A stretch of 64,000 nucleotides of DNA from Minisyncoccota bacterium (GCA_041662205.1 JBAZSZ010000001.1:81973-145972); one strand, 5' to 3'. Positions 1-64,000 are shown, counted from the stretch's first letter. The notes: a model not told the origin generated them from the letters alone. Numbers and translations are program-made.

Positions 1-822
1 TGGGAATGCCGACACCGCTACGAACTTGACTGGTCTCACTGCTTCTATTACTAATTTGAATTCGGTAACGGGAGTGTTAGGATCAGCTGCTTTTACGGCT
101 AGTACTTCTTATGATGCTGCCGGCTCAGCCGCCGCAGTCACGCCCACTAGTTTAGGTTTAGTCATTGGTACTGATGTTCTTGCTTACCGTACCTTCGGCT
201 CAGCCGCCAACAGTGCGACGACGGATTTTGCTGCTGCCCTCGGAGCCGATGACAATTATGTCACCGATGCACAACTCGTTGTCCTCGGTAATACCTCCGG
301 CACCAACTCTGGCAACAATGCGGCGAACTCCACCTATGCCAATGATTACCGTGCTGCCAACTTTGTGGCTGGGACCAATTACTTGGCACCGAATGGCTCC
401 GCCGCTCTCCTCACTTCTTTCCCCACGCTCAACCAGAGTACGACTGGGAATGCCGACACCGCTACGAACTTGACTGGTCTCACTGCTTCTATTACTAATT
501 TGAATTCGGTAACGGGAGTGTTAGGATCAGCTGCTTTTACGGCTAGTACTTCTTATGATGCTGCCGGCTCAGCCGCCGCAGTCACGCCCACTAGTTTAGG
601 TTTAGTCATTGGTACTGATGTTCTTGCTTACCGTACCTTCGGCTCAGCCGCCAACAGTGCGACGACGGATTTTGCTGCTGCCCTCGGAGCCGATGACAAT
701 TATGTCACCGATGCACAACTCGTTGTCCTCGGTAATACCTCCGGCACCAACTCTGGCAACAATGCGGCGAACTCCACCTATGCCAATGATTACCGTGCTG
801 CCAACTTTGTGGCTGGGACCAA
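1..822. repeat. Tandem direct repeat with a 443-bp period. Copy 1 is 1-~379 and may extend upstream. Copy 2 is 444-~822 and appears identical before diverging at ~823.
   Basis: The sequence at 1-60 recurs at 444-503, and identity continues to about 379 versus 822. The alternative-frame ORFs 165..473 and 609..839 give identical translations. Confidence 0.85.
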
Positions 823-2554
823 TTATCAAGCTCCTTTAGTTTCAAATTCAAATATCAAAACTGTTAATGGCACTTCTCTTCTCGGTAGTGGAGATATTAC
901 TCAGACATCTGTTTCAGGTAACGCGGGGACCGTCACTAACGCTACCTTTACCACGGCGCTGACGGTCAATACTGGAACCCTCACTTTGACTGCCAACGCT
1001 GCCAACACTTCTGTTCTCACTATCGGAGCTGGAGCAGTTTCAGTTTCTGGAAGTAATACCGGGGATCAGACTTTAGCAGGCCTAGGTGCCGCTGCCGCTA
1101 ATGGTTCCAACTGGACTTTTGCTTCCCAAGCAATCGGAGATTTAGCTTACGCAACTAGCGCCACTGCTTATGGAAGACTAGCAGATGTAGCAACTGGAAG
1201 TGTCTTAATCTCTGGTGGTGTTGGGGTGGCCCCATCTTGGTCTACCACTCCGACTTTTACTGGTACTAATATTTCTGGTACGGCGGCTAACTTGACTGCT
1301 GGTCATGTCACCAACGGCACCTTTACTACGGCGTTGACGGTTAACGGCGGTACAGGTGGCACAATCACATGGCCAACTGGTGCACCGACTTTAACAATTC
1401 CAAGTGGCGGGGGAACGTTGGGTACAGGTGCTTTTGCGACAATTGCTAACTATGCCCCACTTGCTTCCCCGACTTTTACTGGTACAGTTACTCTGCCGAG
1501 TGGCACAACACTTACTGCGCCAAAGTTTGTCGATCTTGGTTTTATTGCGGATGCTAATGGTAACGAAATGATTATTTTTGATACAGTGACTTCTGCTGTT
1601 AATGAAATCACGCTAGCAAACGCAGCTACAACTGCCAGCCCAACAATTTCCGCTTCTGGTGAAACAAATGTATCTTTGAATATTAAAGCCAAAGGCACTG
1701 GTAGTGTAGATGTTGGTAATACTGCTGGTACATTAGCATTTTCTATAGATTCTTCTGGTAATGTTCTCATACTACCAACATATTCTGTAACAGTAGGTGC
1801 GACTAATCGTGATCTGTATATAGATAATACTGGTAAGATTGGTTATGTTTCTTCCGCCGAGCGTTATAAAAAAGATATTTCTAATATGGAAAATATTTCT
1901 TGGCTGTATGATTTGCGCCCAGTCAATTATGTGTATAAAAATGATTCGTTGGGACGAAAGCAATATGGACTTATTGCTGAAGAAGTAGACAAGGTCAATC
2001 CGCTGTTTGTGAGCTATAATGACCAAGGACAGCCAGAAACGGTGCAGTATTCAATGTTCGCACCGGTGTTGATTAAAGCAATTCAGGAACTAAATTTAAA
2101 TTTTGAAGCTGTTGCAGGTACCGTCACTCCACTTACTGGATCTGCTTCCGAATCTTTTGTGAATGTATTCTTTAGTAATATTAAAAATACCATCGGCACA
2201 TGGCTCGCAGATGCTACAAATGGAGTGACAGATGTTTTCGCAAATGTATTTAATGCTAAAGAAAAAATCTGTGTAGATGGGGAATGCTTAACGAAGGATG
2301 ATATTCACGCCTTGCTTTTACTCGCGCATCCGACGACCACCCCGCCTCCTGCTTCAGCGGGCGAGTCGGTACCTGTTCCAGCGCCAGAAATTCCGACGTG
2401 TGTCGATCCTCAAACTTTAGTAAATAATGTTTGCATGGATCCAGCAATCGAGTCTCCGGTAGTCACTTGTTCTGATGGCATTCAAAACCAAGATGAAACT
2501 GACATAGACACTGGAGGAGTTTGTGTTCCAATTCCAGCTGAAATAGTGCCGTAA
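1..2554 (+). CDS. Tail-fibre-like repeat protein with a C-terminal intramolecular chaperone (peptidase S74-like) domain and a Cys/Pro-rich tail. It is 5'-partial and its frame is open to the window edge.
   Basis: The ORF 26..2554 is in frame with position 2. It is rich in Thr, Ser, Ala, Gly and Asn with no TM segment. The region SSAERYKKDISNMENISWLYDLRPVNYVYKND...QYGLIAEEVDKVNPLFVSY resembles the auto-cleaving chaperone domain of phage tail-spike and endosialidase proteins. A 128-aa segment is repeated identically. Confidence 0.55.
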   Translation, partial: GNADTATNLTGLTASITNLNSVTGVLGSAAFTASTSYDAAGSAAAVTPTSLGLVIGTDVLAYRTFGSAANSATTDFAAALGADDNYVTDAQLVVLGNTSGTNSGNNAANSTYANDYRAANFVAGTNYLAPNGSAALLTSFPTLNQSTTGNADTATNLTGLTASITNLNSVTGVLGSAAFTASTSYDAAGSAAAVTPTSLGLVIGTDVLAYRTFGSAANSATTDFAAALGADDNYVTDAQLVVLGNTSGTNSGNNAANSTYANDYRAANFVAGTNYQAPLVSNSNIKTVNGTSLLGSGDITQTSVSGNAGTVTNATFTTALTVNTGTLTLTANAANTSVLTIGAGAVSVSGSNTGDQTLAGLGAAAANGSNWTFASQAIGDLAYATSATAYGRLADVATGSVLISGGVGVAPSWSTTPTFTGTNISGTAANLTAGHVTNGTFTTALTVNGGTGGTITWPTGAPTLTIPSGGGTLGTGAFATIANYAPLASPTFTGTVTLPSGTTLTAPKFVDLGFIADANGNEMIIFDTVTSAVNEITLANAATTASPTISASGETNVSLNIKAKGTGSVDVGNTAGTLAFSIDSSGNVLILPTYSVTVGATNRDLYIDNTGKIGYVSSAERYKKDISNMENISWLYDLRPVNYVYKNDSLGRKQYGLIAEEVDKVNPLFVSYNDQGQPETVQYSMFAPVLIKAIQELNLNFEAVAGTVTPLTGSASESFVNVFFSNIKNTIGTWLADATNGVTDVFANVFNAKEKICVDGECLTKDDIHALLLLAHPTTTPPPASAGESVPVPAPEIPTCVDPQTLVNNVCMDPAIESPVVTCSDGIQNQDETDIDTGGVCVPIPAEIVP

Positions 2555-2595
2555 AAATGAAAATACGTTGTATCTGTGTTTATGAAAGTGCATGA

Positions 2596-2601
2596 TATAA
2601 T
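2596..2601 (+). promoter_or_regulatory. Extended -10 element (tgaTATAAT) upstream of the Gly-rich protein gene
   Basis: gcaTGaTATAAT lies about 40 nt upstream of the ATG at 2644. Confidence 0.3.
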
Positions 2602-2643
2602 ATTGAGTAGATAGTAATTAATTTTTTTTAATTAAAAAAGCAA

Positions 2644-3420
2644 ATGAAACACATAAAAAAAATAGTCTTTATCTTAACGTGTGTATTTTCTTTCCTTATT
2701 ATTTTTGGTGGTACTTTGACAGCGCAAGCTTATTCGTGTACTGGCACCAGCACGATCACTTGCACTTTTTCTTTTACTGGAAGTTTAGAAAATTGGACGG
2801 TTCCGGCGGGAGTTAATTCGATTAGCGTGACTGCAAAAGGAGCTGGCGGAGGCGGTGGTGGCAGTGATAATTCAGGCAATCAAACCGTTGGCATTAACGG
2901 TGATTTGGCTACAACCACAGTCAGTGTTACGCCCTTAGAAACACTGACAATTATTGTTGCTGGTGGCGGGATAAAAGGTGTTAATGATGGTTCTGGTAGT
3001 GCCGGAGGAGCAGGATATACAAATGGCGGTACTGGTGGAAACGGGGAATACTATGGGTATTGTGGAGATTCTGATGCAGATGAATGGGCATATGGTGGCG
3101 CAGGCGCAGGCGGATCCAGTGGAATAAAAAGAAACACCACTAGGCTTGTTGAGGCAAAAGGAGGAGATGGGGGAAAATCATCAGATTATGGTGGAGCTTG
3201 TGCTTATAATAATGGTGGATCAGGGGGCATAGGAGGGGGTAGTAATTATCCCGCTCTTACAACACAATATGGCGGTGGAACTGGTGGTGCTTTTGATACT
3301 GACGGTGGGAATGGTTCACTTATTCTAACTTATACGGGAGCCCCTTCCTCTTCTATATTTTCTTTTTATGCCGGTTCGTCGGGTTTTCGTATTTTTAGCC
3401 CCTTTCGCATTTTTTACTAA
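2644..3420 (+). CDS. Secreted glycine-rich protein with a signal peptide (hypothetical)
   Basis: An N-terminal hydrophobic segment ends in TAQA. Poly-Gly and GGxGG tracts occur throughout. No catalytic motif was recognised. Confidence 0.5.
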   Translation: MKHIKKIVFILTCVFSFLIIFGGTLTAQAYSCTGTSTITCTFSFTGSLENWTVPAGVNSISVTAKGAGGGGGGSDNSGNQTVGINGDLATTTVSVTPLETLTIIVAGGGIKGVNDGSGSAGGAGYTNGGTGGNGEYYGYCGDSDADEWAYGGAGAGGSSGIKRNTTRLVEAKGGDGGKSSDYGGACAYNNGGSGGIGGGSNYPALTTQYGGGTGGAFDTDGGNGSLILTYTGAPSSSIFSFYAGSSGFRIFSPFRIFY

Positions 3421-3459
3421 AAATAGCATTAAGACTTACCGATAGAAGTATAGAATTTC

Positions 3460-4779
3460 TTATTTAGTCTTTGTTTCTTTAGGATCCTTACTATTAGTAT
3501 CTTTTGATATTAAATGATGAAGTGATTTGTGTTCGTCGGTATTTAAGATTCCGCAATCTTTGAATTTTTTGCTACTCCCGCAGGAACAGAGTTCATCTGG
3601 AGCGCATTTATTTATCGAAACAATTCTTGTAGGTTTGAATCCATTAAAGAAAGAAGAAGAAGCGGTAGTATAAGCACCGATATTTTCGGCATAAAGCAAA
3701 TCATCTATTTCTAAATCCTCTGGTAATTCATCTGCTAGGGAAATAGTGTCAAAAGCATCACAAGTAGGGCCGAAAGTAGCACAAACTTTTTTTTCTCCAT
3801 CTTTAAATGAATGAAGAGGATAGCTTTGATGGTCGTAAATTTGTCCAGAAAAAGTATTGTAAACTCCGTCATCTAGATAGTAGCAAGTCTTTCCATCACG
3901 GATGGATTTACCGATAATTTTTGTTACTAAAGTGCAGGTGTTCGCTACCATGAATCTTCCTGGCTCAGCGATAACATCTACATCTCCATTAAACATTCTT
4001 TTGATTTCTGAGTTTATTTTTCTAGCTAACATCGGAAAAGGTTTTACGTCCGGTGTATATTTGACAGGGAACCCACCACCGATATCGAGGACTTTCATTT
4101 TCTTGCCGTCTTTATCTATGAAGCCTATGTCGAGACCTCTCAATTTTGCTTCTTTAAAAATTGAAGAAGCTAAAGAAAGAGCTAAAACGTAATTTTCAAA
4201 ATTATTACATTGGCTACCGACATGAAAGCTGATGCCTTCCACACCTAGCCCCATACCTATTGCCTCGCTCATCAAGTCTACTGCTTCTCCTGGGTGAACA
4301 CCGAATTTACTTGAAAGCTCCACCATGGAGCCAGTGTTAGGTACGCGAATTCGAAGTACTAAACGCACATCTGGAGCATTTTTCTTTATTTTTTTTAATT
4401 CTTCAATGTTATCAAAAGTAACTAAGGGTTTGTAAATATTCAACTTTTTTAAAATTGAAGCCGGCTTAATAGTATTGGCATAAATAATATTATCCCAGAT
4501 ATATTGTTGTCTTTCTTTTTCTCCCAAGTGTTTGATATTGTTGTAAACTTTCATAAATTCCTGAAAAGAAGCCACATCAAAACTAGCCCCCATGTCATAC
4601 ATGGTTTTTATGATATCAGTGTCAGAGTTAGATTTGACGGCAAAATACGCTTGAACTGTTGGCAATTTTTCCTTGAATTCTAAATAGTTCTGTCTCAGTT
4701 TTTCATGATCCACCACTAAAAGCGGAGTACCATGTTTGGCTGCGAGTTCTTGTAATTGTTTTTTTTGTTGGGTGTTCAT
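3460..4779 (-). CDS. PLP-dependent ornithine/lysine/arginine decarboxylase (alanine-racemase-fold, group IV) with a C-terminal SEC-C zinc-binding motif
   Basis: The motifs YFAVKSN, FDVASFQEF, HVGSQ and FGPTCDAFD are present, with K as the PLP lysine. The C-terminus CSCGSSKKFKDCG matches the SecA C-terminal SEC-C motif. Confidence 0.75.
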   Translation of the reverse strand: MNTQQKKQLQELAAKHGTPLLVVDHEKLRQNYLEFKEKLPTVQAYFAVKSNSDTDIIKTMYDMGASFDVASFQEFMKVYNNIKHLGEKERQQYIWDNIIYANTIKPASILKKLNIYKPLVTFDNIEELKKIKKNAPDVRLVLRIRVPNTGSMVELSSKFGVHPGEAVDLMSEAIGMGLGVEGISFHVGSQCNNFENYVLALSLASSIFKEAKLRGLDIGFIDKDGKKMKVLDIGGGFPVKYTPDVKPFPMLARKINSEIKRMFNGDVDVIAEPGRFMVANTCTLVTKIIGKSIRDGKTCYYLDDGVYNTFSGQIYDHQSYPLHSFKDGEKKVCATFGPTCDAFDTISLADELPEDLEIDDLLYAENIGAYTTASSSFFNGFKPTRIVSINKCAPDELCSCGSSKKFKDCGILNTDEHKSLHHLISKDTNSKDPKETKTK

Positions 4780-4861
4780 TTTTTTCTAACTGAAAAAATA
4801 TTATTTAAATAGTTCAGTTATTGTAGAGCAAATAGAAACTATGTCAAGCAAATACTACATA

Positions 4862-5950
4862 TTATTTTAAATAGTTTTTCTTGAATAGAAGTTCAGCGTT
4901 TAAAATTCCTCCACCAGCAGCTCCGCGAACAGTGTTATGGCTCAAAGACATGAATTTGTAATCAAAAATTTTGCATTTTCTTAAACGTCCTACAGTTACC
5001 GCCATCCCTTTATCATTATCTCTATCCTTTTTTGGCTGGGGACGATTTTCTTCTTCTTTATAAATAATAGGACAAATAGGAGCAGAAGGAAGTTTTAATT
5101 CCTGAGGTAATCCTTTAAATTTTCTCCAAATTTCTATAATTTTTTCTGCTGTTGGTTTTTTGTTTTTAAATAAAATATTAATACAAGCCAAGTGCCCATC
5201 AGTTACCGGCACTCTGGTGCAGTGAGCAGATATTTCTAGATCTTTTTTTTGAATAAATTTTCCATTTTTGATACTACCTAAAATTTTTAAGGGTTCTATT
5301 TCTGTTTTTTCTTCTTCGCCTCCAATATAAGGAACGACATTATCGATCATATCCAAGCTGGGGACTCCGGGGTAGCCTGCTCCAGAGACAGCTTGGAGCG
5401 TAGTGATAAATATTTTTTTAATTGGATAGCCTGCTTTTTCTAAAGCAAAAATAGGAGTCAGGTAGCTTTGTAGACTACAGTTTGGCTTCACCACGATAAA
5501 ACCTTTTTTCCAATTGTGGTTTTTCTTTTGTATCTCAATCATTTCTAAATGTTCTCCATTAATTTCTGGAATAAGCATTGGTACATCTAAAGTAGGGCGA
5601 TTGGCGGAAGCATTAGAAACCACTGGGATTCCGGCTTCGGCATATTTTTCTTCTATTTCCTTAATTGCTTCTTTATTAGGAATTTCAAATGCTGAAAAAA
5701 CAAAATCACATGTTTTTTTAGCTTTTTCTATATCAGCCACATCAGCCACTAAAATATTTTTTACATTTTCCGGAATTGCGGAATTCATCTGCCAGCGATT
5801 TTTGACAGCTGTGCTGTAATTTTTATTAGCAGAATTAGCCGAAGCTGCTAAATATACCACTTCAAAATAAGGATGATTTTCCAATAAGCGAATATAATTT
5901 TGACCCACCATCCCGGTGGCGCCCAGAATTCCAACTTTTAATTTCTTCAT
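4862..5950 (-). CDS. asd: Aspartate-semialdehyde dehydrogenase
   Basis: The N-terminal MKKLKVGILGATGMVGQ Rossmann motif is present. The length is 362 aa and the overall pattern fits ASD. Confidence 0.85.
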   Translation of the reverse strand: MKKLKVGILGATGMVGQNYIRLLENHPYFEVVYLAASANSANKNYSTAVKNRWQMNSAIPENVKNILVADVADIEKAKKTCDFVFSAFEIPNKEAIKEIEEKYAEAGIPVVSNASANRPTLDVPMLIPEINGEHLEMIEIQKKNHNWKKGFIVVKPNCSLQSYLTPIFALEKAGYPIKKIFITTLQAVSGAGYPGVPSLDMIDNVVPYIGGEEEKTEIEPLKILGSIKNGKFIQKKDLEISAHCTRVPVTDGHLACINILFKNKKPTAEKIIEIWRKFKGLPQELKLPSAPICPIIYKEEENRPQPKKDRDNDKGMAVTVGRLRKCKIFDYKFMSLSHNTVRGAAGGGILNAELLFKKNYLK

Positions 5951-5978
5951 AGTTTTTTTTATTTATTTATTTAATAAA

Positions 5979-6842
5979 TTAATTATACACGATTTTACCA
6001 ACTTTTGTCTTTAATTTGGGATTTATAAGAGAAGTTATTTCTAGTGGAGTATTGAATAATTTAGCATATTGAATTGCTTTATCGTGGATTATTCTTCCAG
6101 CCTTTTCTGCCTCTCGATAGCTAATAGTTGGGAGATTCTTTGCTTCTGGAGCAATTTTGGGATCAGCAGAAAAAACTCCACCGACATCTTTCCAAAGAAT
6201 TATTTTTTTTGCTCGCAAAGCAGAACCGACAAAGCAAGCCGTAGTATCTGTACCACCTCTTCCTAGAGTTGTGGTTTTACCTTCTTTTGTTTTACCGGTA
6301 AAGCCGGGAATGACTGGAATTTCTTTTAGATCATTAATTTTTTCTTGAACATTTTTTTGGGAGATTTTGTAAATAATATTGGCATTTCTAAAATTATCAT
6401 CAGTCATTATAGGGATTTCTTCTGCCAAGAATCTTCTGGCTGGCAATCCAAGCATCTCTAGATAAAAGGTAAAAATAGTGGCAGACAATTTTTCTCCATA
6501 AGCTACAATTTTATCCTCGTTTGCGGATATAGTTTTGTCCAATTCAAGATCTTTTTCCATATTGTCAAATAATTTATTTAATTCATTTTTGGCCTTTTTC
6601 TGCCATTCTTTTTTGAATCCTAGATCTATCATTACTTGAAAATTTGTCTTTTTGAATTTTCTTAAAAAAGCTCTATCTTTAATTGTTAAAAGTTCATTCG
6701 TGACTCCGGGTAAGGCTGAAATTACCACGACTGGTTGATAGCCATCTTTTATTTGTTCACGTAAACGTTCCACCATTAGAGGAATAAAATTTTTAATTAA
6801 AATACCTCCTCCGAATTTATTAACGATTATTTTTTTGGGCAT
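5979..6842 (-). CDS. Aspartokinase, catalytic domain only, with no ACT regulatory domains
   Basis: It belongs to the amino-acid kinase family (KFGGG). TLGRGGTDTTA resembles the aspartokinase GRGGSDxTA motif. At 287 aa it is too short to carry ACT domains. Confidence 0.65.
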   Translation of the reverse strand: MPKKIIVNKFGGGILIKNFIPLMVERLREQIKDGYQPVVVISALPGVTNELLTIKDRAFLRKFKKTNFQVMIDLGFKKEWQKKAKNELNKLFDNMEKDLELDKTISANEDKIVAYGEKLSATIFTFYLEMLGLPARRFLAEEIPIMTDDNFRNANIIYKISQKNVQEKINDLKEIPVIPGFTGKTKEGKTTTLGRGGTDTTACFVGSALRAKKIILWKDVGGVFSADPKIAPEAKNLPTISYREAEKAGRIIHDKAIQYAKLFNTPLEITSLINPKLKTKVGKIVYN

Positions 6843-6974
6843 TTATTTGAAATAAAACTAAGTTTTTTCAATATACCTTATTTTCTTCAAAAAACAAAGA
6901 AAAAAAAGATTGACTTTAAGGTGGTAAGTAGTAAACTATTCTTATTATAATTTTATTATTTTTTTAAAAAAAAT

Positions 6975-8225
6975 ATGGCTAAAATACTTGTAATAGGTTC
7001 TGGGAATGTGGGCAGAGTGGGTTTGCATAAGATGGCTCAATATCCTGAAATTTTTTCTGATATTCATGTAGTCAGTCGTACCACTAAAAACTCTGAAGCA
7101 GTGAAGGCTTCAATTTTAAAAAAGACACGCGGGAAAGTAAAAATAAATGTACACCAAGGAGACGCTGGGGACAAGAAATTTTTACTAGAGCTTTTTAAAA
7201 AAGTGAAGCCTGATATCTTGGTGCATTTTGGGCTGTCCTATGACAATTTAGTCATTATGGATGTTTGCTTGGAAATGGGTGTGAATTATATCGATACCTG
7301 TTGTTATGAAGATCCTAAAAAATACGGTTTTTCTTACAAATTGCAATTAGCCAAAGACAAAGATTTTAAGAAAAAAGGATTGCTAGCAGTTACTGGTTTA
7401 GGATTTGCTCCGGGGGTAACAAATATTTTTGCTGCTTACGCGCGAGATTATCTTTTTGATAAAATAGACACCATTGATATCATTGATTGCAATGGTGGTT
7501 CGAAAGATAAAAAAATAAAATTTGCTCCGAATTTTAATCCAGAAATTAATTTACGAGAATTAATTTTACCGATTTCTTTTTGGGAAAAAGGGAAGTGGCA
7601 GAAACGCGGACGTTTGATCGACGAAGACGCATCTTTTTTTGAATTTGATTTTCCAGAGACTGGCAAGTTTACTCCCTATTTGATGTATCATGAGGAATTG
7701 GAAACTTTGGTTTCTCGCATTCCACATCTAAAAAGAGCAAGATTTTGGATGACCTTTTCACCGGTTTATCTTTCTTACTTGCGAGTATTGTTTGATGTTG
7801 GTATGACCAGAATTGATCCAGTTAAATATAATGGTTGCGAAGTTGTCCCAGTAAAATTCTTGAAAGCTCTCTTGCCTACGGGGGACGATTTCAATGAAGG
7901 TTATAAAGGCAAAACTATTGCCGGTGATATTATTTCTGGAGTTAAGGATGGTAAGAAAAAAGTAGTTTATGTTTATAATGTTACCGATCATCATAAGGCA
8001 TTTTTAGAAACTGGTGGCAATGGAATAGGATACAATACAGCTGTCCCTACAGTCGCATGCGCCAAGCTGATGCTAGAGGGTAAGTGGGGTGGTAGCGGCG
8101 TAAAGGTTCCCGAGGACAAAACTCTCGATTCAAAGGTATTTTTAGAAGAGATGGATAAAATGGGTTTGCCTTGGGTCGTTAAAAAACTAAAAGATCTTCC
8201 TCTCCAACTGAAGAAAAATTATTAA
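6975..8225 (+). CDS. Carboxynorspermidine/carboxyspermidine dehydrogenase (saccharopine-dehydrogenase family)
   Basis: ILVIGSGNVGRVG is an NAD(P)-binding motif. IDTIDIIDCNGGSKDKKIKFAPNFNPEIN, RARFWMTF and LKALLP match CANSDH-type enzymes as I remember them. This is from memory, not a search. Confidence 0.7.
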   Translation: MAKILVIGSGNVGRVGLHKMAQYPEIFSDIHVVSRTTKNSEAVKASILKKTRGKVKINVHQGDAGDKKFLLELFKKVKPDILVHFGLSYDNLVIMDVCLEMGVNYIDTCCYEDPKKYGFSYKLQLAKDKDFKKKGLLAVTGLGFAPGVTNIFAAYARDYLFDKIDTIDIIDCNGGSKDKKIKFAPNFNPEINLRELILPISFWEKGKWQKRGRLIDEDASFFEFDFPETGKFTPYLMYHEELETLVSRIPHLKRARFWMTFSPVYLSYLRVLFDVGMTRIDPVKYNGCEVVPVKFLKALLPTGDDFNEGYKGKTIAGDIISGVKDGKKKVVYVYNVTDHHKAFLETGGNGIGYNTAVPTVACAKLMLEGKWGGSGVKVPEDKTLDSKVFLEEMDKMGLPWVVKKLKDLPLQLKKNY

Positions 8226-8245
8226 TCAAGTTGCTAATATTGTAA

Positions 8246-9496
8246 ATGGCTAATCAAACATGTCTAATAAAGACAGAGAATCATCTGGGTCACGGAGAGC
8301 CAACAACCGAACCTTGGAGTACTGGTAAAGGATGGAAAGCAGAAGATTTTGTAAATCTAGAAACTCCTTGTTTTGTGGTAGACGAAAAGAAGATAGAACA
8401 CAACCTAAAGATACTAAGCAGAGTCCAGAAACAAGCTGGCTGTAAAATTCTGCTCGCCTTGAAAGGATTTTCAATGTTTAGTGTTTCTCCACTAGTAAAA
8501 AAATATTTATCCGGAACTGAAGCTAGCTCTATTGATGAAGCACGATTAGGCTGTGAAGAATTTAGCGGTGAAACGCATACTTTTTCGCCTGCTTACACAG
8601 AAAAAAATATTGCTGATTATATAAAATATTCTGATCATCTTATTTTTAATTCTTTCTCTCAGTGGAAAAGAATCCGACCGATAATTTTAAAAAGTAAAAA
8701 CCTGCCTGCCGGTAGGCATGGGAAGGTTTCTTGTGGCTTGCGGGTCAATCCCGAGCATTGCGAAACAGGCACACCCATGTATGATCCCTGCGGACCGAAT
8801 TCTCGATTAGGCATAATTAGAAAAAATTTTGAAGAACAGGAATTGGGTGGCATAGAAGGTTTGCATTACCACAATCTTTGTCAGCTGAATGCTGATGCGA
8901 TGGTACGAACCCTTGAAGCATTTGAAGAAAAATTTGGGGAATTTTTACCGAGAATGAAATGGGTGAACTTCGGTGGCGGACACCATATTACCCGCCGTGA
9001 TTATGATGTTGATCTTTTAATTAAAACAATTAAAGCTTTTAAAAAGCGACATCCTCATTTGCAAGTTTATTTGGAACCAGGTGAAGCCGTAGGGTTAAAT
9101 GCTGGGGTTTTGGTAACCTCAGTGGAAGATATTATTGATAATGACATGAATATAGCTATTCTTGATTTTTCGGCTGCTGCGCATGTGCCAGATATTCTCG
9201 AGATGCCATACAAGCCGACTATCCTAGGAGCTGATACGGGAAAAAAATATCCTCATCTTTATCGTCTTGGTGGCCCTTCTTGTCTAGCTGGAGATGTTAT
9301 CGGTAATTATACTTTTAAAAAGAAATTAGCTATCGGTGATAAAATGATATTTTTAAATATGGCGATTTACACTATGGTTAAAACCAATACTTTTAACGGT
9401 ATCAGGCTGCCATCAATTTTTCTTAGAAAATTATCAGGGAAATTTAAACTTGTAAAAAAATTTGGATATCAAGATTTTAAGGAAAGACTCTCCTGA
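8246..9496 (+). CDS. nspC: Carboxynorspermidine/carboxyspermidine decarboxylase
   Basis: The pattern is that of a group IV PLP decarboxylase. ETPCFVVDEKKIEHNLKIL and ALKGFS fit the NspC N-terminus. The gene lies immediately downstream of the dehydrogenase. Confidence 0.7.
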   Translation: MANQTCLIKTENHLGHGEPTTEPWSTGKGWKAEDFVNLETPCFVVDEKKIEHNLKILSRVQKQAGCKILLALKGFSMFSVSPLVKKYLSGTEASSIDEARLGCEEFSGETHTFSPAYTEKNIADYIKYSDHLIFNSFSQWKRIRPIILKSKNLPAGRHGKVSCGLRVNPEHCETGTPMYDPCGPNSRLGIIRKNFEEQELGGIEGLHYHNLCQLNADAMVRTLEAFEEKFGEFLPRMKWVNFGGGHHITRRDYDVDLLIKTIKAFKKRHPHLQVYLEPGEAVGLNAGVLVTSVEDIIDNDMNIAILDFSAAAHVPDILEMPYKPTILGADTGKKYPHLYRLGGPSCLAGDVIGNYTFKKKLAIGDKMIFLNMAIYTMVKTNTFNGIRLPSIFLRKLSGKFKLVKKFGYQDFKERLS

Positions 9497-9509
9497 AAAA
9501 TATAAGTAA

Positions 9510-9550
9510 TAGAAAATCCCCCGCTTGTAGGCAGGGGACTCTCATTTTTT
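9510..9550. terminator. Bidirectional hairpin plus T/A tracts between convergent nspC (+) and rnpB (-)
   Basis: The hairpin is tcccccgc-ttgtag-gcagggga. T8 follows on the plus strand and TTTTCTATT follows on the minus strand. Confidence 0.4.
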
Positions 9551-9552
9551 TT

Positions 9553-9843
9553 GTAGGTATCTATAAGCCGAATTTTGTTCTCCGACCAAGGTCGGAGTGA
9601 CAGCAATTTGTCTAGGCCTCTCATTACTGACAGGCTCAAGCGATTCTATCCGACCTAAGTCGGATCACGATCTTGCACAAGAGTAAGTATTTAGCCGTTT
9701 CACCCGAACTAAATCGGTTCGTCACTGTTCGCAACTCCATATCACTATGGGAGGGAATTACCCTCTACTTTTCCAGATTAAACTGGTTTGTGTTCGGACT
9801 TTCCTCTCTATCCTAAAGGTTAGAGTAGCTATCCGATACCTAC
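9553..9843 (-). ncRNA. rnpB: RNase P RNA, bacterial type, compact (~290 nt)
   Basis: The minus strand reads AGGTATCGGATAG...GAGAGGAAAGTCCGAACAC (the P4 5' strand GGAAAGUCCG), then ...CGGGTGAAACGGC... and ...ACAAAATTCGGCTTATAGATACCT. The last segment is the P4 3' strand ACAnAAnnCGGCUUA plus a P1 closing helix aggtatc/gatacct. The region is ORF-free. Confidence 0.7.
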
Positions 9844-9849
9844 CTTTTT

Positions 9850-9855
9850 ATTATA
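9850..9855 (-). promoter_or_regulatory. -10 box TATAAT about 7-8 nt upstream of the predicted rnpB 5' end
   Basis: The minus strand reads ...GTATGATATAATAAAAAGGT|AGGTATCGG. Confidence 0.3.
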
Positions 9856-9950
9856 TCATACTTGCTTATTGCTTGCATTTTTTTTGCAAGTATGCTATGA
9901 TTTCTTTGTGAGTGTAAGTTTACCTTACATTAATCGTAAACAACATAAGT

Positions 9951-9990
9951 GCCGCAAAAAAACACCGCAAGGTGTTTTTTTGTTTTGATT
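9951..9990. terminator. GNRA-loop hairpin (caccGCAAggtg) flanked by A7 and T7, a bidirectional terminator-like element
   Basis: The sequence is aaaaaaacaccgcaaggtgttttttt. Confidence 0.4.
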
Positions 9991-10105
9991 GTTTTTTTTG
10001 TTGAGATTCGGCTACCACGTAGCCAGGTGATTTTCTAGCTACGCAAAGAAAATCCTTTCTCGTCTCCACGTGAAGCAAGCAGTTGCTTCACTTTGGGTCC
10101 ACGCA

Positions 10106-10143
10106 AGAAAAAAGCCGTCCAAAGGACGACTCATTTTTCTACG
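10106..10143 (-). terminator. Hairpin plus T6 immediately after tRNA-Ala on the minus strand. It is nested in a 10-bp inverted repeat (gggtccacgc/gcgtggaccc) that reuses the tRNA 3' end.
   Basis: The minus strand reads CGCGTAGAAAAATGA-GTCGTCC-TTTG-GACGGC-TTTTTT-CTTGCGTGGACCC. Confidence 0.45.
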
Positions 10144-10145
10144 CG

Positions 10146-10218
10146 TGGACCCAAGGAGACTCGAACTCCTTACCTCCTCATTGCAAATGAGGCGCTCTAC
10201 CAGATGAGCTATGGGCCC
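10146..10218 (-). tRNA. tRNA-Ala (anticodon TGC)
   Basis: The minus strand reads GGGCCCATAGCTCATCTGGTAGAGCGCCTCATTTGCAATGAGGAGGTAAGGAGTTCGAGTCTCCTTGGGTCCA. The cloverleaf is complete, with the G3:U70 Ala identity pair and A73. CCA is not encoded. Confidence 0.9.
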
Positions 10219-10259
10219 AATATTTATTGTTGAGCTATGGGTACTTACTCAATAAAACT

Positions 10260-10287
10260 ATTCTATCTTATTTTACCAATAATGCAA
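10260..10287 (-). promoter_or_regulatory. Sigma70-like promoter for tRNA-Ala: TTGCAT, a 16-nt spacer, then TAGAAT
   Basis: The minus strand reads aatTTGCATtattggtaaaataagaTAGAATag, about 40 nt upstream of tRNA position 1. Confidence 0.35.
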
Positions 10288-10362
10288 ATTTTATATTTGA
10301 AATAGTTGACGGTTTAGGAAGATGGTGTATGATTAGAGATTATATCTCAAATGTAATTATAT

Positions 10363-11037
10363 ATGAAGATTCTGATTGTTGAAGATGAAGAAAATATTGC
10401 TAAACTTTTAAAAAAGGGTCTCGAATCTGAGGGTTATGCTGTTGATTACTTGACGGATGGGGAGTCTGGGCAAAATCGTATTTTAATGCATCATCAAGAT
10501 TATGATTTAATAATTTTGGATTTGATGCTTCCTTTGAAATCTGGAAAGGAGATTTGCCACAGTATGAGAGAGATGGATATTTCTACTCCGGTTTTAGTGT
10601 TAACTGCGAAATGTGATTCAGTCAGCAAAGTATCTTTGCTCGATATCGGAGCCGATGACTATATGTCAAAACCGTTCGAACTTGCAGAATTATTTGCCAG
10701 AATCAGAGCTTTGACTCGACGACCCAAAGTTTCTCTGCCGGTAGAATTGAAAATAAGTGATCTGGTTTTATCTGCGAAAGATAAAAAGGTTTTTAGAAAC
10801 AAAAAAGATTTAAATCTTACTTTAAAAGAATTCAGACTCTTAGAATATTTTATGCGTCGTCCCAACCAAGTAGTAGAGAGAGTTGACTTGGTGGATAACC
10901 TTTGGGATTTTGATCAAGATTCATTTTCTAATACGGTGGATGTGTATATAAATCGCTTAAGGAATAAAGTAGATAAAGGCAGAAAAGAAAAAATGATTCA
11001 AACAATTCGCGGAGTAGGATACAAATTAAAAGTTTAA
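10363..11037 (+). CDS. OmpR-family response regulator (receiver plus winged-helix DNA-binding domain)
   Basis: MKILIVEDEENIAKLL, the IILDLMLP Asp pocket and the C-terminal pattern YINRLRNKVD...IRGVGYKL are present. No kinase is adjacent. Confidence 0.85.
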   Translation: MKILIVEDEENIAKLLKKGLESEGYAVDYLTDGESGQNRILMHHQDYDLIILDLMLPLKSGKEICHSMREMDISTPVLVLTAKCDSVSKVSLLDIGADDYMSKPFELAELFARIRALTRRPKVSLPVELKISDLVLSAKDKKVFRNKKDLNLTLKEFRLLEYFMRRPNQVVERVDLVDNLWDFDQDSFSNTVDVYINRLRNKVDKGRKEKMIQTIRGVGYKLKV

Positions 11038-11289
11038 ATTTATTTTTACCACGAATCACTCTTTTAATAATAGAGAAATCTTCTTTTTTTTGATGTGGGG
11101 AACAGTTATATTTCCTTCATAAAATACAAGCTTTTTTTGGAAATTAATAAGATGTCCCTTAGGTTTTTGATGTCCTTTATGCTCTTTCTTTATGTCTTTA
11201 ATACTAAATTTAATTTTTCTTGTCAATATTTGCCTATTATTAAAAGTCGATTTTTTTATTAGTATTTATTATTAAATATATTTAAATAT

Positions 11290-14200
11290 ATGGAAACTAG
11301 TTATAGTTATTTAAAAAACTTAGGAAAAATTTTTATAATTCTATCTGTTCTCATTTTTCCACTCGAAAATATTAGTAGTGTAGAAGCGGCCATACTAACA
11401 CCGGATGCCAGCGTGGTAGATGGTGTGGAAAATAAAAATGTAACTTCTATTTTAGATAAGAGAAAAAATCGGGTGACGCAAGAACAAAGACAAGCGGCAG
11501 CCGATGCTCAAAATACAGGCGTAAGCATTTCCAGTTCTTCCAAGGTTCTTGGTGGAATCATAGCTCCGATGATGACTATAACCGCTCCGCTCGTAGCTGC
11601 GGTGACTGTACCAGCGCCAGGGGGAACCCCAAATTATTTTGGTCCGGAACCTAACTGGGCTTATACTCCGCTTTTAAGAAAATTCGTTGATACCCTCCCT
11701 GGTCTTGGTTCAGCTAATACAAATAATTTAGGACAATATATTCCAATTGCTGCTGCGGATACTGCTACATATCCAGGATCAGATTATTATGAAATAGGAT
11801 TAGTGCAATACACGGAAAAAATGCATTCAGATTTACCGGTGACAACTTTGCGAGGATATGTTCAGCTAGAGACATCTGTTAACGCTTCTGCCAGCAAACA
11901 TATCGCTTTGAAATATCCTAATGGTAATCCGATTTTAAATTCTAGCGGAGCTCAAGTTTTTGGTTTTGACAATCCTCATTATCTTGGGCCTACAATTGTA
12001 GCTCAAAAAGATAAACCTACGCGCATTAAATTTACAAATTTTCTTCCTACTGGGACAGGAGGCAATCTTTTTATACCAGTTGATACTTCGGTGATGGGAG
12101 CTGGCATGGGTCCTTTAGATATGCCAGGAATGCCAGGAATGAAAGAAGATTATACTCAAAATAGAGCAACTCTCCATCTTCATGGAGGAAATACTCCGTG
12201 GATTTCCGATGGTACTCCGCATCAATGGACTACTCCAGCCGGAGAAAACACCCAATATCCAGAGGGGGTGAGTGTGTCTAATGTGCCAGATATGCCAGAC
12301 CCAGGAGTAGGATCTCTAACATTTTTTTATAGCAATCAGCAAAGCGCGCGTTTGATGTTTTATCATGACCATGCGTTTGGTATCACTCGACTTAATGTTT
12401 ATGCTGGTGAAGCGGCTGGATATTTATTAACAGATGCTACGGAACAAAATTTAATTTCAACTGGAGTAATACCATCTGATCAAATTCCTCTAATTATTCA
12501 GGATAAAACTTTTGTTGATGCCACAACAATTAGAGCAACCGATCCAACATGGAACTGGGGTCCAACTCCAGGTACACCTCATTCTGGTGATCTTTGGATT
12601 CCACATGTTTATATGCCTAATCAGAATCCTAATAGTAATAACGGTGTAAATCCTTTTGGACGTTGGGATTATGGTCCTTGGTTCTGGCCTCCTTGGCCGG
12701 CTGTGAATGCTCCAATTACGAAAGCAGATGGAACAGAAGTTCCCAATGTCCCAGATGTTTCGATGGGTATGGAAGCATTCAATGACACTCCACTTGTAAA
12801 TGGGACGGCTTATCCAAGTTTAACACTTCAACCGAAAGCTTATAGATTCCGTATTTTAAATGCTGCTAATGACAGATTTTGGAATTTACAACTCATTCAA
12901 GCAGACCCAACTGTTATTTCTTCAGATGGTCGCGCTAATACTGATGTAAAAGTGGTGCCATTTACGACCAGTACGACTTGGCCAGCTGGATATCCGACAC
13001 CAGATACTAGAGATGGGGGAGTGCCTGATCCGACGACTAGGGGTCCGGTCATGACTCAGATCGGTACAGAAGGCGGATTTCTACCAGCTCCTGTGACTCA
13101 CAATAATATTCCTATTGGATTTGATATGGATGGGAAAAGTATTACAGTGGGTAATGTCAAAGAACATAATTTACTATTAGGCCCAGCCGAAAGAGCAGAT
13201 GTCATAGTTGATTTTTCTGCTTACGCTGGAAAAACTTTGATTCTTTATAATGACGCTCCGGCTGCTTTTCCTGCTAGTGACCCGCGATTGGATTATTATA
13301 CTGGTAATCCTGATATGACAACCACTGGTGGAACGACTTCTACTTTGGCTGGTTTTGGACCAAATACTAGGACTATCATGCAAATCAAAATAGCTGCAGG
13401 TACTCCCATTCCTTTTAATCTAACTCCTTTAAATACCGCTTTACCAGCAGCATTCGCATCATCACAAGATCAAATCATAGTACCTCAGGAAGGATATAAT
13501 GCTGTATATAACGGAAATTTCCCAAATAATAGGAATGCTTATGCTAGAATTCAAGACACTTCATTAACTTTCACTCCGCTTGGCGGAACAACACCAGTAA
13601 CAATTCCTTTTGCGCCTAAAGCTATCGCTGAAGAATTCGAAAGTGTCTATGGGCGTATGAGCGGATTCCTAGGGCTCGAACTTCCATTTACTAATGGTGG
13701 AAATCAGACAACAATTTTTTACGATTATCAAGATCCGACTTCTGAAATTATAAATGATACTAATAATATATCAACGGCACAAATAGGAACACTTGGCGAT
13801 GGTACCCAGATATGGAAAATAACACATAACGGAGTAGATACTCATCCTATACATTTCCACTTATTTAATGTCCAGCTCGTAAATCGGGTGGATTGGGCTG
13901 GTGTAGTAAAACCACCAGAACCTAATGAGCTCGGCTGGAAAGAAACAGTGCGGATGAATCCCCTTGAAGACGCCATAGTTGCTCTAAGACCGGTTTCACC
14001 AAAACAACCTTTTGGAATACCAGAAAGTGTAAGACCGCTTGATCCAACAATGCCACTTGGAACAACTGCTCAGTTTAAAGGAGTAGACGCAAACGGCAAT
14101 CCGATAACAGTTACAAATGAGCTAGCGAACTTTGGGTGGGAATATGTTTGGCACTGCCATATTTTGAGCCATGAAGAAATGGATATGATGCGTCCGATTA

Positions 14201-14685
14201 AATTTAACGTTGCAAGTACGCTTCCAATTACACCTGGTTTAAATGCTACTAAAGTAGGAAATCAAGTAAATCTAACATGGACAGATGGAACTCCTGTAAG
14301 TAATCCAACTACCCTCGGTAATCCTGCTAATGAAGTTGGTTTTCGTGTTGAGAGAGCTATTGTGACTGGTGGTAACCCTGGCATATACACAGAGATCGGA
14401 AAAGGTATCGCCAATTCTACAACTTTTACAGACACTGCTATAGCATCTAGTACAACTTATAGCTATCGAGTGGTTGCATTCAATGCAGCAGGAGATGCAT
14501 CTTCAGCACCAAGAACAGTATCTATAACCGGCACAGTTTGCCAAACTGGAGCCGATACTAGTGGAAACGGAATTATCACCATAGCAGAATTACTAGCCTA
14601 CATAAGTAGGTGGAAAGCAGGAAATGTCACAATGCAACTTCTTATGCAAGCAATCAGTTTTTGGAAAATAGGAACAGGTTGTTAA
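11290..14685 (+). CDS. Large secreted multicopper oxidase (laccase/CotA-like) with an Fn3-like region and a C-terminal Cys-bracketed EF-hand/dockerin-like module
   Basis: All four Cu-ligand motifs are present: HLHGG, HDHAFG, HPIHFHLFNVQ and WHCHILSHEEMDMM. An N-terminal hydrophobic anchor is present. The C-terminus reads CQTGADTSGNGIITIAELLAYISRWKAGNV...FWKIGTGC and ends at the stop. Confidence 0.8.
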   Translation: METSYSYLKNLGKIFIILSVLIFPLENISSVEAAILTPDASVVDGVENKNVTSILDKRKNRVTQEQRQAAADAQNTGVSISSSSKVLGGIIAPMMTITAPLVAAVTVPAPGGTPNYFGPEPNWAYTPLLRKFVDTLPGLGSANTNNLGQYIPIAAADTATYPGSDYYEIGLVQYTEKMHSDLPVTTLRGYVQLETSVNASASKHIALKYPNGNPILNSSGAQVFGFDNPHYLGPTIVAQKDKPTRIKFTNFLPTGTGGNLFIPVDTSVMGAGMGPLDMPGMPGMKEDYTQNRATLHLHGGNTPWISDGTPHQWTTPAGENTQYPEGVSVSNVPDMPDPGVGSLTFFYSNQQSARLMFYHDHAFGITRLNVYAGEAAGYLLTDATEQNLISTGVIPSDQIPLIIQDKTFVDATTIRATDPTWNWGPTPGTPHSGDLWIPHVYMPNQNPNSNNGVNPFGRWDYGPWFWPPWPAVNAPITKADGTEVPNVPDVSMGMEAFNDTPLVNGTAYPSLTLQPKAYRFRILNAANDRFWNLQLIQADPTVISSDGRANTDVKVVPFTTSTTWPAGYPTPDTRDGGVPDPTTRGPVMTQIGTEGGFLPAPVTHNNIPIGFDMDGKSITVGNVKEHNLLLGPAERADVIVDFSAYAGKTLILYNDAPAAFPASDPRLDYYTGNPDMTTTGGTTSTLAGFGPNTRTIMQIKIAAGTPIPFNLTPLNTALPAAFASSQDQIIVPQEGYNAVYNGNFPNNRNAYARIQDTSLTFTPLGGTTPVTIPFAPKAIAEEFESVYGRMSGFLGLELPFTNGGNQTTIFYDYQDPTSEIINDTNNISTAQIGTLGDGTQIWKITHNGVDTHPIHFHLFNVQLVNRVDWAGVVKPPEPNELGWKETVRMNPLEDAIVALRPVSPKQPFGIPESVRPLDPTMPLGTTAQFKGVDANGNPITVTNELANFGWEYVWHCHILSHEEMDMMRPIKFNVASTLPITPGLNATKVGNQVNLTWTDGTPVSNPTTLGNPANEVGFRVERAIVTGGNPGIYTEIGKGIANSTTFTDTAIASSTTYSYRVVAFNAAGDASSAPRTVSITGTVCQTGADTSGNGIITIAELLAYISRWKAGNVTMQLLMQAISFWKIGTGC

Positions 14686-14849
14686 AAAAATTAAAAAGCA
14701 GGCCTTACTTCATTTGTTTAGTTTTTAATAATAAATTTAACTTTAACTTTTAACATGTAAGTATAATTTTATTATAAGGATTTGAGTGAAGCGAAGGGTC
14801 GAATAGTTAGTCGAATATAAAAATATTATAAAAATAAAGAATAAAAATT

Positions 14850-16829
14850 ATGAATAAAAAAAGTATTAAAGCGTTATATGTGTTGTTGTTTGCAAAAATG
14901 AATAGAAAAGTTAAATATAAATTTAGCGCGTCTCTGTTGACAGGTGTTTTTATGTTTACTTTAGTATTTAGCGCTGGAGTGGCACAAGCTGCGTTGCAAG
15001 CTGTCGGGCCAATAGGAGATCCTGTAAATAATGGATATCCTACATATTTCCAAGATCAAACAGGATTAGCTTTGGAATTATGTCTGGTACAAAATTTACC
15101 AACCGACCTATTCCAACCATGTCTCTTGACTGCGGAATTTGATCCAGACCCATTAATAACACCTGGCATTCCAGCAATTCCAATTGGAACAGTTCTTAGC
15201 GGGGATTTTCCAGATGAATCATTTTACTTTGCCGCTAGCGCAGACTTAAGTCCTGACAATGTTAGACTTCCTGGAAGAAATCAGGATATCAAAATTTTGT
15301 GGGGGGCTGCTTTAGAGCAAGCCTTTTTGGCCGGAATAACTCCTGGAGCACAAAGCATGTTTTTAAGAACTCAAGTTGATATAGCTGGTTTAATCCCCGG
15401 AGAAACTTATACTGTCAATACTCCTTACGGACCGATTAGTGTGGTTGCTGATGATATCGGTGGAGGGAGAACAAGATTTGAGGACATAGTAGTCTGCAAC
15501 GTTGGAACTCTATGTAATTTTTCATTAATCTTACCGGGGACTCAAACAAATATGGGGCCATTTCTAAAATGGGATCCTGCGGTTTTACCTCTTGCCCCAG
15601 CTGGATTTATCGGTGATCCTAATGTAACACACACAATTATCGGTGGACCAATTAGGAATAATATTTCTGTTACAGGAACAAGTGTTGGGGGAGTCGGCAT
15701 AGATGAAATGTCCACTGATCAATTTTCAATTTCTGGGAAAATAGCAATCATTGACACTGTCGCACCAGTAATTGTTTCAACTACTCCTGCCTCTGTACCA
15801 GTAAATTCTTCTAATGTTGTTTTAAGCGCAAACATTACTGACGACTTAGGAGTGACTGGAGTTACAGCTGATTTAGGAGCATTAAGCAACACTTTTTCTG
15901 CTACTCTTAATAATACACAGGAAGTTCCTGCAACCGTAAGTACTGCAACAGGAACTGGAGCATTTACTATTGATGCAAATGCAAATACATTAACTTATAA
16001 TATTAGTGCTTCAGGTTTGCAAGGTGGAGCAATCACCGGAATGCATATTCACGGATCTGCTGTTCCTCCAGATGGAGCTATAGGTCAAAATTCAGCAATT
16101 GCTTTTAGCTTAGGTACGACTCTTCCGGCAAGTGGAACCTGGAATTATCCTGAAGCAATGGAACCAGAAATTTTAGCAGGAAGGACTTATGTAAATATTC
16201 ACACAACTTTATTTCCTAACGGTGAAATTCGCGGACAAATAATTCCTACCCCAAACACAGTAACTATGATCAGGAATGCCGGTACAGCAACAGACGGCAC
16301 ATGGGCACTTATTCTACCAAATTTGAATAGAGCAGGATTATTTAATATTCCTATTACAGCTACCGATGGAAGCAATCCTGTAACAACTAATCATTCTCTC
16401 GCTGTCACTGTTTTATCTGGAGTGAATGTCACTCCACCAACTGCTTCAATAAATACAGGATTAACTCAACAACTCTCAGCATCAGCTCTCGATCAATTTA
16501 ATAATCCACTAACTACCCAACCAACTTTTACTTGGTCTTCTAGTAATAACAATATTGCAACAGTTAATAGTTCAGGCCTAGTTACTGCAGTCGCTCTCGG
16601 TACTGCCACGATTACAGCCACAACTGATGGATTAATAAATGTTGCAGGTACTTCGGCAATCACAGTGACGGCAGCTTCAGTTTGCCAGACAGCAGCTGAT
16701 ATAGATGGTAGCGGAACTATAAGCTTTGCGGAAGTTCTAAGCTATATTACAAGCTGGAAAGCCGGCAACGTAGTTTTTTCAACTTTATTACAAGCAATAG
16801 GTTTTTGGAAAGCTGCAGTAGGTTGTTAA
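14850..16829 (+). CDS. Secreted CHRD-domain plus Big2-domain protein with the same C-terminal Cys-bracketed module
   Basis: A signal peptide is present. The CHRD-like segment reads GAFTIDANANTLTYNISASGLQGGAITGMHIHGS...YVNIHTTLFPNGEIRGQI. The Big2-like segment reads TQQLSASALDQFNNPLT...ATVNSSGLVTAVALGTATITATT. The C-terminus reads CQTAADIDGSGTISFAEVLSYITSWKAGNV...FWKAAVGC and ends at the stop. Confidence 0.65.
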   Translation: MNKKSIKALYVLLFAKMNRKVKYKFSASLLTGVFMFTLVFSAGVAQAALQAVGPIGDPVNNGYPTYFQDQTGLALELCLVQNLPTDLFQPCLLTAEFDPDPLITPGIPAIPIGTVLSGDFPDESFYFAASADLSPDNVRLPGRNQDIKILWGAALEQAFLAGITPGAQSMFLRTQVDIAGLIPGETYTVNTPYGPISVVADDIGGGRTRFEDIVVCNVGTLCNFSLILPGTQTNMGPFLKWDPAVLPLAPAGFIGDPNVTHTIIGGPIRNNISVTGTSVGGVGIDEMSTDQFSISGKIAIIDTVAPVIVSTTPASVPVNSSNVVLSANITDDLGVTGVTADLGALSNTFSATLNNTQEVPATVSTATGTGAFTIDANANTLTYNISASGLQGGAITGMHIHGSAVPPDGAIGQNSAIAFSLGTTLPASGTWNYPEAMEPEILAGRTYVNIHTTLFPNGEIRGQIIPTPNTVTMIRNAGTATDGTWALILPNLNRAGLFNIPITATDGSNPVTTNHSLAVTVLSGVNVTPPTASINTGLTQQLSASALDQFNNPLTTQPTFTWSSSNNNIATVNSSGLVTAVALGTATITATTDGLINVAGTSAITVTAASVCQTAADIDGSGTISFAEVLSYITSWKAGNVVFSTLLQAIGFWKAAVGC

Positions 16830-16875
16830 AAGTGTCGAAAAATTATTAGAATTACAAATTTTAAAATAAAAAATT

Positions 16876-19800
16876 ATGAAATACTTTAAATCAATAATCA
16901 AAGCGGGAATGTTCATAGCTGTGCTGACATTCTTTGTGGGAATAGGTGCTCAAGCAGCTTCTGCCGCCACCGTCACACGTAGCTTCTCCACTCTCACGCC
17001 AGCAGCAGGAACATCTTTAACAGTTTCTCTGGCTGTAGCAATGAATCCTGCAGACATTCTAACATTGATTGAAGAAACAGCTCCTGTGGGCTGGGTCATC
17101 ACAAATCCTGGAACAGGAACAGTAGGAGCAGACGGTATTTTGAGACTGAATGTAGCTGCAACCGGAACAGAGCAATATACAATCTCTGTACCAGCTTCAG
17201 CATCAGGAATAAATAATTTCTCAGGAGTATTTGCCACATTAGCAAACCCAGTATCCTCTCCAATAACAGGAAGCACATCGGTAACGGTAGCACCTGCTCC
17301 GGTAGTTGACATAACTCCACCTACAATCAACTTACTCGGAACTTCTCCAATAGATGTAACCCAAAACACAACCTACACTGATGCAGGAGCTACTGCTTCA
17401 GATAATGTTGACGGAAACATCACAGCCAACATTACAACAGTAAACCCTGTAAATACTGCAATTTTAGGAACATACACAGTCACTTACAATGTATCTGACG
17501 CAGCTGGAAATCCTGCAACTCAAGTAACAAGAACAGTTAATGTAGTAGCAGTAGTTGTTCCACCAGTAACCGCCACCGTCACACGTAGCTTCTCCACTCT
17601 CACGCCAGCAGCAGGAACATCTTTAACAGTTTCTCTGGCTGTAGCAATGAATCCTGCAGACATTCTAACATTGATTGAAGAAACAGCTCCTGTGGGCTGG
17701 GTCATCACAAATCCTGGAACAGGAACAGTAGGAGCAGACGGTATTTTGAGACTGAATGTAGCTGCAACCGGAACAGAGCAATATACAATCTCTGTACCAG
17801 CTTCAGCATCAGGAATAAATAATTTCTCAGGAGTATTTGCCACATTAGCAAACCCAGTATCCTCTCCAATAACAGGAAGCACATCGGTAACGGTAGCACC
17901 TGCTCCGGTAGTTCCAGTCCTCACCACCATCAACGTTACTTCCGTCACCCCATCCGTAGTAGTAGGCAATACTCAACAAATGACAGCAACTACTTTAGAT
18001 CAAAACGGAGCACCGATTGCAGCAACTGTAACTTGGTCTAGTTCAAATACAGCAGTTGGCACTATTGATGTTACTACCGGAATGTTTACCGCGGTTTCTG
18101 CTGGAACTACAACTGTAATGGCAATGAACGGAGCAGTTATGGGAACAACTTTGGTAACAGTAACCGCAACACCTGTAACGTTTACAATAAATGTAACTTC
18201 CGGAGCAAATGGTACCATTACACCAACAGGTACAGCAGGAGTAGTTACTTTAAATTCTGGAGCGAACCAAACATTTACCATCACACCAAATGCAGGATTT
18301 AATATTCAGGATGTTTTAGTTGATGGATCTTCAGTTGGAGCTGTTGCTACTTTCACATTTACAAACGTAACAGCTAACCATACTATTTCAGCTAGTTTCG
18401 CATCAATTCCGGTAGGTTCATTCACGATAACTTCTTCTGCAGGAATAAATGGTAACATAGCTCCTCTTGGCGCCCTAAGTTTTGCCGGAGGCACCAATGC
18501 AACATACACAATTTCTCCAAGTGCAGGTTTTCAAGTATTAGATGTTTTAGTTGATGGATTTTCAGTTGGAGCCGTCACTACTTTCACCTTCACAAATATC
18601 ACTGCTAACCATACAATCGCTGCCAGCTTTATTGCAACTCCAGTCCTCACAACTATCACCGTTACACCATCAGCACCATCAATACAGGCTGGAACTACCC
18701 AACAATTTACCGCAGTTGCTAAGGATCAAAATGGAATTGCCTTAGTCACTCAACCGGTTTTCACATGGACATCAGGAAATAATATAGTTACCACCATAGA
18801 TGCATCAGGCCTTGCTCAGGGCATCGTCGCAGGTGGACCAGTTCTCATTACTGCTACCTCTGGAGCAGTTTCTGGTACAGCTACCTTAACAGTTACAGCA
18901 GTTCCAGTTTTGACTTCGGTCACAGTAGCTCCACCTACACCATCAATTATAGTTGGAGCAACTCAGCAACTAACAGCAAATCCTTTAGATCAAAATGGAA
19001 TTGCCTTTAACGGTGCTGCAATAGCCTGGTCTTCAAGTGATTCTACAATTGCCACAGTTGATAATAACGGCTTAGTAACAGGTGTCGCAGTTGGAACAAC
19101 AACAATCACAGCAACAGCGACTTCAGGAGCTATTACTGTAACAGGAACCGCGACAATCACAATAACCGCTAATCCAGTAACTCCTGTCCTCACTACCATC
19201 AACGTTACTCCCGTCACCCCATCCGTAGTAGTAGGAAATACTCAACAAATGACAGCAACTACTTTAGATCAAAACGGAGCACCGATTGCAGCAACTGTAA
19301 CTTGGTCTAGTTCAAATACAGCAGTTGGCACTATTGATGTTACTACCGGAATGTTTACCGCGGTCGCAGTAGGCACTACCACAATTACTGCTACGAGTGG
19401 CGCGGTGACAGGAACAACTTTAGTAACAGTAACTCCTGCTCCTGTCCTCACTACCATCAACGTTACTCCCGTCACCCCATCCGTAGTAGTAGGCAATACT
19501 CAACAAATGACAGCAACTACTTTAGATCAAAACGGAGCACCGATTGCAGCAACTGTAACTTGGTCTAGTTCAAATACAGCAGTTGGCACTATTGATGTTA
19601 CTACCGGAATGTTTACCGCGGTCGCAGTAGGCACTACCACAATTACTGCTACGAGTGGCGCGGTGACAGGAACAACTTTGGTGACGGTGACAGCGGTGCC
19701 TCAATCTAGTGGAGGTGGTGGTAGTTTTATAAGACCCATTATTGTTGGTCAAGTATTAGGTGCTTTCACGGGACCAATTGCAGGATGTGGCAATAGAACA

Positions 19801-20175
19801 ACTGGATTTAGTGTAACTTCTGGTCAGTCTTGTGTTGGAAACACTGGATCAGAGGGTCAAATTCTCGGATGTGGCAATAGAACAACTGGATTTAGTATAA
19901 CTACTGGTCAATCTTGTATTGGAAATACTGGAGCAGATGAACAAGTGCTCGGTGCTGAAAAATTTATTTTCACACTATTCCTAAAGCAAGGTTCAAAAGG
20001 AGATGAAGTTATGGAGCTTCAGAAATTCTTAAACACTACTAAATATGGTCCATTAGTAATTGATGGAAAATTTGGGAAAAAGACTAAAGAAGCTGTTCTT
20101 AAATTCCAAATAGCAAACGGGCTAAAAGGGGATGGAATCGTAGGACCTCTAACCCGCGCAGTTCTCAATCAATAA
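16876..20175 (+). CDS. Cell-surface protein with a duplicated 114-aa domain, a HYR/DUF5011-like Ig domain, at least five Big2 repeats, a Cys repeat pair and a C-terminal peptidoglycan-binding domain
   Basis: A signal peptide is present. DITPPTINLLGTSPIDV...NVDGNITANITTV...TYNVSDAAGNP is the Ig-like domain. VGNTQQMTATTLDQNGAPIAATVTWSSSNTAVGTIDVTTGMFTAV recurs as the Big2 repeat. The C-terminus GSKGDEVMELQKFLN...IDGKFGKKTKEAVLKFQ is PG_binding_1-like. Confidence 0.7.
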   Translation: MKYFKSIIKAGMFIAVLTFFVGIGAQAASAATVTRSFSTLTPAAGTSLTVSLAVAMNPADILTLIEETAPVGWVITNPGTGTVGADGILRLNVAATGTEQYTISVPASASGINNFSGVFATLANPVSSPITGSTSVTVAPAPVVDITPPTINLLGTSPIDVTQNTTYTDAGATASDNVDGNITANITTVNPVNTAILGTYTVTYNVSDAAGNPATQVTRTVNVVAVVVPPVTATVTRSFSTLTPAAGTSLTVSLAVAMNPADILTLIEETAPVGWVITNPGTGTVGADGILRLNVAATGTEQYTISVPASASGINNFSGVFATLANPVSSPITGSTSVTVAPAPVVPVLTTINVTSVTPSVVVGNTQQMTATTLDQNGAPIAATVTWSSSNTAVGTIDVTTGMFTAVSAGTTTVMAMNGAVMGTTLVTVTATPVTFTINVTSGANGTITPTGTAGVVTLNSGANQTFTITPNAGFNIQDVLVDGSSVGAVATFTFTNVTANHTISASFASIPVGSFTITSSAGINGNIAPLGALSFAGGTNATYTISPSAGFQVLDVLVDGFSVGAVTTFTFTNITANHTIAASFIATPVLTTITVTPSAPSIQAGTTQQFTAVAKDQNGIALVTQPVFTWTSGNNIVTTIDASGLAQGIVAGGPVLITATSGAVSGTATLTVTAVPVLTSVTVAPPTPSIIVGATQQLTANPLDQNGIAFNGAAIAWSSSDSTIATVDNNGLVTGVAVGTTTITATATSGAITVTGTATITITANPVTPVLTTINVTPVTPSVVVGNTQQMTATTLDQNGAPIAATVTWSSSNTAVGTIDVTTGMFTAVAVGTTTITATSGAVTGTTLVTVTPAPVLTTINVTPVTPSVVVGNTQQMTATTLDQNGAPIAATVTWSSSNTAVGTIDVTTGMFTAVAVGTTTITATSGAVTGTTLVTVTAVPQSSGGGGSFIRPIIVGQVLGAFTGPIAGCGNRTTGFSVTSGQSCVGNTGSEGQILGCGNRTTGFSITTGQSCIGNTGADEQVLGAEKFIFTLFLKQGSKGDEVMELQKFLNTTKYGPLVIDGKFGKKTKEAVLKFQIANGLKGDGIVGPLTRAVLNQ
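16964..17913. repeat. Two apparently identical 344-bp direct repeats (16964-17307 and 17570-17913), 606 bp apart, inside the surface-protein gene
   Basis: Both copies start at ccgccaccgtcacacgtagcttctcc and end at cacctgctccggtagtt. The protein segments ATVTRSF...APAPVV are identical. The minus-strand ORFs 16950..17369 and 17520..17969 translate identically. Confidence 0.85.
19183..19698. repeat. Tandem near-identical 258-bp (86-aa Big2) repeats, with a more diverged copy at ~17914-18100
   Basis: cctgtcctcactaccatcaacgttactcccgtcaccccatccgtagtagtagg... recurs at 19183 and 19441. Confidence 0.8.
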
Positions 20176-20203
20176 GTAAATTATCAGCTTCTTTAAGCTA
20201 AAC

Positions 20204-20240
20204 AAAAAAACCGGATTAGTCCTCCGGTTTTTTTGTTTTT
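20204..20240 (+). terminator. Rho-independent terminator after the surface-protein gene
   Basis: The sequence is aaaaaaaccgga-ttagtcc-tccggttttttt. Confidence 0.6.
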
Positions 20241-20288
20241 TTCTTTGTTTTCTGCTAATATAAAAAAAGTTCTTTGAAGAAAATAAAT

Positions 20289-20602
20289 TCCGGGGTAGCT
20301 CAGCGGTAGAGCGGTCGCCTGTGTCAGCATTACGCAGCTTCCTAAGAAAACTTAGGTTGAAAAACAAGGTGAATTCGGGGAAGCCCTTATGGGGTAATCC
20401 CGAGCCAAGCCTCAATATAATATTGAGGAAGGTGTAGAGACTATCCATTTATTGGAGTACATCGGCAAATCGTCGGTGGAAGCGCCTTGCTCCTAAGTTC
20501 TTAAAATCATTTTAAGAATATGGAGATGATATAGTCCACACTTCTAGTAATAGGAGACAAAGTGTAAGCGATTGGTCGTAGGTTCGATCCCTACCCCCGG
20601 AG
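20289..20602 (+). tRNA. tRNA-Asn (anticodon GTT), interrupted. Exon 1 is 20289-20322 (positions 1-35), exon 2 is 20565-20602 (positions 36-73) and the intron is 20323-20564.
   Basis: The exons read TCCGGGGTAGCTCAGCGGTAGAGCGGTCGCCTGT|TAAGCGATTGGTCGTAGGTTCGATCCCTACCCCCGGAG. The acceptor is UCCGGGG/CCCCGGA with U1-A72 and G73. The anticodon loop CUGUUAA matches bacterial tRNA-Asn. Confidence 0.8.
20323..20564 (+). ncRNA. Group I self-splicing intron (242 nt) in the tRNA-Asn anticodon loop, between U35 and U36
   Basis: P1 forms between exon CUGU plus intron GU and the internal guide ACGCAG, placing a U:G wobble at the 5' splice site. The intron ends in G (omega G). The candidate P7 strands are AGACUA and UAGUC. 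Hairpins at cctaagAAAActtagg, cctcaataTAAtattgagg and ttcttaaaATCAttttaagaa fit P2, P6 and P9. Confidence 0.7.
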
Positions 20603-20668
20603 CATTTTTTTAATTCTTATAAATAGATAAGATTTTGATTGTTTTATTTTATTTGATAAAATTAAAAT

Positions 20669-20890
20669 ATGGAAAAAGAAACAACAATTGTTAGTTCAAT
20701 TAATAATAAATGTAAAAATAAAAACGTGTGTGGAACACCTGGGACTATATATGGTTTAGGTTTTATTGGTGCACTTGTTTATTTTATACAACACGCAGAT
20801 AACTTCTGGGTCGGGGCATTGGGAGTTCTGAAGGCCATAACTTGGCCAGCTTTTTTGATATACAAATTGTTTGAATTTTTTAAATTTTAA
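20669..20890 (+). CDS. Small membrane protein (hypothetical)
   Basis: The ORF has one or two hydrophobic helices and no recognisable motif. Confidence 0.35.
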   Translation: MEKETTIVSSINNKCKNKNVCGTPGTIYGLGFIGALVYFIQHADNFWVGALGVLKAITWPAFLIYKLFEFFKF

Positions 20891-20914
20891 AATTTCTATA
20901 GATTTAAAAACAAT

Positions 20915-21307
20915 ATGCTAAATCTTAAATGGGCGAAAAGAGGAGTGGTTTGGTCTATCGTCATAATTTTAATTCTCACAATATTAGAATTTCCATCTCC
21001 TATTGGTTTTGAAACTAGGCCACAAGACAATGTTTCTATACTTTGGTTGATTTTTTTTCTTATTATTTTAATAACTGAGATAGTAACTGTCTCACTAATT
21101 TTAAAACATCCCAGACTTGGTGTGAAATTCGCCATCTGTGCAGCTATTTTAAATATTTTACAAATCTTTGCTGACCAATTACACCTTATGCAACCTGAAA
21201 TTGCATCCTTTGGTTATACCTTACTTGAGTATTCTGTTGGGATTGTGGCTTTATTTCTTGCCTATTTTGCATTTAAAATTTATAGATTTATTTCTCCAGC
21301 AGTTTAA
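20915..21307 (+). CDS. Integral membrane protein, about 4 TM (hypothetical)
   Basis: Four hydrophobic segments are present. Confidence 0.45.
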   Translation: MLNLKWAKRGVVWSIVIILILTILEFPSPIGFETRPQDNVSILWLIFFLIILITEIVTVSLILKHPRLGVKFAICAAILNILQIFADQLHLMQPEIASFGYTLLEYSVGIVALFLAYFAFKIYRFISPAV

Positions 21308-21406
21308 TTTTTTTAATCCTTATTTTCCATAATAGTTATGTGATCTTCATCCCATTGAAAATTTATTTGAAAAAAGTACAAAAGGTATACTGTTCCTGCA
21401 AGGAAA

Positions 21407-21428
21407 GATCACCCTACCCCCGGAGCCA
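21407..21428 (+). repeat. Direct repeat of the tRNA-Asn 3' end (gatcaccctacccccggagcca versus gatccctacccccggagca at 20585-20603)
   Basis: The 19-20 nt match has one inserted base and lies about 0.8 kb downstream of the tRNA. The two membrane-protein ORFs sit between the copies. Confidence 0.6.
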
Positions 21429-21513
21429 GAGATTTTTCTAATTTATTTTAGCTTATTTTGTTTTATGTTAAAATTAGTAGGTGGTTGATTATTAATTTTT
21501 TAACAAAAATAAT

Positions 21514-21894
21514 ATGAAAACAAATAGTAAAAAATATGTTGATGGGTTTGTGATACCAATAAAAAAGAAGGATTTAGTAGCTTACAAGAAGATGGCAGAA
21601 TGGGGAGCTCGTATGTGGAAGAAGAATGGCGCCTTGGAATATTTTGAGTGCATAGGAGATGATCTAAAAGTTAAAAAAGGTATGCCACAGAAAGGCTTTA
21701 TTAAACTTGCAGGGCTGAAGGCTGATGAAATTGTTGTGTTCTCTTGGATTATATATAAATCTCGTGCCCATAGAGATCAAGTGAATAAAAAAGTAATGAG
21801 TGACCCAAGCATGAATAATTTTGATCCTTCTACTATGCCCTTTGATATGAGGCGTTTTGCTTCTGGAGGTTTTAAGCCGATAGTTGAAGCCTAG
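21514..21894 (+). CDS. DUF1428-like small protein
   Basis: The N-terminal YVDGFVIPIKKKDLVAYKKMAEWGARMWKKNGALEYFECIGDD resembles the DUF1428 family. This is from memory. Confidence 0.45.
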   Translation: MKTNSKKYVDGFVIPIKKKDLVAYKKMAEWGARMWKKNGALEYFECIGDDLKVKKGMPQKGFIKLAGLKADEIVVFSWIIYKSRAHRDQVNKKVMSDPSMNNFDPSTMPFDMRRFASGGFKPIVEA

Positions 21895-21976
21895 TCTATT
21901 AAAGAAATTCTAAAATCTTTCAAAGTTTTTTAGTAAAATTTTAATAAAATAAATTAGATTGTGATATACTATAACT

Positions 21977-22186
21977 ATGCAAAAAATAGCCACACGTGTT
22001 TTTATTTATTCATCAATTGCTTTTGGGGTTATAGGAATTTTATTAATTTTGGTCGGAGGACCTGATGGAAATAACCCTACATTGTTGAACCAGAGGTTGC
22101 ACCAACTTCTTTTGATAACTGTTTGTATCATATTACCCTCATTTGCATTAAGTGTTGCTGGTAAATACTTGAACGATAAATCTTAA
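21977..22186 (+). CDS. Small membrane protein (hypothetical)
   Basis: Two hydrophobic helices are present. Confidence 0.3.
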   Translation: MQKIATRVFIYSSIAFGVIGILLILVGGPDGNNPTLLNQRLHQLLLITVCIILPSFALSVAGKYLNDKS

Positions 22187-22231
22187 TTCTTTTTAAAAAA
22201 ATATTACAATATAAGTATTAAGAAACAGCGT

Positions 22232-22268
22232 AAAAATCACCAAAAAGACGATTTTTACGCTGTTTTAG
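22232..22268. terminator. Bidirectional hairpin between convergent genes
   Basis: The hairpin is cagcgtaaaaatc-accaaaaagac-gatttttacgctg, followed by TTT. Confidence 0.5.
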
Positions 22269-22283
22269 ACTTTACAAATGTTT

Positions 22284-22961
22284 TTATAATGCGAAACAAT
22301 AAAAAAGACCAGCACCACCGGTACTTTTTAGATTTTCTAAGCTACAACCACGTGAGAGGTGAGAGGAGTTCCAAGATTTTGAAGGAATATCATTTTGCAG
22401 TCCCACTCTATCGTGATGCCCGAGCATAGCAGATCCTTCGTTGCTTGATGTCCAATTTTTACATGTTGCATCAGTATCAGAAATAATCGCACTACCTTCA
22501 GGGTCTGAACCTGTGAGCATGTCATGCATATTCGGCGTATCTCCTCGCCCATTAATAATTTCTCCTTTTTCAGTTAAGGCAGTTTGTTTATTTAGATTAT
22601 TATTCTCATGTAATTCTGTGAGATTGTTTGCGATAACGATTCCAGCGAAATTAACCCATGGACCATTCCCAATACGATCTCGGGCATTAATGGCTGGTGT
22701 GCCGTCAGTGGTATTCGTACTTAAATAGGCATGCCAAGTTAGACCAGCAGACCCTGCATTTTCAGCCAGGGTTTGGCAGTATTTGTCCGCTCCCGCTATG
22801 CCTCCTAAATCAGCCCCAGAGCCAGGGTTAACACTCGTGACAAAAAAAGTCATTTTCTTTTGGGATTTTAGGGTAGAATTATTGGTTATGATATACCAAC
22901 TTCCTACGATAACGACTAAAAGAAAAATTACACTAACTACTACTGTGATATTTTTATTCAT
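22284..22961 (-). CDS. Secreted or membrane-anchored protein of unknown function
   Basis: An N-terminal TM anchor is present. The rest is Gly/Asn/Thr-rich with 4 Cys. No motif was recognised. Confidence 0.45.
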   Translation of the reverse strand: MNKNITVVVSVIFLLVVIVGSWYIITNNSTLKSQKKMTFFVTSVNPGSGADLGGIAGADKYCQTLAENAGSAGLTWHAYLSTNTTDGTPAINARDRIGNGPWVNFAGIVIANNLTELHENNNLNKQTALTEKGEIINGRGDTPNMHDMLTGSDPEGSAIISDTDATCKNWTSSNEGSAMLGHHDRVGLQNDIPSKSWNSSHLSRGCSLENLKSTGGAGLFYCFAL

Positions 22962-23211
22962 ATTTATATTTTAAATTTAAAAAAATATTAATAATTTATA
23001 ATATTTAATATATACATTTGTTTTCTTAATTTAAGATTAAAATAAACAGATTCAAACGTAAGTGATATCAAGCTATTGAACCCATTACAGCAATATTGAC
23101 AATTCAGCTTTGAATGGTAATATATCGATGGATGCACTTTGTGATATCCAAAACCGATAAATTAAAATGTCGGAATAAATAATATAAAATAGCCTAGGGC
23201 GAGGAGGAGTT

Positions 23212-24144
23212 ATGGAATTGGAACTGAAACTGCATTATATTGCACTAATCCTGCTTTTGAACGCAAAAGGGGAAGTTTTACTTGCCCGGATGGGGAATAT
23301 CTGGGGGCTTCTTGGTGGGCATGTTGAACCCACTGATGGAAGTAGGGAGGGTGCTGCTACCCGGGAAGTTGAGGAAGAGGCTCAACTGAAAGAAATAACC
23401 GGAAAAAAGAGACTTTTTAGAGCCGATGAAGTAAGACAAAAGGGGTTATATATGTTCGACGTCGATGTCGGACATTGCTATGACGAGAGACCCCCAGGCT
23501 TTCTCTTAAAGGAGAAAATTTCTGAGACTAGATGGTGGAGTATCGAGGCTACCAGTAGTCTTATTTTGACACCGATGGCCATTCGAGCTATCGACTCTTT
23601 GAGGGAAAAAAAAGACCGGTCATTCTTTACGAAATGCCAATACCACTTTGAGTCAATACTGTATGAAGCAGCCCTGCGAGGCTGCGATCGGTTTACTCTC
23701 CTTGACCTAAAGAAGGGACTAGAAAAAAATAACCCCCTCCTTGATTTAATTAACAAGATCCCTGACTCTGACAAACTCTCTAATCAACAGGTGGAGTTTG
23801 AAAAAATCATTGTTATGGTTGATGACGATGAATACACAATACTCACCGTCAGAAAGATGCTTTTAGCTGAGGGGTATCGGGTCTTTATATTCTCAGACCC
23901 AAGAGAGGCTTTGAGATGGTTGGAGAACTCAACCATATACGTTCATGCTTTGATCACCGACCAGAACATGCCCTACATCTCGGGATCAGGGCTCCTCAAG
24001 AAAGTACAGGTGTTAGAGTCTGTTAAGTATTCAAAATTTATTTTAATCAGCGGTGCGGAGGTTTTCCCCGCTGAAAAAGAGGGGTTTGACAATTTTTTCG
24101 TCAGACCAGTCTTGCCCGAAGAATTAATTAGGGCAATATCTTAG
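23212..24144 (+). CDS. Nudix hydrolase domain fused to a response-regulator receiver (REC) domain
   Basis: The Nudix box reads GGHVEPTDGSREGAATREVEEEAQL, matching Gx5Ex7REUxEExGU. The C-terminal REC domain reads IIVMVDDDEYT...ALITDQNMPYISG...ILISGAE. Local GC is visibly higher. Confidence 0.7.
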   Translation: MELELKLHYIALILLLNAKGEVLLARMGNIWGLLGGHVEPTDGSREGAATREVEEEAQLKEITGKKRLFRADEVRQKGLYMFDVDVGHCYDERPPGFLLKEKISETRWWSIEATSSLILTPMAIRAIDSLREKKDRSFFTKCQYHFESILYEAALRGCDRFTLLDLKKGLEKNNPLLDLINKIPDSDKLSNQQVEFEKIIVMVDDDEYTILTVRKMLLAEGYRVFIFSDPREALRWLENSTIYVHALITDQNMPYISGSGLLKKVQVLESVKYSKFILISGAEVFPAEKEGFDNFFVRPVLPEELIRAIS

Positions 24145-24168
24145 ATCAAATAATCCCCGTTTCGACCT

Positions 24169-25782
24169 ATGTCGGAGCGGGGATTTGCTATTTTTATAGA
24201 ACTATTCATAATAATTAACATGGCGCGCATACTATATAAAAAAATACTTTCGAGAATCGGAAGGATTCTCACTACAATCTGGCAATATATCTTTGCCCTT
24301 GAGTATGTCCGGTTGCATCAATTAGAAATCACCGAGAGCGAACAAAAGTTCCGCTTGATAGCGGAATCGGTAAATAACGCGATCATCATGTTTGACGACG
24401 CTGGACTCGTGGTGTACTGGAATAAGAGCGCCAAACGAATATTCGGTTATGACGAAAGTGAGGTCCTCGGAAAACCATTTATTCTTGGTATGGATAAAAA
24501 TAAAAATGACTGGAACATAGAGAAAAATACGTCAGTCGAGATGCGAGGGGTGCGGAAAAACGGTAAAGAATTCCCCTTGAAAGTGTCGTATTCATCATGG
24601 AAAGTTGGTGAGAAACAATTTCACACAGCCATCGCCCGAGATGTTGGCCCTTATCGAGCTACAGAACAAAAGCTCCGTGATTATGCTCAAAAAATGGAGG
24701 AAGGCAAAGCATTCGACGACGCACTTCTCTTGAGTATCGCTGATGGCATTTTGGTAACCGACACGTTCGGTAAAATTACTTACATCAACAAAGCGCTTGA
24801 AGAGCTTTGCGGTGTGAAGTCCTGGGAATTGTTGTACCATGATTTGGATGAAAAGATTCCATTTTTCGATGAGCTTGGGAGACGCGTGCCGAAAGAGAAA
24901 CGGCCACTTTATATTGCACTAGATGCCGATAAAAAAAATAATGTATCCTTGGTCTCAACTGCGACGACCTTTCATCTTATCAATAAGAAAGATAAACGAA
25001 TGGTCCCACTCTCGATCAGCTCAGCACCGCTCGTGATTAATGGCGAGATTAAAGGAGCGGTGGTTGTCTGGCGTGATATAACCCATGAAAAGGAAGTCGA
25101 TAAAGCGAAAAGCGAGTTTATTTCTTTTGCTTCACATCAACTTCGCACGCCACTCACCACTATTTCTCTTACCACAGAAATGTTAATGAGGAGTATGGTG
25201 GGCAATATGAGCAAGGAGAATAAAAAATATTTAAAAAATATTTTAAAAGAAGTAAAAGGTATGACAGAAACAATCCAAACGTTTTTGAATATTTCCCGTA
25301 TCGAACTGGACAAATTCGAAATAGAGCTAGAGCCGGTAAAATTATTCGGGATAATAGACGAAATAGCGGAAGAAATACTGCCACAGATCGATAAGAAGAA
25401 AATCCGTTTCAAGAAACAATATAATAAAAATCTACCAACTATGAATTTAGACAGAAGAATTATCAGAATTATCTTAGAAAATTTCCTTTCGAATGCTATA
25501 AAATATTCAAAAATAGGTGGCCAGATAATGCTCCTAGCAAAAGAAACTACCAATAATATTATCATCGAAGTTACAGACAATGGTATTGGTATTCCCAAAA
25601 AAGATCAAGATAAGATATTTACAAAAATGTTTCGGGCGAGAAATGTTTCAGAGCATGCCAATGTAAGTTCAGGACTAGGTCTTTATCTAGTTAAAAATTT
25701 AGCGGAACAAAGTGGCTATAAAATCTCTGTTAAATCAAAAGAAGATAAAGGCAGCACTTTCTCAATTTCCTTACCTCTCTAA
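24169..25782 (+). CDS. Soluble sensor histidine kinase (two PAS-like domains, HisKA, HATPase_c). The start may be at 24219.
   Basis: FASHQLRTPL is the H-box. The N box and the G boxes DNGIGIP and GLGLYLV are present. No TM segments are present. PAS-like segments read ESVNNAIIMFDDAGLVVYWN and IADGILVTDTFGKITYIN. Confidence 0.8.
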   Translation: MSERGFAIFIELFIIINMARILYKKILSRIGRILTTIWQYIFALEYVRLHQLEITESEQKFRLIAESVNNAIIMFDDAGLVVYWNKSAKRIFGYDESEVLGKPFILGMDKNKNDWNIEKNTSVEMRGVRKNGKEFPLKVSYSSWKVGEKQFHTAIARDVGPYRATEQKLRDYAQKMEEGKAFDDALLLSIADGILVTDTFGKITYINKALEELCGVKSWELLYHDLDEKIPFFDELGRRVPKEKRPLYIALDADKKNNVSLVSTATTFHLINKKDKRMVPLSISSAPLVINGEIKGAVVVWRDITHEKEVDKAKSEFISFASHQLRTPLTTISLTTEMLMRSMVGNMSKENKKYLKNILKEVKGMTETIQTFLNISRIELDKFEIELEPVKLFGIIDEIAEEILPQIDKKKIRFKKQYNKNLPTMNLDRRIIRIILENFLSNAIKYSKIGGQIMLLAKETTNNIIIEVTDNGIGIPKKDQDKIFTKMFRARNVSEHANVSSGLGLYLVKNLAEQSGYKISVKSKEDKGSTFSISLPL

Positions 25783-25870
25783 ATTTTAATCTTAAATTAA
25801 TTTATCTATTTTATAATCTATGGGTGTCCATAGGTCAATATTTATATTTTATTTTTAAAGTGAATAATTA

Positions 25871-26203
25871 ATGAAATTTATAATGTTTGTAAAATGCAAA
25901 GAGGATGTTGAGAGAGATGCTTTGCTTGATGCGAAGGTCTTTGCTGATATGACAAAATTTAATAATAAGCTAGAAAAAGCTAAAGTGTTGGTCACGTTAG
26001 ATGGTCTTCAGCCGAGTTCAAAGGGTGTGCGACTTTCTTATTTAAGCAATAAAGAGCCTATCGCAATGGAAGATCCATGCTCAAATCCAGAGGATTTAAT
26101 CGAAGGTTTTTGGATTATCGATGTTAAATCAAAAGAGGAAGCGATAAATTGGGCGAAACGTGTTCCTTTTAGTGGCGGTGTGGTTGAGGTTCGACCGATA
26201 TAA
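25871..26203 (+). CDS. Small conserved protein (YciI/Dabb-like fold?) of unknown function
   Basis: The ORF is 110 aa with no TM segment. The assignment is weak. Confidence 0.3.
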   Translation: MKFIMFVKCKEDVERDALLDAKVFADMTKFNNKLEKAKVLVTLDGLQPSSKGVRLSYLSNKEPIAMEDPCSNPEDLIEGFWIIDVKSKEEAINWAKRVPFSGGVVEVRPI

Positions 26204-26289
26204 GACATATCAGATTTTCCACTAGATAATGTGATATGATATAAAAGTGGTTGTATTAACTTTATTAAAAATTAATTATTAAAATTTAT

Positions 26290-26706
26290 ATGGCAATTCA
26301 TTTTGAATGGACAAAAAGTATGTCAGTTGGGGAAAATCATATCGACGAACAGCACAAGAAATTGCTGTCGCAACTTAATAAAATTATTGATGCTATAACC
26401 ATAGGAGTAAAATCTAAAGAAACATCTGAAGCTATTGGTTTTTTTGATGAATACATAAAAGAACATTTTTCTTATGAAGAATACTATATGCATGAATATA
26501 GTTATCCTCACGTAGAAGAGCATATAAAAAAACACGATGAATTTATAAAAAGTTACGTTGCTTTTTTGGGTAAATTAAATAGTGGAGAAAATGCGAATGA
26601 TTTGATCATGGAAGTGGAAACCTATCTCGGAGAATGGTGGATAAATCACATTGGAAAAGAAGATCAAAAATATCATTATTTTATTGACAGTATTTCCAAA
26701 AAATAG
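26290..26706 (+). CDS. Bacteriohemerythrin
   Basis: WTKSMSVGENHIDEQHKKLLSQLN is the hemerythrin cation-binding signature. Further His/Glu ligands occur at HEYSYPHVEEHIKKHDEF. Confidence 0.8.
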   Translation: MAIHFEWTKSMSVGENHIDEQHKKLLSQLNKIIDAITIGVKSKETSEAIGFFDEYIKEHFSYEEYYMHEYSYPHVEEHIKKHDEFIKSYVAFLGKLNSGENANDLIMEVETYLGEWWINHIGKEDQKYHYFIDSISKK

Positions 26707-26712
26707 CAACAG

Positions 26713-27432
26713 ATGAATCCTCAAAATTCTATAAAACAGATTGAGCCACATACGAAAAAATTGGGGCAAAAATTAAATCGATTAAGAGCAGCTGTTTTGG
26801 GTGCAAATGATGGTATCGTGTCTACTGCTGCTTTGGTGGTCGGTGTTGCTGGAGCTTCTAATTCTTCTAGTTTTATTTTGACTGCCGGAGTGGCTGGTCT
26901 AGTAGCTGGTGCGATCTCAATGGGAGTAGGTGAATATGTCTCTGTCAGCTCTCAGTGTGACAGTGAAAAAGCTCTCATAGAAAAAGAACGCCAAGAGCAT
27001 ATTGATAGTCCGACAATTGAATTTAAGGAACTTGTAGAAATTTATATTCACAAAGGATTGTCTTCCGAGACTGCTCATAAAGTAGCGGAAGAACTCACTA
27101 ACCATGGAGCATTAATAGCGCATCTTGATGCAGAGCTTGGTATTGACCCGCATGATCTCGTCGATCCGTGGCACGCAGCTTATGTGTCTGTTATCGCTTT
27201 TGTTTGTGGGGGTATTATTCCTCTTGCCATGATTCTCATTCCTTCTGTCACTTGGCGTATCCCCGTTACTTTTTTTGGTGTTTTAGTTGCTTTAATTATT
27301 ACTGGAGCGCTTAGCGCTTATGTTGGGGGAGCAAATAAAAAGACAGCAGTCTTTCGTTTAGTATTTGGTGGTATGTTGGCGATGGCTGTGACATTCGGTA
27401 TTGGAAAACTTCTCGGAGTGGTTGGGATATAA
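26713..27432 (+). CDS. VIT1/CCC1-family iron/manganese transporter
   Basis: LRAAVLGANDGIVSTAALVVGVAGA is the VIT-family motif. About 5 TM segments are present. Confidence 0.75.
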   Translation: MNPQNSIKQIEPHTKKLGQKLNRLRAAVLGANDGIVSTAALVVGVAGASNSSSFILTAGVAGLVAGAISMGVGEYVSVSSQCDSEKALIEKERQEHIDSPTIEFKELVEIYIHKGLSSETAHKVAEELTNHGALIAHLDAELGIDPHDLVDPWHAAYVSVIAFVCGGIIPLAMILIPSVTWRIPVTFFGVLVALIITGALSAYVGGANKKTAVFRLVFGGMLAMAVTFGIGKLLGVVGI

Positions 27433-27502
27433 TCATATTGTTTTTTAAGAAAAATTAAAGTATACTAAAAAACAGTTTATTAATAATAAAAATATAAAAT
27501 AT

Positions 27503-27634
27503 ATGGCAAAAAGAGGAACCACACTTAGTCCAAAAAATAAATCAAGACGTTCACACAAAACAGCAAAACGTTTAGCTGTGAAGAGAGTAATGATTGCGAA
27601 AAGGGCCCTCAGAAAAACTTCCAACAAAGGTTAA
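27503..27634 (+). CDS. Small, very basic 43-aa protein (MAKRGTTLSPKNKSRRSHKTAKRLAVKRVMIAKRALRKTSNKG), possibly ribosomal-protein-like or a leader peptide
   Basis: The ORF is uninterrupted, Lys/Arg-rich and lies in an otherwise empty 240-bp intergenic region. It falls below the ORF-track cutoff. Confidence 0.25.
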   Translation: MAKRGTTLSPKNKSRRSHKTAKRLAVKRVMIAKRALRKTSNKG

Positions 27635-27669
27635 CATTTCGCAAGAACTTTTCTTGTGAAATTAAATAT

Positions 27670-28851
27670 ATGGAAAAAAGATTCTTAAATGTAGACTCGG
27701 ATGTTCTCAAGCTGGGTTTCGTAAGTTTTCTTACTGATATTAGCTCTGAAGCAATTTTTTCAGTTTTCTCTATATTCTTTACTGTATTTACTGGTGCTTC
27801 CGCAACACTGCTTGGTATCGTAGAAGGTTTTTCAGATTTTTCTGCATCTTCTTTGGATTATTTTTCCGGCTGGCTGTCAGATAAGTTTGGAAAAAGGAAA
27901 GATTTGGCTTTGATGGGTTATGGGTTTTCTACTTTAGCGAAGTTTATGCTTTTATTAGGTACCTCGGTAGTAACTCTTTCTTTTTTTAGAATTATTGAAC
28001 GTGTGGGAAAAAGTTTTCGTGGTCCGCCGAGAGATGCTTGGCTCTCTTCTGTCGCGGAAAAAGGTACGAGGGGGTACATTTTTGGTTTGCACAAAGCGAT
28101 GGATAAAATGGGAGCTGTCTTAGGTCCACTCGTTGCATACTTTTTTCTTATTTATTTCGGACAGAGTCTAAGTACTTTTCGTCTGATTTTTTTCATTTCA
28201 GTGATTGGGGCAGTGGGGGCGGTGTTAGTGCTTTCCTTGATGAAAGATCGTCCAGGGACTCCACATGAAAGAGAAAATATTTTCAAAGCTTGGGGGACAC
28301 TGTGTCCAGAATTTAAAAAGTTTCTTATTCCCGCTGGAATTTTTTCTTTGGCATATTTTAGCTTTGGATTTTTATTGCTTCGAGCTTATGTTCTCGGTTT
28401 TGCTATAACTGATGTGGTATTACTCTATGCACTTTTTAATGTTTCTTTTGTTGTGATGTCTATACCCATAGGTAAACTTGGGGATTTTATCGGCCGAAGG
28501 TATATTATCATTTTAGAATATTTAATTTATATCTTTATGACTCTTGGTTTTATTTTTGTAAAAGAAAAATGGGAGGTAGTCATTTTGTTTATTTTATTTG
28601 GTATCTTTTACAGTATAGATGAAGCTCAGAGCAAAGCATTTATTACCGATCTAGAAAAAGATCGAAGAGCCACAGCTATCGGAGCTTATAATTTTATTAC
28701 AGGCTTAATTTATCTTTTAGCTTCAGTTTTTGCAGGCATACTTTGGGTTTTAAACCCAATATATGCCTTTGTTTTTGCAGCATTTGTAGCTCTTGTCGCT
28801 TTGGTTGTTTTCGTTTATCTTTTTCCATCAAAGGCGGGCGGGCTTTTTTAA
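27670..28851 (+). CDS. MFS transporter
   Basis: About 12 hydrophobic helices are present. The loop GKRKD falls between TM2 and TM3. Confidence 0.7.
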   Translation: MEKRFLNVDSDVLKLGFVSFLTDISSEAIFSVFSIFFTVFTGASATLLGIVEGFSDFSASSLDYFSGWLSDKFGKRKDLALMGYGFSTLAKFMLLLGTSVVTLSFFRIIERVGKSFRGPPRDAWLSSVAEKGTRGYIFGLHKAMDKMGAVLGPLVAYFFLIYFGQSLSTFRLIFFISVIGAVGAVLVLSLMKDRPGTPHERENIFKAWGTLCPEFKKFLIPAGIFSLAYFSFGFLLLRAYVLGFAITDVVLLYALFNVSFVVMSIPIGKLGDFIGRRYIIILEYLIYIFMTLGFIFVKEKWEVVILFILFGIFYSIDEAQSKAFITDLEKDRRATAIGAYNFITGLIYLLASVFAGILWVLNPIYAFVFAAFVALVALVVFVYLFPSKAGGLF

Positions 28852-28873
28852 AAAGTGGTATAATATTTGCACC

Positions 28874-29548
28874 ATGGAAAACATAAAAAATAACTGGGTT
28901 TTGATTATTGGGGGAGTATTTTTAGTTTTTTCTATTCTTTGTTTTTTTGCTGCGAGGAATTTTTCTAAACAACAGTCTTACGTTGAAGTTAAAGGTTTGT
29001 CGGAAAAAATAGTCAAAGCGGATGTAGCTATTTGGTCAATCAATTTTGATGTTAAATCCAATGATGTTGATTCACTGTATGCTAGCATTCAGACGAATAT
29101 CGATACCATTAAATCATTTCTCACAAGTAAAGGTTTTGAAGATTCTGAAATAAATGTCGCTCCAGTGAATATTTATCAAGATACATTCAGGGATTCATTA
29201 TTTAGATATAATTCCAGTACACAATTATCTGTTTATACCAAAAAAGTTGATTTAGTTAAATCCACATCCAAAGATACTTTATTTTTAGTAAAAAAGGGAA
29301 TTACGATGAGTCAAAACTCAATTGTTTTTCAATTTTCAGATATCAATAGTGTGAAGCCAGAAATGCTAGCTGAAGCTATTAAGAATGCGAAAGACACCGC
29401 TGCCCAATTTGCGAAAGAGTCCGGTGCTCGTTTAGGGAGTGTGGCACGGGGCAATCAAGGCGTATTTGATATCTCTGACAAAGACCCCGGTTCTCCTGAA
29501 TTTAAAAAGATACGCGTAGTTTCTACGCTTAGGTTTCTGTTAAATTAA
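28874..29548 (+). CDS. SIMPL/DUF541-family protein (26-kDa periplasmic immunogenic protein-like). The start is taken at the internal ATG.
   Basis: An N-terminal TM segment is followed by VKGLSEKIVKADVAIWSINF...AIKNAKDTAAQFAKESGARLGSV. The upstream part of ORF 28793.. overlaps the MFS gene. Confidence 0.6.
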   Translation: MENIKNNWVLIIGGVFLVFSILCFFAARNFSKQQSYVEVKGLSEKIVKADVAIWSINFDVKSNDVDSLYASIQTNIDTIKSFLTSKGFEDSEINVAPVNIYQDTFRDSLFRYNSSTQLSVYTKKVDLVKSTSKDTLFLVKKGITMSQNSIVFQFSDINSVKPEMLAEAIKNAKDTAAQFAKESGARLGSVARGNQGVFDISDKDPGSPEFKKIRVVSTLRFLLN

Positions 29549-30075
29549 TGTCAAAGAAATTAAAAAAACAAAAGAAAATCCTGCCTGCGCAGATAGGAAA
29601 TAAAAAAATTGTCATGGTTAGTGGGGGATTTGATCCTGTGCATATTGGTCATGTGCGGATGTTTAATGAAGCCAAAAAATTAGGTGATGAGCTGGTGGTT
29701 GTTATGAACAATGATAATTGGTTAAATTTTAAAAAAGGCTATGCTTTTATGCCAGAGCAGGAACGCAAAGAAATCATTGAGGCTATCGGTGCTGTGGATA
29801 AAGTAGTATTAACAAGGCATTCAAAAAATACAAAAGACATAAGTATTTGCGAAGAGTTACGTAAAATCAAACCACATATTTTTGCTAATGGAGGAGACAG
29901 AAAACCAGATTGGGATCCAGTGCCAGAAGTGGCAGTATGCGAAGAACTTGGCATAAAAATGGTATACAATATTGGACACGGGGGAAAAGTCAGAAGCTCG
30001 TCTGATTTAGTAAAACAAGTACAAAAAAAGAAATTAAAAATAAAAAAGCCAGTCCGACGTGATGGAAAAAAATAA
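29548..30075 (+). CDS. Cytidylyltransferase-like nucleotidyltransferase (TagD/RfaE-II-like)
   Basis: GGFDPVHIGHVRMF is an HxGH motif. Both termini are basic. Confidence 0.6.
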   Translation: MSKKLKKQKKILPAQIGNKKIVMVSGGFDPVHIGHVRMFNEAKKLGDELVVVMNNDNWLNFKKGYAFMPEQERKEIIEAIGAVDKVVLTRHSKNTKDISICEELRKIKPHIFANGGDRKPDWDPVPEVAVCEELGIKMVYNIGHGGKVRSSSDLVKQVQKKKLKIKKPVRRDGKK

Positions 30076-30077
30076 AA

Positions 30078-30833
30078 ATGAAACCTTTGAATGAGATGTC
30101 AACAAAAGATATCAGTAAGATTAAATTAGTTGTTTTTGATGTTGATGGGGTAATAGTGCCAAGAGGAACTAAAATAAAACAGGTTGGAAATACAACCACT
30201 CTAGAGACGAAAGTTATCGCACCCAAGCAAATAAAACAAATTGAAGAACTTTATAAACAAGGATTTTTAATAAATATTAGTTCTGGTAGAGGCTTGTATA
30301 TGTTGCAAGAAATGTTCCGAGATATTTTGCCTTTTATTAGTCTTACTTATGAATGTGGTAGTGCTACTTGGTATAAAGGAAAAATTTATCAACATATAAA
30401 CAGTTTCGATCGCTTGAAAGATATCTTGCCGAAATTAAAGAAAGTAGCAATTAAAAATAAAAATTTTAAAGGGTTTGAACCCAAAGAGTTTATCATAACA
30501 ATTCATTGTAAAAAACAGATCAAAGAAATTGAGGATATGGTAAAGAGAAAGAAGGACCTTGTAACTTATTGGAACGGTGAAGCGTATGATGTTTTGATAA
30601 AAAAAGACCAGACAAAAGCTCTCGGTCTAAGACATACCATGAAACTTTTTAAATTAAAGAAAGAAAATGTGCTGGCCATAGGGGATAATTATAATGACCA
30701 AGAATTATTGGAAGAAAGCGGAATGCCTATATCAGCTGATAAAACAAGAGTTCAAGGAAAATTCTATGTTCCATTAAAAGGTAAGTTTCTTCCTGCAGAC
30801 GAACTAATGCAGAAGATTTTAGAACTCTCATGA
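30078..30833 (+). CDS. HAD-superfamily sugar-phosphate phosphatase (KdsC/YrbI-like motif I)
   Basis: LVVFDVDGVIV is motif I. GDNYNDQELLEESGMPISA is motif IV. Confidence 0.6.
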   Translation: MKPLNEMSTKDISKIKLVVFDVDGVIVPRGTKIKQVGNTTTLETKVIAPKQIKQIEELYKQGFLINISSGRGLYMLQEMFRDILPFISLTYECGSATWYKGKIYQHINSFDRLKDILPKLKKVAIKNKNFKGFEPKEFIITIHCKKQIKEIEDMVKRKKDLVTYWNGEAYDVLIKKDQTKALGLRHTMKLFKLKKENVLAIGDNYNDQELLEESGMPISADKTRVQGKFYVPLKGKFLPADELMQKILELS

Positions 30834-31177
30834 AATCATTTATTGTAGAAAGATGTTGGGGTAAATTTGAACAATTTACAAAGAGTGAGACAACTACGGT
30901 TAAAATTATTTCAATTAATCCAAATAGCACTTTAAGTTTGCAATATCATAATCACCGAGCAGAATTTTGGCGAGTACTTTCAGGTCATCCTTTAGTAACA
31001 ATTGGAGAAAATGTTATAAGAGCAAATCCAGGTGATGAGTTTATAGTGAAAATTAAACAGATTCATCGTCTTGCAACTGAAGATGATGCTGTGCAAATTC
31101 TAGAAATTGCTTACGATAATAACTTTGACGAAGAGGACATTGTTAGGTTAGAAGATAAATATGGCCGTGTTAAATAA
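30830..31177 (+). CDS. Cupin-domain protein (mannose-6-phosphate-isomerase-type cupin)
   Basis: SLQYHNHRAEFWRVLSG is a cupin motif. The ORF is 115 aa. Confidence 0.45.
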   Translation: MKSFIVERCWGKFEQFTKSETTTVKIISINPNSTLSLQYHNHRAEFWRVLSGHPLVTIGENVIRANPGDEFIVKIKQIHRLATEDDAVQILEIAYDNNFDEEDIVRLEDKYGRVK

Positions 31178-32393
31178 CAAAAAAATAATAAAAAAGCCTG
31201 CCCACCGTGGCGGGAAAGTAGTAAAAAAGTTTTCTATAAAAAAGAAGATATTAAAAACTGTTAAGAAAAAGACATTAGTGAAAAAAACAGTTCAAAAAAG
31301 AAAAAAAATATCTATTAAATCTAAATTATTAAGAAAAAAATCCTTATCTTTACTTAAAAAATATGAAGGCAATCCAATAATAGGTCCTACCAGCAATTCA
31401 ACTTGGGAATCACAAGCAGTTTTTAATCCCGCTGCGGTGGTGCAAGATGGGCGGGTGCATCTTTTTTATCGCGCTCTTGGAAATGATGGTATGTCTCGTA
31501 TTGGATATATGTCGAGCAAAGACGGTATCTCTTTTGAAGAAAGAATTCCTTATCCAGTTTTTGTTGCAGAAAATATAAAAGAAGCAAAAGATCATTTTTC
31601 TTTTACTTCTCCTGCGCGTCTTGTTTATAACACTGTTTTATTTGCCTCTGGTGGTGGTTGGGGTGGATGTGAAGACCCACGAGCCGTAAAGATAGGTGAT
31701 CGAATATATTTAACCTTTAATATGTTTAATGGGTGGGAATCAATGCGAGTCGCTTTTACTTCTATTGATGGAGAAGATTTAAAGAATAAGAAATGGAATT
31801 GGAGTAAATTTGCTTATCTTACTCGTCCTGGAGATAGGCAAAAGAATTGGGTTTTATTTCCTGAAAAGTTTAACGGCAAGTTTGCTATTTTTCATAATTT
31901 AGATAAAGGAGTTCCTTCGAGAGTTCACATAGCATATGTGGACGAGCTCGATATGTATAAAACTCCTTCAATGAAAGAAGCTCCAGATCCTCAAATGTTA
32001 CCAGATCATGAAGTGGCCTGGCACAATCGTACTCGTAGTGCTTCCGCTCCACCCATAAAAACCCCAGATGGCTGGCTTCTTTTTTATCATGCGATGGAAA
32101 AAGGTGAACATCATCGATATAAAGTTGGAGCACTTTTGCTTGATTTAAAAGATCCTACGAAAGTTCTTTATAGGTCCGCTTATCCATTATTACAACCAGA
32201 TGAATGGTATGAAAATGATTGGAAACCTGGTATTGTGTATGCGAGTGGTGCAGTCGTAAAAGACGGAGTCCTTTTCCTTTATTATGGCGCAGGGGACAAA
32301 CACATCGCTGTAGCTTATACGAATTTTGAGGATTTTATTCAAAAGCTCAAAAATAAGGAGCATGCAATTTTTTCAAAAAAAATAATCAAATAA
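31161..32393 (+). CDS. GH130-family glycoside phosphorylase/hydrolase with a Lys-rich N-terminal extension of about 70 aa
   Basis: AVFNPAAVVQDGRVHLFYRA and GCEDPRAVKIGDRIYLTF are present. The N-terminus reads KKIIKKPAHRGGKVVKKFSIKKKILKTVKKK... Confidence 0.7.
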   Translation: MAVLNNKKIIKKPAHRGGKVVKKFSIKKKILKTVKKKTLVKKTVQKRKKISIKSKLLRKKSLSLLKKYEGNPIIGPTSNSTWESQAVFNPAAVVQDGRVHLFYRALGNDGMSRIGYMSSKDGISFEERIPYPVFVAENIKEAKDHFSFTSPARLVYNTVLFASGGGWGGCEDPRAVKIGDRIYLTFNMFNGWESMRVAFTSIDGEDLKNKKWNWSKFAYLTRPGDRQKNWVLFPEKFNGKFAIFHNLDKGVPSRVHIAYVDELDMYKTPSMKEAPDPQMLPDHEVAWHNRTRSASAPPIKTPDGWLLFYHAMEKGEHHRYKVGALLLDLKDPTKVLYRSAYPLLQPDEWYENDWKPGIVYASGAVVKDGVLFLYYGAGDKHIAVAYTNFEDFIQKLKNKEHAIFSKKIIK

Positions 32394-32403
32394 AATAAAT
32401 TTT

Positions 32404-34350
32404 ATGTACGCAACAAAAAGATCACATCATAATCCTATTCTTGTTCCATATCGAGATCATTACTGGGAATCTTTTGCGACCTTTAATATGAGTGTAATAA
32501 AAAAAGGTAATATTTTTTATGGCGCTTACCGTGCTATCGGAGCCGTTGATAAACTGCGTATACCAGAGCAGATTTCTATTATTGGTTTAGGTACCAGTAA
32601 GGACAAGACTCATTTTGAAAAGTGTACGCCATTTATTGAACCTATCGAAGAATGGGAAAAATACGGTTGTGAAGATCCTCGCATTACTTTTTTTGAAGGA
32701 AATTACTACACATTTTATACAGCACTTTCCAAATACCCATTTGAAGCCAGTGGAATCAAGGTAGCGGTAGCAATTTCGAAGGATCTTAAAAAAGTTGATG
32801 AGCGTCATTTGGTAACACCTTTTAATGCTAAAGCTATGACACTTTTTTCAAAACGTATAAATGGTAAAATTACTGTGATTGTGACAGTGAATACAGATAT
32901 GCCTCCGTCTAAAATTGCAGTTGCACAGTTGGAAAAAATAGAAGATTTATGGAATCAAAAATTTTGGGAAAAATGGTATGCGAATTTAGATAAAAATGTT
33001 CTTGATTTGAAAAGATTTTCGACTGACCATACTGAGGTTGGGACTGCGCCAATCAAAACTCCTTATGGATGGCTTTTTTTATATTCCCATATTCAAAATT
33101 ATTTTGGTGGAGGTGATCGTGTATTTGGTATTGAGGCGATACTTCTTGATCTAAATAATCCTTTTAAAATTGTCGGACGAACAAAAGGTCCTATCTTAGT
33201 TCCTAGAGAGCCATATGAACTTATGGGACATGTTCCTAATATAGTTTTTCCTTCTGGGGCAATTTTAGAAAAAGATACTCTTTTTATTTATTACGGAGCA
33301 ACTGACACTACTACTTGCATGGCACATGTGAATATAATAGATCTTGTGGGTACTATGCGTCCGACGACATCCGCTAAATGGCATTTTAAACGCTATGTAA
33401 AAAATCCTATTATTACCAGAAATGAAACACATCCATGGGAAGCAAAAGCCACATTTAATCCAGCTGCTTTACGGATAAAAAATACAATTCATATATTATA
33501 TCGGGCACTCTCAGATGATAATACTTCTTCTATAGGCTATGCTTCTTCTAAAGATGGTATTTCCATAGACGAAAGAGATCCTGACCCAATATATATTCCT
33601 AGAGAAAGTTTTGAATTAAAAAAAATAGCTGGAGGAAATTCTGGTTGTGAAGATCCACGATTAACAAAAATAGGTAAGACTATTTATATGTGTTACACGG
33701 CCTTTGATGGTATCGGTCCACCAAGAGTTGCCGTTACTTCTATAACAGAAAAAAACTTTTTAAAAAAAAATTGGCAATGGGAAAAGCCTATTTTAATCAC
33801 TCCGAAAGGTTTTGATGATAAAGACACCTGTATTTTTCCTGAAAAAACTAATGGGAAATATTTTGTTTTACACCGAGTGGGAAATGAAATATGTGGAGAT
33901 TATTTAAAATCACTTAATTTTAAAACTGAAACTATCCGAAAATGTATTAGGATTATAGGACCAAGAATAAACAAGTGGGATAATGCTAAAGTTGGAATTT
34001 CGGCGCCTCCCATCAAAACAAAATACGGATGGTTGCTCCTCTACCATGGTATTTCAAAAAATCACAATACTTATCGTATTGGAGCGGTCTTGCTTGATCT
34101 CAAAGATCCAGCCACGGTTCTTTCTCGTATTTCAGATCCTATTTTTGAACCAGAAGAACCTTATGAAAAAGTTGGCATTGTTAATAATGTTGTTTTTCCG
34201 TGTGGAATGGTAGAGAAAGATGGGACACTCTTTATATATTATGGAGGAGCGGATACTGTAGTGGGGGTAGCGACAATGGAAATTGATATTATACTTAAAG
34301 CCCTTACTCGAGACACCAAACTTACAGATAGAGGTGGAAAGAAAAAATAA
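32404..34350 (+). CDS. Tandem double GH130-domain protein
   Basis: GCEDPR occurs twice, as GCEDPRITFFEGNYYTFYTA and GCEDPRLTKIGKTIYMCYTA. FNPAALRIKNTIHILYRA is also present. Confidence 0.7.
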   Translation: MYATKRSHHNPILVPYRDHYWESFATFNMSVIKKGNIFYGAYRAIGAVDKLRIPEQISIIGLGTSKDKTHFEKCTPFIEPIEEWEKYGCEDPRITFFEGNYYTFYTALSKYPFEASGIKVAVAISKDLKKVDERHLVTPFNAKAMTLFSKRINGKITVIVTVNTDMPPSKIAVAQLEKIEDLWNQKFWEKWYANLDKNVLDLKRFSTDHTEVGTAPIKTPYGWLFLYSHIQNYFGGGDRVFGIEAILLDLNNPFKIVGRTKGPILVPREPYELMGHVPNIVFPSGAILEKDTLFIYYGATDTTTCMAHVNIIDLVGTMRPTTSAKWHFKRYVKNPIITRNETHPWEAKATFNPAALRIKNTIHILYRALSDDNTSSIGYASSKDGISIDERDPDPIYIPRESFELKKIAGGNSGCEDPRLTKIGKTIYMCYTAFDGIGPPRVAVTSITEKNFLKKNWQWEKPILITPKGFDDKDTCIFPEKTNGKYFVLHRVGNEICGDYLKSLNFKTETIRKCIRIIGPRINKWDNAKVGISAPPIKTKYGWLLLYHGISKNHNTYRIGAVLLDLKDPATVLSRISDPIFEPEEPYEKVGIVNNVVFPCGMVEKDGTLFIYYGGADTVVGVATMEIDIILKALTRDTKLTDRGGKKK

Positions 34351-34371
34351 AATATATCCCTTACAGGACTG

Positions 34372-34414
34372 CGATTTTTTAGCTTTTGCAAAGCTAAAAA
34401 ATCGAGAGTATAAT
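34372..34414 (+). promoter_or_regulatory. Perfect 15-bp inverted repeat with a -35-like TTGCAA in its loop, a 17-nt spacer and TATAAT 7 nt before the hpf ATG. This is a promoter/operator that could give a leaderless hpf mRNA.
   Basis: The sequence is cgattttttagcttt-tgc-aaagctaaaaaatcg, then agag, then TATAAT, then aaagat, then ATG. Confidence 0.4.
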
Positions 34415-34420
34415 AAAGAT

Positions 34421-34819
34421 ATGCAAATAAATTTACAAGGAAAGGGAATCGAATTAACAGAATCAATTAAAGATTATGTTCTCAAGAGGGTTACCAACCT
34501 AGAGAAATTACTTTCTAGGATTGAGGCAGAAAAAGGAGAAGCGATGGTAAATTTTGAAGTGGTAAAGACTACGAATCACCACAAGGCAGGGGAGATTTTT
34601 CATGCTAGCTGTATTCTTAGAGTAGATGGTAAAAAGTTTTATAGTGAAAGCAATAATGAGGATTTGTATGGCGCGATAGATGAAGTGAAAGAAACTCTTT
34701 TTAACGAAATTAGTAAAAGTAAAGATCGTGATCAAACTCTCTATAAACGTGGGGCAGCCAGCGTGAAAAAAATGCTCAAAGGTCTTTCTAAGAGAAATCC
34801 TTTTACTTCGAAATATTAG
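34421..34819 (+). CDS. hpf: Ribosome hibernation promoting factor (RaiA/HPF family)
   Basis: MQINLQGKGIELTESIKDYV...KLLSRI.... matches the YfiA/HPF N-terminus. The upstream part of ORF 34283.. is treated as noncoding. Confidence 0.8.
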   Translation: MQINLQGKGIELTESIKDYVLKRVTNLEKLLSRIEAEKGEAMVNFEVVKTTNHHKAGEIFHASCILRVDGKKFYSESNNEDLYGAIDEVKETLFNEISKSKDRDQTLYKRGAASVKKMLKGLSKRNPFTSKY

Positions 34820-34821
34820 TT

Positions 34822-35676
34822 TCAAGAAATTCTCAAGAAGTCCTCATATTTTATTTCTTTTTTGCCCTCAGGGAGAACTTTTTTGATAAATAATTTCCCT
34901 TTAGAGAAATTTACTTCGGTGATTTTTATTCTTTTTCCATTTTTTATAAAATATATTCCAGGCCAGCCATAGAGAGCGCAATATTTAGTATAAGTTTCTT
35001 TTGGTGAATCATTTAACAAATCTACTAAACCGTCTTCTTTCTTAATTTTTTCACAGTAAGTCGTTTTTGTTTCATCTTGAGGTTTTAGGGTGATTTTTCC
35101 TTTCATGTAATCTTCTATTGCTTGCACTAATAACTTTCCACCTTTACGGAAAAGTTTTTCCTCTAAAATTGGCAAAAGGGGAGGCCAATCTATGTCATTT
35201 ATCTCAACACTTTCCTGTGTGACAATAGGACCGTGATCCATTTTTTCATCCAAAACTATTATCGTTGTTCCTGTATTTCTTTCATTGTTTAGTATTGCTG
35301 ATCTCACTGGGGAAGGACCACGAAGTCGCGGGAGTAAGGAAGGATGGATGTTCAAGATTCCATGTTTAGGTATGCTTAGAATTTTTTTTGGTAACATCTT
35401 TCCATAAGCCGTTAAGATAAAAACATCATATTCTTCTTCTTGTAAAATTTTTATAAAAGATTCATCGATGATTTTTGGCTGGAGAACAGGTACGTCGTGA
35501 GCCGCCGCCCATTTTTTAACTGGGGGAGCTTCAAAATGATTTCCCCGTCCAACTTTTAAGTCTGGAGCTGTTACAACAAGAGAAGGGAAATAATGAGCTT
35601 CTGCTAGCTCTTCAAGCACATACACAGCCAGCTCTGGTGTTCCCAAAAATACGAATTTTAAATCTTTATTTTGCAT
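34822..35676 (-). CDS. fmt: Methionyl-tRNA formyltransferase
   Basis: FVFLGTPELAVYVLEEL and the HPSLLP motif are present. Confidence 0.85.
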   Translation of the reverse strand: MQNKDLKFVFLGTPELAVYVLEELAEAHYFPSLVVTAPDLKVGRGNHFEAPPVKKWAAAHDVPVLQPKIIDESFIKILQEEEYDVFILTAYGKMLPKKILSIPKHGILNIHPSLLPRLRGPSPVRSAILNNERNTGTTIIVLDEKMDHGPIVTQESVEINDIDWPPLLPILEEKLFRKGGKLLVQAIEDYMKGKITLKPQDETKTTYCEKIKKEDGLVDLLNDSPKETYTKYCALYGWPGIYFIKNGKRIKITEVNFSKGKLFIKKVLPEGKKEIKYEDFLRIS

Positions 35677-35723
35677 GAATTTATCTTATATTGCTTATCG
35701 GATTAATTATACATTATTTATAT

Positions 35724-35758
35724 AAAAAAATTACCCTGCTGATTTGTGGTCAGCAGGG
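35724..35758 (-). terminator. Intrinsic terminator on the minus strand between the small ORF/def and fmt
   Basis: The hairpin is ccctgctga-tttgtgg-tcagcaggg. TAATTTTTTT follows on the minus strand. Confidence 0.5.
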
Positions 35759-35771
35759 CGAGTGGGCTCTA

Positions 35772-36062
35772 TTAATCGAGTTCGTAGGCAACAACAATGT
35801 CTTTTCCGGCAATAACATCAGAAACAAAATGATGATTGCCGTAGCATCCTCGAAACACTGTTAGGAGTGTGTCATGGACTTTTTCCTGTGTTTCTTCCTC
35901 ACTGTCGTAAAGTATACCTCCGATAACAAATACTTTATTATCGGGACCTATTCCTAAGTCTTTCATAATAATTTCTTCAAGGGACTTTAGGGTAAGTGCT
36001 TTACACAGCTTCAAGATTTGATCAGCTCCCCATAAAATTTTCATACCTTCACCTCCCTTCAT
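35772..36062 (-). CDS. Hypothetical 96-aa protein between def and fmt
   Basis: The ORF is intact with no motif recognised. Confidence 0.35.
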   Translation of the reverse strand: MKGGEGMKILWGADQILKLCKALTLKSLEEIIMKDLGIGPDNKVFVIGGILYDSEEETQEKVHDTLLTVFRGCYGNHHFVSDVIAGKDIVVAYELD

Positions 36063-36160
36063 GCATAATTTTAGTTTTGTACAAAATTTTTATCTTTAAG
36101 CAAATTAACAGGAAAATAATAACCTGTCAACCTCAAATACCAAGGGGAAATCTTGGTATT

Positions 36161-36700
36161 TTACCTAGGTAATTCTTCTCTTATGTCCTTTGCATGATCG
36201 ATAAATAGAATACCGTTTAGGTGGTCTGTTTCGTGTTGGAAGATTTGGGCTAGGAGTCCTGAGGCTCCCCGAGTAAATTTCTTGCCTTTTTCATCATAGG
36301 CTGTAATGGTAGCCTTTTTAGATCTAAAAGTATTGCCATAGAGCCAGCGGACCGAGAGGCACCCTTCGGGTAGCCATTCTTTATCTCGAGAAAGTTTTGA
36401 AATTTTTGGATTGATAAAAATTAGGTCTTTAATTTTTACCTCCTCTTTTTGAGGGGGTATTTTTTCTTTAAGTTTTTCTTTCCCAAAATCTGCCCGAAAT
36501 ATTTTTCCAGATACAATAAAGATTCGCAAATTATATCCGATCTGAGGTGCTGCTATGGCGACACCATCATCTTGGCTACCAAGGGCAAGAGACATTTCTT
36601 TTAAAACTTTTTTTATTTTGGGAGTTGTAATTTCTTGTGTCGGTATTTCTTTTGCGTGCTCACGTAGAACTTTTTCTTTTATTTGAAGAATTTTCTTCAT
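36161..36700 (-). CDS. def: Peptide deformylase
   Basis: GVAIAAPQIG, EGCLSV and QHETDHLNG are present. Confidence 0.85.
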   Translation of the reverse strand: MKKILQIKEKVLREHAKEIPTQEITTPKIKKVLKEMSLALGSQDDGVAIAAPQIGYNLRIFIVSGKIFRADFGKEKLKEKIPPQKEEVKIKDLIFINPKISKLSRDKEWLPEGCLSVRWLYGNTFRSKKATITAYDEKGKKFTRGASGLLAQIFQHETDHLNGILFIDHAKDIREELPR

Positions 36701-36708
36701 TTCGTTTT

Positions 36709-38007
36709 TTATTTTAGTTCTTTTAAATATTCTAGAAGTTTAGCGAGCTTCACTGTTTCCTGTGATCTGTTGGACATATCTCGTACAATAACAGAATTAT
36801 CCAGAGCTTCTTTTAGTCCGAAAATTATAGCATGGGGGATAGAGAGCTTTTCAGCAATGGCTAATTGAGATCCCAAGCTATCTTTCGAGAGTGATTGGGC
36901 GATAGGAATACGCGCCTTACGTAGGATTTCGATTATATTTAGACTTTTTAGTTTTGCTTCAGGGCCTAATTGGATAAAATAAATTTTTGGTTTCTTTAAA
37001 ATACGAGGTGAAAGTTTTTTGTACCAAGGAGAAGCAACAATTCGATCTACTCCGATAGATATTCCAACAGCTGGCACATCGCGTTTGCTGCCTATCTGGC
37101 GAGCCAAGTAATCATAGCGTCCACCAGCGACCAATGTGAGGGGGGTGCCGTCTTCACTCCCTGTCTGTTCGATGATTTCAAAAACAGTACGAGTGTAATA
37201 AGATATTCCGCGTACTAAATTTTTATTTACATTGTAAGGTATGCCCATTTCTTCTAAATATTCTAATACTTCTTTGAAATGTTTTTTACAAGAAGCACAA
37301 AGAAAAGAAACTGAATCTGGAGCATTTTCATTTATTTCTTTTGTTTTTGGATCTTTTGAATCTAAAATCCGAAGCGGGTTTGTTTTTAAGCGTTCCCTAT
37401 CTATTGTTCCTAAATTGTTTATATGTTTTTTGTAATAATTTGTAAGTTCTTTTAAGTATGTATTTCTGCACTCTTTGTCACCAATTGAATTTATATCAAT
37501 TGATAAATTCGTTGCCCCTGCTTCTTCCAAGATACTCATTCCTACTTTTATGACTAAAGCATCCATAATACTTTTATCGTTACCAAGACAATCTAAATCA
37601 AATTGCCAAAACTGTCTGTACCGTCCTTTTTGAGGTTTATCATGTCTAAAGACTGGTCCATATTGATAAAACATTACAGGTTGAGGCATGGTTTGCATTC
37701 CATGTTCGATATAAGCGCGCATTAGGGGAGCGGTGTGTTCAGGTCGAAGCGCTAAATGATCTCCACCTTTGGTTTTGAGTGTGTACATTTCTTTGTCTAC
37801 GATATCTGTTCCGAGACCAATTGTTCTAGAAAAAATTTCTTCATTTTCCAAGATTGGAGTATCTATTGGCTTGAAACCATAATGCACTGCCACTTCCTGT
37901 GCTTTTTCAAAAAATCCTTGGAAAGAATAATATTCTTCATTCATTAAATCTCTCATCCCCTTAGAGGAGGACACTTCCATTGTTTTATTTTTATTTATTT
38001 TTTTCAT
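36709..38007 (-). CDS. hisS: Histidyl-tRNA synthetase
   Basis: Class II aaRS motifs and GGRYDYLARQIG are present. Confidence 0.85.
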   Translation of the reverse strand: MKKINKNKTMEVSSSKGMRDLMNEEYYSFQGFFEKAQEVAVHYGFKPIDTPILENEEIFSRTIGLGTDIVDKEMYTLKTKGGDHLALRPEHTAPLMRAYIEHGMQTMPQPVMFYQYGPVFRHDKPQKGRYRQFWQFDLDCLGNDKSIMDALVIKVGMSILEEAGATNLSIDINSIGDKECRNTYLKELTNYYKKHINNLGTIDRERLKTNPLRILDSKDPKTKEINENAPDSVSFLCASCKKHFKEVLEYLEEMGIPYNVNKNLVRGISYYTRTVFEIIEQTGSEDGTPLTLVAGGRYDYLARQIGSKRDVPAVGISIGVDRIVASPWYKKLSPRILKKPKIYFIQLGPEAKLKSLNIIEILRKARIPIAQSLSKDSLGSQLAIAEKLSIPHAIIFGLKEALDNSVIVRDMSNRSQETVKLAKLLEYLKELK

Positions 38008-38015
38008 TTTCAGTT

Positions 38016-38606
38016 TTATTCTGCTTGTTTATAATTCCCTGGTAGTAAGTCTATTTTATTTAGTGGCAATAATCGTAAAAATGCTTTTCCTGTAAATAGT
38101 TCTCTTTTTACTGGTCCCCAAGCTCTCGAATCAGAGCTTGCGCTTCTATTGTCACCCATCACAAAATATTCATCACTTTTTAACACTATATGCTCTTCGT
38201 TGTTGGAAATATTTTTTACGAAAGGCTGATCCAATTTGAAAGATTCTGGATGTTCGTTATTTGTGATAGTTACATCATTTCCTTTTATGTCTACTGTTTC
38301 ATTTGGCAAACCTATGACTCTCTTAATAAAAAATTTTGTGGTGTCACCAGGATATCGAAAAACTACTACGTCATCTCTTTTTGGATTACTTAATTCATAA
38401 GATATTTTATCTATTATTAAATAATCTCCGTTTGTAAATGTCGGAATCATAGAACCTCCTGAGACTATAAATGGCTCAGCGACAAAAGCCCTAATGGGAA
38501 CGACTATAATTAATGCAATAAAGGCAAAACGTAAAAGCTCCTTAAACGATTGCCATTTAGTTTTTTTCTCCTCAGTTTCTTTTTGATCCATTATTTGTTC
38601 TTTCAT
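38016..38606 (-). CDS. lepB: Signal peptidase I
   Basis: GGSMIPTF (Ser box) and VMGDNRSASSDSRAWG are present. Confidence 0.85.
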   Translation of the reverse strand: MKEQIMDQKETEEKKTKWQSFKELLRFAFIALIIVVPIRAFVAEPFIVSGGSMIPTFTNGDYLIIDKISYELSNPKRDDVVVFRYPGDTTKFFIKRVIGLPNETVDIKGNDVTITNNEHPESFKLDQPFVKNISNNEEHIVLKSDEYFVMGDNRSASSDSRAWGPVKRELFTGKAFLRLLPLNKIDLLPGNYKQAE

Positions 38607-38669
38607 TGTTATAATATAACATAAAAAATCCTTGACATGTTGGTAAAATTTGTTGGGTAATATGTTTTT

Positions 38670-38715
38670 CCCCTACACCAGGAGAAGGGGAATTCCCCTT
38701 CTCCTGGTGTAGGGG
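38670..38715. repeat. 46-bp GC-rich perfect palindrome: cccctacaccaggagaaggggaa|ttccccttctcctggtgtagggg
   Basis: It lies in the divergent lepB/pth intergenic region. Both arms are perfect and the centre is GGGGAATTCCCC. A second element of related type lies at 53310-53355. Confidence 0.85.
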
Positions 38716-38727
38716 ATATGATATTAT

Positions 38728-39261
38728 GTGTTTATGAAATTAGTTGTTGGTTTAGGAAATCCAGGCAAAGAATATGAAAATACTAGGCACAATACTGGGC
38801 GCATTTTGATTAATCTTATTGAGAAAAAATTAACAGACAGTAAGATAAAATTTCTTACACCAGATACTTTTATGAATAATTCTGGAAAAGCTGTCGTTTC
38901 TTTGATAAAAAGTAAAAAAGATTTAAAAGACTTAGTAGTAATTTATGATGATATTGATTTACCACTTGGGAAAATTAAAATTTCTTTTAACCGTTCTTCT
39001 GGTGGACATAATGGTCTCGAATCTGTTATTAAGAAATTAAAATCACAAGAATTTATAAGAATCAGAGTTGGTATTTCGGGATCGACTCCAAAGGGTGTAG
39101 TAAAAAAACCAAAAGGAGAGAAGGCTGTTTTAAATTTTCTACTTGGTGAATTTAAAAAGCCAGAACTGGAAATAATCAAAAAGCTTTCCAAAAAAGTCGC
39201 CGAAGCAGTAGAAATGATTTTCACCGAAAGCAAAGAAAAAGCGATGTCAATTTATAATTAA
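38728..39261 (+). CDS. pth: Peptidyl-tRNA hydrolase
   Basis: LVVGLGNPGKEYENTRHNTG is present. Confidence 0.85.
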   Translation: MFMKLVVGLGNPGKEYENTRHNTGRILINLIEKKLTDSKIKFLTPDTFMNNSGKAVVSLIKSKKDLKDLVVIYDDIDLPLGKIKISFNRSSGGHNGLESVIKKLKSQEFIRIRVGISGSTPKGVVKKPKGEKAVLNFLLGEFKKPELEIIKKLSKKVAEAVEMIFTESKEKAMSIYN

Positions 39262-42200
39262 ATTTCCTTCACTGCTTCGATGATGATGCTTTTTTCACCG
39301 TTTTTGTTTGAGACTTTTCCTGTAAGGGCGATACATTTTTCAGCAACAAGGATATCGATAGATTCTTTAAAGAGAGAAGGAAAAGCGACAGCTTCTATTG
39401 AATCTGTCAGGTCAGCAATTTTAAGAAAAGCCATACGTTCATTATTTTTTGTCACTACTTGTCTTGAGGCTTCTATAATGCCAGCAATTGTGATCTGCAT
39501 ACCGTTACCGAATTCTTCTTTTATTTTTTTTATATTTACAGTTCTTTTTTCGAGTTTTTCTCGTAAACGGTCAAGTGGATGCCCTGAAATATAAAGCCCT
39601 AATAATTCTTTTTCCCAAAGTAATTTTTCTGCTTGATTGGCGACTTTCCCAGTTTGTAATTTAAATTCTGGAGTTTTAATAGAAGCAACTCCGCCAAAAA
39701 GAGAAATTTGATTTTCATTTTGCTTAGAATTTTCATGGTTGTATTCCAGCATTCCTTCTAGATTAGCAAGAAGCATTCCACGATCTTCCCAATCATCCAT
39801 ACATCCAGATTTGATTAAGGCTTCCATTGATTTTTTATTTAAATTTTTATGTTTGATTCTATTTAAGAAGTCAGTAATTGATTTAAATTTTCCATTTTTT
39901 CTTTCTGCAATAATTGCATCAGAAATATCAGTTCCTAAATTTTTAATAGTATAAAATCCGAATCTGATTTTCTCACTTTTGTTTTCATTATTTATTTCAG
40001 TATTTTTTTCATGTGGCAGGCAGGTAAACCCCCCATAGCTTTCATTGATGTTTGGTGGAAGAATCGGAATATTCATTTTTTTACATTCTTCTATTATTTC
40101 TCCTATTTTTTCTACGTCACCGGATTCAGCAGTAAGGATGGAGGCCATATATTCGACAGGGTAATGCGCTTTCATATAAGCTGTTTGATAAGCGACTTTT
40201 CCATATGAAGCTGCGTGTGCTTTATTGAAACCATATGCCTGAAATGGTTCAAAAAGTCTCCATAATTTTTCGGCAAATTCTGGTGTTTGGCCGTTATCGA
40301 TTATGCCTTTGGTAAATTTCTCTCTCTGTTCTGCCATTTCTTTTGGAATTTTTTTACCGACAGCCTTACGAAACTTATCTACTTCTTCCCAGTTATAGCC
40401 AGCGAGTTCGATGGCCGAGAAAAGTAAATCATCTTGATAAACGATGAGCCCGTAGGACTCACTCAAAAATTTCTTCATTCTTGGATCTAAATATTTTACG
40501 AGTTGGGGATTATGTTTACGTTTTATGTATTCTGGAATTGATTCCATAGGTCCTGGACGATAAAGTGCGACCATTGCATTGATGTCATGGATAGAAGTAG
40601 GTTTTAATTCTTTAAGATATCTGGTCATACCGCTACCGTTTAATTGGAATAAACCTTCTGTTTGCCCCGACGCAAGGAGGGAAAAAGTTTTTTTATCATC
40701 AAGCGGGATACGATCTATATCTATATCTATGTTGTAGAATTTTTTTACTAAATTTATTGCATCAGAAAGAATGGCTAAATTGCGAATTCCTAGGAAATCG
40801 AATTTCAGTAATCCCGCATCTTCAGCACTATACATGTCATATTGGGTAATTATTTTTCCATTATCTCTCGCACCCTTCGGGTCAAATTGAGTCGGCATGT
40901 ATTCATAGATCGGATGCGGAGCAATGACTACTCCAGCAGCATGCACAGAAATGTGTCTAACACAGCCTTCTAATTTTTTTGCTAGATCTATTATTTCTTT
41001 TGTATCTTTTTCTTTTTCGTAGGCTTCTTTTAATTCTGGTACTATCTCCATCGCATGATCTATGGTCATGGGCATACCTTGGGAACCGAGCGGAATCATT
41101 TTTGAAATTCTATCCCCAATAGTGTAAGGGTGGGCGAGTGCTCGAGCGACATCTCGGATAGCTCCTTTGGCCATCATCGTACCAAAAGTTCCAATTTGAG
41201 CAACTTTATCTTCTCCATATTTTATTTTTACATACTCAATCATTTCATCGCGTCTGTTGTCGGCATAATCCATATCAATATCAGGAGGCGAAGGACGAAA
41301 TGGATTCAAGAATCTTTCAAAGGGAAGTTTGTATTCAATGGGGTTTATATTGGTAATGCCTAAAAGATAAGTGACCATAGAGCCTGCGACGGAACCTCGG
41401 ATAGCGCTCAAAATACCATTTTCTTTAGCGTAATTTAAGAGGTCACCAACCACTAGGAAATAAGGGGAGTAGCCTTTATCACGAATAACTTTTAATTCAT
41501 ACTCTACTCGTTCTTTAATTTCTGGAGTTTCTTTTAGATTTAATCTTTCAAAACCAAGGTAAGTGAGTTCCCGAAGTTTTTCGTCGGGAGTTTTTCCATC
41601 CTCAATTTTAAAATCGGGGAATACCCAACGTCCTAATTCTAATTCTACACTACACATTTCCGCTATTTTCATAGTATTGGTTACAGCTTCCGGCGTCTCT
41701 TTAAAAAGCTCTTTTGCTTGTTCAGTGTCTACAAAAAAATAATCATCTTCACCAAAAGAAAATTTATTTTCATCTTTTATATCAGAGTTTGTTTGAATGG
41801 CGAGCAAAGTTTCGTGCGCTTTGCGATCATCATTACAAGGGTAGTGTGAATCAATCGTCCCCACTAAGGGAATATTAAATTTTTTTCCAAGAGCAATAAT
41901 TTTTTTGTGAACTTCTTCATCGTTGGGGGACTTTGGATGTCTTTGAACTTCTAGAAAATAATTTTCTTTACCAAAAATTTCTTGGTACTCTTGTATTATT
42001 TTTTCCGCTTTCTCTTCGTCTTTATTTATTAGTGACTGAGCAAGTTCTCCACCGAGACATCCAGAAAGAGCAATTACCCCTTCAGAATACTGTCTCAGTA
42101 TTTCTTTATCCATTCGAGGCTTGTAATAATATCCTTCCAAATTTGAAATAGTCACGAGCCGCATCAAATTTTTATAACCTTGCAAGTTTTTTGCTAGAAG

Positions 42201-42488
42201 AGTGAGGTGATAATAGCGTTTTGTCCCGTTTTGCGTTGTTTTGTCTTTTCGTGAACCAGCAGTCATATAAGCTTCTACTCCTAGGATGGGTTTGATTCCA
42301 GCTTTTTTAGCTAATTTATAGAATTCAATTGCGCCGTACATATTGCCATGGTCGGTGATAGCCAGAGCTGGCATTCCATTTTTTTTTGCTATATCCACTA
42401 AATCTTCGAGCTTGGAAAGCCCATCTAAAAGTGAATAGTGAGAGTGAGTGTGGAGGTGTACGAATTTAGTTTCGGTTTCTTTTTCCAT
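39258..42488 (-). CDS. dnaE: DNA polymerase III alpha subunit
   Basis: The N-terminal PHP domain reads HLHTHSHYSLLDG. The length is 1076 aa. Confidence 0.9.
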   Translation of the reverse strand: MEKETETKFVHLHTHSHYSLLDGLSKLEDLVDIAKKNGMPALAITDHGNMYGAIEFYKLAKKAGIKPILGVEAYMTAGSRKDKTTQNGTKRYYHLTLLAKNLQGYKNLMRLVTISNLEGYYYKPRMDKEILRQYSEGVIALSGCLGGELAQSLINKDEEKAEKIIQEYQEIFGKENYFLEVQRHPKSPNDEEVHKKIIALGKKFNIPLVGTIDSHYPCNDDRKAHETLLAIQTNSDIKDENKFSFGEDDYFFVDTEQAKELFKETPEAVTNTMKIAEMCSVELELGRWVFPDFKIEDGKTPDEKLRELTYLGFERLNLKETPEIKERVEYELKVIRDKGYSPYFLVVGDLLNYAKENGILSAIRGSVAGSMVTYLLGITNINPIEYKLPFERFLNPFRPSPPDIDMDYADNRRDEMIEYVKIKYGEDKVAQIGTFGTMMAKGAIRDVARALAHPYTIGDRISKMIPLGSQGMPMTIDHAMEIVPELKEAYEKEKDTKEIIDLAKKLEGCVRHISVHAAGVVIAPHPIYEYMPTQFDPKGARDNGKIITQYDMYSAEDAGLLKFDFLGIRNLAILSDAINLVKKFYNIDIDIDRIPLDDKKTFSLLASGQTEGLFQLNGSGMTRYLKELKPTSIHDINAMVALYRPGPMESIPEYIKRKHNPQLVKYLDPRMKKFLSESYGLIVYQDDLLFSAIELAGYNWEEVDKFRKAVGKKIPKEMAEQREKFTKGIIDNGQTPEFAEKLWRLFEPFQAYGFNKAHAASYGKVAYQTAYMKAHYPVEYMASILTAESGDVEKIGEIIEECKKMNIPILPPNINESYGGFTCLPHEKNTEINNENKSEKIRFGFYTIKNLGTDISDAIIAERKNGKFKSITDFLNRIKHKNLNKKSMEALIKSGCMDDWEDRGMLLANLEGMLEYNHENSKQNENQISLFGGVASIKTPEFKLQTGKVANQAEKLLWEKELLGLYISGHPLDRLREKLEKRTVNIKKIKEEFGNGMQITIAGIIEASRQVVTKNNERMAFLKIADLTDSIEAVAFPSLFKESIDILVAEKCIALTGKVSNKNGEKSIIIEAVKEI

Positions 42489-42558
42489 TTTTCAATAATA
42501 ACATGAATTTTCAAAATTTGAGTTTTGTTGTTTTGTTTGTTTTTGGTACAATATAATT

Positions 42559-43584
42559 ATGAAAAAAATACGAGTTGGGATTAATGGTTTTGGGAGAATT
42601 GGTAGGGCTTTTTTGAAACTTGCTTGGGAGAGACCTGAGATTGAGATTGTGGCAGTGAATGATTTAGGGTCTCTTGAAAGTCTTTCTTATTTATTAAAAT
42701 ATGACACTGTTTACAAGACCTGGGACCATGAGGTGAAGCATGACGCTGGAAATATTATTATCGATGGCAGGATGGTCAAATTTTTGTCTTTGAAAGATAC
42801 CTCAAAGCTTCCTTGGAAAGAACTTGAAATTGATTTAGTAGTAGAGTCTACGGGGCTTTTTACTTCTTTTGAAAAAGCAAAGTTTCATCTTGATCAAGGA
42901 GCAAAGAAGGTGGTGATTACGGCGCCATCCAAAGGAGAAGTTGGTTCGGCTCATGGCGAGACTATTTTAATGGGTGTGAATGAAGAGAAATTCGGTACTT
43001 GTGATATTACCTCAAACGCTTCCTGCACAACCAATGCAGCCAGCCCCCTAATTGCAATTCTTTTTGAAGAGATTGGTATAGAGAAAGCAATTTTAAATAC
43101 TGTGCATGGATATACTGCCTCGCAAGCACTTGTCGATGGACCAAGTAAAAAAGATTTACGTGAAGGGAGAGCAGCTGCGGAAAATATTATTCCTTCTTCT
43201 ACAGGCGCGGCTGTCGCGGTGACGGAAGCATTCCCTGCCTTGACGGGTTTATTTGACGGCATTTCTATTCGTGTTCCGGTGCCAGCTGGATCAATCGTAG
43301 ACGTTACGTTTATTGCAAAGAAAAATACTAGTGTGGAAGAAATAAATACAATATTAAAAAAAGCATCGAGTTTAGATAGGTGGAAAAATATTTTTTCAGT
43401 AACAGACGAGCCTCTCGTGTCTTCTGATATTTTAGGAAGTAAGTATGCTTCAATTGCGGACCTTGCCATGACACGTGTGGTAGGAGGTAATTTGGTAAAA
43501 GTAATGGCATGGTACGATAATGAAATGGGGTACACACATACTTTAGTAGATCACGTAATTAAAACAGGAAGTACGATATTATAA
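42559..43584 (+). CDS. gap: Glyceraldehyde-3-phosphate dehydrogenase
   Basis: INGFGRIGR and the catalytic-Cys motif SNASCTTN are present. Confidence 0.9.
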   Translation: MKKIRVGINGFGRIGRAFLKLAWERPEIEIVAVNDLGSLESLSYLLKYDTVYKTWDHEVKHDAGNIIIDGRMVKFLSLKDTSKLPWKELEIDLVVESTGLFTSFEKAKFHLDQGAKKVVITAPSKGEVGSAHGETILMGVNEEKFGTCDITSNASCTTNAASPLIAILFEEIGIEKAILNTVHGYTASQALVDGPSKKDLREGRAAAENIIPSSTGAAVAVTEAFPALTGLFDGISIRVPVPAGSIVDVTFIAKKNTSVEEINTILKKASSLDRWKNIFSVTDEPLVSSDILGSKYASIADLAMTRVVGGNLVKVMAWYDNEMGYTHTLVDHVIKTGSTIL

Positions 43585-43600
43585 ATAATAAAATTAGAAT

Positions 43601-44092
43601 ATGAAAATATATATTGGGACAGATCACGCGGGGTATGTATTAAAGGAGGCACTGGTGGGTTTCTTAAAAGCTCAAGGACATGAAGTTATAGACGAGGGTG
43701 CATATACTTATGATGAGGATGATGATTATCCAGATTTTATCTCAAAAGTTGCTCGAGCTGTTTCCGAAGATGTACATGATTCTACAAAAGTTAGAGGTAT
43801 CATTCTCGGTGGTACTGGACAAGGGGAGGCGATAGTAGCGAATAGATTTCCTCACGTTAGAGCTATTGTTTATTATGGAAAAGCAACTCCAATAGTGGAA
43901 GCCGAGTCTGGTATTCTACACAGATCAAGAGAGCACAATGATGCAAATATTCTTTCTTTGGGTGCTAGATATTTTACTGAGGCAGACCTAGCAGAAATCG
44001 TTAATTTTTGGTTGAACGCTCCTTATAGTGGTGGAGAAAGACATATACGTCGTTTGGCAAAAATAGACGCAATAAAAATAGATTCCCAGTAG
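43601..44092 (+). CDS. rpiB: Ribose-5-phosphate isomerase B
   Basis: MKIYIGTDHAGY is present and the size is 163 aa, as expected for RpiB/LacAB. Confidence 0.8.
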   Translation: MKIYIGTDHAGYVLKEALVGFLKAQGHEVIDEGAYTYDEDDDYPDFISKVARAVSEDVHDSTKVRGIILGGTGQGEAIVANRFPHVRAIVYYGKATPIVEAESGILHRSREHNDANILSLGARYFTEADLAEIVNFWLNAPYSGGERHIRRLAKIDAIKIDSQ

Positions 44093-44125
44093 TAGAGCAA
44101 AGCTCACTACCGGATAAATAAAATT

Positions 44126-44821
44126 ATGGCAGAAATAATTCCCGCAATTTTAGAAAAAGATTACGAAGATTTGAAGGACAAAATTGCATTAGTGCGAGGG
44201 GTGGTGCCCATCGTGCAAATAGATTTTTGTGATGGAATTTTTGTACCCACTCGTACTTGGCCGTTTTCTTCAGGCGGAGGAGCAGATGAACATTTAGGGA
44301 GAATTTTAAGTGAAGAAGAAGGAATGCCTTTTTGGGAAGATATTGATTTTGAGTTTGACCTAATGGTGGCTGATGCTGTGGAGAATTTTAATATTTACAC
44401 TAAACTCGGACCAAAGAGAATAATATTTCATATTGAAGCTGTGGGGGAGCTTGAAAGTTTCCATCATTTTTTAGAAGGAATAGATATGTATGTTAGAGAT
44501 AGTATTGAAATAGGTGTTGCCATAAATCCATCTACGCCATCTGAACAGATTTTTCCAATTATTTCTTCTATAGATTTTGTGCAATGTATGGGGAATGATA
44601 AGATTGGACACAAAGGGATGCTGCTCGATGAACAAGTTTATAAAAAAATTGTAATTTTGAGAGAAAAATATCCTGATTTACCGATTGCAGTCGATATTGG
44701 TGTCAATGAGACAACAGCGCCATTGTTAATTGAAAGAGGGGCAACGAAACTTGTTGCTGGCTCTGCTATTTTTAAAACTGATGATATTATTGGAACGATA
44801 GAAGAATTTGAAAGCTTATAG
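44126..44821 (+). CDS. Ribulose-phosphate 3-epimerase-like TIM-barrel protein
   Basis: IPAIL...IVQIDFCDGIFVP resembles the RPE motif HxDxMDGxFVPN with substitutions. Confidence 0.5.
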   Translation: MAEIIPAILEKDYEDLKDKIALVRGVVPIVQIDFCDGIFVPTRTWPFSSGGGADEHLGRILSEEEGMPFWEDIDFEFDLMVADAVENFNIYTKLGPKRIIFHIEAVGELESFHHFLEGIDMYVRDSIEIGVAINPSTPSEQIFPIISSIDFVQCMGNDKIGHKGMLLDEQVYKKIVILREKYPDLPIAVDIGVNETTAPLLIERGATKLVAGSAIFKTDDIIGTIEEFESL

Positions 44822-45055
44822 TTTCTTAACGAGACTTTTTATTTTTAAAAAATTAAATAATTTTTTACCTAGGATTTCTTTAAAAAAATATGAAGTTCTT
44901 TTTTTTCCTATTAACCAAATAAAACCCAAGACGATCAGTAATGTAGATCCTGGTATTGGAGTTAGATACGTTATTATTCCAATAATTATAAGAATAATAC
45001 CAAATATTTTATGAAAATATTCCCAATTTTTCATGATATTTTTATTGTAACACAA
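44816..45055 (-). CDS. Small membrane protein (DUF454/YbaN-like?)
   Basis: Two hydrophobic helices are present. LTPIPGSTLLIVLG is also present. Confidence 0.35.
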   Translation of the reverse strand: MCYNKNIMKNWEYFHKIFGIILIIIGIITYLTPIPGSTLLIVLGFIWLIGKKRTSYFFKEILGKKLFNFLKIKSLVKKL

Positions 45056-45072
45056 AAACTTGTTTATACTCT

Positions 45073-45939
45073 TTGTTTATTGTTATAATTAAATTAATGA
45101 TTCTCACTGAAGAAAAAATTTTAGAGTTGGCGAAGAAGGCAAATGAGATTCGTATCTCTATTATTGAGATGTTAGTAGAGGCGGGGAGTGGACATACTGC
45201 AGGCCCTCTCGGTATGGCTGATATTTTTACACTTTTTTATTTTCATATTTTAAAACATGACCCCAAAAATCCAGCCTGGGAAGAAAGGGACAGACTCATA
45301 CTTTCTAATGGTCATATTTGTCCAGTATTATATTCAACGATGGCGCATGCTGGATATTTTCCAGTTGAAGAATTAAAAACTTTAAGAAAATTTGGTACTA
45401 GACTTCAGGGGCACCCGCATCGGGAATATTTGCCTTATGTTGAAAATTCATCTGGTCCGCTTGGCTCTGGTCTTTCGCAAGCTGTAGGTATGGCGCTCGC
45501 AGACAAAATAGACAAGAAAGATAAAGATAGATTTATTTATTGTTTTATGTCTGATGGAGAGATGGATGAAGGGAACACTTGGGAGGCAATTATGCTTGCT
45601 GGAAAACATAAATTAAGAAACTTAATAGCTGTTGTTGATAGAAATAATATTCAGATTGAAGGATTCACTGAAGATGTGATGCCCCTTGAACCTTTTCATA
45701 GTAAATGGAAAAGTTTTAATTGGCATGTGATCGAAGTTTCTGGGCATGATTTTAGATCTTTAAATGAAGTAGTCGAGGAAGCGCAAGCTATCTTTGAAAA
45801 ACCTACGGTCATTATTGCGCATACGATACCAGGCAAAGGGGTGAAAGAATTTGAAAGAAATTATAAATGGCACGGGAAACCTCCTTCTAAAGAAGAAGGA
45901 GAGATGGCGTTAAAAGAATTACAGGCAAAAAGATTTTAA
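45073..45939 (+). CDS. Transketolase, N-terminal (TPP-binding) subunit
   Basis: GSGHTAGPLGMADI and GPLGSGLSQAVGMA are present. Confidence 0.85.
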   Translation: MFIVIIKLMILTEEKILELAKKANEIRISIIEMLVEAGSGHTAGPLGMADIFTLFYFHILKHDPKNPAWEERDRLILSNGHICPVLYSTMAHAGYFPVEELKTLRKFGTRLQGHPHREYLPYVENSSGPLGSGLSQAVGMALADKIDKKDKDRFIYCFMSDGEMDEGNTWEAIMLAGKHKLRNLIAVVDRNNIQIEGFTEDVMPLEPFHSKWKSFNWHVIEVSGHDFRSLNEVVEEAQAIFEKPTVIIAHTIPGKGVKEFERNYKWHGKPPSKEEGEMALKELQAKRF

Positions 45940-45984
45940 AATAAAAAATGAACATTAATTATTATTAATTTATATTGAAAATAT

Positions 45985-46179
45985 ATGTCTAATACATTTA
46001 AAATTATTATCTATTGGATTGCTATCATATTCTTTGGGATAAGTTTCTTTGGTTCTATGGGAGCTAGTCTGTTGGGGGCAGCGTGGGGAGATCCTTTACC
46101 ACTCCTCATTTGTGTTATATTACTTGCTTTAATTATTTTTTTAATCATTCGTGTTGTAAAACTTATGCGTCATAAATAA
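45985..46179 (+). CDS. Tiny 2-TM membrane protein between the two transketolase halves (hypothetical)
   Basis: The 64-aa ORF is hydrophobic. Confidence 0.3.
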   Translation: MSNTFKIIIYWIAIIFFGISFFGSMGASLLGAAWGDPLPLLICVILLALIIFLIIRVVKLMRHK

Positions 46180-46188
46180 GATGTATTT

Positions 46189-47187
46189 ATGTTAAATCCT
46201 AAACTAAAACTTAATCCAAAAATTTTCAACGACGATGTCGAACAGGTACCTATTCGAAAAGGTTTCGGGCAGGGATTGTTGCTTGCGGGCGAGGCGGATG
46301 AAAATGTCGTGGGACTTTGCGCTGACTTAACAGAAAGTACCCAGATGAATTTATTTGCTGATAAGTTTCCGAATAGATTTATACAAATTGGAGTCGCTGA
46401 GCAGAATTTAGTAACAGTGGCTTCAGGTATGGCAGCGATGGGCAAGATTCCTTTTTGTTCTTCTTATGCGATGTTTTCCCCTGGTAGAAACTGGGAGCAA
46501 ATAAGAACTACGATTGCTTATAATGATAGACCAGTGAAAATTGTGGGTTCACATTCAGGTATTTCTGTAGGTCCTGATGGTGGTACGCATCAAGCCCTTG
46601 AAGATATTGCTTTGATGAGAGTGATGCCAAATATGGATGTTTTTTCTCCTTGTGATGCTATCGAAGCAAAAAAAATTACATTTCTATTGGCAAGAACAAA
46701 AAGACCAGTATATTTACGTTTGGTTCGGGAGAAAACCCCAATCATTACCACAGAGGAAACCCCTTTGCAAATAGGCAAAGCTGAAATTTACTGGATGCCA
46801 GAGATAGGACTGGCGCAAGTAGGAATAATTTCTACTGGTGGACTCGTGTATCAAGCGCTTTTGGCTGCTAAAGAATTAGAACAAGAAGGAGTAAAAACAA
46901 AAGTGATGAATTTATCAAGTATTAAACCCATAGATTCTGAAGCAATTATCGCTCTGGCAAAAGAATGCAAGGCAATAGTAACAGTAGAAGAACATCAAAT
47001 AGCTGGAGGAATGGGTGGAGCCGTGGCAGAAGTGTTAGCCCAAAATTTTCCGGTACCAATGGAATTCATCGGAGTCCATGACCGCTTTGGTCAGTCTGGC
47101 ACACCCAGAGAGCTCATTGAGCATTATGGTATGAGTAAAAATTCTATCAAAGAAGCGGTAAAAAAAGTATTAGAAAGAAAAATATAG
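46189..47187 (+). CDS. Transketolase, C-terminal (pyrimidine-binding) subunit
   Basis: The transketolase pyrimidine-binding and C-terminal domain pattern is present. Confidence 0.85.
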   Translation: MLNPKLKLNPKIFNDDVEQVPIRKGFGQGLLLAGEADENVVGLCADLTESTQMNLFADKFPNRFIQIGVAEQNLVTVASGMAAMGKIPFCSSYAMFSPGRNWEQIRTTIAYNDRPVKIVGSHSGISVGPDGGTHQALEDIALMRVMPNMDVFSPCDAIEAKKITFLLARTKRPVYLRLVREKTPIITTEETPLQIGKAEIYWMPEIGLAQVGIISTGGLVYQALLAAKELEQEGVKTKVMNLSSIKPIDSEAIIALAKECKAIVTVEEHQIAGGMGGAVAEVLAQNFPVPMEFIGVHDRFGQSGTPRELIEHYGMSKNSIKEAVKKVLERKI

Positions 47188-47219
47188 AAAAAGTAATAAA
47201 AACATTCTAAAACTATTTT

Positions 47220-48221
47220 TTATATTTTGCTAGCTTTATAACTTTCTGGTGCGTTTTTGAGATATTCTTCTAATTTTTCTTTAGAAAGGAGTCCACTTTG
47301 GGCGCCGACTTCTTGGACTACTGACATTGAATTTATTCCTGCCCAAGCTAGGCCTTCGGTCATAGTTTTATTTAAAATATTTGCTATTACTATAGTAGCA
47401 GAAAAAGCATCTCCGGCGCCAGTGCGTTCATATGGAGGTTTTGGGTCAGGATAGGGGGGCATGAATAAATATTCTGTACCATCATAAGTGTAAGCACCCT
47501 TGGGTCCGTCTGTGATTACTACAGTTTTAGGGCCTAAACTATGGATTTTTTCGAGTAGTTCCTTTATTTCTCCACTTTCAAGCCCTAATATTTTTCTAGC
47601 TTCTTCAACATTACAGAAAAACATGTCTGTATGTTCATAAAGTCTTTGTAATTTTTCTTTTCCTAATTTTATTTCAAATTTACCCGGTTCGAAAGCAAAT
47701 TTTGTTTCTGGATGAGCATCTAAGTAGTCGGCGATAGTGTAATGAAAAGGGAAGGCTGTTTCGTTAACGGAACTAAAATAAATCCATTTTGGTTCATCAA
47801 ATTCTGGTAGGCTATATGGATAAACCTCATGTTTTATTAAAATAGTTCTTTCTGCTTCGTACCACAATACAAAATGCTGATTAGTTTTTATTCCGGTATT
47901 TATTTTTATTAACTCAGTGCCAACATTATCCTTTTTCAAGGAATTCAAACAATCTTTGCCTGCTTGATCATCACCAATATTAGAAACGAGTTTAGTTTGA
48001 AGTCCAAGCCGAGCAGCTGCGACAGCGACATTGCCTGCATTACCTACAGCTGGAAGAACGTAAACTTCTTCGTACGGAACTTTGTCAGCAAAAGGCAGAC
48101 ATATTTTGTAATCTTTTTCATCTGGAGTACCGACGATACTTGCATCTTTTAATTTTATAAAAACATCTATTACAATATCCCCAATCGCCAAGAAATCTAT
48201 TTTATTATTATTTTCACTCAT
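47220..48221 (-). CDS. PfkB-family carbohydrate kinase (ribokinase-like)
   Basis: TGAGDAFSATIV is present. Confidence 0.75.
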   Translation of the reverse strand: MSENNNKIDFLAIGDIVIDVFIKLKDASIVGTPDEKDYKICLPFADKVPYEEVYVLPAVGNAGNVAVAAARLGLQTKLVSNIGDDQAGKDCLNSLKKDNVGTELIKINTGIKTNQHFVLWYEAERTILIKHEVYPYSLPEFDEPKWIYFSSVNETAFPFHYTIADYLDAHPETKFAFEPGKFEIKLGKEKLQRLYEHTDMFFCNVEEARKILGLESGEIKELLEKIHSLGPKTVVITDGPKGAYTYDGTEYLFMPPYPDPKPPYERTGAGDAFSATIVIANILNKTMTEGLAWAGINSMSVVQEVGAQSGLLSKEKLEEYLKNAPESYKASKI

Positions 48222-48251
48222 GATACTATTCTAACATATTATAAAAAATTT

Positions 48252-49634
48252 ATGAAAAAACTAATTTTAACTCTTTCGAGTTTTATCTTTTTATTTTTAG
48301 GATGTAAATTAGTAAATGCTAATGTAATTATAAACGAAGTAAAAATATCACCGACCGAAGATAGATTTATTAAGCTTTACAATCAAGACAATACTGAAGT
48401 TGATTTAACAAATTGGTATATACAAAGAAAAACACAAACTGGAACCAGTTTTAATTCTTTAGTTACAAAGACTTATTTTGAAAACAAAAAAATTAGTGCA
48501 AATGGTTATTTTTTAATTTCTCGTACCCAAATAGAGAATTCTGATATTGTTATTGATGGTTTGACACTTACTGAATCAAATGTCATCCAACTTAAAAACT
48601 CAAACGGTGAAGTCGTTGATAAAGTTTGTTGGGGAGAGGTGGATAGTTGTAGTAATCTTAATCCAGCTTCAGGTGAAAGTATCCTTATGGCTGATCATAC
48701 TTCATCTTCTGTGCCGGCAATTGAAACTTCTTCTTCAGATTCCGATATTACAGCGTCCAACGATGATTCTCCTGCAATGCAATCAAAACCCAAAGTATAT
48801 GAAAATCCCACCATGAAAGTAAAAATTTTAGCCAATGCTTTAGCTTTTACTGGGCAACCTCTTGAAATAAAAACTAATGTTTTTGGATTTTCAAATGAAA
48901 ATGTTGTTCTTGGTAGGGCTTCTTGGAATTTTGGTGATGGTGGTTCATTTGATCAAATAAATAATTTTGTAAAGTTTTCTCATATTTATTATTATCCAGG
49001 TGAGTATGTTTTATTTTTGGAATATTATCAAAATAGTTTTTCAAAAACTCCTGAGGCTATAAGTAAAATGATAATAAAAGTACTTCCCACGACTGTTACT
49101 ATTTCCAAGGTGGGGGATGTAAAAGATTTTTTTATCGAACTTTCAAATAATGCCAGTTCAGATATAGATATTTCAAGTTGGGTTATAAATGCAAATGGAA
49201 AAATTTTTATTTTGCCTAAAAATAGTGTGATTATGTCTAAAAAACAAATGACTATTTCTGGTAGGATAACTGGATTTAATTATGGAGATCAAAATAATTT
49301 AAAACTTTATTCTGGAACGGGTGAATTAATATATGACTACAACATAGGAATACAACCCCCTAAATCTCCCTTATCGAGGGGACTTTCTACTGGAATTTCC
49401 TCCTCTGATAAGGGGAGGTTGGGAGGGGTTATTTCTCCAGCATTTGAACCGCTGGGAGCTGAGGTTTTGCAGAGTAACGTTATAAATAGTGAAAGTACAA
49501 GCACATCATCTATGCCTATTATTCCTATTGCTTCTTTTATTTTTATCGGAGCTTCGGCTTCTGCAGTTTATTTTATTCGTCGAAAAAAAGTTATAAGAGA
49601 GAGTGGAGATGATTTTGAAATTTTAGATGAATAA
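48252..49634 (+). CDS. Secreted lamin-tail-domain (LTD) protein with a C-terminal TM anchor
   Basis: A signal peptide is present. VIINEVKISPTEDRFIKLYNQDNTEVDLTNWYIQRK is LTD-like. The C-terminus is hydrophobic and followed by RRKK. Confidence 0.55.
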   Translation: MKKLILTLSSFIFLFLGCKLVNANVIINEVKISPTEDRFIKLYNQDNTEVDLTNWYIQRKTQTGTSFNSLVTKTYFENKKISANGYFLISRTQIENSDIVIDGLTLTESNVIQLKNSNGEVVDKVCWGEVDSCSNLNPASGESILMADHTSSSVPAIETSSSDSDITASNDDSPAMQSKPKVYENPTMKVKILANALAFTGQPLEIKTNVFGFSNENVVLGRASWNFGDGGSFDQINNFVKFSHIYYYPGEYVLFLEYYQNSFSKTPEAISKMIIKVLPTTVTISKVGDVKDFFIELSNNASSDIDISSWVINANGKIFILPKNSVIMSKKQMTISGRITGFNYGDQNNLKLYSGTGELIYDYNIGIQPPKSPLSRGLSTGISSSDKGRLGGVISPAFEPLGAEVLQSNVINSESTSTSSMPIIPIASFIFIGASASAVYFIRRKKVIRESGDDFEILDE

Positions 49635-49696
49635 GGCTTTGAAATAAGGGTTTTTTTTGTTAGAATCATTATAGGACATAAATTGTCCTTTTTTAT

Positions 49697-51466
49697 ATGG
49701 AAAGAGATTATTCAAATTTGCACATCGGACTAGTGCTTAAATATTATTGGCAAGTAATTAGGAATTTTAAATTTTCCTTTTTTTGTGTTTTTATATTTAC
49801 GACACTTTATTCTATTCTTGATATTTATATACCACTTCAATTTTTAAAGCTTTGGAATGTTTTAAGTACTAATAATTTTGCTGTCATTTCAACAGCTAAG
49901 TCAATAATTATTTTAATCCTGATTTTAGGATTAGTCCGTTGGGCTCTTGCTAGATCTTCTGGATTTTGTTTATCTTATTTTGAGGCTGGAGTAATGGCAG
50001 GTTTACGAGAACAAGCATTTTCTTATATGATTGGCCATTCTCATTCTTTTTTTGCCAATAATTTTGCAGGTTCATTAACCAGAAAAATAAACAAATATGC
50101 CGGTGCTTTTGAAAGATTAACAGATAAAATGGCCGCTGATGGGTTGCCACTTTTTGTTCGTGGTATTGGTACATTTTTTGCAGTTTACTCTTTAATTCCG
50201 AAATATGCTTATATATTAGGAATATTTTGCTTAGTTTTTTTAATAACCGCTTTTATTTATATTCGATTTAAAATTAAATATGATGTGATTGCTGCTTTGG
50301 CTGATACTAAAACCACTGGAGTTTTAGCTGATGCTGTTGGCAATCATTCTTCAATCCAAATTTTCACTGGTCATTTATATGAAGAAAATCGCACTAAAGA
50401 CATAATACAAAAACAACGCAAAGCCACTGTTTTTAATTGGTATTTATGGGAAGGACTTAATGCTATTCAGGGCTTTTATACAGTTATTATTAATTTCATT
50501 ATTTTTTGGGTTGCGCTTGGTGACTGGATGCTTTCTATTGTTACTTTACCTTTTATCGTGTTACTTCAAAGTTACTTAGTACGTTTGGTTGATAGCTTAT
50601 GGAGCTTTGGAGGCATCGTTCGTACTTTTTATAATAGTTTTGCTGATGCCCAAGAAATGGCTCTTGTGTTAAATAAACCATATGATATCAGTGATAATGT
50701 GGAAAAAGTTGCCGAAAATATAAAAGGAGAAATTGTTTTTAATAATGTGACATACTCATACAAGAATAATGATAATAAGGTATTGGATAATTTTTCTTTA
50801 ACTATACCGAGAGGGCAGAAGATTGCTGTTGTTGGTTCTTCGGGGGCAGGGAAAACGACACTCGTTCGTCTTCTTATGAGATTATTTAATATTTCTTCTG
50901 GAGAGATTATGATCGACGGAATTAATATTAGTAAAATTTCTCAAGAAAATCTTCGAGAACAAATATCTTTTGTTCCGCAAGACCCCGTTCTTTTTCATCG
51001 CACTTTAATGGAAAATATACGTTATGGCAGACGAGACGCTACAGATGAAGAAGTTTTAAAAGCTGCCACACTTGCGCATTGTGATGAGTTTATCGAATCT
51101 TTGCCCTTTCGCTATGAGACATATGTAGGGGAACGGGGGATAAAACTTTCTGGTGGAGAGCGTCAGCGGGTAGCCATCGCTCGCGCCATTATTAAAAATG
51201 CCCCGATTCTTATTTTAGATGAAGCGACATCTTCTCTGGATTCTCATTCTGAATCCTTAATTCAAGATGCTCTTACAAAACTTATTGATAATAAAACTAC
51301 TATCGTTATTGCCCATCGACTTTCCACCATTAGACAAATGGATAGGATTATTGTGTTAGAGAATGGGAAAATAGTCGAAGATGGGGTTCACGATGAGCTA
51401 ATAAATAAAAAAGATGGATTTTATAAAAAATTGTGGGATCTTCAAGCGGGGGGATTTTTAGATTAA
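49697..51466 (+). CDS. ABC exporter, fused permease and ATPase (MsbA-like)
   Basis: A 6-TM N-terminus is present. The Walker A motif reads GSSGAGKTT. The signature reads LSGGERQR. Confidence 0.8.
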   Translation: MERDYSNLHIGLVLKYYWQVIRNFKFSFFCVFIFTTLYSILDIYIPLQFLKLWNVLSTNNFAVISTAKSIIILILILGLVRWALARSSGFCLSYFEAGVMAGLREQAFSYMIGHSHSFFANNFAGSLTRKINKYAGAFERLTDKMAADGLPLFVRGIGTFFAVYSLIPKYAYILGIFCLVFLITAFIYIRFKIKYDVIAALADTKTTGVLADAVGNHSSIQIFTGHLYEENRTKDIIQKQRKATVFNWYLWEGLNAIQGFYTVIINFIIFWVALGDWMLSIVTLPFIVLLQSYLVRLVDSLWSFGGIVRTFYNSFADAQEMALVLNKPYDISDNVEKVAENIKGEIVFNNVTYSYKNNDNKVLDNFSLTIPRGQKIAVVGSSGAGKTTLVRLLMRLFNISSGEIMIDGINISKISQENLREQISFVPQDPVLFHRTLMENIRYGRRDATDEEVLKAATLAHCDEFIESLPFRYETYVGERGIKLSGGERQRVAIARAIIKNAPILILDEATSSLDSHSESLIQDALTKLIDNKTTIVIAHRLSTIRQMDRIIVLENGKIVEDGVHDELINKKDGFYKKLWDLQAGGFLD

Positions 51467-51478
51467 ATAATTTTATTT

Positions 51479-53308
51479 ATGGATTTAAAACACATTCGAA
51501 ATTTTAGTATCATCGCTCACATTGACCACGGCAAAAGTACTTTGGCTGATAGAATGTTGGAGATCACACATACGATAGAAACACGTAAAATGCGGGATCA
51601 GGTTTTAGATTCTATGGATCTTGAGCGTGAAAGAGGAATTACTATCAAAATGCAACCAGTTCGCATGGAGTATGAGCTGGAAGGTCAAAAATACATTTTA
51701 AACCTTATCGACACTCCAGGCCACATTGATTTTTCCTATGAAGTATCCCGAGCCTTGAAGGCTGTGGAGGGATCAATCTTGCTCGTCGACTCGACTCAAG
51801 GAGTACAAGCGCAAACACTCACCACGCTCGCTATGGCTCGCGACAGCGGACTCAAGCTTATCCCTGTACTTTCTAAAATTGATTCACCACTATCTAGAGT
51901 TTCCGAGGTGAAAGAGGAAGTAGTGGAGCTTTTGAATTGTGACCCAGATGAGATTTTATTAGTTTCCGGACGCACTGGTGCAGGAGTACCCGAGCTTTTA
52001 CAAGAAGTTATCAAGCGAATCCCAGAACCAAAAGAAACTATTCTGTTTGGACATCCGGACTCTGGACGCGGGGCATCTGAAATAGTTCGTGCATTAGTTT
52101 TTGATTTTAAATATTCAAATCATCGAGGGGTGATAGTTTTTGTGCGAATTTTTGATGGAAAAGTTGCAAAGGGTGACAGCCTAATGTTTGCAGTTTCCGG
52201 TGAGAAATTTACTGCTCTTGAAGTTGGAACTTTTTCTCCAGAGGAAACCTCTCGTGATTTTCTTTCTTCTGGAGATACGGGTTATATTGTTACTGGTATA
52301 AAGAAGCCCGGCATAGCCTCCGTTGGGGATACTATTACTATGTCTAAAAATCCTCTGTTGGCCTTCGAGGGCTATATGCAACCCTTACCTGTAGTGTGGG
52401 CGAGCGTTTTTCCAGAAGATGCAGATGATTTTGCGGAATTAAAACTTGCTTTAGGGAAATTAAAACTTTCTGATTCAGCATTTTCATATGAAGAAGAATC
52501 TTCTGGCTCTTTAGGCCGTGGATTTAGATGTGGTTTTTTAGGGATGCTCCATTTGGAAATAATTACTGAAAGACTCAAAAGAGAATTTAATTTAGAACTT
52601 GTCGTTACAACCCCATCTATTACTTATGAAGTAACTAATAAGCAAGGTAAAAAAGAAAAAATATATTCTCCTTATTTTTTTCCAGATGATGGAAATATTG
52701 AAGATGTGCAAGAGCCTTGGGTGGATATAAAAATAATTAGTCCTTCTCCATACATTGGAGCCATTATGCAACTTTTATTTGAGCACGAAGCAGAGGTAGG
52801 GGAGACGGATAATTTTGGAGATAATAGGTCGTCAATCAGTGTTAAAATGCCTTTGCGTGAACTGATGCGTAATTTTTTTGATGAATTGAAAAGTGCTTCC
52901 TCAGGTTATGCTTCAATTTCTTATAAATTAAATGAAAACAGGAGAGCTGATGTGACTAGATTAGATATTTTAGTAGCAGATGAAATAGTTCCGGCCTTTT
53001 CTAGGGTTGTTTCTAAAAAGAGGGCTGAGATTGAGGCGGAAAATGCAGTTTTGAAATTAGAAGAGTTGCTACCAAGACAGATGTTCACTTTGAAAATTCA
53101 AGGTAAGGCATTAGGGCGCATTATTTCTTCTCGCACACTTTCTGGTATGAAAAAAGATGTAACTCAACATATGTATGGAGGAGATATCACTCGAAAAATG
53201 AAACTTCGAGAAAAACAAAAGAAAGGTAAAAAGAAAATGAAGGAAAGAGGACGAGTAAATATTCCTCAGGATGTATTTTTGAAGATGATGCGATCCGGAG
53301 AAAAATAA
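51479..53308 (+). CDS. lepA: Translation elongation factor 4
   Basis: IRNFSIIAHIDHGKSTLADR is present. The length is 609 aa. Confidence 0.9.
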   Translation: MDLKHIRNFSIIAHIDHGKSTLADRMLEITHTIETRKMRDQVLDSMDLERERGITIKMQPVRMEYELEGQKYILNLIDTPGHIDFSYEVSRALKAVEGSILLVDSTQGVQAQTLTTLAMARDSGLKLIPVLSKIDSPLSRVSEVKEEVVELLNCDPDEILLVSGRTGAGVPELLQEVIKRIPEPKETILFGHPDSGRGASEIVRALVFDFKYSNHRGVIVFVRIFDGKVAKGDSLMFAVSGEKFTALEVGTFSPEETSRDFLSSGDTGYIVTGIKKPGIASVGDTITMSKNPLLAFEGYMQPLPVVWASVFPEDADDFAELKLALGKLKLSDSAFSYEEESSGSLGRGFRCGFLGMLHLEIITERLKREFNLELVVTTPSITYEVTNKQGKKEKIYSPYFFPDDGNIEDVQEPWVDIKIISPSPYIGAIMQLLFEHEAEVGETDNFGDNRSSISVKMPLRELMRNFFDELKSASSGYASISYKLNENRRADVTRLDILVADEIVPAFSRVVSKKRAEIEAENAVLKLEELLPRQMFTLKIQGKALGRIISSRTLSGMKKDVTQHMYGGDITRKMKLREKQKKGKKKMKERGRVNIPQDVFLKMMRSGEK

Positions 53309-53309
53309 A

Positions 53310-53355
53310 CCCCCACCCCAGGGATAGGGGAATTCCCCTATCCCTGGGGTGGGGG
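53310..53355. repeat. 46-bp GC-rich perfect palindrome: cccccaccccagggataggggaa|ttcccctatccctggggtggggg
   Basis: It lies immediately after the lepA stop. Eighteen of 23 positions per arm match the element at 38670, with matching changes in the opposite arm. Confidence 0.85.
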
Positions 53356-53489
53356 GAAGAATTTATCTAAAAATTGGCGAGTAGAGCAATATCATACTGA
53401 TTATAATGAGGATGCTCACGACTGCCCAAGCTATTTGTATTTTCTTTTGATGTTTTTTGTTGAAAAGCATATACTGAATATATCATATT

Positions 53490-53864
53490 ATGAGAAATTT
53501 TCAAGAAAAAAGAGGTTGGAGAAATATAGTCCAATCAAAACCGTTTTTGATACTTTTTGGTATTGTGATACTATTTTTTTCTTGGAATGTTTTTACTTTT
53601 TGGAATAAAATGCAAGAAACGGTAAAAAATAAAAAAATAGTTGAAGATAAAATTGCTTTATTAGAAAAACAAAAAGGAGAAATATCTTCTGAAATAAATA
53701 GTTTAAATACAATAGAAGGTAAAGAGAAGTTTTTTCGTGAAAATTTAGGTTTAGTAAAGGAAGGAGAAGGTGTGACCGTAGTAGTTGAAGATAAAAACCC
53801 ACCCATTACTTCAAAACCAATATCTTCAGGATTTTGGTCCTTTTTTACAAATTTGTTTAAATAA
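53490..53864 (+). CDS. FtsB/DivIC-like septum formation initiator
   Basis: A single N-terminal TM segment and a coiled coil are present. EKFFRENLGLVKEGEGVTVV is also present. Confidence 0.5.
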   Translation: MRNFQEKRGWRNIVQSKPFLILFGIVILFFSWNVFTFWNKMQETVKNKKIVEDKIALLEKQKGEISSEINSLNTIEGKEKFFRENLGLVKEGEGVTVVVEDKNPPITSKPISSGFWSFFTNLFK

Positions 53865-53885
53865 TATTCATGATATAATAAAGTT

Positions 53886-54893
53886 ATGAAAATAATATTT
53901 TTTGAAGTACCGAAGATAGATCAGGCTTTTTTTTCTCAATCTTTTAGTGGGATGGAGGTTTCTTTTTTTGAAGAAAAATTAAATGAAAATAGTATTGAAA
54001 AAGCAAAAGAGGCGGATATTATCTCTGTTTTTGTTGCTTCTACTGTAAATAAAAATGTCATAGATGCAATACCAAATTTAAAGTTTATTGCTACTCGTTC
54101 GACAGGATTTGACCACATAGATTGTGCCTATGCGGAAACTAAAGGAATAAAGGTTTCTAATGTGTCTGCTTACGGTTCTCACACTGTGGCAGAGTTTGCT
54201 TTCACTTTAATGCTAGGTCTTTCGAGAAATATTATAAAAGCAAATAACTACATCACAGAATCTTTAGATTTTAATTATTTTCCATATATGGAAGGTTTTG
54301 ATTTAAATGAAAAGACGCTTGGTATAATCGGTACAGGAAAGATAGGAAAAAATGTAGCAAAAATCGCCAAAGGTTTTAATATGAATGTCGTTGCTTATGA
54401 CGTATATCCAGACTTAGCTTTTGCTAAAGAAAATAATTTTACTTATAAAAGTTTAAGAGAAGTCGTCTCTCTCTCTGATATCATAACCTTACACACTCCT
54501 TATAGTAAAGGTGCTGGTTATTTAATAAATAAAGAAAATATTTCTTTGATGAAAAAAGGAGTGTTTTTAATCAATACAGCTCGTGGGGAACTCGTAGATA
54601 CTGAGGCACTTGTCTCTGGTTTAAAAGAGGGAATCATTGCTGGTTTTGGGGCAGATGTATTAGAAGACGAGAAGCCGATGAAAGAAGGGTTAGGTTTTTT
54701 GACAAGTGGCAAAGCAACAGAGGAAGAAAAAAAGATAATTAATTTTAATCATGAATTGATGAAAATGCCTAATGTAATTATCACTCCTCATGTTGCTTTT
54801 TATACTCGTGAAGCTGTGGCTTCAATAAAACAAACGACCATAGATAATATCAAAAGTTTTTTGGCAGGGAGTCCAATAAATTTGGTAAAATAA
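53886..54893 (+). CDS. D-isomer-specific 2-hydroxyacid dehydrogenase (glycerate/lactate/phosphoglycerate DH family)
   Basis: GIIGTGKIGKNVAKIA is an NAD-binding motif. A catalytic His lies near the C-terminus. Confidence 0.8.
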   Translation: MKIIFFEVPKIDQAFFSQSFSGMEVSFFEEKLNENSIEKAKEADIISVFVASTVNKNVIDAIPNLKFIATRSTGFDHIDCAYAETKGIKVSNVSAYGSHTVAEFAFTLMLGLSRNIIKANNYITESLDFNYFPYMEGFDLNEKTLGIIGTGKIGKNVAKIAKGFNMNVVAYDVYPDLAFAKENNFTYKSLREVVSLSDIITLHTPYSKGAGYLINKENISLMKKGVFLINTARGELVDTEALVSGLKEGIIAGFGADVLEDEKPMKEGLGFLTSGKATEEEKKIINFNHELMKMPNVIITPHVAFYTREAVASIKQTTIDNIKSFLAGSPINLVK

Positions 54894-54898
54894 ACCCT

Positions 54899-56248
54899 AT
54901 GACTAATCATTGGATTAAAAATTTTGATCAGTTAGCAATGACTGAAAATAGGAAAAATGCGCTAGAGATAATGGAAGCTGGTCTTGATGCTATCAATACA
55001 AGGAAAGTGATAAAAAACAAAATAAAACTTGAAAATAATATTTTAACTGTAAATGGTGAGAATTTTGATTTAAATAAATTCAAAAATATAAAAATTGTTG
55101 GTTTCGGTAAATCCTCTTGCGATGGGGCTCTGGCATTAGAAGAAATTTTAGGATCTAGGATAAAAGAAGGAGCAGTTATAGGGCTTTGCAAAGTGAACAC
55201 TCTGCATATCGAGACTTTTGTGGGGACACATCCTAGGCCGAGTGAGGTAAATGTTTCTGCTGGAAAAAAAATATATGAAATAATAAAAGATTCGAATGTT
55301 GATGATTTGATCATTGTCCTTGTTTCTGGCGGCGGTTCAGCTCTTCTTTGTTATCCTGAGAGTGAATATACAGAAGGGGCAAAGCTTTATGATTCATTTT
55401 TAGAATGCGGGAAAACAATAAAAGAGATGAACACAATCAGAAAGCATTTATCTCTTTTAAAGGGTGGTGGTTTAGCAAAGTTAGCTTATCCTGCGACAGT
55501 TATCGGTCTTATCTTTTCTGATGTTCCTGGGGATGATTTTAGTGATGTGGCTTCGGGGGCAACCTATAAAGATGAAACTACCATAGAGGATGTAAAAAAA
55601 ATTATTAACGAAAATAATTTAGGAGAATTTATTTTAATTGAAACTCCAAAAGAAGATAAATATTTTGAGAAAGTTCATAATTTTGTTTTAGTTTCAAATA
55701 AAACTGCCGTGGAAGCCATGGCTAAAGCTGCGCAAGAATTTAATTTTAAAACTAATATTATTTCAACTAATTTGTATGATGAAGATGAAAAAGCGATAAA
55801 AAAAATATTTTCCAATCAAGACAAAACCAATGAAGGGTTTTCTCAGGTCCTCGGTTTTCAGGGTCCCTATCCCGGCCAGACCATTCAAAAACCCTTCATT
55901 GGTTTTGTCCAACTTGCTGCTGGCGAGCCGAGTATCAAAATTTCTTCTTGTGGAGGCAAAGGAGGCAGGAATCTACATATGGGATTGGAAGTTATTAAAA
56001 TGAAAACGGTGAACGATGACTCTGTTTTTATCTCTTTTGCGAGTGATGGTATGGACAATAGCGATGTCGCTGGAGCCATAGTGGATGTAGAAACCATTAA
56101 AAAAGCTGAAAAGCTAGGTTTAAATGTTGATGATTATTTAAAAAGGTTTGATTCTTATGATTTTTTCCAAAAAACTGGTGATATGATTATTACTGGTCCG
56201 ACAGGGGCGAATGTTTCTGATTTAATGATTTTGTTAAATAAAAAATGA
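54899..56248 (+). CDS. Glycerate 2-kinase (MOFRL family)
   Basis: DDLIIVLVSGGGSALL is present, with a C-terminal MOFRL-like region. Confidence 0.7.
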   Translation: MTNHWIKNFDQLAMTENRKNALEIMEAGLDAINTRKVIKNKIKLENNILTVNGENFDLNKFKNIKIVGFGKSSCDGALALEEILGSRIKEGAVIGLCKVNTLHIETFVGTHPRPSEVNVSAGKKIYEIIKDSNVDDLIIVLVSGGGSALLCYPESEYTEGAKLYDSFLECGKTIKEMNTIRKHLSLLKGGGLAKLAYPATVIGLIFSDVPGDDFSDVASGATYKDETTIEDVKKIINENNLGEFILIETPKEDKYFEKVHNFVLVSNKTAVEAMAKAAQEFNFKTNIISTNLYDEDEKAIKKIFSNQDKTNEGFSQVLGFQGPYPGQTIQKPFIGFVQLAAGEPSIKISSCGGKGGRNLHMGLEVIKMKTVNDDSVFISFASDGMDNSDVAGAIVDVETIKKAEKLGLNVDDYLKRFDSYDFFQKTGDMIITGPTGANVSDLMILLNKK

Positions 56249-56249
56249 A

Positions 56250-57491
56250 ATGGAAAATAAAATTACAAAAATAATAGCTGAAGAAATAAAAGATTCGAGA
56301 GGGAATCCGACTTTGAAGGTTAAGGTATTTGTAGGCAATACGGAAGATGATTTTTCTGACCCATCTGGAGCTTCGACAGGCATTCATGAAGCTCATGAAT
56401 TACGTGATTTAGATGGTAAGGGTGTACAGAATGCTTTAGAGCAAGTAAATAATGTAATCGCTCCAGCTTTGGTTGGTCAAGATGTTTCAAATCAAAAAGA
56501 AATAGACAGAATCATGATTGAATTAGATGGTACACCTAATAAAGACAAATTAGGCGGAAACTCAATGATTGGAGTTTCTATTGCTTGTGCTAAGGTTGCA
56601 GCGAAAGTTTCTGGTTTAGAAACTTTTGAATATTTGAGAACCCTTAGACTGAGCTTGGGGCAGGCACAAGCAGAAATAAAACCTTCCCGCAAAACGCCGT
56701 ATTTGTATATGAATTTAATTAATGGTGGGAAACACGCAAAAAATAATTTAGCCTTCCAAGAATATCATATTGTACCTAATACAGAAAATATAAAAGAGGC
56801 TATAGAAATCGGAAAAAACATAGACAATACGTTAAAGGAAATAATCTTGAAAGATTTAGGGGAAGGATCTTTGGTCATGGGTGACGAGGGAGGTTTCGCC
56901 CCGCAAATTTCAGATATTAGAAAACCACTTTTTTATTTAAGAGAGGCGATCAAACAAAATAATTTAGAAGAAAAAGTAAGACTGGCTTTAGATGTGGCTT
57001 CTTCTTCTTTTTACAAAAATAATTTTTATAAAATTGATGGTAAGGATGTATTAAAAGAAGAATTATTGGATATTTATATTTCTCTTTTTAAAGAATTTAA
57101 TTTACTTTCGATTGAAGATCCATTCAATGAAGAAGATTTTGAAAGTTTCGCAAAATTAAAAGAACAAAATGATGATCTTTATGTAGTGGGGGATGATTTA
57201 ACTGTGACAAATGTTTTACTTCTTAAAAAAGCGATAGAGCATAAAAGCATTAATGCTATGATTATTAAGCCGAATCAGATCGGAACACTTTCAGAGACAT
57301 TAGAAACCATGAAATTAGCTCGAGAACATGATGTAGAATTGATTATTAGTCACCGAAGCGGGGAAACAAATGATGACTTTATTGCAGATTTGGCTTTTGC
57401 TTTTCATTGTTTTGGTTTAAAATCTGGCGCTCCCACAAAAATAGAAAGAATGGTAAAATATGAGAGATTAATAAAGATTATAAATTATTAG
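56250..57491 (+). CDS. eno: Enolase
   Basis: IISHRSGETNDDFIADLA and the IKPNQIGT-type motif are present. Confidence 0.9.
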   Translation: MENKITKIIAEEIKDSRGNPTLKVKVFVGNTEDDFSDPSGASTGIHEAHELRDLDGKGVQNALEQVNNVIAPALVGQDVSNQKEIDRIMIELDGTPNKDKLGGNSMIGVSIACAKVAAKVSGLETFEYLRTLRLSLGQAQAEIKPSRKTPYLYMNLINGGKHAKNNLAFQEYHIVPNTENIKEAIEIGKNIDNTLKEIILKDLGEGSLVMGDEGGFAPQISDIRKPLFYLREAIKQNNLEEKVRLALDVASSSFYKNNFYKIDGKDVLKEELLDIYISLFKEFNLLSIEDPFNEEDFESFAKLKEQNDDLYVVGDDLTVTNVLLLKKAIEHKSINAMIIKPNQIGTLSETLETMKLAREHDVELIISHRSGETNDDFIADLAFAFHCFGLKSGAPTKIERMVKYERLIKIINY

Positions 57492-57510
57492 TAGTAAATA
57501 AGAATTATTT

Positions 57511-59931
57511 ATGGCAGAAGTTAAAAAAGAAGTTTTTATAAAGTGGTTTAATGAGGTAGGAATTGATGATATCGGAAGTGTCGGTGGTAAAAATGCTGCT
57601 CTGGGAGAAATGTATTCTAATCTTGTGCCACTTGGCATAAATATACCGGATGGTTTTGCACTGACAGCAGACGCTTATCGTCATTTTTTCAAGGATACAG
57701 GACTAGATGAAAAAATAAAGGAAATTCTTTCTGATTTGAACACAAAAGATATTCGCAACCTTCAAGTTCGGGGTAAAAAAGTTCGTGAAGTTATTTTGAA
57801 AGCAAATTTACCACAGGACTTGCAAGATGCAATTGCTAAGTCATATAAGGAGATGGGAGAAAAATATGGGAAAAATAATGATGTGGCAGTTCGTTCTTCT
57901 GCTACAGCCGAGGACCTTCCTGGTGCTTCTTTTGCTGGTCAGCAGGAGACGTATTTAAACGTACACGGTATTGAAAATATTCTTATTTCAACAAAAAAGT
58001 GTATTGCTTCGCTTTTTACTGATCGAGCTATTTCTTACAGAGCGGATAAAGGATTTTCACATTTTGATGCTGCTCTTTCTGTAGGTATTCAGTGTATGGT
58101 TCGTTCTGACCTTTCTTCCTCGGGAGTAGCTTTTACCATAGATACCGAAACAGGTTTTGATAAAGTAGTAGTAATAAATGGTATTTACGGTCTTGGTGAA
58201 TTTATCGTGCAAGGAAAAGTTATCCCAGATGAATTTATAATTTTTAAACCCAGTTTAGAAAATAATTGTAAAAATCCTATTATTGGAAAAAATATTGGTA
58301 AGAAAAATATTAAACTTATTTATGCTAAAGACGGCACAAAACAGGAAAAAGTTTCAGCACAAGAAGAGCAGAAATTTTCTATTACAGACGAAGAGGCTGT
58401 AAAGCTTGCAAAATGGTGTTTTCAAATAGAAAAATATTTTTCCAAAAAACATAGTCATTATCAGCCGATGGATATCGAATGGGCAAAGGATGGAAAAACT
58501 GGTGAACTTTTTATTGTGCAGGCACGCCCAGAGACGGTTGTGTCAGGACAAGATAGAAATGTATTAAAAGAATATCGATTAGAAAAAACTAGTAAAGTTT
58601 TAATTGAAGGAATTGCTGTAGGTTCAAAAATTGGAGCAGGAAGCGTTCGTGTTTTGAGTAGCGCAAAAAATATTAATTCTTTTAAAAAAGGAGAAGTGTT
58701 AGTAACCCAAATTACTGATCCGGATTGGGAGCCAATTATGAAAATCGCTAGTGCTATTGTTACAGATAAGGGTGGACGTACATCGCATGCTGCTATTGTT
58801 TCTCGTGAGCTCGGCATTCCTTGTATAGTGGGGTCAAATAATGCAACAAAGATATTAAAGAATGGGCAAGATGTGACTGTTGATTCTTCTTCTGGTCAAG
58901 TAGGAAAAGTTTACGATGGAATTCTTCCATTTAAAGTAAATGAACAGCGTTTAGATAATATGCCAAAGATAGAAACGAAAATCATGGTGAATATCGGTTC
59001 TCCTGATGAGGCATTCAAGAGTTGCCATTTACCAGCACAAGGGGTTGGGTTAGGTAGGCTTGAATTTATTATTGCTTCGCATGTTCGTATTCATCCAAAT
59101 GCATTAATCAATTATAAAAAATTAAAAACTGAAAAGAAGACCCCGTATATTGCAAAACTCATAAAAGAAATTGATAATTTAGCATATGCATACGAAGACA
59201 AAACACAATTTTATGTAGATGAACTTGCGCGAGGTATCGGGAAAATTGGTGCTACGTTTTTTCCTCATCCAGTCATTATTCGTTTTTCTGATTTTAAAAC
59301 GAATGAATACAGAACTCTCATAGGAGGAGAATTATATGAACCAGCAGAAGAGAATCCAATGCTTGGTTGGCGTGGAGCATCACGTTATTATGATCCAAAA
59401 TTTAAAGAAGCTTTTGGTCTTGAGTGTAAGGCAATGAAAATTGTTCGCGAAGACATGGGTCTTTCAAATGTTATTCCAATGATTCCATTTTGTCGAACAC
59501 CCGAAGAAGGGAAAAAGGTCATAGAAGTTATGAAAGAAAATAACTTAGATCGAGCAAAAGATAAAGAATTGAAAGTTTATGTAATGTGTGAAATTCCTTC
59601 AAATATTCTTTTAGCTGATGAATTTCTTGATATTTTTGATGGTATGTCGATTGGTTCTAATGATTTGACTCAGCTTACTCTTGGGCTCGATCGTGATTCT
59701 GGTATAGTTACTCATATTTCAAATGAAAATAGTCCGGCAGTTAAAAAGCTTGTAGCTCAAATTATTAAGAAATGTAAAGAAAGAGGGAAGTATATCGGTA
59801 TTTGTGGTCAAGCTCCGTCAGATTATCCAGATTTTGCTCAATTTTTAGTAGATGAAGGAATAGAAAGTATGTCACTTAATCCTGACACAATTATTAAAAT
59901 AATTATGGCGCTAGGAAAAGGAAATAAATAA
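57511..59931 (+). CDS. ppsA: Phosphoenolpyruvate synthase (pyruvate, water dikinase)
   Basis: GGRTSHAAIVSRELGIPCIVG is the phospho-His domain. The length is 806 aa. Confidence 0.85.
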   Translation: MAEVKKEVFIKWFNEVGIDDIGSVGGKNAALGEMYSNLVPLGINIPDGFALTADAYRHFFKDTGLDEKIKEILSDLNTKDIRNLQVRGKKVREVILKANLPQDLQDAIAKSYKEMGEKYGKNNDVAVRSSATAEDLPGASFAGQQETYLNVHGIENILISTKKCIASLFTDRAISYRADKGFSHFDAALSVGIQCMVRSDLSSSGVAFTIDTETGFDKVVVINGIYGLGEFIVQGKVIPDEFIIFKPSLENNCKNPIIGKNIGKKNIKLIYAKDGTKQEKVSAQEEQKFSITDEEAVKLAKWCFQIEKYFSKKHSHYQPMDIEWAKDGKTGELFIVQARPETVVSGQDRNVLKEYRLEKTSKVLIEGIAVGSKIGAGSVRVLSSAKNINSFKKGEVLVTQITDPDWEPIMKIASAIVTDKGGRTSHAAIVSRELGIPCIVGSNNATKILKNGQDVTVDSSSGQVGKVYDGILPFKVNEQRLDNMPKIETKIMVNIGSPDEAFKSCHLPAQGVGLGRLEFIIASHVRIHPNALINYKKLKTEKKTPYIAKLIKEIDNLAYAYEDKTQFYVDELARGIGKIGATFFPHPVIIRFSDFKTNEYRTLIGGELYEPAEENPMLGWRGASRYYDPKFKEAFGLECKAMKIVREDMGLSNVIPMIPFCRTPEEGKKVIEVMKENNLDRAKDKELKVYVMCEIPSNILLADEFLDIFDGMSIGSNDLTQLTLGLDRDSGIVTHISNENSPAVKKLVAQIIKKCKERGKYIGICGQAPSDYPDFAQFLVDEGIESMSLNPDTIIKIIMALGKGNK

Positions 59932-59934
59932 TCT

Positions 59935-60008
59935 TGGTGCGGGATGCGAGAATCGAACTCGCGTCTAATCCTTGGGAAGGACTCATTCTACCACTAAACC
60001 AATCCCGC
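59935..60008 (-). tRNA. tRNA-Gly (anticodon CCC), CCA encoded
   Basis: The minus strand reads GCGGGATTGGTTTAGTGGTAGAATGAGTCCTTCCCAAGGATTAGACGCGAGTTCGATTCTCGCATCCCGCACCA. Confidence 0.8.
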
Positions 60009-60046
60009 ATATTATGTTTTCAAAATATCTTAGTAGACTTAGAAAT

Positions 60047-60076
60047 ACTCATTTTACCACTAAACCAATCCCGCAT
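60047..60076. repeat. Direct repeat of the 5' portion (acceptor/D-arm) of tRNA-Gly, 29 of 30 nt identical to 59979-60008
   Basis: actcattttaccactaaaccaatcccgcat matches actcattctaccactaaaccaatcccgcat. Confidence 0.7.
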
Positions 60077-60155
60077 ATAAGAAAATATAGCTTTATTTTA
60101 GATGCTTGACAAGTGTGCTATAATTGAAATATTAGAAATTAATTATAAAAATATT

Positions 60156-60389
60156 ATGAAAAATGTAACAATTTATTCAACCGATACCTGTCATTTTTGC
60201 CACTTGGCAAAAGATTTCTTTACTGCAAATAGTGTAGTTTTTACTGAATACAATGTAGGAACTGATATAGAAAAAAGAAAAGAAATGATGGAAAAAAGCG
60301 GACAAATGGGTGTGCCGGTTATTATGATTGGTGATGAAATCATCGTAGGTTTTGATAAACCTAAAATCTCTCAATTATTAGGTCTCTAG
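60156..60389 (+). CDS. Glutaredoxin/NrdH-like thioredoxin-fold protein (CxxC)
   Basis: MKNVTIYSTDTCHFCHLAKDF...GQMGVPVIMIGDEIIVGFD is present. Confidence 0.6.
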   Translation: MKNVTIYSTDTCHFCHLAKDFFTANSVVFTEYNVGTDIEKRKEMMEKSGQMGVPVIMIGDEIIVGFDKPKISQLLGL

Positions 60390-60499
60390 TTTGTGTGGCT
60401 ACAAATAATTTCTCGCCGTCGCTCGAAATTTTCGCAGCCCACCCCTCGCAATTTTGTGTTCTCACAAAATATCGTTGCGGTCGGCACACTAACGTAAAA

Positions 60500-60527
60500 A
60501 CATGCAGCAGTGCATGTTTTATACTTG
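60500..60527 (-). terminator. Hairpin plus T-tract after tRNA-Arg on the minus strand
   Basis: The hairpin is aaaacatgca-gcag-tgcatgtttt. Confidence 0.5.
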
Positions 60528-60529
60528 TG

Positions 60530-60601
60530 TGCCCTCGGTACGAATCGAACGTGCATCTATTCCTTAGGACGGAACTGTTCTATCCATTGAACTACGAGGG
60601 C
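60530..60601 (-). tRNA. tRNA-Arg (anticodon CCT), atypical: G32, an A:C mismatch in the T-stem and no CCA
   Basis: The minus strand reads GCCCTCGTAGTTCAATGGATAGAACAGTTCCGTCCTAAGGAATAGATGCACGTTCGATTCGTACCGAGGGCA. The acceptor and D stems are perfect. Confidence 0.55.
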
Positions 60602-60674
60602 AGTGTTTATAATCTATCATATAAAGAGTTTTTTTGGAATTGGGTTTCAAAAATAGATGTGATATTATAGTATT

Positions 60675-61364
60675 ATGGAGAGTATATCAATAAAAGATGA
60701 TCAAGAACCAGAAAAAACTTTAATGGAAGTTAAGGCAGAGATGGAGGTGATAGGCAAGGAAACCAAAGCAGAGATAGAAAAACTAAGGGCCGAAAACGAA
60801 GAGCTAAAAAATATTATTGAAAATTTAGATCATAGACTCAATATTGATTCCCTGACTGGTCTTTTAAAAGATGTAGAGCCAAGATTGGGAAGATTAATAA
60901 AAAGACTAGAATTTTCCAAAGAATTAAAACCTGAACAATTTGCCTTACGTTCAGTTATGGTAGTTACTATGGATTTAAATCGTTTCAAAACTTTAAATGA
61001 TACTTATGGTCATGCTGCTGGAGATGAGGCGTTAACTCTTTTTGCTGAGCGTCTTCAAACAGTTTCAAAAGAGGGAAAGGATATTTTATTTCGACCTCAT
61101 GGTGATGAGTTTGTGATGGTACTTCCTATTGAAAATACAGAAGACGCTATTACTCAAGAACTTTATGAAACAATTTTTCAAAGACTTCATAAAAAAGTGA
61201 ATGATAATTTATTTGTTAAAGTTTCTAATGGAACTAAATTCTCGTTTTCTGCTTCAATGGGATATGTAGTGGTAGAAAGAGGTAATACTAAAAATGTAAA
61301 AGAACTGCTTCACGATGCTGATTTAGAAATGTATAAAGATAAAGAACTATTAAAGAGTAAATAA
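60675..61364 (+). CDS. GGDEF-domain protein with an N-terminal coiled coil. The signature reads HGDEF rather than GGDEF.
   Basis: RFKTLNDTYGHAAGDEAL and RPHGDEFVMVLP are present. Confidence 0.6.
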   Translation: MESISIKDDQEPEKTLMEVKAEMEVIGKETKAEIEKLRAENEELKNIIENLDHRLNIDSLTGLLKDVEPRLGRLIKRLEFSKELKPEQFALRSVMVVTMDLNRFKTLNDTYGHAAGDEALTLFAERLQTVSKEGKDILFRPHGDEFVMVLPIENTEDAITQELYETIFQRLHKKVNDNLFVKVSNGTKFSFSASMGYVVVERGNTKNVKELLHDADLEMYKDKELLKSK

Positions 61365-61416
61365 TATTCTAAGTTTTTTACTTTTATTTTTTTAAATTTT
61401 ATGCTAAATTATACCT

Positions 61417-61674
61417 ATGGATTCTGAATCCAAAAAGTTATTAGAAGACACTTTTGCTCTTGCGGAAGAGAATAATAAAATGCTTCATTCTGTAGTACGC
61501 TCTATGCGTATTTCTCGTATTATGAGCATTATGTATTGGTTACTCATTATTGGCTCTGCTTTGGGTGCTTATTATCTTATTCAGCCTTATGTCGATCAAT
61601 TGATGGGTATATACGGTGGAGCAAAAAGTGGTTTGGATAATTTTGGTTCTATATTAGATAATTTTTCAAATTAA
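61417..61674 (+). CDS. Small membrane protein (hypothetical)
   Basis: One TM helix is present. Confidence 0.3.
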   Translation: MDSESKKLLEDTFALAEENNKMLHSVVRSMRISRIMSIMYWLLIIGSALGAYYLIQPYVDQLMGIYGGAKSGLDNFGSILDNFSN

Positions 61675-61679
61675 ATATT

Positions 61680-61753
61680 GCCTGGGTAGCTCAGTAGTAG
61701 AGCGTTCCCCTGAAGAGGGACAGGTCGGGTGTGCGATCCACCCCCCAGGCACC
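61680..61753 (+). tRNA. tRNA-Phe (anticodon GAA)
   Basis: The sequence is GCCTGGGTAGCTCAGTAGTAGAGCGTTCCCCTGAAGAGGGACAGGTCGGGTGTGCGATCCACCCCCCAGGCACC. The anticodon loop is CUGAAGA. Base 27-43 is mismatched and the T-loop reads TGCGATC. Confidence 0.75.
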
Positions 61754-61755
61754 TA

Positions 61756-61800
61756 GAAAAACAAAACCTGCTTTTTTAAGCGGGTTTTGTTTTTCTAGAT
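61756..61800. terminator. Bidirectional terminator between tRNA-Phe (+) and hsp20 (-)
   Basis: The sequence is aaaaacaaaacctgc-ttttttaa-gcgggttttgttttt. Confidence 0.6.
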
Positions 61801-62280
61801 TGATTTTACTTTGACAGTATTTTTCTTTTCTTTGTCTACCTTTTTGATTTTGACAGTAACGAGGCCGTGTTTTTCTGTTGCCTCAACTTCTTCTGGTTCT
61901 ACTTCTACGGGGAGGGAGATTGTGCGTGAAAATTTACCCCAATAGAGTTCTCTAGTAAAGTAATTTTCTTCATCTATATTTCTATTTTCTTCACGTTTGC
62001 CTGATATAGTGATAATATCTCGAGCAACTGATAATTCTAAATCTTCTGGCCTGACTCCAGCTATCATTGTTTGTATGACAATATCAGTTGGTGTTTGATA
62101 AACATCGACTGATAATTCTGCTTCCTCATTTTCTTCTTCAATCCAATTACTATTTTTTTTGTCTCCGTTATTTTCTTTTAAATTTTTACCCAAATAATTT
62201 TTCTTAAACGTTATTTCTTCTTCATCATTATTGACACTTCCGGTTAGTCTTTCAAAAAAACTTCTTTTTCTATTTTCCAT
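61795..62280 (-). CDS. Hsp20/alpha-crystallin small heat-shock protein
   Basis: The alpha-crystallin domain pattern runs from VDVYQTPTDIVIQ to GKFSRTISLP. Confidence 0.8.
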   Translation of the reverse strand: MENRKRSFFERLTGSVNNDEEEITFKKNYLGKNLKENNGDKKNSNWIEEENEEAELSVDVYQTPTDIVIQTMIAGVRPEDLELSVARDIITISGKREENRNIDEENYFTRELYWGKFSRTISLPVEVEPEEVEATEKHGLVTVKIKKVDKEKKNTVKVKSI

Positions 62281-62299
62281 AATTGATTATGTTTAATTA

Positions 62300-63004
62300 T
62301 TAATAATTTTTACTCATTCTTCTTACTTTTTCAAAAAGTAACATAATTATAATTGTAACGACCCATAAAAATCCCAATACTTTCAAGAAATCATTTCCAT
62401 CATTTCTTATTATAAAAAAATTAAAGGCGCTATGCAAGGTAATAGCAACCAAAAAACCAACAAAAAGAAAACTATTTCTCTCCCATCTCTTCATGAAAAA
62501 AGAGATTCCAATTGAGATACCTATTACTCCACTAGAGATAGTATGAAGGAGATTAGCTCCAAGAAATCTTAGATTGCCTGTATTTAAACCTACAAAAGTT
62601 CCTATTGATGAGGGAAGAACTTTAAGAAGAAATAACATATTTTCAAGAGCAGCAAAACCTAAAGCTGCGGTAACCATATAAATAGGCCAATCTATTGGTT
62701 CATCAGTATTATCTGTTTTACACAAGATTATTAATACCGCAAGATACTTTAATATTTCTTCTACACTAGCCCACAATATAAGCTTTCCCTCATATGAGCT
62801 TATATTGTCCTGAATAAATTTTTGAACTGGAAGTACGAAGACGACCGCTATCATGCCCATAATAAATACTATTGTGATTAATCCTTTTGGTTCAGGGTGT
62901 TCTTCGTCTTCTTTCAACCAAAACCAAAGCCAGAAAAGAGAAGGAATAATGCCTCCTAAAAATGCCACAATTAAAGTTTTTGGATCACTCGTTAAGATGG
63001 CCAT
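62300..63004 (-). CDS. PrsW-like intramembrane protease family protein
   Basis: A multi-TM fold is present. EExxK (SVEEILKYLA) and FAALEN motifs are present. Confidence 0.5.
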   Translation of the reverse strand: MAILTSDPKTLIVAFLGGIIPSLFWLWFWLKEDEEHPEPKGLITIVFIMGMIAVVFVLPVQKFIQDNISSYEGKLILWASVEEILKYLAVLIILCKTDNTDEPIDWPIYMVTAALGFAALENMLFLLKVLPSSIGTFVGLNTGNLRFLGANLLHTISSGVIGISIGISFFMKRWERNSFLFVGFLVAITLHSAFNFFIIRNDGNDFLKVLGFLWVVTIIIMLLFEKVRRMSKNY

Positions 63005-64000
63005 TTTTCAACCATTAATAGTCCCGACTTCTGTCGGGAATTTATAATTTGCCATATTTCTTCTGAGACAAAAGGCATAAAAGGGTGGAGTATTTTTAGA
63101 CAATCAATCCAAATCAAAACTAACGCTATTTTCCTTTCTTCTGCCTTTTCTCCTTTTGTTTTAATTATTTCTTTTGATTCTTCTATTATTTCATCTGCGA
63201 ATCTATGCCAAATGTATTGATAAATTTTCTCTGAAGCTAAATGAAAACGATAATTTTCCATATCACTTGTTATATCTTCAACAGTCTCGTCAAATTCTTT
63301 TGTTAGTTTATTTTTCACATTTTTCCCAAAACTATTTTCATCTGTATTGTCTAAAATAAAACGAGTGATATTCCAAATTTTATTTGCAAAATTTTTATAG
63401 CCCTTTATTTTATCTTCAGAAATTTTACTATCGGTGCCGGGAGCTGTGCCGACAATAAGCGCCATACGTCCAGCATCAGCACCGAATTTGTCTGCAATAT
63501 CTATCGGATCCAGTCCATTATTTAAAGATTTAGACATTTTTCTTCCTTTGGCATCACGAACAGTTCCATGCAGGAAGATATTTTTAAATGGTATTTCTCC
63601 TAAAGCGTATTCTGACATCAATATCATCCTTGCTACCCAAAATGGGAGTATGTCATATCCTGTTTCTAGGACATCAGTAGGATGATAGGTTTCCATATCT
63701 TTTGTTTTTTCAGGCCAACCTAATGCAGAAAAAGTCCAAAGACCAGAAGAAAACCAAGTATCTAAAGTGTCTTCATCTTGAACCCATCCTTCATCTTTTG
63801 GAGCTTCAATATCACAATAAATTTCCTTGCCTTTATACCAAACTGGGACCCTGTGACCATACCAAATTTGTCTTGAAATACACCAATCATGTAGATTTTC
63901 TATCCAATGGAAATATGTTTTTGAAAAATAATCTGGAATGATTTTTATCTCACCTTTCTCAAATGGTTCACGCATTAAGTCTTTGAGAGTTTTATCGCCA
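62992..64000 (-). CDS. valS: Valyl-tRNA synthetase, C-terminal part. The N-terminus lies beyond the window end.
   Basis: KMSKSLNNGLDPIDI, WCISRQIWYGHRVPVWY and LDTWFSSGLW are present. Confidence 0.8.
   Translation of the reverse strand, partial: GDKTLKDLMREPFEKGEIKIIPDYFSKTYFHWIENLHDWCISRQIWYGHRVPVWYKGKEIYCDIEAPKDEGWVQDEDTLDTWFSSGLWTFSALGWPEKTKDMETYHPTDVLETGYDILPFWVARMILMSEYALGEIPFKNIFLHGTVRDAKGRKMSKSLNNGLDPIDIADKFGADAGRMALIVGTAPGTDSKISEDKIKGYKNFANKIWNITRFILDNTDENSFGKNVKNKLTKEFDETVEDITSDMENYRFHLASEKIYQYIWHRFADEIIEESKEIIKTKGEKAEERKIALVLIWIDCLKILHPFMPFVSEEIWQIINSRQKSGLLMVEKWPS

Follow-up and report, generated by a model that had tools for sequence, protein, structure and literature searches.

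Yeast mitochondrial DNA carries GC clusters, which are GC-rich hairpin repeats of that organelle. Repetitive hairpin-forming elements have likewise been described in sponge mitochondria (PMC2800124). In bacteria, REP elements are short GC-rich hairpin repeats that lie mostly a few nucleotides downstream of ORFs, are co-transcribed, have no target-site duplication (TSD) and are occasionally intragenic; they measure 20-40 bp, are imperfect, carry an unpaired tag, GTAG or CGTC, at one end and reach tens to hundreds of copies (PMC3733652). The Rickettsia palindromic elements (RPEs) insert in frame into protein genes (Ogata et al. 2000, 2002, as summarised in PMC10969869), and bacterial MITEs (Correia/NEMIS, ERIC, SPRITE) are able to occupy operons and to form in-frame fusions with ORFs (PMC10969869). 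Here we set beside these systems a family of perfect palindromes, two copies of which lie in a 64,000-nucleotide stretch of DNA from a Minisyncoccota bacterium; this whole stretch is referred to as the window.

Two palindromes in the window

The palindromes and the genes around them are the following:

53310..53355, no strand: palindrome, first copy, 46 bp, a 21-bp stem with an AATT loop
38670..38715, no strand: palindrome, second copy, with five mirrored differences from the 53310 copy
51479..53308, plus strand: lepA (elongation factor 4), which ends 1 nt before the 53310 palindrome
53363..53470, minus strand: mini-ORF for a 35-residue membrane peptide, MLFNKKHQKKIQIAWAVVSILIIISMILLYSPIFR, convergent with lepA (from the ORF call and its conservation)
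53490..53864, plus strand: divIC/ftsB-like gene, downstream of the spacer; orthologue annotated as DivIC (PF04977)
38016..38606, minus strand: lepB (signal peptidase I), divergent from pth; orthologues annotated as Peptidase_S26
38734..39261, plus strand: pth (peptidyl-tRNA hydrolase), its ATG at 38734, 18 nt downstream of the 38670 copy

Read directly from the window, the sequence at 53310-53355 is cccccaccccagggataggggaattcccctatccctggggtggggg. It begins one base past the lepA stop codon (TAA, 53306-53308), and both it and the copy at 38670-38715 are 100% self-complementary; with its flanks, the latter forms a 25-pair palindrome at 38667-38718. The two copies differ at 5 of the 23 arm positions, namely 5 (t/c), 8 (a/c), 14 (a/g), 15 (g/a) and 16 (a/t), and all five differences are mirrored in the opposite arm. 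They share the core GGGGAATTCCCC, which occurs in the window at exactly these two places against a chance expectation of 0.14. The first-pass annotation had reported a 46-bp palindrome just past the lepA stop, five mirrored changes that leave both copies perfect and an identical core, and in each of these points it is exact. The window contains no other long perfect GC-rich palindromes, and the chance of a perfect 46-bp palindrome in 64 kb at 36% GC is about 5e-9 (calculated as 0.27^23 x 64000). The surrounding DNA has a GC content of 32-38%. As RNA, the 53310 copy folds at -52.5 kcal/mol (z -6.9) and the 38670 copy at -50.1 kcal/mol (z -9.5); the DNA folds are about -28 to -29 kcal/mol (-29 for the 53310 copy).

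The LepA protein of the window is a 100% match to a protein of a Candidatus Paceibacterota (CPR/Patescibacteria) MAG. Between lepA and the mini-ORF, the 53310 palindrome fills a convergent spacer of 54 nt and sits 7 nt past the mini-ORF stop. The mini-ORF is unannotated and has no NCBIfam family match, and it is conserved in six genomes with conservative substitutions; its product has a basic N-terminus and a single hydrophobic helix. No gene ends at the 38670 copy, which occupies the spacer between the divergent starts of lepB and pth, 63 nt from the former (38606). In several database entries for Pth (P0129, P0196, P0147 and others; L010 2637-3236), gene callers have extended the gene upstream through the palindrome, and these false N-terminal extensions contain read-through peptides such as ...TPPTPGIGDFPYPWGGG... 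Such palindromes can thus mislead gene callers, and they can be mistaken for terminators or sRNAs.

Anatomy, distribution and turnover of the family

For the census we used the pattern CCCC-N12-AGGGGAATTCCCCT-N12-GGGG, in which the middle 12 positions of each arm are unconstrained. Among 185,579 species genomes (GTDB) it found 16 loci, all in Patescibacteria/Paceibacteria-type MAGs and one to three per genome. A metagenome scan that allowed any A/T tetraloop yielded 33 loci, 27 of them family members, of CPR/Paceibacteria type. Deduplication left 33 contexts (34 with L061) with 28 different stems, and the claim that the window copies belong to one palindrome family is borne out by these 34 contexts across Patescibacteria/Paceibacteria assemblies. 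The only matches among IMG/VR viral contigs were two false positives from tandem repeats in giant-virus bins, which gives no evidence of a phage carrier. A covariance-model (R1) search of 166 kb of relatives, picked independently of the palindrome, returned no further copies. The family is thus a set of sparse, Paceibacteria-lineage-specific dispersed hairpin repeats, with at most three strict copies per GTDB genome and two in the 64-kb window. Our literature searches found no description of the motif or of palindromic repeats in CPR bacteria.

The element reads TT-CCCC-N12-AGGGG-loop-CCCCT-N12'-GGGG-AA, a GC-rich hairpin of about 50 bp with an A/T loop of 3-4 nt. Family copies are perfect in the free arm positions, except for one copy with one mismatch; six kinds of unrelated match to the same pattern have 4-11 arm mismatches and serve as an internal negative control. 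Since the strict pattern misses copies that have decayed in its 22 fixed positions, perfection is a property of intact copies only. The loop is AATT in 26 copies, AAAT in three, and ATTT, ATAT, AAAA or TTAA in one each, and the centre is GAATTC in 26 of the 33; the covariance model added variants with loops of TTT, AAT or AAATT, all with perfect stems. The centre of the element is therefore a loop and not a paired dyad, and since the loop may be non-palindromic, the element is a hairpin rather than a two-half-site protein operator, as had been supposed when a single protein-binding site was set aside on first reading. T residues at flank positions -1 (49/66) and -2 (43/66) extend the stem, and the flanks of the family are T-rich 5' and A-rich 3' on both strands, the reverse of an intrinsic terminator. 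Three arm positions are conserved although the search left them free (G12, 97%; A6, 88%; C10, 79%), which argues that the copies are homologous and not convergent.

The family spans roughly 28 distinct sites, of which a single one, that 3' of lepA, is convergent. Divergent spacers, among them lepB|pth, account for at least six sites, with copies in window 38670, L010, L061, L008, L014, L015, L017 and L052, and many copies lie in co-directional spacers, 1-20 nt from a stop or start codon. Five genomes (L011, L040, L046, L016b and L032) have a copy between rplN and rplX, rplF|rplR is also occupied, and the 3' end of folD is overlapped by a copy in L009 and L036. At eight coding sites, in putative surface loops or linkers of housekeeping proteins, the palindrome is read in frame over 16 codons; the host proteins are LepA (L003, L013), RsmH, CarA (in the interdomain linker), PepA, TsaD, two Mur ligases and a DUF4430 protein (Pfam-confirmed), and the inserted peptides read SPxxxxGEFPxxxxRG or FPKxxLRGIPLxxxLG. 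Several copies thus lie a few nucleotides past stop codons, and others in divergent spacers, in r-protein operons or in frame within coding sequences. A Shine-Dalgarno role of the GGGGA end was considered and rejected, the distance to the next start varying from about 10 to about 30 nt (by eye, on ORF maps).

Both window sites are polymorphic among relatives that keep the same gene order, and the closest relative (LepA 94%) is without either copy. At the 3' end of lepA, the window and L041/L018 carry an identical 46-mer at the orthologous position; the site is empty in L054 (LepA 89%), where the stop codons lie 1 nt apart, and in L058, and it is occupied in L001, L055 and L057 by an unrelated structured element of 110-140 nt. 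Since lepA of the window is 86% identical in DNA to that of L001 and 76% to that of L041, the palindrome is common to the farther genome and absent from the closer one. At lepB|pth, the window, L010 and L061 carry a palindrome, and L059, which comes from the sample that gave L001, and L060 carry none; in these two a promoter-like TTGACA-18-TATAAT directly abuts the pth ATG. In L062 the flanks are kept around a 17-nt AT-rich remnant, and decayed copies are also found in TsaD (P0252 and P0285). Stems recur across sites as well. The L061 copy at pth bears the stem of the window 53310 copy, the 46-mer of the window 38670 copy recurs identically at an unrelated site in L053, L005 and L017 are identical copies at two sites of one genome, and copies within a genome are more alike than orthologous copies elsewhere (L016a/b, L009a/b).

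The dispersal to unrelated sites, the site polymorphism and the in-frame insertions together indicate an insertion element and not a terminator or operator. The suggestion of a structured mobile or repeat element, made from the two window copies, fits the gain and loss of sites and the identical copies at unrelated places. We consider it probable, with moderate confidence, that the palindrome is a low-copy non-autonomous insertion element akin to REP or RPE elements, in which hairpin-templated correction or selection keeps the two arms identical. Such a family would be mobilised in trans, and the 53310 copy would represent an insertion into the lepA/mini-ORF convergent spacer, which is 1 nt long in relatives; terminator activity of this copy, for the minus-strand mini-gene only, would plausibly be secondary or incidental. 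The low copy number (at most three strict copies per genome) is unusual for a selfish repeat and counts against this reading.

With respect to mechanism, the mean longest direct repeat in the 16-nt flanks was 3.82, against 3.88 +/- 0.17 in shuffled pairings. With this negative TSD test, we make no claim for the duplications seen by eye (the -10 box at pth and GAARAAT at lepA), and a single-strand or hairpin-recognising mechanism becomes likelier than DDE-type cut-and-paste; a mechanism specific for hairpins or single strands, of the REP/RAYT or IS200 type, is put forward as a lead. Within about 190 kb of annotated relative loci there was no transposase Pfam domain, and no parent IS with matching ends was seen in the loci examined. 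One of these loci (L037 5412-5503) holds a 92-nt element with similar TTCCCC ends and no ORF.

If the palindrome is indeed an insertion element, streamlined CPR genomes are not free of selfish DNA but carry minimal hairpin elements. These would remodel intergenic regulation, as at pth, where the insertion separates the promoter from a formerly leaderless start, and would add loops of 16-25 residues to essential proteins.

A solitary right arm in L014 (1162-1194, TTTTTCCCCTAGGTCGGGACAAGGGGAAAAAA) matches one arm of a full element 2.9 kb away on the same contig at 21/21 nt, and may be either the product of a one-arm deletion or a progenitor unit. We considered a 25-nt unit, TTCCCC-N13-GGGGAA, as the basic mobile module, the N13 spacing giving eight matches against 0-2 for other spacings, and rejected it: only the L014 arm is a true solo, the other N13 matches being L043's own arms or a different mini-hairpin, and slippage deletion of one arm explains the solo equally well.

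Hairpin insertions appear to be general in the coding loops of these genomes. Within lepA of the window, a decayed hairpin insertion at about 52040-52090 encodes KETILFGHPDSGRGASEIV, and the orthologous insert in L001 retains a 16-bp perfect stem. The loop concerned (RVPEP...LVFDF, in 120 homologues) has 12 residues in most LepA proteins and 18-25 in about 25, and the long versions are encoded by several distinct palindromes. At 55820-55909, a 22-bp perfect inverted repeat around 46 nt forms a 25-residue in-frame insert in a glycerate-kinase-like ORF (54899-56248; DUF4147/MOFRL); it is present with one arm mismatch in L001 and absent from the L055, L057 and L058 orthologues, and represents a hairpin-insertion family other than that of the 46-bp palindromes. 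The TsaD loop bounded by GGPxI and PRPM (P0241-P0360; L063 ~2150-2270) has 12-13 residues in a few proteins and 25-76 in most, with inserts of at least six recurrent peptide families, some in tandem, the commonest of which is encoded by a GC-rich hairpin of -48.5 kcal/mol. The peptide KPARPHD occurs in two unrelated proteins, RsmH of L012 (residues ~248-262, where it continues as KPARPHDSLGAGGGG) and the L021 ORF 2-517, which suggests another putative GC-rich in-frame insertion family.

Repeated independent insertions at the same loops of LepA, TsaD and the glycerate-kinase-like protein point to a broader scheme, which we advance tentatively: Paceibacteria, and perhaps the wider CPR, may harbor several tiny hairpin families that insert without TSD in spacers and, in frame, in surface loops of essential proteins, on an RPE-like scale or more, with arm regeneration keeping freely evolving stems paired. 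Were this scheme true, mobile DNA would be maintained in a way not described before, and ultra-small genomes would have a source of new protein loops.

Three further observations concern the window and its relatives. The structured element in the lepA/mini-ORF spacer of L001 (11836-11990), L055 (~11805-11915) and L057 (~11830-11950) has a conserved core, GGTACAGATTTTTTGAAGCTTAAAAAATCCTGAAG...CAAAACCCCC, with outer stems that differ completely between genomes, and has no Rfam match. Directly upstream of the divIC ATG, L001 has a 46-nt insertion (12113-12158) with a 7-bp GC stem (ATGACCC...GGGTCAT), absent from L002, which encodes the same LepA protein, and from the window. The window also contains an Rfam group I intron match of 67 bits, above the gathering score (20252-20557), which lies not in an rRNA or tRNA gene but in the spacer past a 1099-residue repeat-rich surface-protein ORF (16876-20175) and is preceded by a perfect A/T-flanked hairpin (20200-20238).

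Mirrored arms and the alternative readings

In the family alignment (A1), 14 of the 23 pairs change on both sides, and the double-change cells number 146, against 33 +/- 5 in shuffled alignments, none of the 500 shuffles reaching the observed value. When the partner is shifted by 1-3 columns, pairing falls from 97.6% to 44-59%. Among the 396 cells of the 12 variable pairs there is one non-pair and no G-U, the lone non-Watson-Crick cell (L043) reading as G-U on the sense strand. Between the orthologous copies within lepA in L003 and L013, two mirrored changes are found, although each arm is coding and a change in either alters the protein. In L001, L055 and L057, the unrelated spacer element has outer stems that are genome-specific yet complementary within each genome.

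From the covariation of the two window copies, the first-pass annotation had argued for selection on a hairpin or cruciform; the pairing-preserving covariation and the hairpin stand, but selection is not the sole, and perhaps not the best, explanation. A mismatch barely weakens a stem of -50 kcal/mol and selection on RNA tolerates G-U, and neither mismatches beyond the single one nor G-U pairs are seen, so that the symmetry needs an explanation of its own and templating is at least as likely as selection. Quasipalindrome template-switch mutagenesis turns imperfect inverted repeats into perfect ones (Ripley 1982; Lovett lab; PMC7202029), and intrastrand template switching is a documented process, known from E. 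coli, yeast and T4 (PMC7202029). In the family described here, one arm would template the other, either by intrastrand template switching or by hairpin mismatch correction during propagation. We infer that the mirrored changes most likely arise mainly from such templating, copy-by-copy selection for stability being less likely. The conserved GGGG-loop-CCCC and the terminal CCCC/GGGG would be the likeliest parts recognised by a factor that propagates or tolerates the element. In either case, the mirrored evolution of the arms is a natural data set with which selection on structure can be told apart from hairpin-templated mutation.

Conservation relative to the surrounding DNA bears on whether the hairpins serve the host. 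The palindrome of the window and that of L041 are identical at 46/46 positions while lepA is 76% identical, the copies within lepA of L003 and L013 agree at 42/46 positions while lepA is 71% identical, and the element remains GC-rich in AT-rich genomes. Judged from these sequence comparisons, the conservation and the GC-richness may suggest purifying selection, and hence a host function, or recent horizontal spread.

The strongest alternative to an insertion element is that the hairpins are host-functional RNA elements, either processing sites or exonuclease stabilisers in mRNAs, which selection keeps perfect and GC-rich. A perfect stem of 21-25 bp is of RNase III size. Of the intergenic copies, most belong to transcription units and sit 1-20 nt from a stop or start codon; this position, the occupation of rplN|rplX in five genomes, the higher conservation of some orthologous copies than of adjacent coding DNA, the sense-strand G-U of L043 and the AAAU that four of five asymmetric loops read in the sense direction all agree with this proposal. 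Orientation of the loop is not fixed, however, since L009b reads AUUU and L036 AAAU at the same site. About 30% of the sites are in-frame insertions in essential genes, which is unexpected for processing signals, and close relatives that share the gene order lack the palindrome at both window sites. Selection at the RNA level would tolerate G-U, yet L043 has the only one in 396 variable cells, and a single mismatch would hardly weaken a stem of -50 kcal/mol. In addition, no Rfam family matches the palindrome at gathering level, the matches at E<=1 being sub-threshold generic hairpins (miRNA-type). We regard a host RNA function as unlikely, with some evidence in its favor.

A class of intrinsic, possibly bidirectional, transcription terminators is improbable. 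In favor of the proposal, the 53310 copy lies between convergent genes and its minus strand continues from the hairpin into TTTATTTTTC, the only strand that a terminator scan scores as terminator-like; several other copies also lie a few nucleotides past stop codons, and the GC-rich stem-loop itself (21 bp, -50 to -52 kcal/mol, z -7 to -10) is of the kind found in terminators. The plus strand of the 53310 copy has no T-run 3' of the hairpin, however, and throughout the family the TT...AA flanks, T-rich 5' and A-rich 3' on both strands, leave no U-tract 3' of the hairpin on either strand, TTTATTTTTC being the exception. Nor do the copies mark the ends of transcription units: some are found in spacers with divergent promoters, others between r-protein genes that are transcribed together or within ORFs, with one convergent site among about 28, and the lepA/mini-ORF spacer is without any hairpin in L054 and L058. 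The terminator class named in the first-pass annotation is thus not upheld.

Less credible still is a duplex DNA site for a dimeric regulator or a restriction-modification protein. Conservation of GGGG-loop-CCCC and of the terminal CCCC/GGGG, the 97% conserved G at arm position 12, which the search left free, and the GAATTC contained in GGGGAATTCCCC and central in 26/33 copies, with arms often bearing CCWGG, might be read as such a site. The centre, however, can be non-palindromic or 3 nt long (AAAT, AAAA, TTT, AAT), which breaks a dyad but not a hairpin, and the half-site contains 12 freely varying stem positions, at which no protein can explain perfect complementarity; the locations, some of them inside ORFs, form no regulon-like pattern. 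Finally, although inverted chimeric reads can create perfect palindromes, we give practically no credence to an assembly or library artefact such as a fold-back chimera, because more than 40 independent assemblies from differing projects and assemblers show the same architecture mid-contig, at orthologous positions that are conserved and in frame inside genes that are intact.

Comparison with known repeat systems

TIGR arrays, CRISPR repeats and integron attC sites were considered and rejected as relatives of the palindrome, since its copies are solitary and have no bulges or extrahelical bases, no cassettes and no cas or tas genes. Quasipalindrome mutagenesis resembles what is seen in the arms in that it predicts mirrored changes, no G-T intermediates and independence of function. 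It is, however, a mutational process and not an element family, and it accounts for the symmetry but not for the dispersal or the conserved GGGG-loop-CCCC.

With bacterial MITEs, the family shares the format of a short non-autonomous element with two inverted arms, its perfect arms being terminal inverted repeats. MITEs, however, are flanked by TSDs, have a parent IS whose TIRs match and usually exceed 100 bp, whereas the palindromes show no target-site duplication and have arms separated by the loop only. The mitochondrial hairpin repeats are similar in being GC-rich hairpins in AT-rich compact genomes, patchy among relatives and prone to re-invade the same spacers; unlike those organellar, mostly intergenic and multi-copy elements, the palindrome family is bacterial, low in copy number and often coding.

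The REP/REPIN elements are comparable in their GC-rich hairpin, in a position that is mostly just downstream of ORFs, within the transcript, in the absence of TSDs and in a family consensus with variable stem positions. The palindromes differ from them in their length of 46-50 bp, their perfect pairing and the many copies in coding sequence, and no RAYT is listed among the annotated relative loci. The REP tag is likewise lacking: the flank columns of A1 are unconserved beyond TT/AA, and GTAG is found only in the stem, in about half of the copies. Their number, with one to three strict copies per GTDB genome, two in the 64-kb window and none added in 166 kb of relatives, also falls below that of REPs. 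The RPEs are similar in that they are palindromic, inhabit a reduced AT-rich genome and are inserted in frame in unrelated housekeeping genes with a family-specific peptide. Size and lineage set the two apart, RPEs being imperfect elements of about 100-150 bp in alphaproteobacteria and the palindromes being perfect, 46-50 bp long and of CPR origin. The family described here therefore consists of short hairpin-forming dispersed repeats that work like REPs, RPEs and mitochondrial repeats, yet differ from each of them in one or more of the features by which membership is recognised.
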